Below, one piece after another: positions 1 through 64,000 of a DNA stretch of 64,000 nt. Origin of the DNA: Daphnia carinata (taxonomy: Eukaryota). Below the pieces are notes generated by a model, which had not been told where the DNA came from, did not search any database, and saw only the letters and a program-made list of their open reading frames with translations. Both the position numbers and the translations under genes were made by a program. The stretch spans positions 1,736,001-1,800,000 of the forward strand of contig NC_081332.1 in assembly GCF_022539665.2 (NCBI RefSeq), given 5' to 3'. Numbering within the stretch: the first letter of the stretch is position 1; each line of letters opens with the position of its first letter.

Positions 1-808
1 CAGGGAATATTATCCAATGCTAGCGCGCCAGTACGTTCCAGCGCTGGAGTACAAATTTTATTGAAAACTGCATAACTAACGGGGAAACTGATATTTATTC
101 GGGGCCCACCGATCAAATCAGATTATAACAAGATGAGTTTCATTGAATTCCAAGCCAAAAATTTGAAGTCCAACTTTTTCGCAACACATAAATAAGCCCA
201 CAGGAAATTCCCAGGTGGAAATTCCCCGTGATTGTTACTAACCTCAAAAAGAAGCTGGCAAGAAAACAAAGATGGAAAGTTTTCAAACGAGTTGCAGATC
301 CTCTTAAAATAATCGTGACATACTCTGGCTTGAGGCCAAGCCTAGCTCTATCGGGACGGACATATAAGGCATTGGCTTGTGAAGTGAAATCAAATGTGGG
401 ATGCGGGGAATTCCGAAACCTCCTCCTCAACGTGTACACACGGTTGATTTTACTTGTATTTTAACCTACGAACATTAACTTCCTCGTAATGCACATGAAT
501 AGACCATTGATTCTGGTATAGTATCACAAAAATAAAACATTATAAAACTGAAATGAGGACGTATCTGATTAAATCATGAAATAATGCAGAGAGTTTGAAT
601 TAAGGAACAAACGATTGAATTATTTAATCTAAAATGCTGTTAGTAATTAAGTCACCTTAACTAGTCCTTTCTATCGGTGTTAATGCAAATATTTATTCAA
701 AATTCAGATAGATCTCAGTGCATTCTAACGATACATTCAAGCCAATGTTAAACTATTCTTTATACCCAAAATCATTGAGTTTCAAAAATTCATTTTCTAT
801 TAGGAGTT

Positions 809-2677
809 TCATTGCAGCTCTTCGGCAGCACGGCTTCGCATCAGACTAATCTGCACTTGATCATTAAACTGATCCATCTTGTGGCCGTACTCCCGCATTT
901 GCCTGCGGAACATTTCCATGTTTTCTATATTGACCAGGCAATCGGCCAACTCACGCTTCATATCCTCCAGAGAATGTTCCAGCAGCTGGCGGCTCTGAAA
1001 CACTTCGGGAGCGGACTTGCGACCGCGGCCGTTCATGCCTCCCAACATGGTGAAAAATTTGTAATAATTCTCCTGACTCATATCCCAAAATCGTTCGTCG
1101 AACGAGAAATCTTCGTCTTCCGGCTGCGTGTTATCCGCGTAGAGGACGGAGCTGTTGAATTTGCTGTACGTGATGCCGGCCGATGGAGACGTCACTGGAA
1201 AATTGGCAGCAGCGCAAGCATCGACGACTGCCGGTTGCGAATTATCAGCGAAGGTCACCAACAGCCGGATGTTCTCCTTAATGTCCTTGCCAAATATCGA
1301 GAACATCGAATCGATAGCGTATCGTTGAGTGGCTGTTAATCGACTGTCTCCGGAAGCGGCCACGAAACAAGCCGCGTGAATTTGATCGATTCGCGTCTTG
1401 TGTTGCGTCAGGAAATGCTGGATGTTGCGCGTGATTTGCTTATCCCGCTTAACACCTTTCGTGTCGCCGTATCCGGGTGTGTCGATGATCGTGATCGAAA
1501 AGGGAACAGTCATGCCGTCTTGATGACGCAACGTGTACGCCGTGACGGTGTTGGTTCGTGCGTGATTCGTTATGATCGACATGTCATCGCGGACGCATTT
1601 GAAGCGGAACGGATCCTTCCAGCGGACGCCCAAGATGTAGTTGACCATGCCGTTAATGAGGGTGCTCTTTCCGCATCCGGTAGCACCCATCAAAATGATG
1701 ACTTTGTGATCACGATGATCTTCCGACGGGGAAACGACATCCGTACGGCCGATATTAAACCAGCGGAAGTCGTCGTTGGATACGATCTCTTTAGCGGATA
1801 ACAGGTAGACGTTGGGTGCGCCTTTTTGATTGGCGCAAAGGCTCGATTTCTGAGCTAAGATCTCAGCGAGACGTTTAGGTTTTTTATCGATGAGTTCGTC
1901 TTTGTTAGATGAGACTTCAATCGTCTGCGTGATGGTTGCGATATCGACGTAAGGAACGGTGTTTGAATCCTGATTTTAAATCGTACCGAGTTAATCGGAT
2001 GAAGCATTATTTAAATTGTGCATGTTCATTTTACCTCGTTTTTGCGTTGATTGCTACACACGGCCTTGGAAGTCAAAGCGGTTAGCGTTGTGACGCATAC
2101 GAAAGCCAGAACGCTGACAGCCATCAACGCCCATTGAAGGACCAATAAAATAGTCGGATGACCTATTAACGAAACAAGATTTTAAGAATAAATTTTTATA
2201 ATGATTAATGAGATGTATAGTACATCTGCGCTGGCTCTGGTTGCAGAACGTAAAGTACTCCACCAATGCGGGGAATCCGGATAACACGGCTGCAACCATG
2301 GATGCAGCAATCGAAAGAACTGATACAACCAAGGTGGCTATCAAGCTAAACGTTGTTGAAAACAAATTTTATTTAATTAATTTTATTTCATTCGTTTTTA
2401 ATGGAGAATATTTTTTACAGCGATCTAGTACGTTGACGGGCGGCTGTAATGCCTAGGCTTCCGGCGAGGATGTACAGCACTCCGGCCCAGATGCCGTGAC
2501 ATATTGCATCGTAAAAAACGAAAGACCGCCTAATCAAAGAGGCACCCTACATTTTAAAAAATGAATTAAACATTGAAATGGTAAAAAGTAGAAGGAAATA
2601 TTCACTTGAATGACGATAGAGAATATTCCTAGGATGATACAAATAGCGGAGACAGTCCTGATAGCAGCCGCCTTCAT
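809..2677 (-). CDS. CD20/MS4A-like four-TM domain fused to a septin/AIG1-like GTPase (~536 aa, 5 coding exons)
   Basis: Exons 2677-2606, 2546-2419, 2345-2224, 2162-2035, 1969-809, all GT-AG with consistent phases (0,2,1,0). Exons 1-4 each give a hydrophobic helix, including CD20-like 'HGIWAGVLYILAGSLGITAA'. The last exon has GATGCGKS, DTPG, TFAD and KFNS motifs. Confidence 0.8.
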
Positions 2678-3388
2678 TTTTCGGGTAATTGAATTGCCGC
2701 TGTTCACATCAGATGAACGTCACTAGTAAAAAAACAATCGAGTTAATGATTCCAATTCTTATTAAACAAATCAGCGTCAGTCATTCTGAGTACAAGACGA
2801 GAGGGACGTGTTCGCGGAAAGCTTTGAATTGTGCTCAAGGTTATCAGCTGTAATTTCAATTGCTTTTGTGAAAAACTGGTTTTGAGAACAGAAAACCCTT
2901 TTTTGAAATCGGTCAACAGTATAAGAACAGTTTGAAAAACATAAAAAGAACTGTGTGACCTTGTTTCTGTCATCGTTGTACTCCCTTTTTTTTCAAAACG
3001 GTTTCACTTTCTATTACGTGTCCGCGTTTGTCTTTCACGTCCTTCTAATCGATCCCCTTTCTTTGATATAAGAACACTTTCCAAAATTATTCATCAAACA
3101 AATTGTGCAGTTTCATGGGGGAGAGTATTTCGGATGGAAAACACCCAACAGATTTCCAATCAACTCAAAATTAAGATGACCCAATTTCGATCAACCTGCT
3201 CCTCCCAACACGAAAGACGCTCGTCATCCAACGATGAATAAAGTTTAAATAGCTTCAAGTTTTTGTTCACGATACTTAAGATACAGTTAACCTGTTTGCT
3301 TGGTGACAGGTGCGAAACTCACGAACGACGGGAAAATCCATTAGAGCAACTTTCACGCTGAGCGATTCACGAACTGAGATTAGATTTG

Positions 3389-3512
3389 ACTTACCAATGA
3401 TTTTCACTGATTGTTAAGTGGCCAACTGCGTGTACAAATGCGCACAGAACATAACTAAAGGACTTTCGATTTTCAACTGAAAAAGACTGACACGTCTGGA
3501 CTTGTATTTATA
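3389..3512 (-). promoter_or_regulatory. Putative TATA-Inr core promoter and non-coding leader exon of the CD20-GTPase gene
   Basis: Minus strand TATAAATAC (3512-3504), TCAGTT Inr (3480-3475), donor G|GTAAGT at 3394; candidate acceptor TTTTTTACTAG at 2723 just upstream of ATG 2677. Confidence 0.55.
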
Positions 3513-5752
3513 GGGCGGGATTCAGGAAACGTTTTGGTATAATGGCACAACCTCCCCCTTCGTAGTGAAAGATCTAATGGACAAATGGGCACGTGAAAGG
3601 TAGACCCAACCTTGTTCAGCATCAATACGTATCTGAAAATAAAATAAAAAATGAAAAGAAACGTGTCAAAGTGAATGTGAATGCTGGTTACTTTTCTCTG
3701 GAAAAACAAAACGATAGAGAACCCAAAGTTTTCGCCTTGGACTGCACGAGTTGTGCAATAACCTAAAGTAAAGGTCCCTGGGTTCTCAATGTAAAGCATA
3801 TTTCACCTTAATTGACCATTTTTTAAAAATACATCATCATCCCAATTATTGGCACTACCATTTAAAGCAGCAAATCAGGGCCCTGCTTACGAAAGCCAGA
3901 ACATTTACGTACCGACAGGTGTGGCACTCAGGTGTCCCTTTGTTTTCCATCGTCGTGTATTGCTGCAATGTGCGCAAAAAAAATTGGGGTGTTAAGAAAA
4001 GAGACAAAAGAAACGTTTTTATTTGAACGTGAATATTGCGATGATAATCATCAAATACTGACTGCAGGCACGGAGCGCAGGTATGTCGACTTGATTGCTG
4101 TCATACTCGAATGCAAAAAAAAACAGTACGTAATGACATTGAATTTCAAGCAAATGAGGGGAATGAAATGGAACCTTGAATTGCAGGCTCTTACCTTAGG
4201 CAAGACAAGTTTTTTTCAGTGAACATTCGTTAGAACTTAAATGAGTAAAACCCAGGTGTATCGGAACGATGTGGACCCCAACTGTTGAACTGTTGGGATT
4301 TGGGCTACAGGCTTTTCGTGGAATGTTCTAATCTCAGAACGAATGTCTTAAAAAGGCAACGATCAGTTCATTACTTGTTCTAAGCTGAAACTGGATGAAA
4401 ACCAGGGACTTGTGTACAACTTAAATTTACGTAAGGTTGACTTCAAACAAATTGAAAATGGCTACAAGCGTGTAAACGTGATTTTAGAAAAGGACAGCCT
4501 AATAACGGTGTTCTACAAGGCTATTTGACATACACCTGTCACCTTTCGAACAATCTGTTTTGAATATTTTGCGATGTTTGGTCTCTTTTTATTGCTCCAG
4601 CAAAGTTGAATAGCTGTGATGGCCAGTACGACGCTATAACGGCATTAAATTTTCTTTATTAATGTTCTATAAAGAAAATTGTTTGTATATTCATTTTGGC
4701 CTGCATTTTGATGTCGTATGCGCGGTCTTGTTTTAGCTGTGATAAGAACACAATTATAATTCTGCTAAATTGCATGTAGACAACCTTGAGTCAAGACCTC
4801 CGTTTTGTTCGAGTCTTGTGCTACATTTGATAGTATTTGATGAATGACGAAGCATTCAATAAAATCGATTTTAGAAAAGAATGGTGTGTGACGCAAACAA
4901 AAAATATTTTGGAAAATCATGAAGAGAAATCCTCCACATAAATTTGCATTTTGATTAAACCGCTTAAGATACTTCCTTTTAATTCCTCTATGTAAAATGT
5001 CGCTTTAAGGATTCTTAGACCTATGGCGTTCCAGGCGCTAAAAAATAATTTAACAATCGATACTCCAAAAAAAATCAAATGCGTGATTCTTAGTTTCATA
5101 TGGAGTACATCAGAGCAATATATATATGTTGCACTGTATTCATATTTTTTTTTTTTTACTAATATTTGCTTTTGTTGTAACACGTGTGTCCTCGAATGTC
5201 ATTGGGTTAGGCGATATCGTGGATATCGTCAAGAGTTTCTGCAACAAAAATCAGGGAAATCGGCAAGGTCAATAAGGCCACGCCCTTATCTCTCCAGCGT
5301 TTGAGCTTTTGGTCATTGTGACACAAGAAATTCAAAAAAAAAAAAAAATGTCCGGGAATACCATTGGAACAGCTGAACGCAACTAGAATTGTTCTTTGCA
5401 CGGACATTATCTTTTGCGTAATAGAGCCTAGTGGGCAGGACATATGCAAAGCAGGAGGGTTTTTCCTTTTCAAGAGTGTTATCGAAATTGTTCTTTTTTT
5501 AGCTGAACAATTAATTGTGAGGCAAACAGCTTTGGTGAACCGAGTAATTAACCATCGAAACATGACGTATCGGAATTATTTTTTTCCAGACATGCTTGCA
5601 AACACAACACATAACAAAAACAAACAACACTAAAATAGATGCACTACAAAAAAAATCCATAATACATTTTGGAGAAAAAAAAATTCACGGAACACTTCTG
5701 AAATTGTCTGTTATGAAACAGGACGGATCTCGCGTAATATATTTTACTAAAG

Positions 5753-8700
5753 CTACATCCATTTGGGTTTGAATTTTGAAACAGCAGAAGTAAGGGGATC
5801 CCACATTGATTTCTTCTGGGTTATCTTATTTCCACCACGTTGTTCGCTTTCATCGCGTGACGAGTCGGTGTCTTTGTCATCTGCCAACTGATTGTGGGGC
5901 AAAATCACTTTTGTTTCATCGCTCTCATCAGTATTTTCTTGCACTAACGACGGCGGGCCTGCAGCCGAGTCACTTGATCCATCTGGATTGTGACAATATC
6001 CGTCTTTCGTGGAACTTGGCTTCTTGGACGTTTTCACTGAATTTTGGTAATAATCTTCAGGGCTGCCTGGCGGATGTTTCCGTGTGATATCGGTACCGTA
6101 AATGACGATGGCAGCAGTGTCTGTTTGGCTTGTTTCATAGCCTCTTCCGCGAGATGGACTATACGTTTGGGTGTTGGAGGATGCATTCGGCACAGTTCCA
6201 GGGTGATGGGTTCCACTCGTATACGACCGAGTGTGATAGCTGATCTCACGTCTTGAGTTAGTTGACGCAGTTACCTGTCCACCTGATTGCATGGTGTTAA
6301 AAGCTGGACTGGATCGTGAAGGCGTTTCATCCTGGCCATTTCTTCCAGGATGGATTGATTTGGATTTCAACGTGCCACCCATGTCAGTTGTCGACGTCAG
6401 ACTTTTTTGTAGGTCCGTTAATGTTTGTAATCGAATTTCGTAGCTGGGTGCTTGTTCTTCCAAGATGCGACTACTCATCAAACTGAGGTACTCGGCTGGA
6501 TTGAGGGATTTTGAACGAAGAGCTGTAGAATCCAATGAACTGGCATTGGCACCTAAGTGTTCCAATAAACTTAACACTTTGACTTTAGCCATTTCCAGAT
6601 CGTCCAAACAATTTGCCATCAAGTCTTCGGTCGCTGATTTTTGATTAGAGTTCAGTTCAAATTTAGTCTTCTTATCATTTCGAGTCGTTTTTACTTTTGC
6701 CGGACGCAAAATCCAAGAAAACGGCTGAAATTGGTGGTCTGATTCGAAACATCGGCAAGACACGTCCTTACAAGCTCTCTTATACAAATTCCTGCGAACG
6801 GCAGGCATTTCACAAGTTTTCTTGCAACTTATGCAATTATAAGCCATGAGTCCACGGTCACAGTCGACCTTCACGGCAAACATTTCTTCACTTTCCGTGA
6901 CAAAATTCTGGTTAGTCTCCATGTTGTGACCGTATGTCATCAATTGCTGGCGATGCATTTCTATTTCTTCAATTTTAACAAGAAAGCTTTCCAGCTCATG
7001 TTCAATGTCCTTAAGCGATTGGCCGAGTTGTTGACGACGCTGGATCACTTCTCGAGTGGACGTAAGGTTTTGGCCGCCCATTGCAGCCAGCATCGTGAAA
7101 AACTTGCCAAAATTTTCTTGACCCATATCCCAGAACAGTTCGTCAAAACTAAATTCATTTTCTTGTATTACATTGGAACAATAAAGAACGGCGCTGTTGA
7201 ATTTGCTGTAAGTGATTTCGTTCGATGCCAACGTCGATGGGAAATTAGCCAATTTACAGGCTTCTACGACGGGAGGATCAGCATTATCAGCAAATGTCAC
7301 CAACAAGCGAAGGTTCTCCTTCATGTCTTTGCCAAAGATGGACAGCACAGATTCGATGATGTAACGTTGAGTGTACGTCAGACGACTCTCGCCCGAAGGG
7401 GCCACGAAACAAGCAGCGTGAATTTCGTCTATTGGAATTTCTTGTTGAGTCAAGAAACGGTGGATTTTGGCCGTGATTTCCTTGTCCCTTTCGATTCCTC
7501 GAGTGTCTCCATAGCCAGGAGTGTCGATGATGGTGATGGAATAAGGAACGGCCATTCCTTCTTGGTGGTGGATGGTGTAGGCCGTCACAGAACTCGTCTG
7601 ACTGTGCGCTTGATTCCGGCCGTTCCCTTCGTTACGGACGCATTTGAAACGAAACGGATCATTCCATTCGACTCCCAAGATGTAGTTGATCATACCATTG
7701 ATCAGGGTACTCTTTCCGGATCCAGTGGCACCCATTAAAATGATGATTTTGTGATTCTTTGGATCGGGCGATTGCAAAGTGTGGCCAGGCCGGCCGATGT
7801 CGAACCATTTGATGTCGACGCTATCTGATTTTTCCGACGCATTCAGCATGTAAACATCTGGCGATCCTTTTCTTATTAGTTCGCTGTACTGAGCGTTTTG
7901 ATCTACAAACATGTCAGCAATCCTTCGACCTTCACTAATGTCCGTCGTTTCATGTACTGGCCGTTTGCTATTTTGATCACCGTTAGACTCTTGTATTTCA
8001 TCGTCACGTTTATCGTTTGTGTTGTGTATGACGGCATCGTTTTCGTGATCGTGTTGACTCGACGTCTTCTTCTTATCAAGTAACGCTGCTGCGACAAGAT
8101 TGGCATCATCCTTTGATTCTCCGGAAGTGGAACTGCGTTCTAGATTTGTGCTGTTGCTCCCGTTCTTGGCCAGTTTGTCGGCCACTGTCGGCTTCGCGAA
8201 GGATTTCTTATCGTTTAAGGACAATTCTTCGAATTTAATAGCAAGTGAATTTTCCGGACTGGTCGCTGTTGGATCTATGGTATCGATGTTTGTTGTGGTT
8301 GTAAGCATCTGTCCTTGTGATGGTTTTGTTCGCGCTTTCTTGGGGAACTGCGTCTCGCTTTCGTCTTCTGCGGTACCTGAATCAGATGAGGACTCAGATG
8401 GCGTGACATAATCATCATCCTGTGATGATTCATGTTGTTTGACACTTTCGGGAGGGGACCCTTCGTTTTCCACATGGTCTTGTTGATTTGGATTGGATTC
8501 GATTGTTATTTTACAAGTAGGTATTCTAGAAGGTACATTATCAAATATGTGTATAGTGCCGTCGTCTATTTCCGAAGGAACAAGTAGTAGTAGTATGTAG
8601 TAGCTCGTGTCTCCGTGTAAATTGCTTGAATGAACCTCTTTTTCGAATGGCCCAAATTTGCTTCTAACCGACTGGGATCCTTTTTGAAATGAGAAAATTG

Positions 8701-10097
8701 GCACGACGGGAAGCTCAGCAGGCCAGGTATGATCTCCGATTTCTTGCCGCATGTAATTCATTACAGGGTCTTCTTTGTATTCGACGTTCAGGACGAATAC
8801 TTTGAAAAATTTTGTGTCTTTTTTCTTCATTTGATTTTTTATCCCATGCAAAGTTATTGTAGCCAATTCAGTGCCGCTTGTCAGCCGTGAAAACTCTTCT
8901 ATTTCATGTCGCCGATTAGCCAACCATTCCATGACATCATTCAGAAACTTTGAGATGGATCTCATTTGTTTTAAAGCGCCTTCCGTATGACGTTTCCCGT
9001 ACTCTTCTTTCTCGATTTTCTTGTCGATTTTCTCACGAAAATCTGCTTGGACTTGCTGGAAATCAGACATCACTGTTCCAAGTAAAGGAAAACGATTGAT
9101 ACACGGATGTTTGGATATGCTTAGACTTTTTTCTTCGATAGAGGCCCATGTTGATTTATGCTTCGCCATCTCGGATTCAAAATCTTTCTTCCGATCCAAC
9201 TCAATTCGAGTTTCAAATTGTTCGGGAATACGAAAGAGAAACAAATGAATAGGTTTCCAGTTTTTCGGATGATCGCCCCCAACAGAACTGCGAATCTCTT
9301 GCAGATATTGATTGAATTCTTCGAAAGGCATTTTAACAGGTTTACCGGCATCTAAGCTGCTGAATATCGTACAAGAAACGTTACTTAATTCGACAGGTAT
9401 ACCCTCACTAGTAGATTGATTAATTATTTGATCAAAATAGTTTTTGGCCGACAAATAGAGATTTCGTTGGACGCGCTCTTTTGTTTCTCCCTCTAAGGAT
9501 CTGTGAAAAGAACAGATCACTTCAGCTCCATAGACAACTCCTCCAACCAAATGTGTCGCTAGACCGCCACTCTTCAGTTTACAGTCATGCATTTGGGACT
9601 CCATGGCGTCACATTTCAGAGTTTCGGTTCGTCGTTCCACACGAAAAAATGCGGTGACTTGTGCCTCGTCATTGTTGCCATCCTCCGGGCTGATATTGAG
9701 GTAATGGACGAACCACGGTTCGCTGGAACCCTCACGTCTTTTCTCATCGATATATCTCTGGTCATGCGAGTTGATACCCAGTATTTGATTTTTTAATTCA
9801 AAAGGCTGCTGACAGAAGAAAGAGGACGTCGTTTGCTTTTCGTATGAAATTTCAATGCGTTGCTCTGGTATTGCTATCTTACCTTGCGTACAAAAAAAAA
9901 TGATTAAATGATTCGATAAGAATGGTCGTGAAGCAGAAATATGATTTAGTTAAGCACATAGCAGTAAATACAAAATATGTTTCACTTTATGAAAATGAAG
10001 AATTACTTGAAAAAATAGCGCCCGTGTAGTAGTTGTAGAAATCCCCAACCCAAACATTGCGACCCAGAGGCGACAGTTGGAGACAGCGTTCAGCCAT
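5753..10097 (-). CDS. Type A1: stonustoxin/verrucotoxin-like N-terminus, disordered linker, septin/AIG1-like GTPase, Cys-rich segment, coiled coil (~1406 aa)
   Basis: Exon 1 10097-10007 (MAERCLQLSPLGRNVWVGDFYNYYTG), phase-1 intron, exon 2 9882-5753 in frame with the 1295-aa ORF. SNTX-like motifs 'ATHLVGGVVYGAEVICSF' and 'WKPIHLFL'; GATGSGKS, SQT, DTPG, TFAD; 'NCISCKKTC...C...CRC...H'. Confidence 0.85.
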
Positions 10098-10741
10098 TGT
10101 AAAATTATCGACTGCCTTAAACAGCTGGTTGCCCGCTTGAAAATAAAACGCCAACTGGACAAAAAAAAAGTCACGTAAACGAAGCGAACGTTATTGCCAT
10201 CAGTAAGTGCCCTACCCTCTCATGAAGACGCAAACATAATTCTAATCAAAAGCAAACAAAGGAAAGTAGAACTGCGTCAAAAGCTCCTTTATCGGGAATA
10301 CGTTTACCTGCACTGGCCGTTGTTTACATGAACTGCCCTTCTGTGATGTCGCAATTATCCACTGCAGGTTGAGCTCACGCTATTCTCACGAAATTCAACA
10401 GAAAAAAATGCTTTGATAATCCACAGCTGACACCGAACGAACTGAACGCAGGGAAACAAATAAGTCCGTAGTTTAAGAGCACGATAAGTTCGCTTATCAA
10501 GCTATTCAAATAAAATTCTAAAAGGACTTGGTGATATCATCGCAACGTGTATCTTTGCCGTCACAACCTTTAGCCGACATAGTCAAACCATTTGCCACGA
10601 TCAGTTCCGAGAAAACGTTTGACTAAATTAGGTCTTTCTTCACCTTAAAAACAAAGTGTACGCGTTTTAGTTCTTGCCTGTTGGACGTGGAGGGACGTGA
10701 ACGTGCAACTAAACCGATAAAACGAAGCAACGGTATTTAAC

Positions 10742-13700
10742 ATGTCCCAAGATTTAGATGTTATCAAAATATTCGCATTAGGCCGTCCTTTTGCCGTAGG
10801 AACGCTTTACAATTACATTGAAGATACAATCATACCAAGTAAGAAAATACATTTGTATTCAATAATACGCACTAACATGTTCGGTCCATTCAGATCTTCG
10901 AATATGGGATCCAAACATCGTGTCCCGTTCAGAAGTTGTCGATGGAACTATGAAATCGACTGCCAAAGTTAACTTAAAAGTACCCGAGCAAACAGACAAT
11001 GAAGATGGCAATGTTGATGAAGAAGGACAGACGACGTTGCTCACCGAGTTGGGTATGGACGATCACACGGCCATGAGTGTGACAGCCGGACTGTTGCGTC
11101 CATCTCTCAAAGGAGCTTGGCAATATGCGGCCGACTGGATCGAACAAACAGAAGAATTATTAAATCACGAAGTTCAAGTGGCAGTTCATTGCCGTTCTAC
11201 CATCAAGAAAGCCTCTGTCACTCCGAATTTGGAAATCATTTGTTTTCCTCGGAAATTAATCGACAGTCAGGCAACTCATGTCGTTATAGCCATCACGTAC
11301 GGCCGAGAAGCGTTTTGCATATTTCCACAGGAACAAGCCGAAAGTCAGAGAAACAAGCAAAATGGCTACGAAACGATCATGGAAACGACGAGGAATTACG
11401 CTCATTTCTTTCAAAACCGGCTAATGAACGATTACGAATCATTAGAGCCGGCTGGCGATGAAGAAGGTGACACAGAAGACGGACGTAGCCGGCCTATTCC
11501 AAAGGATTACCAATGCCTTGTTTACAGCGATGTCATGGCAGTCAGAGGTGGCAAAAGCTGGACATTGAAGCCTGTCGCAGAGCAATACGAAGCCTGCAGA
11601 AAGATATTGAAAACGGCCATCGTGAAAGACGCCGGACGAAAATCTGAATCCTCTGAAAAAGCCATTCCGCTGAAAGTGTGGCTGTATCCTTTGCATAAAT
11701 TGATGTCTGATGATTTGGGAAAGATACCGACACGTTTTCTAGATGTCCCACGGAGTTTGATGTCTCGTTGCCATCTGGCGTTAGGCCGTTTCCGTCGAAT
11801 TCAATCGAAAGTAAAGATGTTAATTCAACAGCTGGACAGATTGGCTGATCTCCGATGCATCCCGTTGGGCACAAGCAATAGAATTCATGAATTTAAAGAG
11901 TTGACCATCACGTTTGTCTCCGTTTTTATCGAGGTGTTGGGAGTTTGGACGCGCAGCTTCCGCCGTGGAACAGCTCAAGAAGAACAATTGGCTGAGGTGC
12001 TAGATGCATTACAAACTCAATCGCCATTCGATACTAAGAAGCTGAATCATTGGCTCAATCATCAAGACAAAGAAATCACAACTTTAGAACGGCTGGCTCG
12101 CTTGCCCAGCGTACTGTTTACCCCCGATGTGGAACGCGTGAAAGAAGAGCTCACAACTGGGGATGACGGGTCGTTCGCTGTTGTTCTTCATTTGCCCAAT
12201 CTGATAGAACGTTTGAACGGTTTGATTGATGAGATGCGTCGTCTTATTGACGTTTTCAAGGAAACATCATTGTTTAGCTCGATGAGTTGGCCAAACGGTA
12301 GCCAAACAACGCAATTGGCTTCATTAACTCATCGTGAAATGTTTGCTGCTGGCCAAGAGTTTTCCGACTGGGTGAGGGACAACAACCGCGATACCGTTGA
12401 TGTCCGCTACATCATCTTTTACGATGAACACCTCGATGAAGGCGGTGGGCAAGCCTTGCCCTTAACGCTATTGTACCAGTGCGGCAAGGCTCCCACTCTG
12501 TTAACGAACTTCACCATCCCAAAGGCTCCTGAAGAAGTGACTGTCGTAAAGAATCGTCGTGGCGTCATTGTGTTGCGTTGGCCGGCAGGGGACCCGATTG
12601 AAGTACGCCACTATCTAGTCCAGTATCGTAAAATGGATAGCCAGAAAGATCACTGGGAGACTGTTCAGATTAATTCAAACGAAATCGAATTTCGTTACCT
12701 TCAATCAAGTGAGACTTACCTGTTCAGAGTGGCGGTACATATGCGCGGAGGGAGGAGCCAATTTAGCCCTGGCAGCTGCGAAGTGACAATAGATCCAGTT
12801 CGTCCACCTCCAACTGGATTACAAACTCACGAAGTGACCGATACGAGCATATCTTTATCATGGTATCATCAATCTTATATGGATAACGAAGATACCGATG
12901 ATCGTGGAAATAAAGACTTCAATATTAGCTCTTTCTCTGTTGAATGTTGGAAGGACGATAGTCGTCACGAAGCGACGTTAATCCAACGATCTACGACGCA
13001 AATGAGCATCGTATTGGAGCCGCTAGATCCAGACACGGATTATCACGTTCAAGTTAGGGTTGAATGCAAAGACGCCAGTGGCTCCACACTCTACAGTCCG
13101 GCATCAGAGACGTTGAAAACTAAGACACTGCGAGAAGCAGAGCGGGCAGCGCACATCGTTCGCCGTACCAGCAAAAAATCTTCTGTTCCGCATGAAATTG
13201 ACATTTACGAGTTGCCATTGGATGAAAGTAGCAACGCACAAATTCAGGGAGTCGGCCATTACGTTTTTGGTAAGCCGAGTTATCTGGCATTGGCAAGTGA
13301 ACATCGTCAGAGAACTATCTTGTTATTGGGCGCCACCGGTTCCGGCAAGACGACGCTAATCAACGCCATGGTCAATTACATTCTGGGCGTCCAATGGGAA
13401 GACGATTTCCGTTTCAAATTGATCGACGAACCAACCAACAAATCGCAGGCGCACAGTCAGACGGACTCGGTGACCACCTATGATTTTTACGAGATGAAAG
13501 GCTCTCGTTTGGGTTACTCGCTGACGGTCGTCGATACGCCGGGATTTGGCGACACCAAAGGCCTGGAGAGGGACAAGAAAATTATGCAACAAATTCAAGA
13601 GTATTTCAAATGTCAGCACGGGATTCAGCAGTTAGAGGCCGTTTGTTTCGTCGTCCAGTCTTCACTCGCCAGACTGACGCCTACCCAGCAATATATCTTT

Positions 13701-14774
13701 GACCAGATTTTATCCATCTTCGGTGAAAACATTAAAAATAACATCCGGCTGATGGTGACATTTGCTGACAATGATTTGCCGCCCGTCCTCGACGCTGTCA
13801 AGCAGGCCCGTATTCCCTTACCCAAAGATCCAACCACCGGGCAGATCCTCCATAACAAATTTAACAGCTCCATTTTTTTCGCCTCTAATCAGAACGAAAT
13901 TCAGGCAAACGAATTCAACCGGAATTACTTCGAGATGGCTGTCCAAGGTTTCGACAAATTCTTTGACGATTTAAGTCGCATAGAGGCCAAGTCACTGACA
14001 CTAACTCGCGAAGTACTTGATGAACGAAAGCGCTTAGAAGCTTTCGTCAACGGCCTTCAACTCCGCACCGAAATCAAATTGGCACGAATCGACGAGTTTG
14101 AGAAAATGAAGAAAATGCTGGCAGAGAATCAACAACAAATGGATGAAAACAAGAATTTTGATTTCGAAGTAGAATTTCTCGTTCCAAAGTCGACTGACAT
14201 CAGCGGGACGGGCCGGTTTACCACCAACTGCCAAAAATGTACCACAACGTGCCATTTTCCTTGCTCGAAAGCCAGCGACAGCGATAAACATCGTTGCTCC
14301 GTCATGGACTCAAATGGAATCTGCAAAATTTGTAAATGCCCGTGGAATGTCCATTTTAATCAAAAGTACAGGTACGAAATGGTGATGGAGAAAGTGAAGC
14401 GGTCATCGGACGCCATCCGGAAGCAATATCAAGGGGCCCAGGCCGAAGCACTGACTAATAAACAACTCTTAGCCAAAGTTCAGGCAGAGATTGATCAATA
14501 TGAAAAGCAGCTGTTGGAATTGGTACAGGTTACTTCTCCTTGTATACAGAGATTGAACGAGATCGCTCTGAAGCCTCACACGTTCTCCACACCAGCTTAT
14601 ATTGATCTGATGATTGAAACCGAGAAACAAGGAAATCGCCCTGGATACCAACAGAGGATCACAACGCTGCAAAAACTTCGTCAAGTAGCCGAGATGACGA
14701 CACAGCTCGTGAACGACCATCAGAGTCCGAAAACTCTGCCTTCGGGCCTCAGCGTTGTTCGTCAAAAGTTTTAG
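10742..14774 (+). CDS. Type B1: stonustoxin/verrucotoxin-like N-terminus, 2x FN3, septin/AIG1-like GTPase, Cys-rich segment, coiled coil (~1325 aa)
   Basis: Exon 1 10742-10838 ('ALGRPFAVGTLYNYIEDTIIP', like the stonustoxin start ALGRPFxLGMLYD...LIP), intron, exon 2 10894-14774. Motifs 'ATHVVIAITYGREAFCIF' and 'AIPLKVWLYPL'; two FN3 repeats; GATGSGKT, DTPG, TFAD; NCQKCTTTCH...CKICKCPWNVH. Confidence 0.9.
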
Positions 14775-15029
14775 GCGTTAATAATATGACTAAAAGTTAC
14801 GAACAACCAGTGCGATGCTACAGGATTTTGGTACTGTTTGATTCAACGCTTGTTTAAGTTCAACACTAAGAAAATGATTTTTCATTCCCCAAATACATAA
14901 CCTTGTACGTTTCACTTCCCTCTTCAAATATACATATGATATCGAGCTCTCGTTATCGTATTGTTTATTCAAATTTATGCCAGGTTTGGTTATCAACGAC
15001 GTTCGGAATCCTTTCATTGCCCCTTATTT

Positions 15030-16716
15030 TTACATGTCGTTTGACCACGAAGCTCGCCATTCGCCAGTGGCTAGAAGCGAACGGTTGAGAATCCATCCTG
15101 CTCCAATAAAGAATGTCATACAAAAATCTATGCATATTTTCACACGCACACATCAGAGAAAAATGTCTATGAATAATTAGATTCCCTTACCCTGATTCAC
15201 AAGCCCATCTCGTAGTTCTCCCCAGCAGTTCTCTTTCACCATCTTAAGAAGCGCACTGGAGATGTCACCTTCGACTACCGGCTTCATACCGCTAACCTAT
15301 AACGAAAGAAAAACCATAATCTAAACTTATGTTCAAGGTTTCCTTCACAACTGATTTGACTGACCGCGTATCCGGATGCAAGCATGGCAGCCAGAACGGC
15401 GTGTGAATAAGATTCCAACATCTCTTCTGATGTACAGTCTTGTCGATAAATTATGTAGATAGTTTTACTAACAGAATCAGGAATCAAGGCAAAGTTTCGG
15501 TCAGAATAAACAGCTAACTGATTTTCCAAGTCCTTCTTGGAGGCAATGGCTTTGATTGAACATCCAAGTTCTATCCGGTAGCCGCAGACGTCTTTCTCTG
15601 GGTGAAAGAACAGGAGGAATCATAACAGCTGGTTGATATTGAATTACGCCATTAAGTTTACCAGTTGGAATGAGACCCATGACGACGGATTCAAGTCGGT
15701 TGATGACTTTCACTGAAGGCACGTCTTTAGACGAAGCGAATTGCTTCAAAATGAGCATGTATCTAGTTCTGTTAAGCGTTTCCATGCTGACGGCTTTCAC
15801 CGCTTTCAGGTTGGCGAAGACGTGCAGCAACGTAAACAAAAAAAAAGAAAACCACGTCATCCTATACAGACAGAGAAATAAAAAGGCATACAAGTTGAAT
15901 AAGAAAAAACACAGGCGAGCAATAGATATAGACGAACTTTGTAGACCCGTCCAAGAAAGGTAAGAGCCAGAGGCTGGTGATTAGGGCAGCGAGGTTGACC
16001 AAGGTTTCCTGACTTCCATCTTTGGCTGATACGTCGGCCAGATTCCCTTGTCTAGCCTATGTAATAAAGAGGAAACAGATCCCCTCATTTCCTTACAATT
16101 ATTCGATGAAGTGTACTATTCAATACCTGATGTTGGGTTAATGCTGCTCGAGTTGCTCCGCCTGCTACTCCGACGATTGATTTAGCCACACCAGAAACGC
16201 AAAGGATACCAGTCATAGCCCCATTAGATCCGCCTACTGCTGCTACAGCGTAGGGGGCACATAATTCAAGGCTTAGAACCCAGTCATTGAGAAGGTCAGC
16301 AAAAAATCTCCATTTTTTGCTGTCAGCATCTAGATTTGTACTAAAAACCATTTTATGAAGATGCATTGCATTATCGAAAACTGTTGTGAGCACTAACCCA
16401 TTGCACCAGGCAAATAATATTCTGCCAACCATTCCAGTACCATCTTTTATCAACCACATTAGGGTAGCAGCCAGAGGAGTGGATGTGCTACTGCCCACTC
16501 CCACTCCCTCTACTATAGCTCTCGTAGACAAAGATCCTGACAAACTACTTGCGAATGCCTAAGTGTAATCTTTAATTGTAATACACAGTAGTCAGACAAA
16601 AATGTATCACATAAATTCACAAGGCATCTCAAATTTCCAATAATCACAAGACATTCCACATGTACCTGAACTGTGTCCCAGATTTGGTATTCCAGATAAT
16701 CATCACTGACTGAAGA
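15030..16716 (-). pseudogene. 5'-truncated duplicate of RUS1/RUSF1 (DUF647)
   Basis: Near-identical to 27624-29313, but homology stops inside exon 2 at 16716; exon 1 and the start codon are absent. Confidence 0.8.
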
Positions 16717-16790
16717 ATATTAATGTGACGGGAAAATCCATTAGAGCAACTTTCACGAGCTGAGCGATTCACGAACTGAGATTAGATTTG

Positions 16791-16914
16791 ACTTACCAAT
16801 GATTTTCACGGATTGTTAAGTGGCCAACTGCGTATACAAATGCGCACAGAACATAACTAAAGGACTTTCGATTTTCAACTGAAAAAGACTGACATGTCTG
16901 GACTTGTATTTATA
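16791..16914 (-). promoter_or_regulatory. Duplicated TATA-Inr promoter and leader exon, now upstream of truncated RUS1
   Basis: Copy of 3389-3512 retaining TATAAATAC (16914-16906), the Inr and donor GTAAGT (16796). Confidence 0.5.
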
Positions 16915-18476
16915 GGGCGGGATTCAGGAAACGTTCCGGATAGTGGCACAACCCTCGCAGTAAGATCAAATGAGCACGTGAAAGGGAGACCCAACCTTGT
17001 CCAGCATCAATACGTATCCGAAAATAAAATAAAAAATGAAAAGAAACGTGTCAAAGTGAATGTGAATGCTGGTTACTTTTCTCTGGAAAACAAAACGATA
17101 GAGAACCTCAAGTTTTTCGCCTTGGACTGCACAAGTTGTGCAATAACCTACAGGCAAAGGTCCCTGGGTTCTCAATGTACAGCATATTCACCTTAAATTG
17201 ACCATTTTTTTTTAAAAACATCATCATCTCAATTATTGGCACTACCATTTAAAGCAGCAAATCCGGGCCCTGCTTAAGAAATCCAGAACATTTGCGTACC
17301 GACAGGTGTGGCAAACTCAGGTGTCCCTATGTTTTCCATCGTCGTGTATTGCTGCAATGTGCGCAAAAAACAATTGGGGTGTTAAGAAAAGAGACAAAAG
17401 AAACGTTTTTATTTGAACGTGAATATTGCGATGATAATCATCAAATGCTGACTGCAGGCACACTGCAAAAGTTGGTTTTCATTTCCATCTGAAATAGATT
17501 TCTTGCCCAATCTTAATAAAACAACCAAATTTATTTTCTCGGCCATTGCCAATCAGGAAATGAACTTGTGCTGTCAGCTTATCAATTAATCGAAATAGAT
17601 TTGGCCACAGTCTGTCGTCATTAAATGCAAGCCTAACACGCCTATTTGTATTTCCGATGACGTAACTATTTTCGTTGTAATAACAATGAAAATATATATC
17701 GAAAGCCAATTTGCATTAGAGAAGGTTGGGATGACAAAAATCAAGAAACAAAAAGCTTCTTTCTTTTTCGAGCTATACAGAGGAAGGGGAAGAAAATTAT
17801 TTTCATCGATTCTATGCAGAAAAAGAAAAACCGCCTTTTTGTTCAGTTCTTTTTTTCCGTGCCCTTCCCCTACATTCCTGAGTGTGTGGACCAAATTATG
17901 CAAAGTCACAAGAAAACGGCAGTAAGGGATGGGCGATCATTTTTTTTAAGGATAGGGGGAAAGGTACAGTGAAAAAGAAAAGGGTACCTTTCTTCATTGC
18001 AATATGCTAATCAGCACCCGAGGCAAACTTAAGACGAATGATATCAAATGTTCAAAGATAAGCATTTCGCATGTATTACCATGTTGATTTTTCGATTTCT
18101 GTCTACAGCGTATTGAAGGTACGATACTAGTAAACAGGGTAATGTAATTAAAAATTAGAACGTTACCTTTTGACACTTGGCAAAGTTGGCATGAAATTTA
18201 AAATTATAAGTCATTTCTTTTAAAACTCAAAGAGTTCCCAGAAATTAATCGCAGCAAGTCGGTTTAATCGATTTTTGTTTACTGATTTAAAATGAAGAAT
18301 TCCTTTGACAAAGCGCACCCCACCAATGTCTTGATTTTTTGTTTGTCTTCGGAAAAATGTCTTTTGTTGGGATAAAGAAATGGTTAGAACTGTAACTTAA
18401 ATTTGATATACACGCAAAACATAAGCTTAAACCTTCCACGATTCGCTTTTTTTCTCTCTGTTGTGCTAATCAGTTG

Positions 18477-21400
18477 TCACTTTCCGCTGTTTTTCGAACT
18501 CCAACGAAACCAATGTCTACCCTTCGGTTTACTCTCTTCGTGATCACCGGAGATTGGCTCGTATTGCGTAGGTTGCGGTTTATTGTATTCTTGACCATAA
18601 TTTGACGCGGCAGCCGGATTTGTTGATTGGTATGTTTGCTGTCGATTGTCCCTTGTACCTGCGCTATGTACCGGTTGCGACGTACCATTGGCCAACATCT
18701 GCTGTATGTCATCTAATGTCTCTAGACGTGTCATGTAGCCAGGGGCCTGTTCCTCCATGACACGACTCCTCATCAAACTCAGGTAATCGGATGGACTGAG
18801 TACGTTCGAACGTAAAGCTGTGGATTCAAGTAACTTGACGTTCTTAGCCACTTGTTCGAGCAGAGTCAAGACTTTGACTCTAGCCACTTCTAAATCGTAC
18901 GAGCACTCGTCCAGCATTTTTTCAGCGTCCATCTTGCCTTCGTAATTCAATTCGTACTGGGCTTTCATGTCCAAAAAAGTCAATGTTACCTTGTCTGGAA
19001 CCAAACGCCATTCCATTTCTTCCATCTTATGGTCAGATGGCGGACAGTGGCAGGCATTATTTCCACAATGCCCTGTTTTTTTAGGGAGTGACTTTTGTTT
19101 TTTGATTTGCCTTTCGCAGGTTTTATTGCACCTGCCGCAGTTATAGGCAAAGTATCCCTTTTCACATTGCAACTTCTCAGTCTGCTCAAACGTGAAATTC
19201 TTGGTAGCTTCCATATTATGGCCATATGTTTTCAATTTCCTCTGAAAAATTTCTATGCTTTCGATGTTGATTAGACACACTTCCATTTCTTCTTCGATGT
19301 CTTTCAGCGATTGTTCCAGTTGGCGTCTACTGTGAATGACTTCCCGTGTGGACTTGAGATCCCTACCCTTCATTCTCTCCAACATATCAAAAAATTTCTT
19401 AAAATTTTCGTGACCCATGTCCCAGAACAATTGGTCGAAACTGAATTCGTCATCTCCCTGTTTCACGTTGGAACAATAGAGAACGGAGCTATTGAATTTG
19501 CTGTAGGCGATGCCATCCGATGTCGCGGGGAAATTAGCAGAAAGACAAGCACCGACGACGGGAGGATCAGCATTATCAGCAAATGTCACCAACAAGCGAA
19601 GGTTCGCCTTCATGTCTTTTCCAAAGATAGAAAGAACCGAGTCGATGATGTAGCGCTGCGTTACCGTCAATCGACTGTCACCCGAAGCGGCGACAAAACA
19701 GGCGGCGTGAATTTCATTTATTGGAATTTCTTGTTGAGTCAGAAAGCTGTGGATGGCGGCCGTGATTTCCTTGTCTCTTTTAACTCCTCTTGTATCGCCG
19801 TAGCCAGGGGTATCGATGATGGTTATCGAATGCGGAATGGCCATTCCTTTTTTATGGTGGAGTGTATAGGCCGTCACAGAACTCGTTTGACTGTGCGCTT
19901 GGTTCCTGGCCGCGTCCTCGTCTTCGCGGACGCATTTGAAACGGAACGGATCCTTCCACTGGACGCCGAAGATGTAGTTGACCATGCCGTTGATCAAAGT
20001 GCTCTTTCCGCATCCAGTGGCGCCCATCAAAATGATGATTTTATGATTCTTCGGATTAGGCAACCGAATAGAGTCGCCGAGCCGGCAGATTTCGAACCAA
20101 TTGATTTTGGCGCTGTTTGTTTTTTTCGTCGCGTTTAGCAAGTATACGTTTGGCGATCCCTTTTTGTTTAATCTGCTGTACGATCTGCTCTCGTCAGCAT
20201 AAATTTCAGCAATTCTTCGATTGTCATGGAGCTCCGTGTTTTCGCAGGCCACCCATCTATCATTTTGTTCATCATAAGGATCTACTCCCCCAGCTTCGAC
20301 TTTGTCATTAACTCTGCCATGTACGCGTTCTTGTTTCTTGCTGCTATCGTCGTTCAGTTTCATCCGAGGTTGAACGACGGCGGATGTTGATTGCCCTCTT
20401 GCTTTTGCGTCACTCAAATTGAGTTTTCCAATTGGTAAATTTTGTATTTCTGCCTCGCATTCTATTCCGCTCTGGCCTTTCTGGTTAACGGTGTTTGCAG
20501 TTGACTGCGCCTGCTCCATCGGCGATGCTGTTGGCGGTGACCCTTTCATATGCTGATTGCAACCTGCATCATTCATTTCTTCAGAGGAGGAGTCCATTTC
20601 AATGTCCATCTCGGTTTCTTCGTTTTCCTTCAATTGAGCTGTGGGATTTTCAGCAAAATTGGGGTTGATACGCCCAGAATCCTTGTCCGTCCTCAACTGT
20701 TGATTTTCATTTGAAACAATGGTTGGAACCAAAGGAGCAGGCAAACAAGCGAGATTAGAAGAACTGCTAGGAAAACATTTTTGCTTTTCTTTCTTTTCCA
20801 AGTCTTGAATGGGATTATACCCCGGCATCATGTCTGACGATTTTTCGGAATAGTCTACGGTTATTGTAGTTCCTTCTTTCAACTTCGAATAATCAAGTAC
20901 TATGTGGTAGTTCATGGTGTTCACGTTCCGTTCTGCCTCGCTTGCGAATTTCCTTAACGCAGTATAAACAGATTGGAGTAGCCCTTTCTCATGGGAGAAA
21001 ATCGGTAAAACGGGTCGTACAGCATTCGAGATTTGTTGACCAACTGATTCCTCTAATTTACGTATAAGAACGTCCTGTATGTATTCGACTTTCAAGACGA
21101 ACTGTTTGGCTATTTTGCAATCTTTGGAAGCCATTTGAGCTTCGATTTCCGCCGAATTCAGTAGTTTAAAACTTGTGCCACTCAAAAGCCAACCAATTTC
21201 TTCAAGTTCCACCCGCCGATAGGCAAACAAGTCGATTATTGTATTCAGCAAATTTGAAATAGAACGCATTTGTTCTAAAGCTTTTTCGGGCGAAGATGTC
21301 TCATGGATCTTGTATTCTTCTTCCACTTTCTTCCAAAACTTAGCCATCAAACTTTGGAAATTATAAAAAAGTGTTGCGAGATGAGGAAAATGTTTAAGAG

Positions 21401-22413
21401 AAGGATCGCTGGAAATGTCACGGATCTCTTCCGTCATCCATTTACTGGTCACTCGATGCCGCTCTTTTTCCAGATAGATATCGCCCTTCCTATCTGACCA
21501 CATCCGTGCTTCGATCCTGGCAGCTGGTATGTCTCGTAGGAGAAATTCAATGGGTTTCCATTTCTTCTGAATGTTGCCCGTATCAGAACTTGACAGATCT
21601 TGCAAGTAGTGGATGAATGCCTCGAAAGACATTTCTCTCTTATAACCATTTTCGATACTACTCAAAACCGTACACGAGACTTGATGCAATTCGAATGGCA
21701 ATTTCGCACTAGTCGATTTCATGTTTGTTTCATCAAAATATTTCTTAGCTGCCAAGTAAATTTTGAATTCAGCGCTTGGCTTTGTTTCTGGGGATAAATT
21801 CAAGGTTTTTCGCATTGAACATATCACCTCCACGCCGTAGACGACCTCGTCAATCATATGCGTTGGTGTCGTCCATTTCAGTCGATCGTCATCAATTTTC
21901 GATCGTAGAAAATCGGAATCCAGGGTTTCCTTTCGTCGCGCTACTCGGAAAAATAGAGTGACTTGAGCATGCTTTTCATCGCCATCCATCGAGTTTGTAT
22001 ACAGGTAATCGGCGAACCAACATTGGCGACCGGGCACAGACCCTTGGTTGATACTCTGAAGTAGATGGGAGTTGATACCCAAAATGGAATGTTTGAATTT
22101 TTCGGGTTGCTGATAGAAAAAGGAAGGCGTCCATTTCCCAGCGGTTTCCGATATCGTTTTGCGGTCGTTCGGCACTTCGATTCCATCTGGGACGCATACA
22201 TAACACCAGTTATAAGAAAGCTAAAATTTTTGATGAGGCAGTCTAACGAGTCAACTTATAGTAGAATTTTAAAATGTAACAGAAGCTATATTTGATACTG
22301 TATATGTTGAACATGTTTTATTTACATGTGGAAATGACGTCGGTGAAGTAGTTGTAGAGACCTCCAACCTGCGCGTCCCTACCTAGAGCTGATATTCGAA
22401 TGGGCTCAGCCAT
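18477..22413 (-). CDS. Type A2: stonustoxin-like N-terminus, disordered linker, septin/AIG1-like GTPase, Cys-rich segment, coiled coil (~1265 aa)
   Basis: Exon 1 22413-22326 (MAEPIRISALGRDAQVGGLYNYFTD), phase-1 intron, exon 2 22186-18477. 'THMIDEVVYGVEVICSM', GATGCGKS, DTPG, TFAD; colinear with A1. Confidence 0.85.
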
Positions 22414-23387
22414 TTGTGAAAACAAACTGAGACGTGGCAATAGTTAAGGAGGGATCGTAATAAATGTTCTATTAACTGCTTACCTGTTAGTTTTCCGTCA
22501 GATTTTGAATTTCTCGCACGGGCAAAGAAAACCCTTCCAACAGGTGAATTTCCTTAATATGCAAAGCAGCACGGAATCTATGTAGAACGCAACTGAGTCA
22601 ACGGTGAAATGGTTTGCAAAGAATTGAGACACCCACTATCAACGAAGCATCCTTCCTTTCGAAATATTCCTACAGGTTTTACACACGTTATCGTCAGCGG
22701 TCAATCAAAAGTCATGCCCACGATTAGCTGGCGCTTGTTCAACCTTGCTATCAGCCCTAAATTGTGAGCTCAAACATGATAAGAACGTTACCTGCCCACA
22801 CGTTATTTGCTTCGGAAAGTCCTGCTATAGTGTCGCAATTGTGGTAGAATGAAAAACAAGCTGAGCTCCGTTATCAGTTCCAGTGAAGTCAACGTGCGTT
22901 ATTCATACACAATCCAAATAAAAAGCGCATTTGGACAATAGCAAAGTTCAAAAAGAATATGCCAGAGTTCTATAGTTTTATAATTCACCTGCTCGTGTCA
23001 GGAGATAACAATGGTCAAACATTAGGTGGTGCAATTGCAAGGTGTATCTAGCCTGGAAAAAGAACAAACAAACTTGATGGATGTTTCAAAAGAAAGATAA
23101 CTGTCGTTATTATCGCGAACGAATCGCATAGCCAACCTAAGCACATAGAACTTTAAACATCAACGATGAGCTCATTGCGGCGTAGTTTTTCCCCCTGTTA
23201 CTCCCAGCTGACGCTATCAGTTTAAGTGTTTTATTAAATTCGTTTCCAAAGAAATAGCTGGTGCCACTGGACTGTATCAATTTCGTTTCCTCGCCTAGTA
23301 ACAGCCTGTTCGATCTTGTTTTAGTTTGTCGCACCAGCTGTGAACGAACGCAAGTGCATCAATAAACTTTAAACAAATCGTTTAAAA

Positions 23388-26300
23388 ATGCCTACGCATC
23401 TGGACGGGATCGAAATACTGGCACTAGGCCGCCAGTTTAACATTGGAACACTTTATAATTATGTCGATGATAGCATCATACCAAGTAAGAATGCAATTCA
23501 TAACACAAATGTTAATGTTCGTATAATTATAGTATGTTGGGTGTGTCCAGGTATTCGATTATGGGACCCATATGATGTGTCCAATTCAGCCGTTGTCGAA
23601 CCAAACGAAAATGCTGAAGTCTTTCTAAAGACGATCGCGCAAACCAACGAGGAAGGCGAGAATCCTGATGAAGGAGAAGATCAAACACCGTTCCTGTCCA
23701 ATTTAGGAATGGACGATCACACGGCCATGAGTTTGATGGCCGGACTGTTGCGTCCATCTCTAAAAGGAGCTTGGCAATATGCGGCTGATTGGGTCGAATC
23801 GAAGAACGATTTACTTAGCCAGGGAGCTCATGTGGCAGTCCATTGCTGCCGTTCCGAAAAAAACATCTCTGTCGATCCTGAGAGTCAATTGGACATTGTC
23901 TGCCGGCCAGAAAGGCTAATGAAAATTCAGGCAACTCATGTCGTCATTGGAATCACGTACGGCCTAGAGGCCTTTTGCATCTTCTCTCAGGACAATCAAG
24001 CCAACACTTACGCACGTGTCTTTAAAGACCGGCTGGTGAACGAAGACGAAAATTTGGAACAAGATCAGGACGAAGAAGGTGACGAAGAGGATGGTGGACA
24101 ATGCTCTTTCCCAAAAGACTTGCAATGCATTCTCTACAGCGATCTCGGGGATTTTAAAGGTAGTAAAAGTTGGACACTGAAGCCTGTCGCAGAGCAGTAC
24201 GAAACCTGCAGGAAGATACTGGAACATGGAACTGTAAAGTCCATCCCAATGAGGGTATGGTTGTATCCACTCAACAAGCTGATGGCTGTCAATGAAAGAG
24301 TTGCTAAAATGCCTCCAAATATTAAAGATGTCTCGCGAGAACTGCTATTTCGTTGTCAAGCCATATTGAGCCATTTGCATGGACTCTGTTTGGAGGCTGA
24401 ACTGTTGGCTAAAGAACTGGATGGGCTAGAAAGTCAGCTTCCAGCGTCCATTCCGTCGACAGCCAATGAAAGAATCAAGCACTTTAAAGATTTGGTCATG
24501 CAATTTTTGCCAACTTTTATCAAACCACTGTCAGTGTGGACTACTAAAATTCGTGATGGAACGGTTCGAGAAGAGAAAATAGCCAAAATCATCGATGCGG
24601 TAGAGACCCAGTCGCCATTCGTTGTTAATAAGTTGAAACTCTGGCTGAATCTACAGAGACAGGAATTGAAAACTCTAAAGAGTCTGGATAAATTGCCTGG
24701 TGTGCACTTAGTATCGAGCATGGAACGCCTGCAAAACGAAATAAAAAATGGGGGCAATACGTCGCATGCCATCGTTCTTCATCTGCCCAGTCCCAGAAAA
24801 GAACAAGACTCATTAGTTAATGAGATGCGTCGTTATATCGACGACTTCAACGAAGCTGCATCATCTGGCTGGATGAACTTGCCAACGAAAAATAGCGATG
24901 AAACAGCAAAGTCAACGTCCTCCGTATACCGCCAAATTTTAACGTCTGGCCAAGAGTTTTCCGATTGGATTACGAATCACAATGCGGATACCAAGAACGT
25001 CCGCTACATCATCTTTTACGACGAATGCACAGAAGAAACCTTGCCCTTCACAAGATTATATCAGTGGGGCAAGGAAGAGGCTCCTTATACAATCCCAAAG
25101 GCTCCTGGGCAAGTGACGGTCACAAAGAATCATCGTGGTGTGATTGGATTGAGTTGGACGACTAATGATACGACCGGACTGCGCCATTTTCTGGTTCAAT
25201 ATCGGACAGTGGATGGGCAAGAAGATCATTGGCATTCCGTCCTTAAGCCTTCAAACACAATCGAAATCGATTACCTTCAATCAGGTGAGACTTACCTGTT
25301 CAGAGTGGCAGCGGAGACACTTGGAGGGCGGAGCCCGTTCAGCTCTGTCAGCTGCGAAGTAACAATAGACCCAGTTTGTCCGCCGCCAAGTCAATTGCAA
25401 GTTCACGAAGTGACCGATACGAGTATATCTATTTCGTGGAGCCATCAACCTCACTTGAAAACCGGAGCTGAAGAGGAACTGAGCATTACCTCGTTCACTA
25501 TTGAATGCCGGATGGGTGAAAGCCGTGACGAATCGACCTTCATCCAACGATCTACGATGAAGAAGAGCATCGTACTAGAACCGCTTGATCCAGGTGTGAC
25601 TTACCACATCCAAGTCAGGGTTGAGTGCAAAAACGCTAGTGGCTCTACTTTCTATAGCCCGGCATCAGAGGTTTTGCAAGCTTGCACACTGCAAGAGGCA
25701 GAGCGAACTGCGATCATCGTCCGCCGTACGAGCAAAAAAAGTTCCACTGGGCCTGGAATTGACATTTACGAATTGCCGTTGAAAAAACGTCACAATGCCA
25801 AAGTTCAGGGAGTCGGTCATTACGTGTTTGGTGAGCCGAGCTATCTGGCAGTAATAGGGAAACGTCGACAAAGAACCATCTTGGTACTGGGAGCCACCGG
25901 ATCCGGCAAGAGCACTCTCATCAACGCTCTGGTCAACTACGTGCTGGGCGTCGAGTGGGAAGACGATTTCCGGTTCAAGTTGATCGACGAACCAACCGAC
26001 AAGTCGCAGGCGCACAGTCAGACGGACCTGGTGACAACTTACGACCTCTACGAGATGAAAGGTTCCCGGCTGGGCTATTCGCTGACGGTCGTCGATACTC
26101 CGGGATTCGGTGACACCAGCGGAATCGAAAGAGACAAGAAAATTATGCAGCAAATCAAAGATTATTTCCAGTCTCCTCACGGCATTCAACAATTAGAGGC
26201 CGTTTGTTTCGTTATCCAGTCTTCACTCGCCAGATTGACGCCTACCCAGCAATATATCTTTGACCAAATTCTATCCATCTTCGGTGAAAACATTAAAAAT

Positions 26301-39064: not shown

Positions 39065-41731
39065 ATGGAGGATTCACTGACGAGTAGCGCCAATCAATGG
39101 AATAACACGCCGACAGCGGATGTGTACAACCAGAGCGTCACATCCGCTCATCCGATACGCTACCCGCGTGAAGCATCCTACTTTGCGGCCGCTTGCGCCA
39201 TCCTCTTCGTTCTCATCGGCATTGGTGGTACGTCCCTATTTTTTTCTTCATATTATTATTATTTTTTTTTTTTTCGTGGGGGGAAGAGGGGGGGGGGCTA
39301 TTAATGTATTTCGTGTCTACTTTGTTTTCTTCAGTGCGTGTGTGTCTAAAAAAACGGAATGACGAGCTACGCACGTTGTTAGATATTGAATGGGGAAAAA
39401 AAATATGTATTAACGGGGGCCTTTAAAAATAGGGGGGAGGGGAAACGAAGAGGAAAAAGGCCTGCGGGAATAGTGTCGTTCGTGATGGGCGCACTGCCAC
39501 TCTCGCCGCTTCTTTTGTTACTTGTTTTCATTTTTGAATACATCATCCGAACGCTTGGGGGATATAACGAAGAGAATTTCTGAAAGGAAAAACATACGGA
39601 GAGGATTTTGAAAAAAAAAAAAAAACTAAAATTCTATTCGCAATCAAAACGATCCCGATCGTGACGAGCATGACGAGTCTAAAAAAAAATTAATCCTTTG
39701 GTTTTTTTTTTAAATCTAAAATATTTAATTTTTTCTGCTGTCCGCTTTTGATTGGAATCGATTTCCTCCCTCACCGCCCTGCAGCGTAATTCGAAGGGTT
39801 CATCGATCATTCGTTTAGGATTTCATTTTTTTTTTGTTTTTGTTTTTATTGCCTCATCTGTTTTTTTCTTTGATTCCTGAACGAGTGGGTGGGTCCCGTT
39901 TAGTATCTCCACTCGATTCGATTTACATTGAAATCCCCGTAGTCAAAATACAAAATAAAAACACGTAATAGTGGAGATACTAATTATTGTTTTCTCTTCA
40001 AGTTAGCAGTTTTTCTTAGAGGGTTTGGTTTGTCCATTCAGAAAAAAAAATGTGACGTGTAAATGGTTATGGCATTCGATTTGTTGTGATTTATCATTGG
40101 AACGAAAGCACTCGAACTAGTCGAGCATCCGCTCCGGATATGGAAATGGGCTCTTCACACATCTAATTAGGACTCGTTCTCGTAATTAACGATCTCGTTA
40201 CGAATGACAACTAATTCGAATAACATTTTCAAGTGCCACCATCCGCTGTTTTTAACTGGCCAATTTTTGTTAAATAAAACAAATGTCTTTTCTTTCTTAA
40301 ATTCAAATTGAAAGGTAATTCGCTGACTGTGGCGGCTTTGGTCCGCAGCCGTAAATTGCGCTCGCACGCCACGACGGCGTTCGTCCTCAGTCTGGCCGGC
40401 TCCGACTTGCTCTTCTGCGCCTTCAACCTGCCGCTGACGGCGTCGCGCTACATCCACGAGTCGTGGATCCTCGGCGACACGCTATGTCGACTCTTTCCAT
40501 TCTTCTTCTACGGAAATGTAGCCGCCTCGCTCTTCAGCATGGTCCTCATCACCATCAACCGGTAAGGCCTCCACATCTAAAGAAGGGGGGAGGGCAGACA
40601 GATTGTGGCTTTCCCAAAAGAGCAAAAACAATTTAATTGGACTGTCTGTCATTGAAGTTGTTGTAAATGTGTGACTAGCCTTTTTTTTATTTTTCCTTTT
40701 AAAAAAAAAACAGGTATATATTGATTGCTTCGCCTTCGTGGTATGATAAGATCTACCGGCGGCCATTCATTGTGCTGATGATCCTCAGCTCGTGGCTGTT
40801 TAGCTTCTTGATGATGACGCCTCCGTTGTTGGGCGTTTGGGGAGACTTGGGCCTCAATCCGGCCACGTTTTCGTGCACCATTTTACCAGGAGAAGATGGC
40901 AAATCGCCGAAGAAGTTCTTCTTCGCCTTCGGCTTTCTCATACCTTGTTTAACAATCATCGTTTCGTACACGTGCATCTTCATCAAAGTGAAACAGTCCA
41001 GACGTAACGTCATGGCACACAGGTACAAAACAAATTGCAATTATTTTAGCAATTTTTTTTTTAACAAACAAATATATGCAAATCAAAATTACAGCCCGGA
41101 ATCGAACGGAAACAGACAGGAAGAATCCAACGTTCCGGTCATCAAATCGGCGAAAAAGAGCAAGAAGAACTCGTCGGAGAAACACCAGCGACGCGATGAC
41201 CTGCGACTCACCCGCATGATGCTCATCATTTTCTGCTGCTTCCTGCTCTGCTTCCTGCCTCTCATGGTGGTCAACGTTGCCGACGATGAGGTTTGTTTAA
41301 CACCACCCTCATCTTTCACTAACGTACTCACGTCTCCTTTTTAACACCCGCCTTTTGTTTGTTTTTTTAATGATGACTGATTGTGATCGATTGTTTTTTT
41401 GAATTGTGAACAGAAAAAGACCAAAGTGCCCGTCATTCACGTTCTGGCTTCCATCTTGGCCTGGGCTTCCAGCGTTATCAACCCGTTCATCTACGCCTTC
41501 TCCAATCGACAATACCGTTCGGCCTATCGGCAACTTCTCTGCGGATCTTCCCGTTCTGCTCGGCTCACTTCGCAGACGCAGACTTCACGCTCGTCCGGCC
41601 GCACCTTCCTCACCGATATGCTCCACTACACGGCTCACGCCGACAAGGTGAAAGTCATCCGAGCTTCTAACATTCACAGCAATGTTGCCAACAAAGAGGA
41701 AGGCGACCAACAGCAGTTACCCAGGGTTTGA
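39065..41731 (+). CDS. Tre1: Class A GPCR, Trapped in endoderm-1 (Tre1/moody family)
   Basis: Exons 39065-39227, 40315-40561, 40714-41022, 41095-41290, 41414-41731. 'HATTAFVLSLAGSDLLFC', 'FFYGNVAASL...TINRYILIA' (NRY variant of DRY), 'INPFIYA'. Confidence 0.85.
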
Positions 41732-42806
41732 AAACGGCCCTTCCCATTTCGTGCGTGTGAAAACGAGAAGGAAGGAAGAGCGAAGAATTAAGGACACCCA
41801 GTGTACATACATATTTCGTCTGGCGTAATTCTTTTCTAGTTTAAGAGACAAAAAAAAAAAGGATTGATTTTGGTAATTGTTTTTGTTTTGTTTTGGTTGG
41901 GATAATTGAAACATGTCGTTTAATTGTCGCGTGAAAATTGACTATTAAGTACATCCTACTCTTGTTCTCCTGGCTGAGAGAGAGAGAGAGAGAGAAATGC
42001 CAACGGGAAATTCATTTAACATTTTTAACACATAATATTGAAAAAGAAAAAATACAAAATAAAAGAAGCGAAGGAAAGAAAACTTAAAAAATGAAAATGA
42101 CGAAGGCAAGTCCGCGTGTTTCTTTTCTCCTGTATGTGTTCCTCGTAAACTATGTTGTATACACATGACATGTAAACTCTACGACCGAAAACATCTCTTA
42201 GTTCTTTTTACTATTGCTGTTGCACAAGCGTTTCTTTGTAAGAAGGAAAATAACCAAGCCGCTTAGGCCTTATAAGGATTGACGATTTCAAACTGTTTTG
42301 CCATTGGGCAGTGACGCGAGTTTTTTTTTTTTTTTTTTTTTAAGTGATGATTTATGAGCGTTTGTAACAAATCGTTATTGCCAAAGGAAGGTTTGGCCGA
42401 GTGCGAGTGAAGATTGCGTAAAATATGCGGTAACTTAGGACCAGTAGACTGGCTGCTACAGAAAATAATTCCGCTAGATGGCGTTACCTCATTTTCCGGA
42501 AATTTGAATTGACCAAAGCCTGAATAGATGGCGTTACTTGATTTCGACGTCATTTTACAAGCAGACGCTTGCATACGACAACACGTGTGAAATTTCATAC
42601 GAGACGTTCAATCAGAAGTATTTGACAAACTTTGTTTTGTGTTTCTTTTTATTGTAAAGATAGTTTGAATTACTTGTGTGAAGGATTTTAAACAAAAGCC
42701 TTGTGAAGGGTAAGTTGTGTATTTGCCAACCATTGTTAACACCGAACTTCTTGATTGACAACCTTTTCTAAAGTTACCTAGATTCCACCGTCACTTGTTT
42801 CCAAAA

Positions 42807-45209
42807 ATGGCTAGAACCATACGTAAGACCGATCCGGTCAAGAAAGCCGGACGTAAAGATGGATTCAACCGATCCGGACACAGGTTTTTGAAATGATTTA
42901 GTATTAGAAGAATGTAATCAATCTTTACTGCTGTTATTTTTCTTACACAGTATGAACCCAGATCGAAAAACATCCAACCTCAGAGGTGTCAGCAAGGCCA
43001 GAGATAAAGCAACAATAAAGAGATTGCAGATGTACCGTAACTTTAAGGCAAAACGTGATGAATCAGGCAAAATTGTTCGCCCTGCACCGTTTCAGTCCAA
43101 AGTACCTTCTGGTACTGTTGCCCGTGTAGAGCCTAACCGTAGATGGTTTGGTAATGTCAGAGTGGTATGTAAACAACTAAAACTTATAGTTCTTAAACAA
43201 CAGTGAAACAGTGAAGTTTAATTCTAGGTGGGGCAATCAGCACTACAAAAATTCCAGGAAGAACTTGGGCAAGCCATTAAAGATCCCTATCAGGTGGTTA
43301 TGCGCCAAACAAAGCTACCCATCACGTTGTTGAAGGAATCCTCTAAATTCGCCCGGGTACACTTGTTGGAGACGCAAAGTTTTGAAAATACGTTTGGCCC
43401 GAAGAAACAGCGCAAACGTCCTAGTCTCGCTACCGGTGACTTGGACAGCTACGTGTCGTCAGCTCAAAAATTCGGTGATGATTATGAAATTGAAAAAGAT
43501 GGAGCATTGGTCCGTGAGCTGTCAGATGATCGTGCACTTAGCCGAGAGTGGATCATGAAAGCTGGTTTGAGTAAGAGAATCTGGGGAGAGCTATACAAAG
43601 TGATTGATTGCTCTGACGTTATTATCCAGGTAATTTACCATGACTTACTATTTATTTTGTATGCATTTGATTCCAGTTCCCTTAAAAAATCAAAGGTTTT
43701 GGATGCCCGTGATCCCATGGGTACCAGATGCAAACAAGTCGAAGCGTACATTCGTAAAGAAAAAAGCCACAAACAGTTGTTTTTCGTCCTCAACAAGGTT
43801 ATACGTTTTTACTTTATAGGTCAAGTTCCCTATTATCAATTTTTTCTTTTTAGGTGGATCTGGTACCCACTTGGATTACGCAACGATGGGTGAAGACGCT
43901 GAGCGCCGAATTCCCAACAATGGCCTTCCGCTCTTCAATGACCCATCCTTTCGGTAAAGGATCGCTTATCAACTTGTTGCGCCAGTTCGGCAAACTGCAC
44001 AGCGATAAGCAACAGATCAGTGTGGGTTTCATTGGTTACCCAAATGTCGGAAAGTCATCCGTCATCAACACACTCCGCAGCAAGAAAGTTTGCAAAGTGG
44101 CGCCAATTGCCGGCGAGACCAAAGTCTGGCAGTACATCACTCTGATGAGAAGAATCTTTCTCATCGATTGTCCGGGTGTCGTCTTCCCTACTGGAGAAAC
44201 GGACGAAGAAAAAGTGTTGAAGGTAACATTTATCACGAATCTTAGATGGGACGTTAACACGACATCACCATTTATTCAGGGTGTTGTTCAAGTGGAGAAG
44301 CTGAAGACACCAGAAGACTTTATCCCGGCCGTACTAGAAAGAGTAAAGAAAGAATATCTTCGCCGCGTGTACCGGCTGAATGATTGGAAAGACGCCAACG
44401 ACTTCTTGGACCAAATGGCTCGCCGGACTGGCAGATTATTAAAAGGTGGTGAACCAGACAACAACGCCGTAGCTCGAATGGTCTTGAACGATTGGCAACG
44501 AGGCAAATTACCTTTTTTCGTCGCCCCCGTCAATCCGGACTCGGAAAAAGTGCAGGAGAAACCTGTCGAAGAGCCGTCGCCTGCCGTTGTCGATGAATCG
44601 GGAGAAGAAAAGGACAAAACGAAAAAGAAATTTGAGCCTAAATTGGCACAGGATTTCAGCAAAATCCGTGTCGATTTGAAATACGAAGGTGACGACGTTC
44701 AACCTCTGGAGGAGCAAACAGAATTGATCGAAGATCACTCAGCAGATGAAGGAGACGATGATGAAGAGGAAGAAGATAAACCGGTGGACACAACAGCTAC
44801 AGAAGAGCCGAAATCGGCGAACGCTTCTAAACTGGACGACAGCGAATGGCTTGACGACGAGGAAGACGATGAGGAAGATGTCGATGGAATGGACGAAGAA
44901 GACGGTGACGATGCTGACGGTTCCAAGAAAAAAGATAAAACTTTGAAACTCAAAACAAGAACGATCACGAAGAGCGGAGCGTTTTCCGTCTCTTCGACGT
45001 CGCGATCGGCAAAGAAGGGCAACGAGGACGACCGGCCAGAGAATCCACGCTGGAAATTGACGTCGAGGGAAAGGAGGAAAATCGATCGTGATCAAAAGAA
45101 AAAGAAAGTCGGCACACATTTCTATGAAGTGGTCAACGTCAAGAATAAATCCAAGAAGAAGGGTTTCTTGGAAATGGCCAAAGCATTTAGAGGTCACTGC
45201 AAGAAGTAG
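42807..45209 (+). CDS. GNL2: Nucleolar GTP-binding protein 2 (Nog2/NGP-1), multi-exon
   Basis: N-terminal '[12 protein letters not shown]...[12 protein letters not shown]'; circularly permuted GTPase [23 protein letters not shown]; acidic C-terminal tail. Confidence 0.95.
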
Positions 45210-45512
45210 CGACTCTTTGTAACTGTCTAATCTTCTAAACCTGATGATTTCAATTAGTTAATGCTTCACAACTGAGCCGACATTCATTCGCGATTCTTCC
45301 CCTTTGTCGCTGATTTCAGGTGGTCAACTTCTTATGTAATTCGGTTTGAAATAAAATGATGAATATTGATTATGCAAAAGATTTTGTGTGGATGCAGTGA
45401 GGAGAACTATATAACCGAATGAACTAATCTAGCACTTTATGATATTCTAGTATTGCTCAAAGATAAGTTTCTTAAATATAAGCAATCTGAAGTTAGTTCA
45501 TTTAATATATAA

Positions 45513-45585
45513 GCCTCGATAGCGCAGTAGGCAGCGCGCGAGTCTCATAATCTCGAGGTCGTGAGTTCGAACCTCACTCGGGGCA
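45513..45585 (+). tRNA. tRNA-Met (CAT), elongator type
   Basis: 73-nt cloverleaf GCCTCGA...TCGGGGC-A, D arm TAGCGCAGTAGGCAGCGC, anticodon loop CTCATAA, T loop GTTCGAAC. Confidence 0.95.
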
Positions 45586-47420
45586 AACTATAATATTATA
45601 GCAATAGTCTATTTTTATTTTACCTCAACTGGCTGCACATGCGCACAAATTTATGGCAACGTAAAATCTAAAGCTACATTGGTGTTATTCATCAAAGTAG
45701 AAAAGCTTTTTGGGAACAGGAAACAGACAAAGTGATCAGATATTTAAACGACTAACGTTCTATGCGAAGTTCCCGATAGCTAAACGTATTAAAATTAAAT
45801 CTGCAATGTCGTAAGCGGCGCAGTGGTCGTGGACAAGTTATTAGATTGTTTAGAATTGTGGTTGTAAACATGTAGCTGGGCGTGAAAGTTGTGGGCGTAA
45901 ATAATGTTGTTCGCCAGCAGAGATTATTCTGGAACGCCAAGTTCCATTGTATAAAACAAATATCGGAAATACCTCTTAACGAATTCGGAAACAACTTTAA
46001 AGTGGATGCGTACTATGACCTTACTAGATGGCAGCACGTTGAAGGCTAGTTAATCGATGGCCGTCAGCTGTTTCTTTAAACGTAGTTTCTTTGGGAACCT
46101 ATAAGTAAACCGGCCGTAACTTTAAATTGTAATGACGTAGAAAAAGGTTAAGGCTAAGACATCATCTGCAAGTTCTGTTATTACCGTGATTGCCAGGTAA
46201 AATCAGCCCAATCAAGGAGCAAGGACCTTAGGGTTGTATGGATTTATTCAAAACAAAAATTATGCAAAAGAAATCTCAGAGGTGCTTTTGTTTTATTATG
46301 TCATAGCTTTCAGGGGCGTCAAATAGACGAAACTCAAATTACCATCAGTTGCCATCATAGTTACATCTGCTTCGTCTAGTGCTGTCCTGGAATTTCTTGG
46401 TCGTAAAAACTATCGAGTTGTCCGCCATGCACGTTTTAAACAAATCAGCCGAACATGGTATCAAATTTTGTATATCGCAAATGAGTTAATAGGTTTCAGT
46501 GATTTCATAAGGTACATATGAATTTCTTTCTGCAGGTTGTATAGGATATGTGTCGTGTGTCCCAGGCAGTGTCATTTCCAGCCCTTTCTTGTGGTATGTG
46601 TTTAATACAGGCATATTAGATGTGGAGCCCTTTGCTGTGGATAAAATTTATGCAGGAAAAAAAACTTCATGATAATGGTGCATTTGGAACTGACACAAGC
46701 TACTGGATTTCTACCCCTTAATGGCTTCCATTAAAATTTCATGGTAACAAAGAATTAACAATATTCCCATTGACTTCAAGGAATTGATCACTGAAATTAC
46801 CAGCAAGGGTTGAACGAAGTCCTTCCTGGAAAAGCTTCCTTCGAGAATAATAGTTGGAAAGTGAGTTATCCTAAATCAAGGTATGGGCTTCTTCAAAGAC
46901 ATAACCTCCATTCTATTTTGATTTGTGTATAGAAATTGAATGCTCTCTTTTTAAAGTTGTAAAATATTGTGCTTGAACGATTGGTAAGTTAATAGTTTCT
47001 ACTGTTTAGCTTGTTGGTGCTTTCCTTTTCATCTTTTTTTGCTCATAGAACCAAATTTTCTTCTTTAGTATAAAAAAACTACTGCGAGAGAATACATAGT
47101 GATTGCCGTACAGCCAACCCGTTTACAACATCGATTGCGTGACGCTTCAAATTCAGCTTATTGTAATGGTGTACACATATTAATATCTACGTGCATGAAA
47201 TGTTTTTTGTAAGTGGGATATGAAATATTTTTTTTTACAGTGACCAGAATAATGAAGATGAGGAATGAACTGGGCATCAAAATGTGGGGACATGAGGCAT
47301 AGAGCTGTTTATTTGTGGAAAAAAATGGTCAGCAAATGAAAGTTTACCTTAAACCACTAGTAGGAATCTATATCAGTTAGTAATACAATACGTTGGTTGA
47401 ATTCAACTCTGAACATCTCT

Positions 47421-50400
47421 TATAGTTAGCACTGTGTAAAATGACCAAGTGGGGTGACCGGAAAGGCCTCCCACAAGAAACTATTCATCCATTCCACAGA
47501 GATATACTTTGAAAAGGAAAACCTGGCAGACAAGAAAAACAACGGAGTTAAGCTGCACCAGAGGATTTCCTCTGTCAGGTAAGTGTAAATGTTTAAAAAT
47601 ATACATTGGTAATTTGTAGCTGACATATTTATGCAATCCATTGTCTACACTCAAGTCAACATGTTCTAAGTTTGCCTATAGTAGTTACGCACAGCCTGTG
47701 CCACTGCACACAAATAGCATTCTCCCAAAGCTGGGACATGGTGGCTATACTAGCTTTGGGCCAACTATGTGGAATGAAAAATCAACTTGCAATTGCTAGA
47801 ACTTAACTAACATTTCACCAATTCCATGGACGAATCTATTGAATTCTAATGTTATTTGGTACAAAAATTATCTTAAGCAAACGACAAGACGGCTATTGAC
47901 ATATTCACAAAGTCTGGCCTTAGAAAGTCTAACTACGGCCGCCAGATGTCACTAAGATCATTGTTATGAAAAGTTGTATCAGAATTGTGCTTGTGCTGTA
48001 GGTTTTTATTTAATAATAATGTAAACTTATGAGTGTAATCGTGTGAAGCCAATCAATTCTGATGGATAACAAATAAAGGTGAGGGTTTAGAAATATTTTC
48101 TTGGATTATTATGTGTGTGGTATTGCTTTAAAGTAGTATATGAGTCGTACCTGAAAACCCAACTTTAAAAAGCCATGCTATGTTAATTTATTATAGTTAA
48201 CGTTTGAAACTGCGCAGATCTTGTATACCTTATGAAGGAGAACATAGTTCATTTTTTTAATTTCCGAAATTTTAACTTCCGGTTTAAGATCCGATTTGAA
48301 AATGCTTAATAACTCACTATCTGTTGGTCTGAACAAAAAAAAACCGACATTTTCGTAATCCTCGTGAAATTTGGGGTCGAATTCATGTGTCAGTAGAAAA
48401 TACCCGAAAATCGTCAAAAATCGCAAATTTCCCTGAACTATAGTTCAGGAAAAATCGCGATTTTGGCCAAATTGGACTTTTCGCCAAAAACAGGTCAAAA
48501 CAGGTCAGACTCACCTTAAATTTCGCGAGGATCACGAAAATCGTATTCATTTTGGTATTGGACTACTATTTCTGGAGATATAGGCTACTTCCGGTCACTT
48601 CCGATAATTCTTTTTTTCAACTTTGCAAAAAAAATTAAAAATGAACATTAATATTCCAAACATTTTAAGCATTTTAATCATAAGTGTAATGGTGTGGCTA
48701 CTTTTTTTCCTGTTTATTTTGCATATGTTTGCATTTATTTTACGCTTATAGTTAAATCTGAGGTAGATGGCGATAGCAGTGAAACAGAAAAAAGGCCGAT
48801 ACTTTTTTGGGGGGGTAAAGCGGATTGCCATACATTTTTGTTGATGAAATATAGTTGTGTGTCACAATTATTTTCCATTAACTATATAACAGTGGCATAT
48901 ATATTTCCAGGTCACCAGAATGCTCCTAATATGGTGTGTTTGCAAGGATATCCTTCAGTGAAAATGAGTAATGCCAGTAAAAACTCTTCATTTCTTCACA
49001 AAAAAGTTTGGCTTAAGAAAAAAAAGACTTCTTTGGCTTGAAAAATGATAGATCTGTGAGTATACATTTGACTTTCGTTATTTAGATATCAATAAAACTC
49101 ACTATCGAAAAAAATATACTCTTTTTTTAAAACAATTTTTACGATTTTCTATGTGACACCAAGACATGGCAGACATGGATTGGATAATATGGTTACTTGA
49201 ACACTGGATTTGTGAATGCAAAACAGCTGACTTATGTTCACATGTAAGTCAGAGATTTTCCTGGCAAAATTTCTAGTAACTCAGCATTCTGTACCATTTA
49301 CTATAATTTTATACAGTATCCTGCATGTTTCATTAATTAAGATGTAATCATTTTATAGATTGGCACATCAGTGAGCAAGGTTCAGTTTAGGGATTGAGAG
49401 CCTTCGCCGACTATAACATCTAGCCCATATTCAAATTGTAGCACTTGCGTGCTGCCACTAATTCTTCCAAAATGTCCATGTTGTATGGAATGCTTGACAG
49501 TCAAATGGTACTCTGATGTCACATAAATATTAATCATTTACTTTATTTACATTTATTAAAATTTTTCGAAGGAATGATTTAAACAAATGCCAAAGGTGAG
49601 ACATGCTGGAAAAGCTTGATATGAATGTGTAGGCATAGTTTTGGAATTCAGAGGTGCCAGCCGGCTGTTTGGTAAAACTTCAGTTAAATTGGATTTCAGT
49701 TCAATATGTTTTACTTATTATTTGTGTGATTAGGCAAAGGATTGCACCATCCAGGCAATGTGGATATTCTGCCATGTACATGATAAACCTGGGATTCTTC
49801 GTCAACATGCAAGTTGTTACCGCCTGGTAACGCTTTTCCGCTGAGTTTGTTTAGTTTTCTAATTTTAATAGTCAATGTCGCATTAGCAAACTACTGTTGA
49901 CAGAAAAGGTGATACAACCAAATTCTTTTTCCATAAAATGAGGTGATATGAGGTTATAATGGAAATTGTCGTCAAGACTGCCGATACCAGGTACATTGTT
50001 TATCTTAACGTTCAGTGATCACAACAACCAACTTTGTAACCTTTCTGTTTTTTATTGTGCATGGAACGTCCAACCGGAAAGCCCATGGAAGATCTCTGTG
50101 GCCAACACGAAGGGTTCTTCCAAACTTTCGTATCAAGTTTTGGCTATGGTGATCATTTGCAACTGCATGGCCTTTTAGAAGCTCCTGCCAGGAATCTACA
50201 GGAATGTGGCAGATGATGAATTTATGTGCATGTAAGCTATATCAATAAGAATGTTTTATGCTAATCTATGTTTTATTTTCTTAATTTAGATTAATAGCAA
50301 TCGTGAACCTACGAAGGTTTCTGGTTGGGATGTGATGACGAAAAGTTATAATAATGCGAAGTACGGAATTGAATTTCCATCCATGAGTCGCCTGGGTATT

Positions 50401-52846
50401 CCCGCGTATTACGGTATTAAATATTTAAATTGAAGTGCATATCTGGGCTCCCTTCTTTTCTGTGGCCCCGTTTCCCTTAAATTTTTAATAAGCCCGTAGG
50501 GGGTCATGCCCCTACTGTGATCAGCAGTAAACGGTTGTGAGTGCGCTGTCCGGAAAGGGGACGTGGGGGTCCCCATGGTTCGATGATATCATTGGAGGGC
50601 TGTGGGGCTACCCAAAAATCCGAATTAACGGTTAATCGCTCACGTAAAAGCTTGTCCGCGACCTTCGCTCTTCTTCCGGCTTCTCTTAGCCACGCACCGG
50701 GTAATCTCCCCGGTGAGTCAACTGAGGTAGTGTCTCCCCCTACCTTGGTTGACAGCAACTTTGAAATCGGCTATTTTGCCCTTTCAAAGTTGCACGTCTT
50801 TATATTGTGCATAAGTATTGTCAATACAAATTCTTTAAAAACAATTACAGATCTTGTAATTTTATTGTAGTTGCTCTGCCCTTTTCACTATTATGAACAA
50901 TTCCTTATTTATATCGCAATGTCATTTTATTGACGTTTCCATTATATTTTCAATTTTTGCTGTTCCCAATCATGGGAGAATATTTCTTTGATAGACGACT
51001 TGATTGTTTATTTAAAGTTGCACATTTATCTCACTTCATGAAGATTCTACAACTTAGAGTGCATTAATGATATTGATTTGTATACATGCATTGTATATCT
51101 AATTCGACAGTTTAAGTTATATATATTTATTTAATTTCATTTTGACTCTTTAGGGGATTGAACCCTTAGTTTATGGCGTGCGACGCCGATGCTCAACCAT
51201 AGAGCCATGAATCTTGTAAATTATGTAACTATTTTTCCATGTCTTTTAAAGGAGACCTATTTGCACTTCTAATAATATTGTTGTGCGTCCCAACGCAATT
51301 TAATATTTCCGTCTCGGAATGTCACCTATAAATACAATAGTGATTCATTTTTTGTACAAAGAAATATTGTCTACAGAGGGAACCATAACTCAATTTTCGC
51401 GCACAGAGGATCCAGACACGACTCGAACTCTCGACTTTCGATTCCGTGGTCGAACGCTCTACCTCAGAGCTATTATTACGACGTAACTTCCCGTAGTGTG
51501 CTAGTATGATACAGCGTAACGTAACAAAAGAAAGTCTTCTTTTTAAACCTGACTGTACATCAGATGACCGTGCATGATAAGGTTATAGTAAAAGCACGCT
51601 GTATATCTTCATGCTGTGATCTATACTTTTTTCAGGTATACCTTCCCATTAGTGTGATACATAATGCTAGTAGTTTCTGTTAACGAAGTAGTTTTATAAG
51701 TATATGCAACTCGCGCTATCAACCAATAGTGAAATAGCAAAACAAACACGAAAAATGCCGCCACCCCATTTCATTCATGATCAAAATGCTTAAAATGTTT
51801 GGAATATTAATGTTCATTTATTACTTTTTGTCAAGTTCAAAAAAAAAAATTACCGGAAGTGACCGGAAGTAGCCTATATCTCCAGAAATACTGGGCCCAC
51901 AACAAAACGAATATGATTTTCGTGATCCTCGTGAAATTTAAGGTGTGTCTGACCTATTTTGACCTGTTTTTGGCGAAAAGTCCAATTTGGCCAAAATCGC
52001 GATTTTTCCTGAACTATAGTTCAGGGAAATTTGCGATTTTTGACGATTTTCGGGTATTTTCTACTGACACATGGATTCGACCCCAAATTTCACGAGGATT
52101 ACGAAAATGTCGGTCCTTTTTTGTTCAGGCCAACAGATAATGAGTTATTAAGCATTTTCAAACAGGATCTTAAGCCGGAAGTAAAAATTTTGAAAATTTA
52201 AAAAATGAACTATGTTCTTCTTTACAAGATATAAAAGATCTGCGCAGTTTCAAACGGTAGCTATAGATAGTTAGTATAACATGGCCTTTTAATGTTGTTA
52301 AAGTGCACTTTTCAGGTATGACTCATGTACCACTTTAAAGCAATACCACACATAATAATCCAAGCAAATATTTCTAAACCCTCACCTTTATTCGATATCC
52401 ATCAGAATTGATCAGCTTCACACGACTACACTCGTACGTTTACATTATTATAAATGAAAACCTACGGCACAAGCACAATTCTGACACACCTTTTCATAAC
52501 AATAATTTGACTAGCATCTGGCGGGCGTAGTTAGACTTTGTAAAGCTGTCAACAATTTACTACCGCCTAGTGGTCATTTGCTTAACAAAATTTGTGTACC
52601 AATAATAACATAAGCATCCAATGAATTCGTCCAAGGAATCGATGAAATGTTATGTCACTCGCAGGACTGAAGATCTAGCAATTGCAAGTTAACTTTTCTT
52701 TTCAGATAGTTGGCTCAAAGCTGGTATAGCCACCATGTCCCAGCTTTGTAGGGATGCTGGTGTATCTCTGTGGAATGAACGAAACATTTCTTGCAGGAGG
52801 CCTTTCCCGTCACGCATTTTTATCATTTTACACAGAGCTGGCTATA
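47421..52846. mobile_element. Degenerate element with >1 kb inverted arms (47421-48681 / 51777-52846); putative long-TIR DNA transposon or foldback
   Basis: Arms align as reverse complements (e.g. TTTGAAACTGCGCAGATCTT vs AAGATCTGCGCAGTTTCAAA; AAGCTGGGACATGGTGGCTATAC vs GTATAGCCACCATGTCCCAGCTT). The spacer holds stop-riddled Cys-rich coding remnants. Confidence 0.6.
51408..51472 (-). pseudogene. tRNA-derived sequence (Arg-ACG-like pseudogene or SINE head)
   Basis: Minus strand TAGCTCTGAGGTAGAGCG (A box), TCGA-CCACGGAA-TCGA, GAGTTCGAGTC (B box); no intact acceptor stem. Confidence 0.5.
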
Positions 52847-53508
52847 TAGCTATGGCCTTTCAAAGTTCTCAAAGTTCAGGTACAACCTACATACCACTTC
52901 AAAGCAATACCAAGCACAAAATAAGTCAACTAAATATTTCAAATCCATCAGTGTTTTTCTGGTAGATCGGAAAAATTGACGGTATCGACCAACACCCTAC
53001 ATAATGAACATTAGGTTACAATGGTCAGTTACAGTTTAATACATCTAAATACATCTGCTAATATTGTTAAAATTGTTTTTCTCAAATAGATAAACGAGGC
53101 GGTGATCTTCCCATGCAACCTTAGCTCTATTATTTTTCCTGTTGCGACTGTATATTTGTATGATTCATTAAACGACCCTAACGAGGTAAACAAGAAAGAT
53201 CTGGATTTGGCTGAAAAAGAAAGAAGTAGAAAACAAAACAAAATGAATCGGCACATGTCACCCGTTATAAGAATGGACGTTTTAAATAAAAAATGGAGGG
53301 CAAAAGGTACCTACATGGCCATGTTAAAGGATATGGATTTACCGACGATCCTTACACGTTTATTTGAAAAGAAAAAAAAAAGAGATCGGACCCAGAAGAA
53401 TGGTTCCTTGTCGAGAAAATAAACCGGTGCTGGATTGATATTTCAACAGACACGAAGAAAACTATCGTATGCAAAATGAATGGGGAACGTCGTCTAACCA
53501 AGGTGCCG

Positions 53509-64000: not shown

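Follow-up and report, generated by a model that had tools for sequence, protein, structure and literature searches.

Two long-diverged classes of genes, each joining a stonustoxin-like N-terminus to a GTPase, lie head to head in Daphnia carinata, and the question is what such a pair does and whether its products still form pores. The window (the whole stretch of 64,000 nucleotides analysed) contains four intact genes, A1/B1 and A2/B2, with start-to-start spacers of exactly 644 and 974 bp, in agreement with the original prediction. We propose, with a probability of roughly 45%, that the two classes likely share a promoter and likely form a joint GTP-switched cytosolic defence complex, predicted to work without a stonustoxin-type pore. 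The features are as follows.

5753..10097, minus strand: gene A1, class A, 1406 aa; ATG at 10097, stop ends at 5753; exon 10097-10007, intron 10006-9883, exon 9882-5753; SNTX-like MACPF-FAT-THX, S/T/D/E-rich linker, GTPase, Cys cluster, tail.
10098..10741, no strand: spacer 1, 644 bp between start codons, six HGATAR sites.
10742..14774, plus strand: gene B1, class B, 1325 aa; ATG at 10742, stop ends at 14774; exon 10742-10838, intron 10839-10893, exon 10894-14774; SNTX-like MACPF-FAT-THX, two FN3, GTPase, Cys/His cluster.
11966..16716, copy at 24557-29313 (84% identity): duplicated block that takes in the 3' portion of B as well as a RUS1-like gene.
18477..22413, minus strand: gene A2, class A, 1265 aa; coding intron 22325-22187.
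22414..23387, no strand: spacer 2, 974 bp between start codons, the A2 5' UTR exon inside, nine HGATAR sites.
23388..27296, plus strand: gene B2, class B, 1280 aa; intron 23485-23550.

Each coding region has the expected single phase-1 GT-AG intron, after codon 30 (A1), 32 (B1), 29 (A2) and 32 (B2), with sizes of 124, 55, 139 and 66 nt, respectively; the 5' UTR of A2 contains another intron (22427-22483), beyond the one-intron description given earlier. A1 is identical to the database protein P0061 (D. carinata LOC130685823), B1 is P0001 (D. carinata LOC132087730), A2 matches P0069, and B2 and P0016 have the same N-terminus and G1 region. Contigs of one assembly, run X1, cover all four genes; the run is recorded as 'DNA?' but is taken as RNA-like because its contigs skip introns. 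Three of the four coding introns (B1, A2, B2) are skipped exactly, as is the 5' UTR intron of A2, and the X1 joints listed include no spliced joint for the A1 intron. X1 is one sample whose depth cannot rank the genes; a second run, X2, gave no coverage. A stretch of spacer 1 is without X1 coverage, which was not counted as evidence.

The MACPF/CDC stonustoxin fold foreseen for the N-termini of both classes was recovered by structure prediction and Foldseek against 4WVM. For A1, which has no Pfam stonustoxin match, the fold is read from the structure prediction (pLDDT 87; top Foldseek match 4WVM, E 7.5e-14). B1 matches Pfam Stonustoxin_helical (5.7e-9) and 4WVM both in sequence (2.4e-8) and in fold (4e-13, TM 0.5), and B2 also has a Stonustoxin_helical match (1.4e-8). 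Both A and B are thus modelled with the MACPF-FAT-THX fold that defines stonustoxin-type toxins. The claim that stonustoxin motifs occur in all four genes stands in part: ALGRPF and AIPLKVWLYPL are verbatim in B1 only, and divergence is much greater in the A genes. A hydrophobicity scan, the sole check made, reveals no signal peptide in the A and B proteins. Two FN3 domains in the B genes (Pfam 3.6e-17 and, in B2, 3e-19) and an acidic, Ser-rich linker in A1 (S 13%, T 10%, D 10%, E 9%) were likewise found as described.

Stonustoxin (SNTX alpha/beta, 4WVM) and the fish cytolysins have MACPF/CDC, FAT and THX in the same order as A and B, 4WVM is the top PDB match of A1 (fold) and of B1 (sequence and fold), and two paralogous classes exist in stonustoxin and in A/B alike. 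However, the SNTX subunits are about 50% identical, whereas the N-termini of A and B have no clear BLAST similarity to each other. Stonustoxin ends in PRY-SPRY/B30.2, of which there is no match among the Pfam hits listed; FN3 domains or a linker and then the GTPase occupy that place in A and B, and the context is not venom.

The GTPase itself turned out to be intact and of the septin/AIG1 type, as predicted, with G1/G2/G3/G4-like motifs (GATGxGKS/T, SQT, DTPG, TFAD) in all four genes. A1, B1 and B2 exceed the Pfam cut-off for AIG1, Septin and MMR_HSR1; A2 does so for AIG1. Profiles and G1-G4 motifs link the domain to GIMAP/AIG1, septin and Toc34 GTPases, but similarity to septins, Toc34 and GIMAP7 in the PDB is weak (E about 1e-3 to 1e-2), and the A/B domain has its own signature, NY(I/V)LGVxWxDxFRFK, a Cys-rich insert and the fusion to MACPF. 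Between paralogues, the dN/dS of the G domain is 0.12 and 0.17. In GIMAPs, a conserved arginine after the beta4 strand acts across the G-domain dimer, and the arginine of the RLT motif may be its equivalent. The RLT arginine is invariant in 54 aligned proteins, and in another comparison it is missing from five proteins of a Daphnia subclade of a third class, C; this subclade has an A-like G domain whose G motifs are degenerate. Homo- and heterodimerisation are believed to control the activity of GIMAPs (PMC8201404).

As had been anticipated, the single-gene stonustoxin-GTPase architecture is common in animal databases. Uncharacterised SNTX-FN3-AIG1/septin GTPases of fish, sharks, amphibians and reptiles (P0163, P0168, P0173) and SNTX-FN3-AIG1 proteins of marsupials have the class B domain order, and the G domains of the vertebrate proteins are about 35-38% identical to that of A2. 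These canonical relatives retain the pre-pore glycine and a textbook TMH1, whereas A and B do not. Glycines 208/209 of SNTX are described as necessary for the pre-pore (PMC8704401). The glycine is present in 48/48 canonical sequences and in 0/54 A, 0/42 B and 0/20 C; among new representatives it was found in 11/13 canonical, 2/50 A, 0/5 B and 0/58 C sequences. Mostly small residues (S, A, T) replace it in the three classes. In TMH1, alternation exceeds that of shuffles in 36/46 canonical sequences vs. 5/40 A and 3/36 B; for TMH2 the numbers are 14/46 vs. 2/47 and 0/39, the test being crude and weak for TMH2, where just those 14 of 46 canonical sequences score. In the same crude test, with its weakness at TMH2, none of the eight hairpins in the window is above shuffles (p 0.12-0.67). 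A and B have lost both the pre-pore glycine and the alternation of the hairpins, and a pore or toxin of the stonustoxin type, as originally put forward, is therefore unsupported.

This bears on the possibility that A and B form a GTP-gated heterodimeric pore-former which kills the cell or a parasite vacuole through a divergent membrane-insertion sequence. Such a view can draw on the entire MACPF-FAT-THX fold and two helical bundles of normal length in both classes, on the beta3 glycine, retained in 114/116 A/B/C-class sequences, and on a part of the TMH1 pattern left in B and C (median z 1.05 and 1.92). Stonustoxin, too, is a heterodimer of alpha and beta subunits (PMC10566576). Yet the pre-pore glycine is missing in 116/116 of the same sequences, the TMH2 of class B is acidic and lacks alternation in 39/39, and the TMH1 of class A alternates at chance level, while the barrel requires both hairpins from every subunit (PMC8704401). 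Nor does the canonical clade, which could supply working hairpins, contain any of the named Daphnia matches from the A and B protein searches. We regard a pore of this kind as quite unlikely. Since A and B lack pore-forming hallmarks that related fish and reptile proteins possess, a joint GTP-switched intracellular defence complex is likely, rather than a membrane-punching toxin. In CDCs, however, glycines analogous to the pre-pore one permit beta4-beta1 pairing between subunits (PMC6479001), so the loss also weakens a stonustoxin-style contact between A and B and counts against the joint complex. Astrotactins and BRINPs are MACPF proteins with altered hairpins that are thought to work without a pore (PMC5483515). 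In those proteins, which function in development, one hairpin is shortened, whereas A and B have hairpins of near-normal length with a changed residue pattern and an attached GTPase.

Plant NLRs include head-to-head sensor/executor pairs. By analogy, one class could be a decoy or brake on the other until a pathogen factor disturbs it, and the asymmetric architecture (FN3 on B and C, a disordered linker and tail on A), the long A branch and the degenerate G motifs with an A-like G domain in the Daphnia C subclade are compatible with that arrangement. However, both partners in the window have intact, conserved G domains and an equally altered pore region, so neither resembles a dedicated executor, and we consider this option very improbable. 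Conserved divergent linkage of two clades would be expected of an NLR-type arrangement; for A/B, four pairs were seen in DNA, with tag adjacency in two more species, and 5/7 informative contigs are unpaired.

Conserved A-B pairing, the central claim of the original prediction, does reach other Daphnia and 2/7 informative metagenome contigs, but it is not universal, as the other five have no partner. Gene order in relatives was read from metagenome contigs and from locus tags, which carry no strand. The related-locus search confirmed 0/601 metagenome stretches; a motif scan yielded 40 loci. RefSeq LOC numbers were dropped as evidence of order because they do not track position in the window. 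Orthologues of A1 and B1 have adjoining tags in D. sinensis (013818/013819, 005412/005413, 004664/004665) and D. magna (023140/141, 023145/147); tag neighbours of D. magna A 023149 and 023151 and B 023159 and 023162 are absent among the proteins seen. Two metagenome loci hold head-to-head pairs of an A gene with a C-class gene, 634 bp (L038) and 579 bp (L039) apart. No head-to-head partner was found at L023, where a C1q gene in the same orientation lies upstream, at L036, preceded by a gag-like frame of a retroelement, or at L037, itself broken (a same-strand paralogue tail upstream), and nothing lies within 1.5-1.8 kb upstream at L009 and L034. Single-class tandem repeats (P0231, P0257, P0293) and a partial chimera (P0238) were also noted.

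The layout could instead be the relic of one old inverted duplication copied as a block, maybe with shared regulation, the proteins being separate homo-oligomeric GTPases. The A2/B2 recurrence is an old segmental duplicate of the same block, which also carries the unrelated RUS1-like gene (copies 95% identical over 1984 bp), and so it does not count as independent evidence for pairing. A, B and C genes without a partner exist, compact genomes are rich in divergent gene pairs, and the canonical relatives have no family gene upstream at five loci: L006 (8 kb), L008, L010, L020 and L025 (1.5-3.2 kb). What speaks against a relic is that the start codons of the four DNA-seen pairs are kept 0.58-0.97 kb apart despite far-apart proteins, and that class A has partners from the B branch as well as from the C branch. 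Neither the window nor the 40 loci revealed two A genes or two B genes head to head. Distances within A and B mirror each other (rho 0.92 over nine tag- or DNA-defined pairs, reached by 1 of 288 within-species permutations), but any linked-segment duplication is expected to give mirrored trees, and protein co-evolution does not follow from them. No A-B fusion protein occurs among 132 new representatives, and positive selection is not shown by dN/dS of 0.12-0.62 between paralogues, with dS near saturation. On balance, the relic explanation seems somewhat unlikely.

The 644-bp spacer is likely a shared promoter. HGATAR, one of seven patterns tried and picked after the sequence had been seen, occurs six times in spacer 1 against 1.36 expected (p 0.002, 500 shuffles) and nine times in spacer 2 against 2.53 (p 0.004, shuffles). 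The excess is weaker in the other pairs' spacers (L038 p 0.03, L039 p 0.06), and none was found in four upstream regions of unpaired genes. A STAT-like N4 pattern is enriched in both window spacers (p 0.022 and 0.004), not in L038 or L039; kB, DRE and TATA patterns reveal no enrichment in spacers.

On the reading favoured here, the A/B genes would be a co-regulated two-class GTPase defence module, probably of non-pore type. In this module, the GATA-rich spacer would drive A and B in the same cells, and GTP binding would join their G domains, as in GIMAP and septin dimerisation. The MACPF-FAT-THX part may serve as a scaffold for assembly or target binding, the FN3 domains of B and the variable N-termini may confer specificity, and GTP hydrolysis would reset the complex. 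The proteins may act against intracellular parasites, as suggested only by their kinship within the family, their expansion in tandem and the rapid divergence of their N-termini. A bolder proposal, which we hold to be doubtful, is that an ancient animal pore-former of MACPF-GTPase type became, in cladocerans, a GTP-driven polymer that has no pore and needs both subunits. Its bidirectional cassette would have been duplicated as a whole and diversified as a whole against parasites.

A literature search, mostly outside subscription papers, found no paper describing the stonustoxin-GTPase fusion or the A/B pairing. Daphnia is a main model for host-parasite coevolution, and to our knowledge little is known of its cell-intrinsic effectors; a two-class cassette that expands in tandem is a concrete, knock-out-ready candidate. 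Pore-intact vertebrate and pore-altered water-flea copies make the function of a widespread family testable. If the polymer proposal is true, the cassette would be an invertebrate counterpart of paired immune receptors made from a toxin fold, and the unpaired vertebrate relatives, in which the hallmarks of a pore are preserved, would be GTP-controlled intracellular pore-formers.

The gene models bear out the original prediction of four genes in two head-to-head pairs, A1 (−) with B1 (+) and A2 (−) with B2 (+), with 644 and 974 bp between their start codons and one phase-1 coding intron per gene (after codons 30, 32, 29 and 32). Exon 2 of B1 and exon 2 of A1 match the Daphnia carinata database proteins P0001 and P0061, respectively, at 100%. 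Contigs of sequencing run X1, a single sample recorded as 'DNA?', splice out the B1, A2 and B2 introns at exactly the modelled sites, as well as the intron in the A2 5′ UTR and RUS1-like introns; since they skip introns, the run behaves as RNA. A1 has contig coverage, the skipped coding joints on record being those of B1, A2 and B2, and all four genes are jointly present in this one RNA-like sample. Identity is 44% between A1 and A2 and 62% between B1 and B2; that between A and B is ~34% and is confined to the GTPase half.

The proposed conservation of the pairing turned out to be largely right. A1 orthologues adjoin B1 orthologues by locus tag, which gives no strand, in two species:

D. sinensis: 004661 A, 004663 B, 004664 A, 004665 B, 004670 B, 004671 A, 004672 B
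D. sinensis: 013818 B, 013819 A, 013820 B, 013822 A
D. sinensis: 005403 B, 005404 A, 005412 B, 005413 A
D. magna: 023130 A, 132 B, 140 A, 141 B, 145 A, 147 B, 149 A
D. magna, continued: 151 A, 154 A, 156 B, 159 B, 160 A, 161 B, 162 B

Of 40 metagenome loci, seven were informative: each contains the 5′ portion of a class A, B or C gene and either extends upstream for at least ~1.5 kb or shows the partner. A lies head-to-head with C in L038 and L039 (634 and 579 bp apart), and five of the seven are without a head-to-head partner (L009, L023 with a C1q gene upstream, L034, L036 with a retroelement-like frame upstream, and L037, a broken gene that follows the tail of a paralogue). Pairing is thus recurrent, not obligatory, and it is possible, though doubtful, that A and B act independently, as the unpaired loci would allow. 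In L014, A and B stand tail-to-tail, as between the pairs in the window.

Across nine pairs (two from window DNA and seven assigned by tag adjacency, leaving out 140/141 with its partial B, the other two D. sinensis cluster copies and unpaired genes), A and B distances mirror each other with a rho of 0.92, a value that 1 of 288 permutations within species attains. Such a match shows that A and B were duplicated together; it does not show that the proteins co-evolved. The segment 24557–29313 is a copy of 11966–16716 at 84% identity that takes in the RUS1-like gene (95%); as a duplicate of that block, the second pair is ruled out as an independent origin of pairing. Between B1 and B2, dS declines along the gene, being 1.0–1.5 at its 5′ end and 0.31 at its 3′ end; we infer that the duplication is old and that the 3′ part was homogenised afterwards. 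Further features of the window are as follows:

812–1975 (−): A-like GTPase-only open frame (59% to A1/A2) that lacks both the N-terminal domain and the Cys cluster and immediately follows a small, unrelated gene of several exons; either a relic or a gene resembling a short isoform
3327–4071 and 16727–17461: 750-bp non-coding-looking repeat (93% identity), one ahead of each A/B unit
14800–16716 and 27400–29313 (−): RUS1-like (UVB_sens_prot) copies, 95% identical; X1 contigs blend features of both
53512–55002 (−): 497-codon open frame, kin to the B-type GTPase half; candidate pseudo-GTPase with every G motif degenerate (GENTSKQM, AMPS), Cys cluster and stalk retained

The motif HGATAR, chosen by eye and one among seven patterns tried, occurs 6 times in spacer 1, against an expectation of 1.36 (p 0.002), and 9 times in spacer 2, where 2.53 are expected (p 0.004). 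L038 has 6 against 2.33 (p 0.03, on a region that took in ~150 bp of the C gene start) and L039 has 5 against 2.29 (p 0.06). The excess was not found in four unpaired upstream regions. The six GATAA of spacer 2 are equalled or exceeded by 4 of 65 window tiles of 974 bp. The GATA excess hints at same-tissue expression of A and B, as a lead rather than proof.

A FastTree phylogeny of 180 N-terminal regions separates class A (on a long branch), class B, its sister class C and a canonical vertebrate-type group; six long-branch rows (P0155, P0157, P0158, P0068, P0093, P0099) and P0171 were set aside from later class counts. FN3 is present in B and C and absent from A. A profile search listed 150 representatives, 132 of them new, with best-scoring classes of 55 A, 58 C, 6 B and 13 canonical. 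All A, B and C proteins with a species name are from Daphnia, and those without one are presumably cladoceran. Five proteins of a Daphnia C subclade (P0104, P0114, P0119, P0123, P0128) group with B/C by N-terminus and have a G domain nested in class A, without the RLT arginine, which may correspond to the arginine finger of GIMAPs; they are likely chimeric and possibly a catalytically weak third component. Another five (P0231, a D. carinata model, P0257, P0282, P0293, P0319) carry 2–5 SNTX-like domains in tandem, in most with the GTPase at the end.

AlphaFold models of the N-termini (pLDDT 87 for A1, 80 for B1) find stonustoxin (4WVM) as the top Foldseek match (E 7.5e-14 and 4e-13), followed by CDCs and MACPFs, and Atlas concurs for A1 (MACPF_SNTX clusters at 0.94). 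The emphasis of the original prediction on a toxin or pore is nevertheless probably wrong, judging from pore hallmarks: the pre-pore glycine is gone and hairpin alternation is largely lost in A and B. SNTX G208/G209 are needed for pre-pore formation and found in all fish cytolysins, according to passages of a review (PMC8704401). Counting rows that are kin, not independent events, glycine occupies the mapped position in 48/48 canonical, 0/54 A, 0/42 B and 0/20 C proteins, and in 11/13, 2/50, 0/5 and 0/58 new representatives, respectively, with six gapped rows left out. As a caveat, the replacements are mostly small residues, serine in all four window genes; the beta3 glycine, unlike the pre-pore one, is retained in A, B and C. 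By a crude test, alternation exceeds shuffles at hairpin TMH1 in 36/46 canonical, 5/40 A, 3/36 B and 6/13 C proteins and at TMH2 in 14/46, 2/47, 0/39 and 0/13; class B TMH2 contains an acidic run. Since the analogous CDC glycines also allow subunit pairing (passages of PMC6479001), their loss also counts against a stonustoxin-style A–B sheet contact. An atypical pore of A and B, which the shared fold would permit, is unlikely, and non-pore MACPF proteins have precedent (parts of PMC5483515). A TMH1 histidine (GINSH, GMDDH, GIDEH) is conserved across A, B and C where canonical relatives have serine. Vertebrate-type SNTX-FN3-GTPase relatives such as P0163, P0168, P0173 and L020 retain the pre-pore glycine and canonical TMH1, and would thus be better candidates for GTP-controlled pore formers than the Daphnia genes; no studies of such relatives were apparent among the literature matches listed.

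Profile hits in the G domain are to AIG1, Septin and MMR_HSR1, with weak PDB hits to septins, Toc34 and GIMAP7; judged by dN/dS of 0.12 and 0.17, this domain is under purifying selection. We consider the best explanation, at a probability of about 45%, to be a co-expressed, G-domain-associated defence module of A and B. The spacer would drive expression of both genes, the MACPF part would serve as a scaffold, and A and B may associate via their G domains, by analogy to GIMAP control by dimerisation (passages of PMC8201404). A defence role is suggested by kinship with immune GTPases and with SNTX-like genes that, in fish, are discussed in an immune context (parts of PMC12107551), by tandem expansion, and by identity to most orthologues that is lower in MACPF (65–78%) than in the G domain (77–85%). 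We regard a sensor/inhibitor pair of A and B as improbable.

No paper on an SNTX-GTPase fusion or on these Daphnia genes was among the literature matches listed, and the words GTPase and head-to-head do not occur in the passages of PMC10566576 that describe SNTX clusters of fish. The SNTX-FN3-GTPase order also occurs in proteins of fish, shark, salamander, turtle, lizard and snake, and marsupials carry a GIMAP-like version. The single-gene architecture is thus already present in databases. The A/B arrangement is real, partly conserved and built from known parts.
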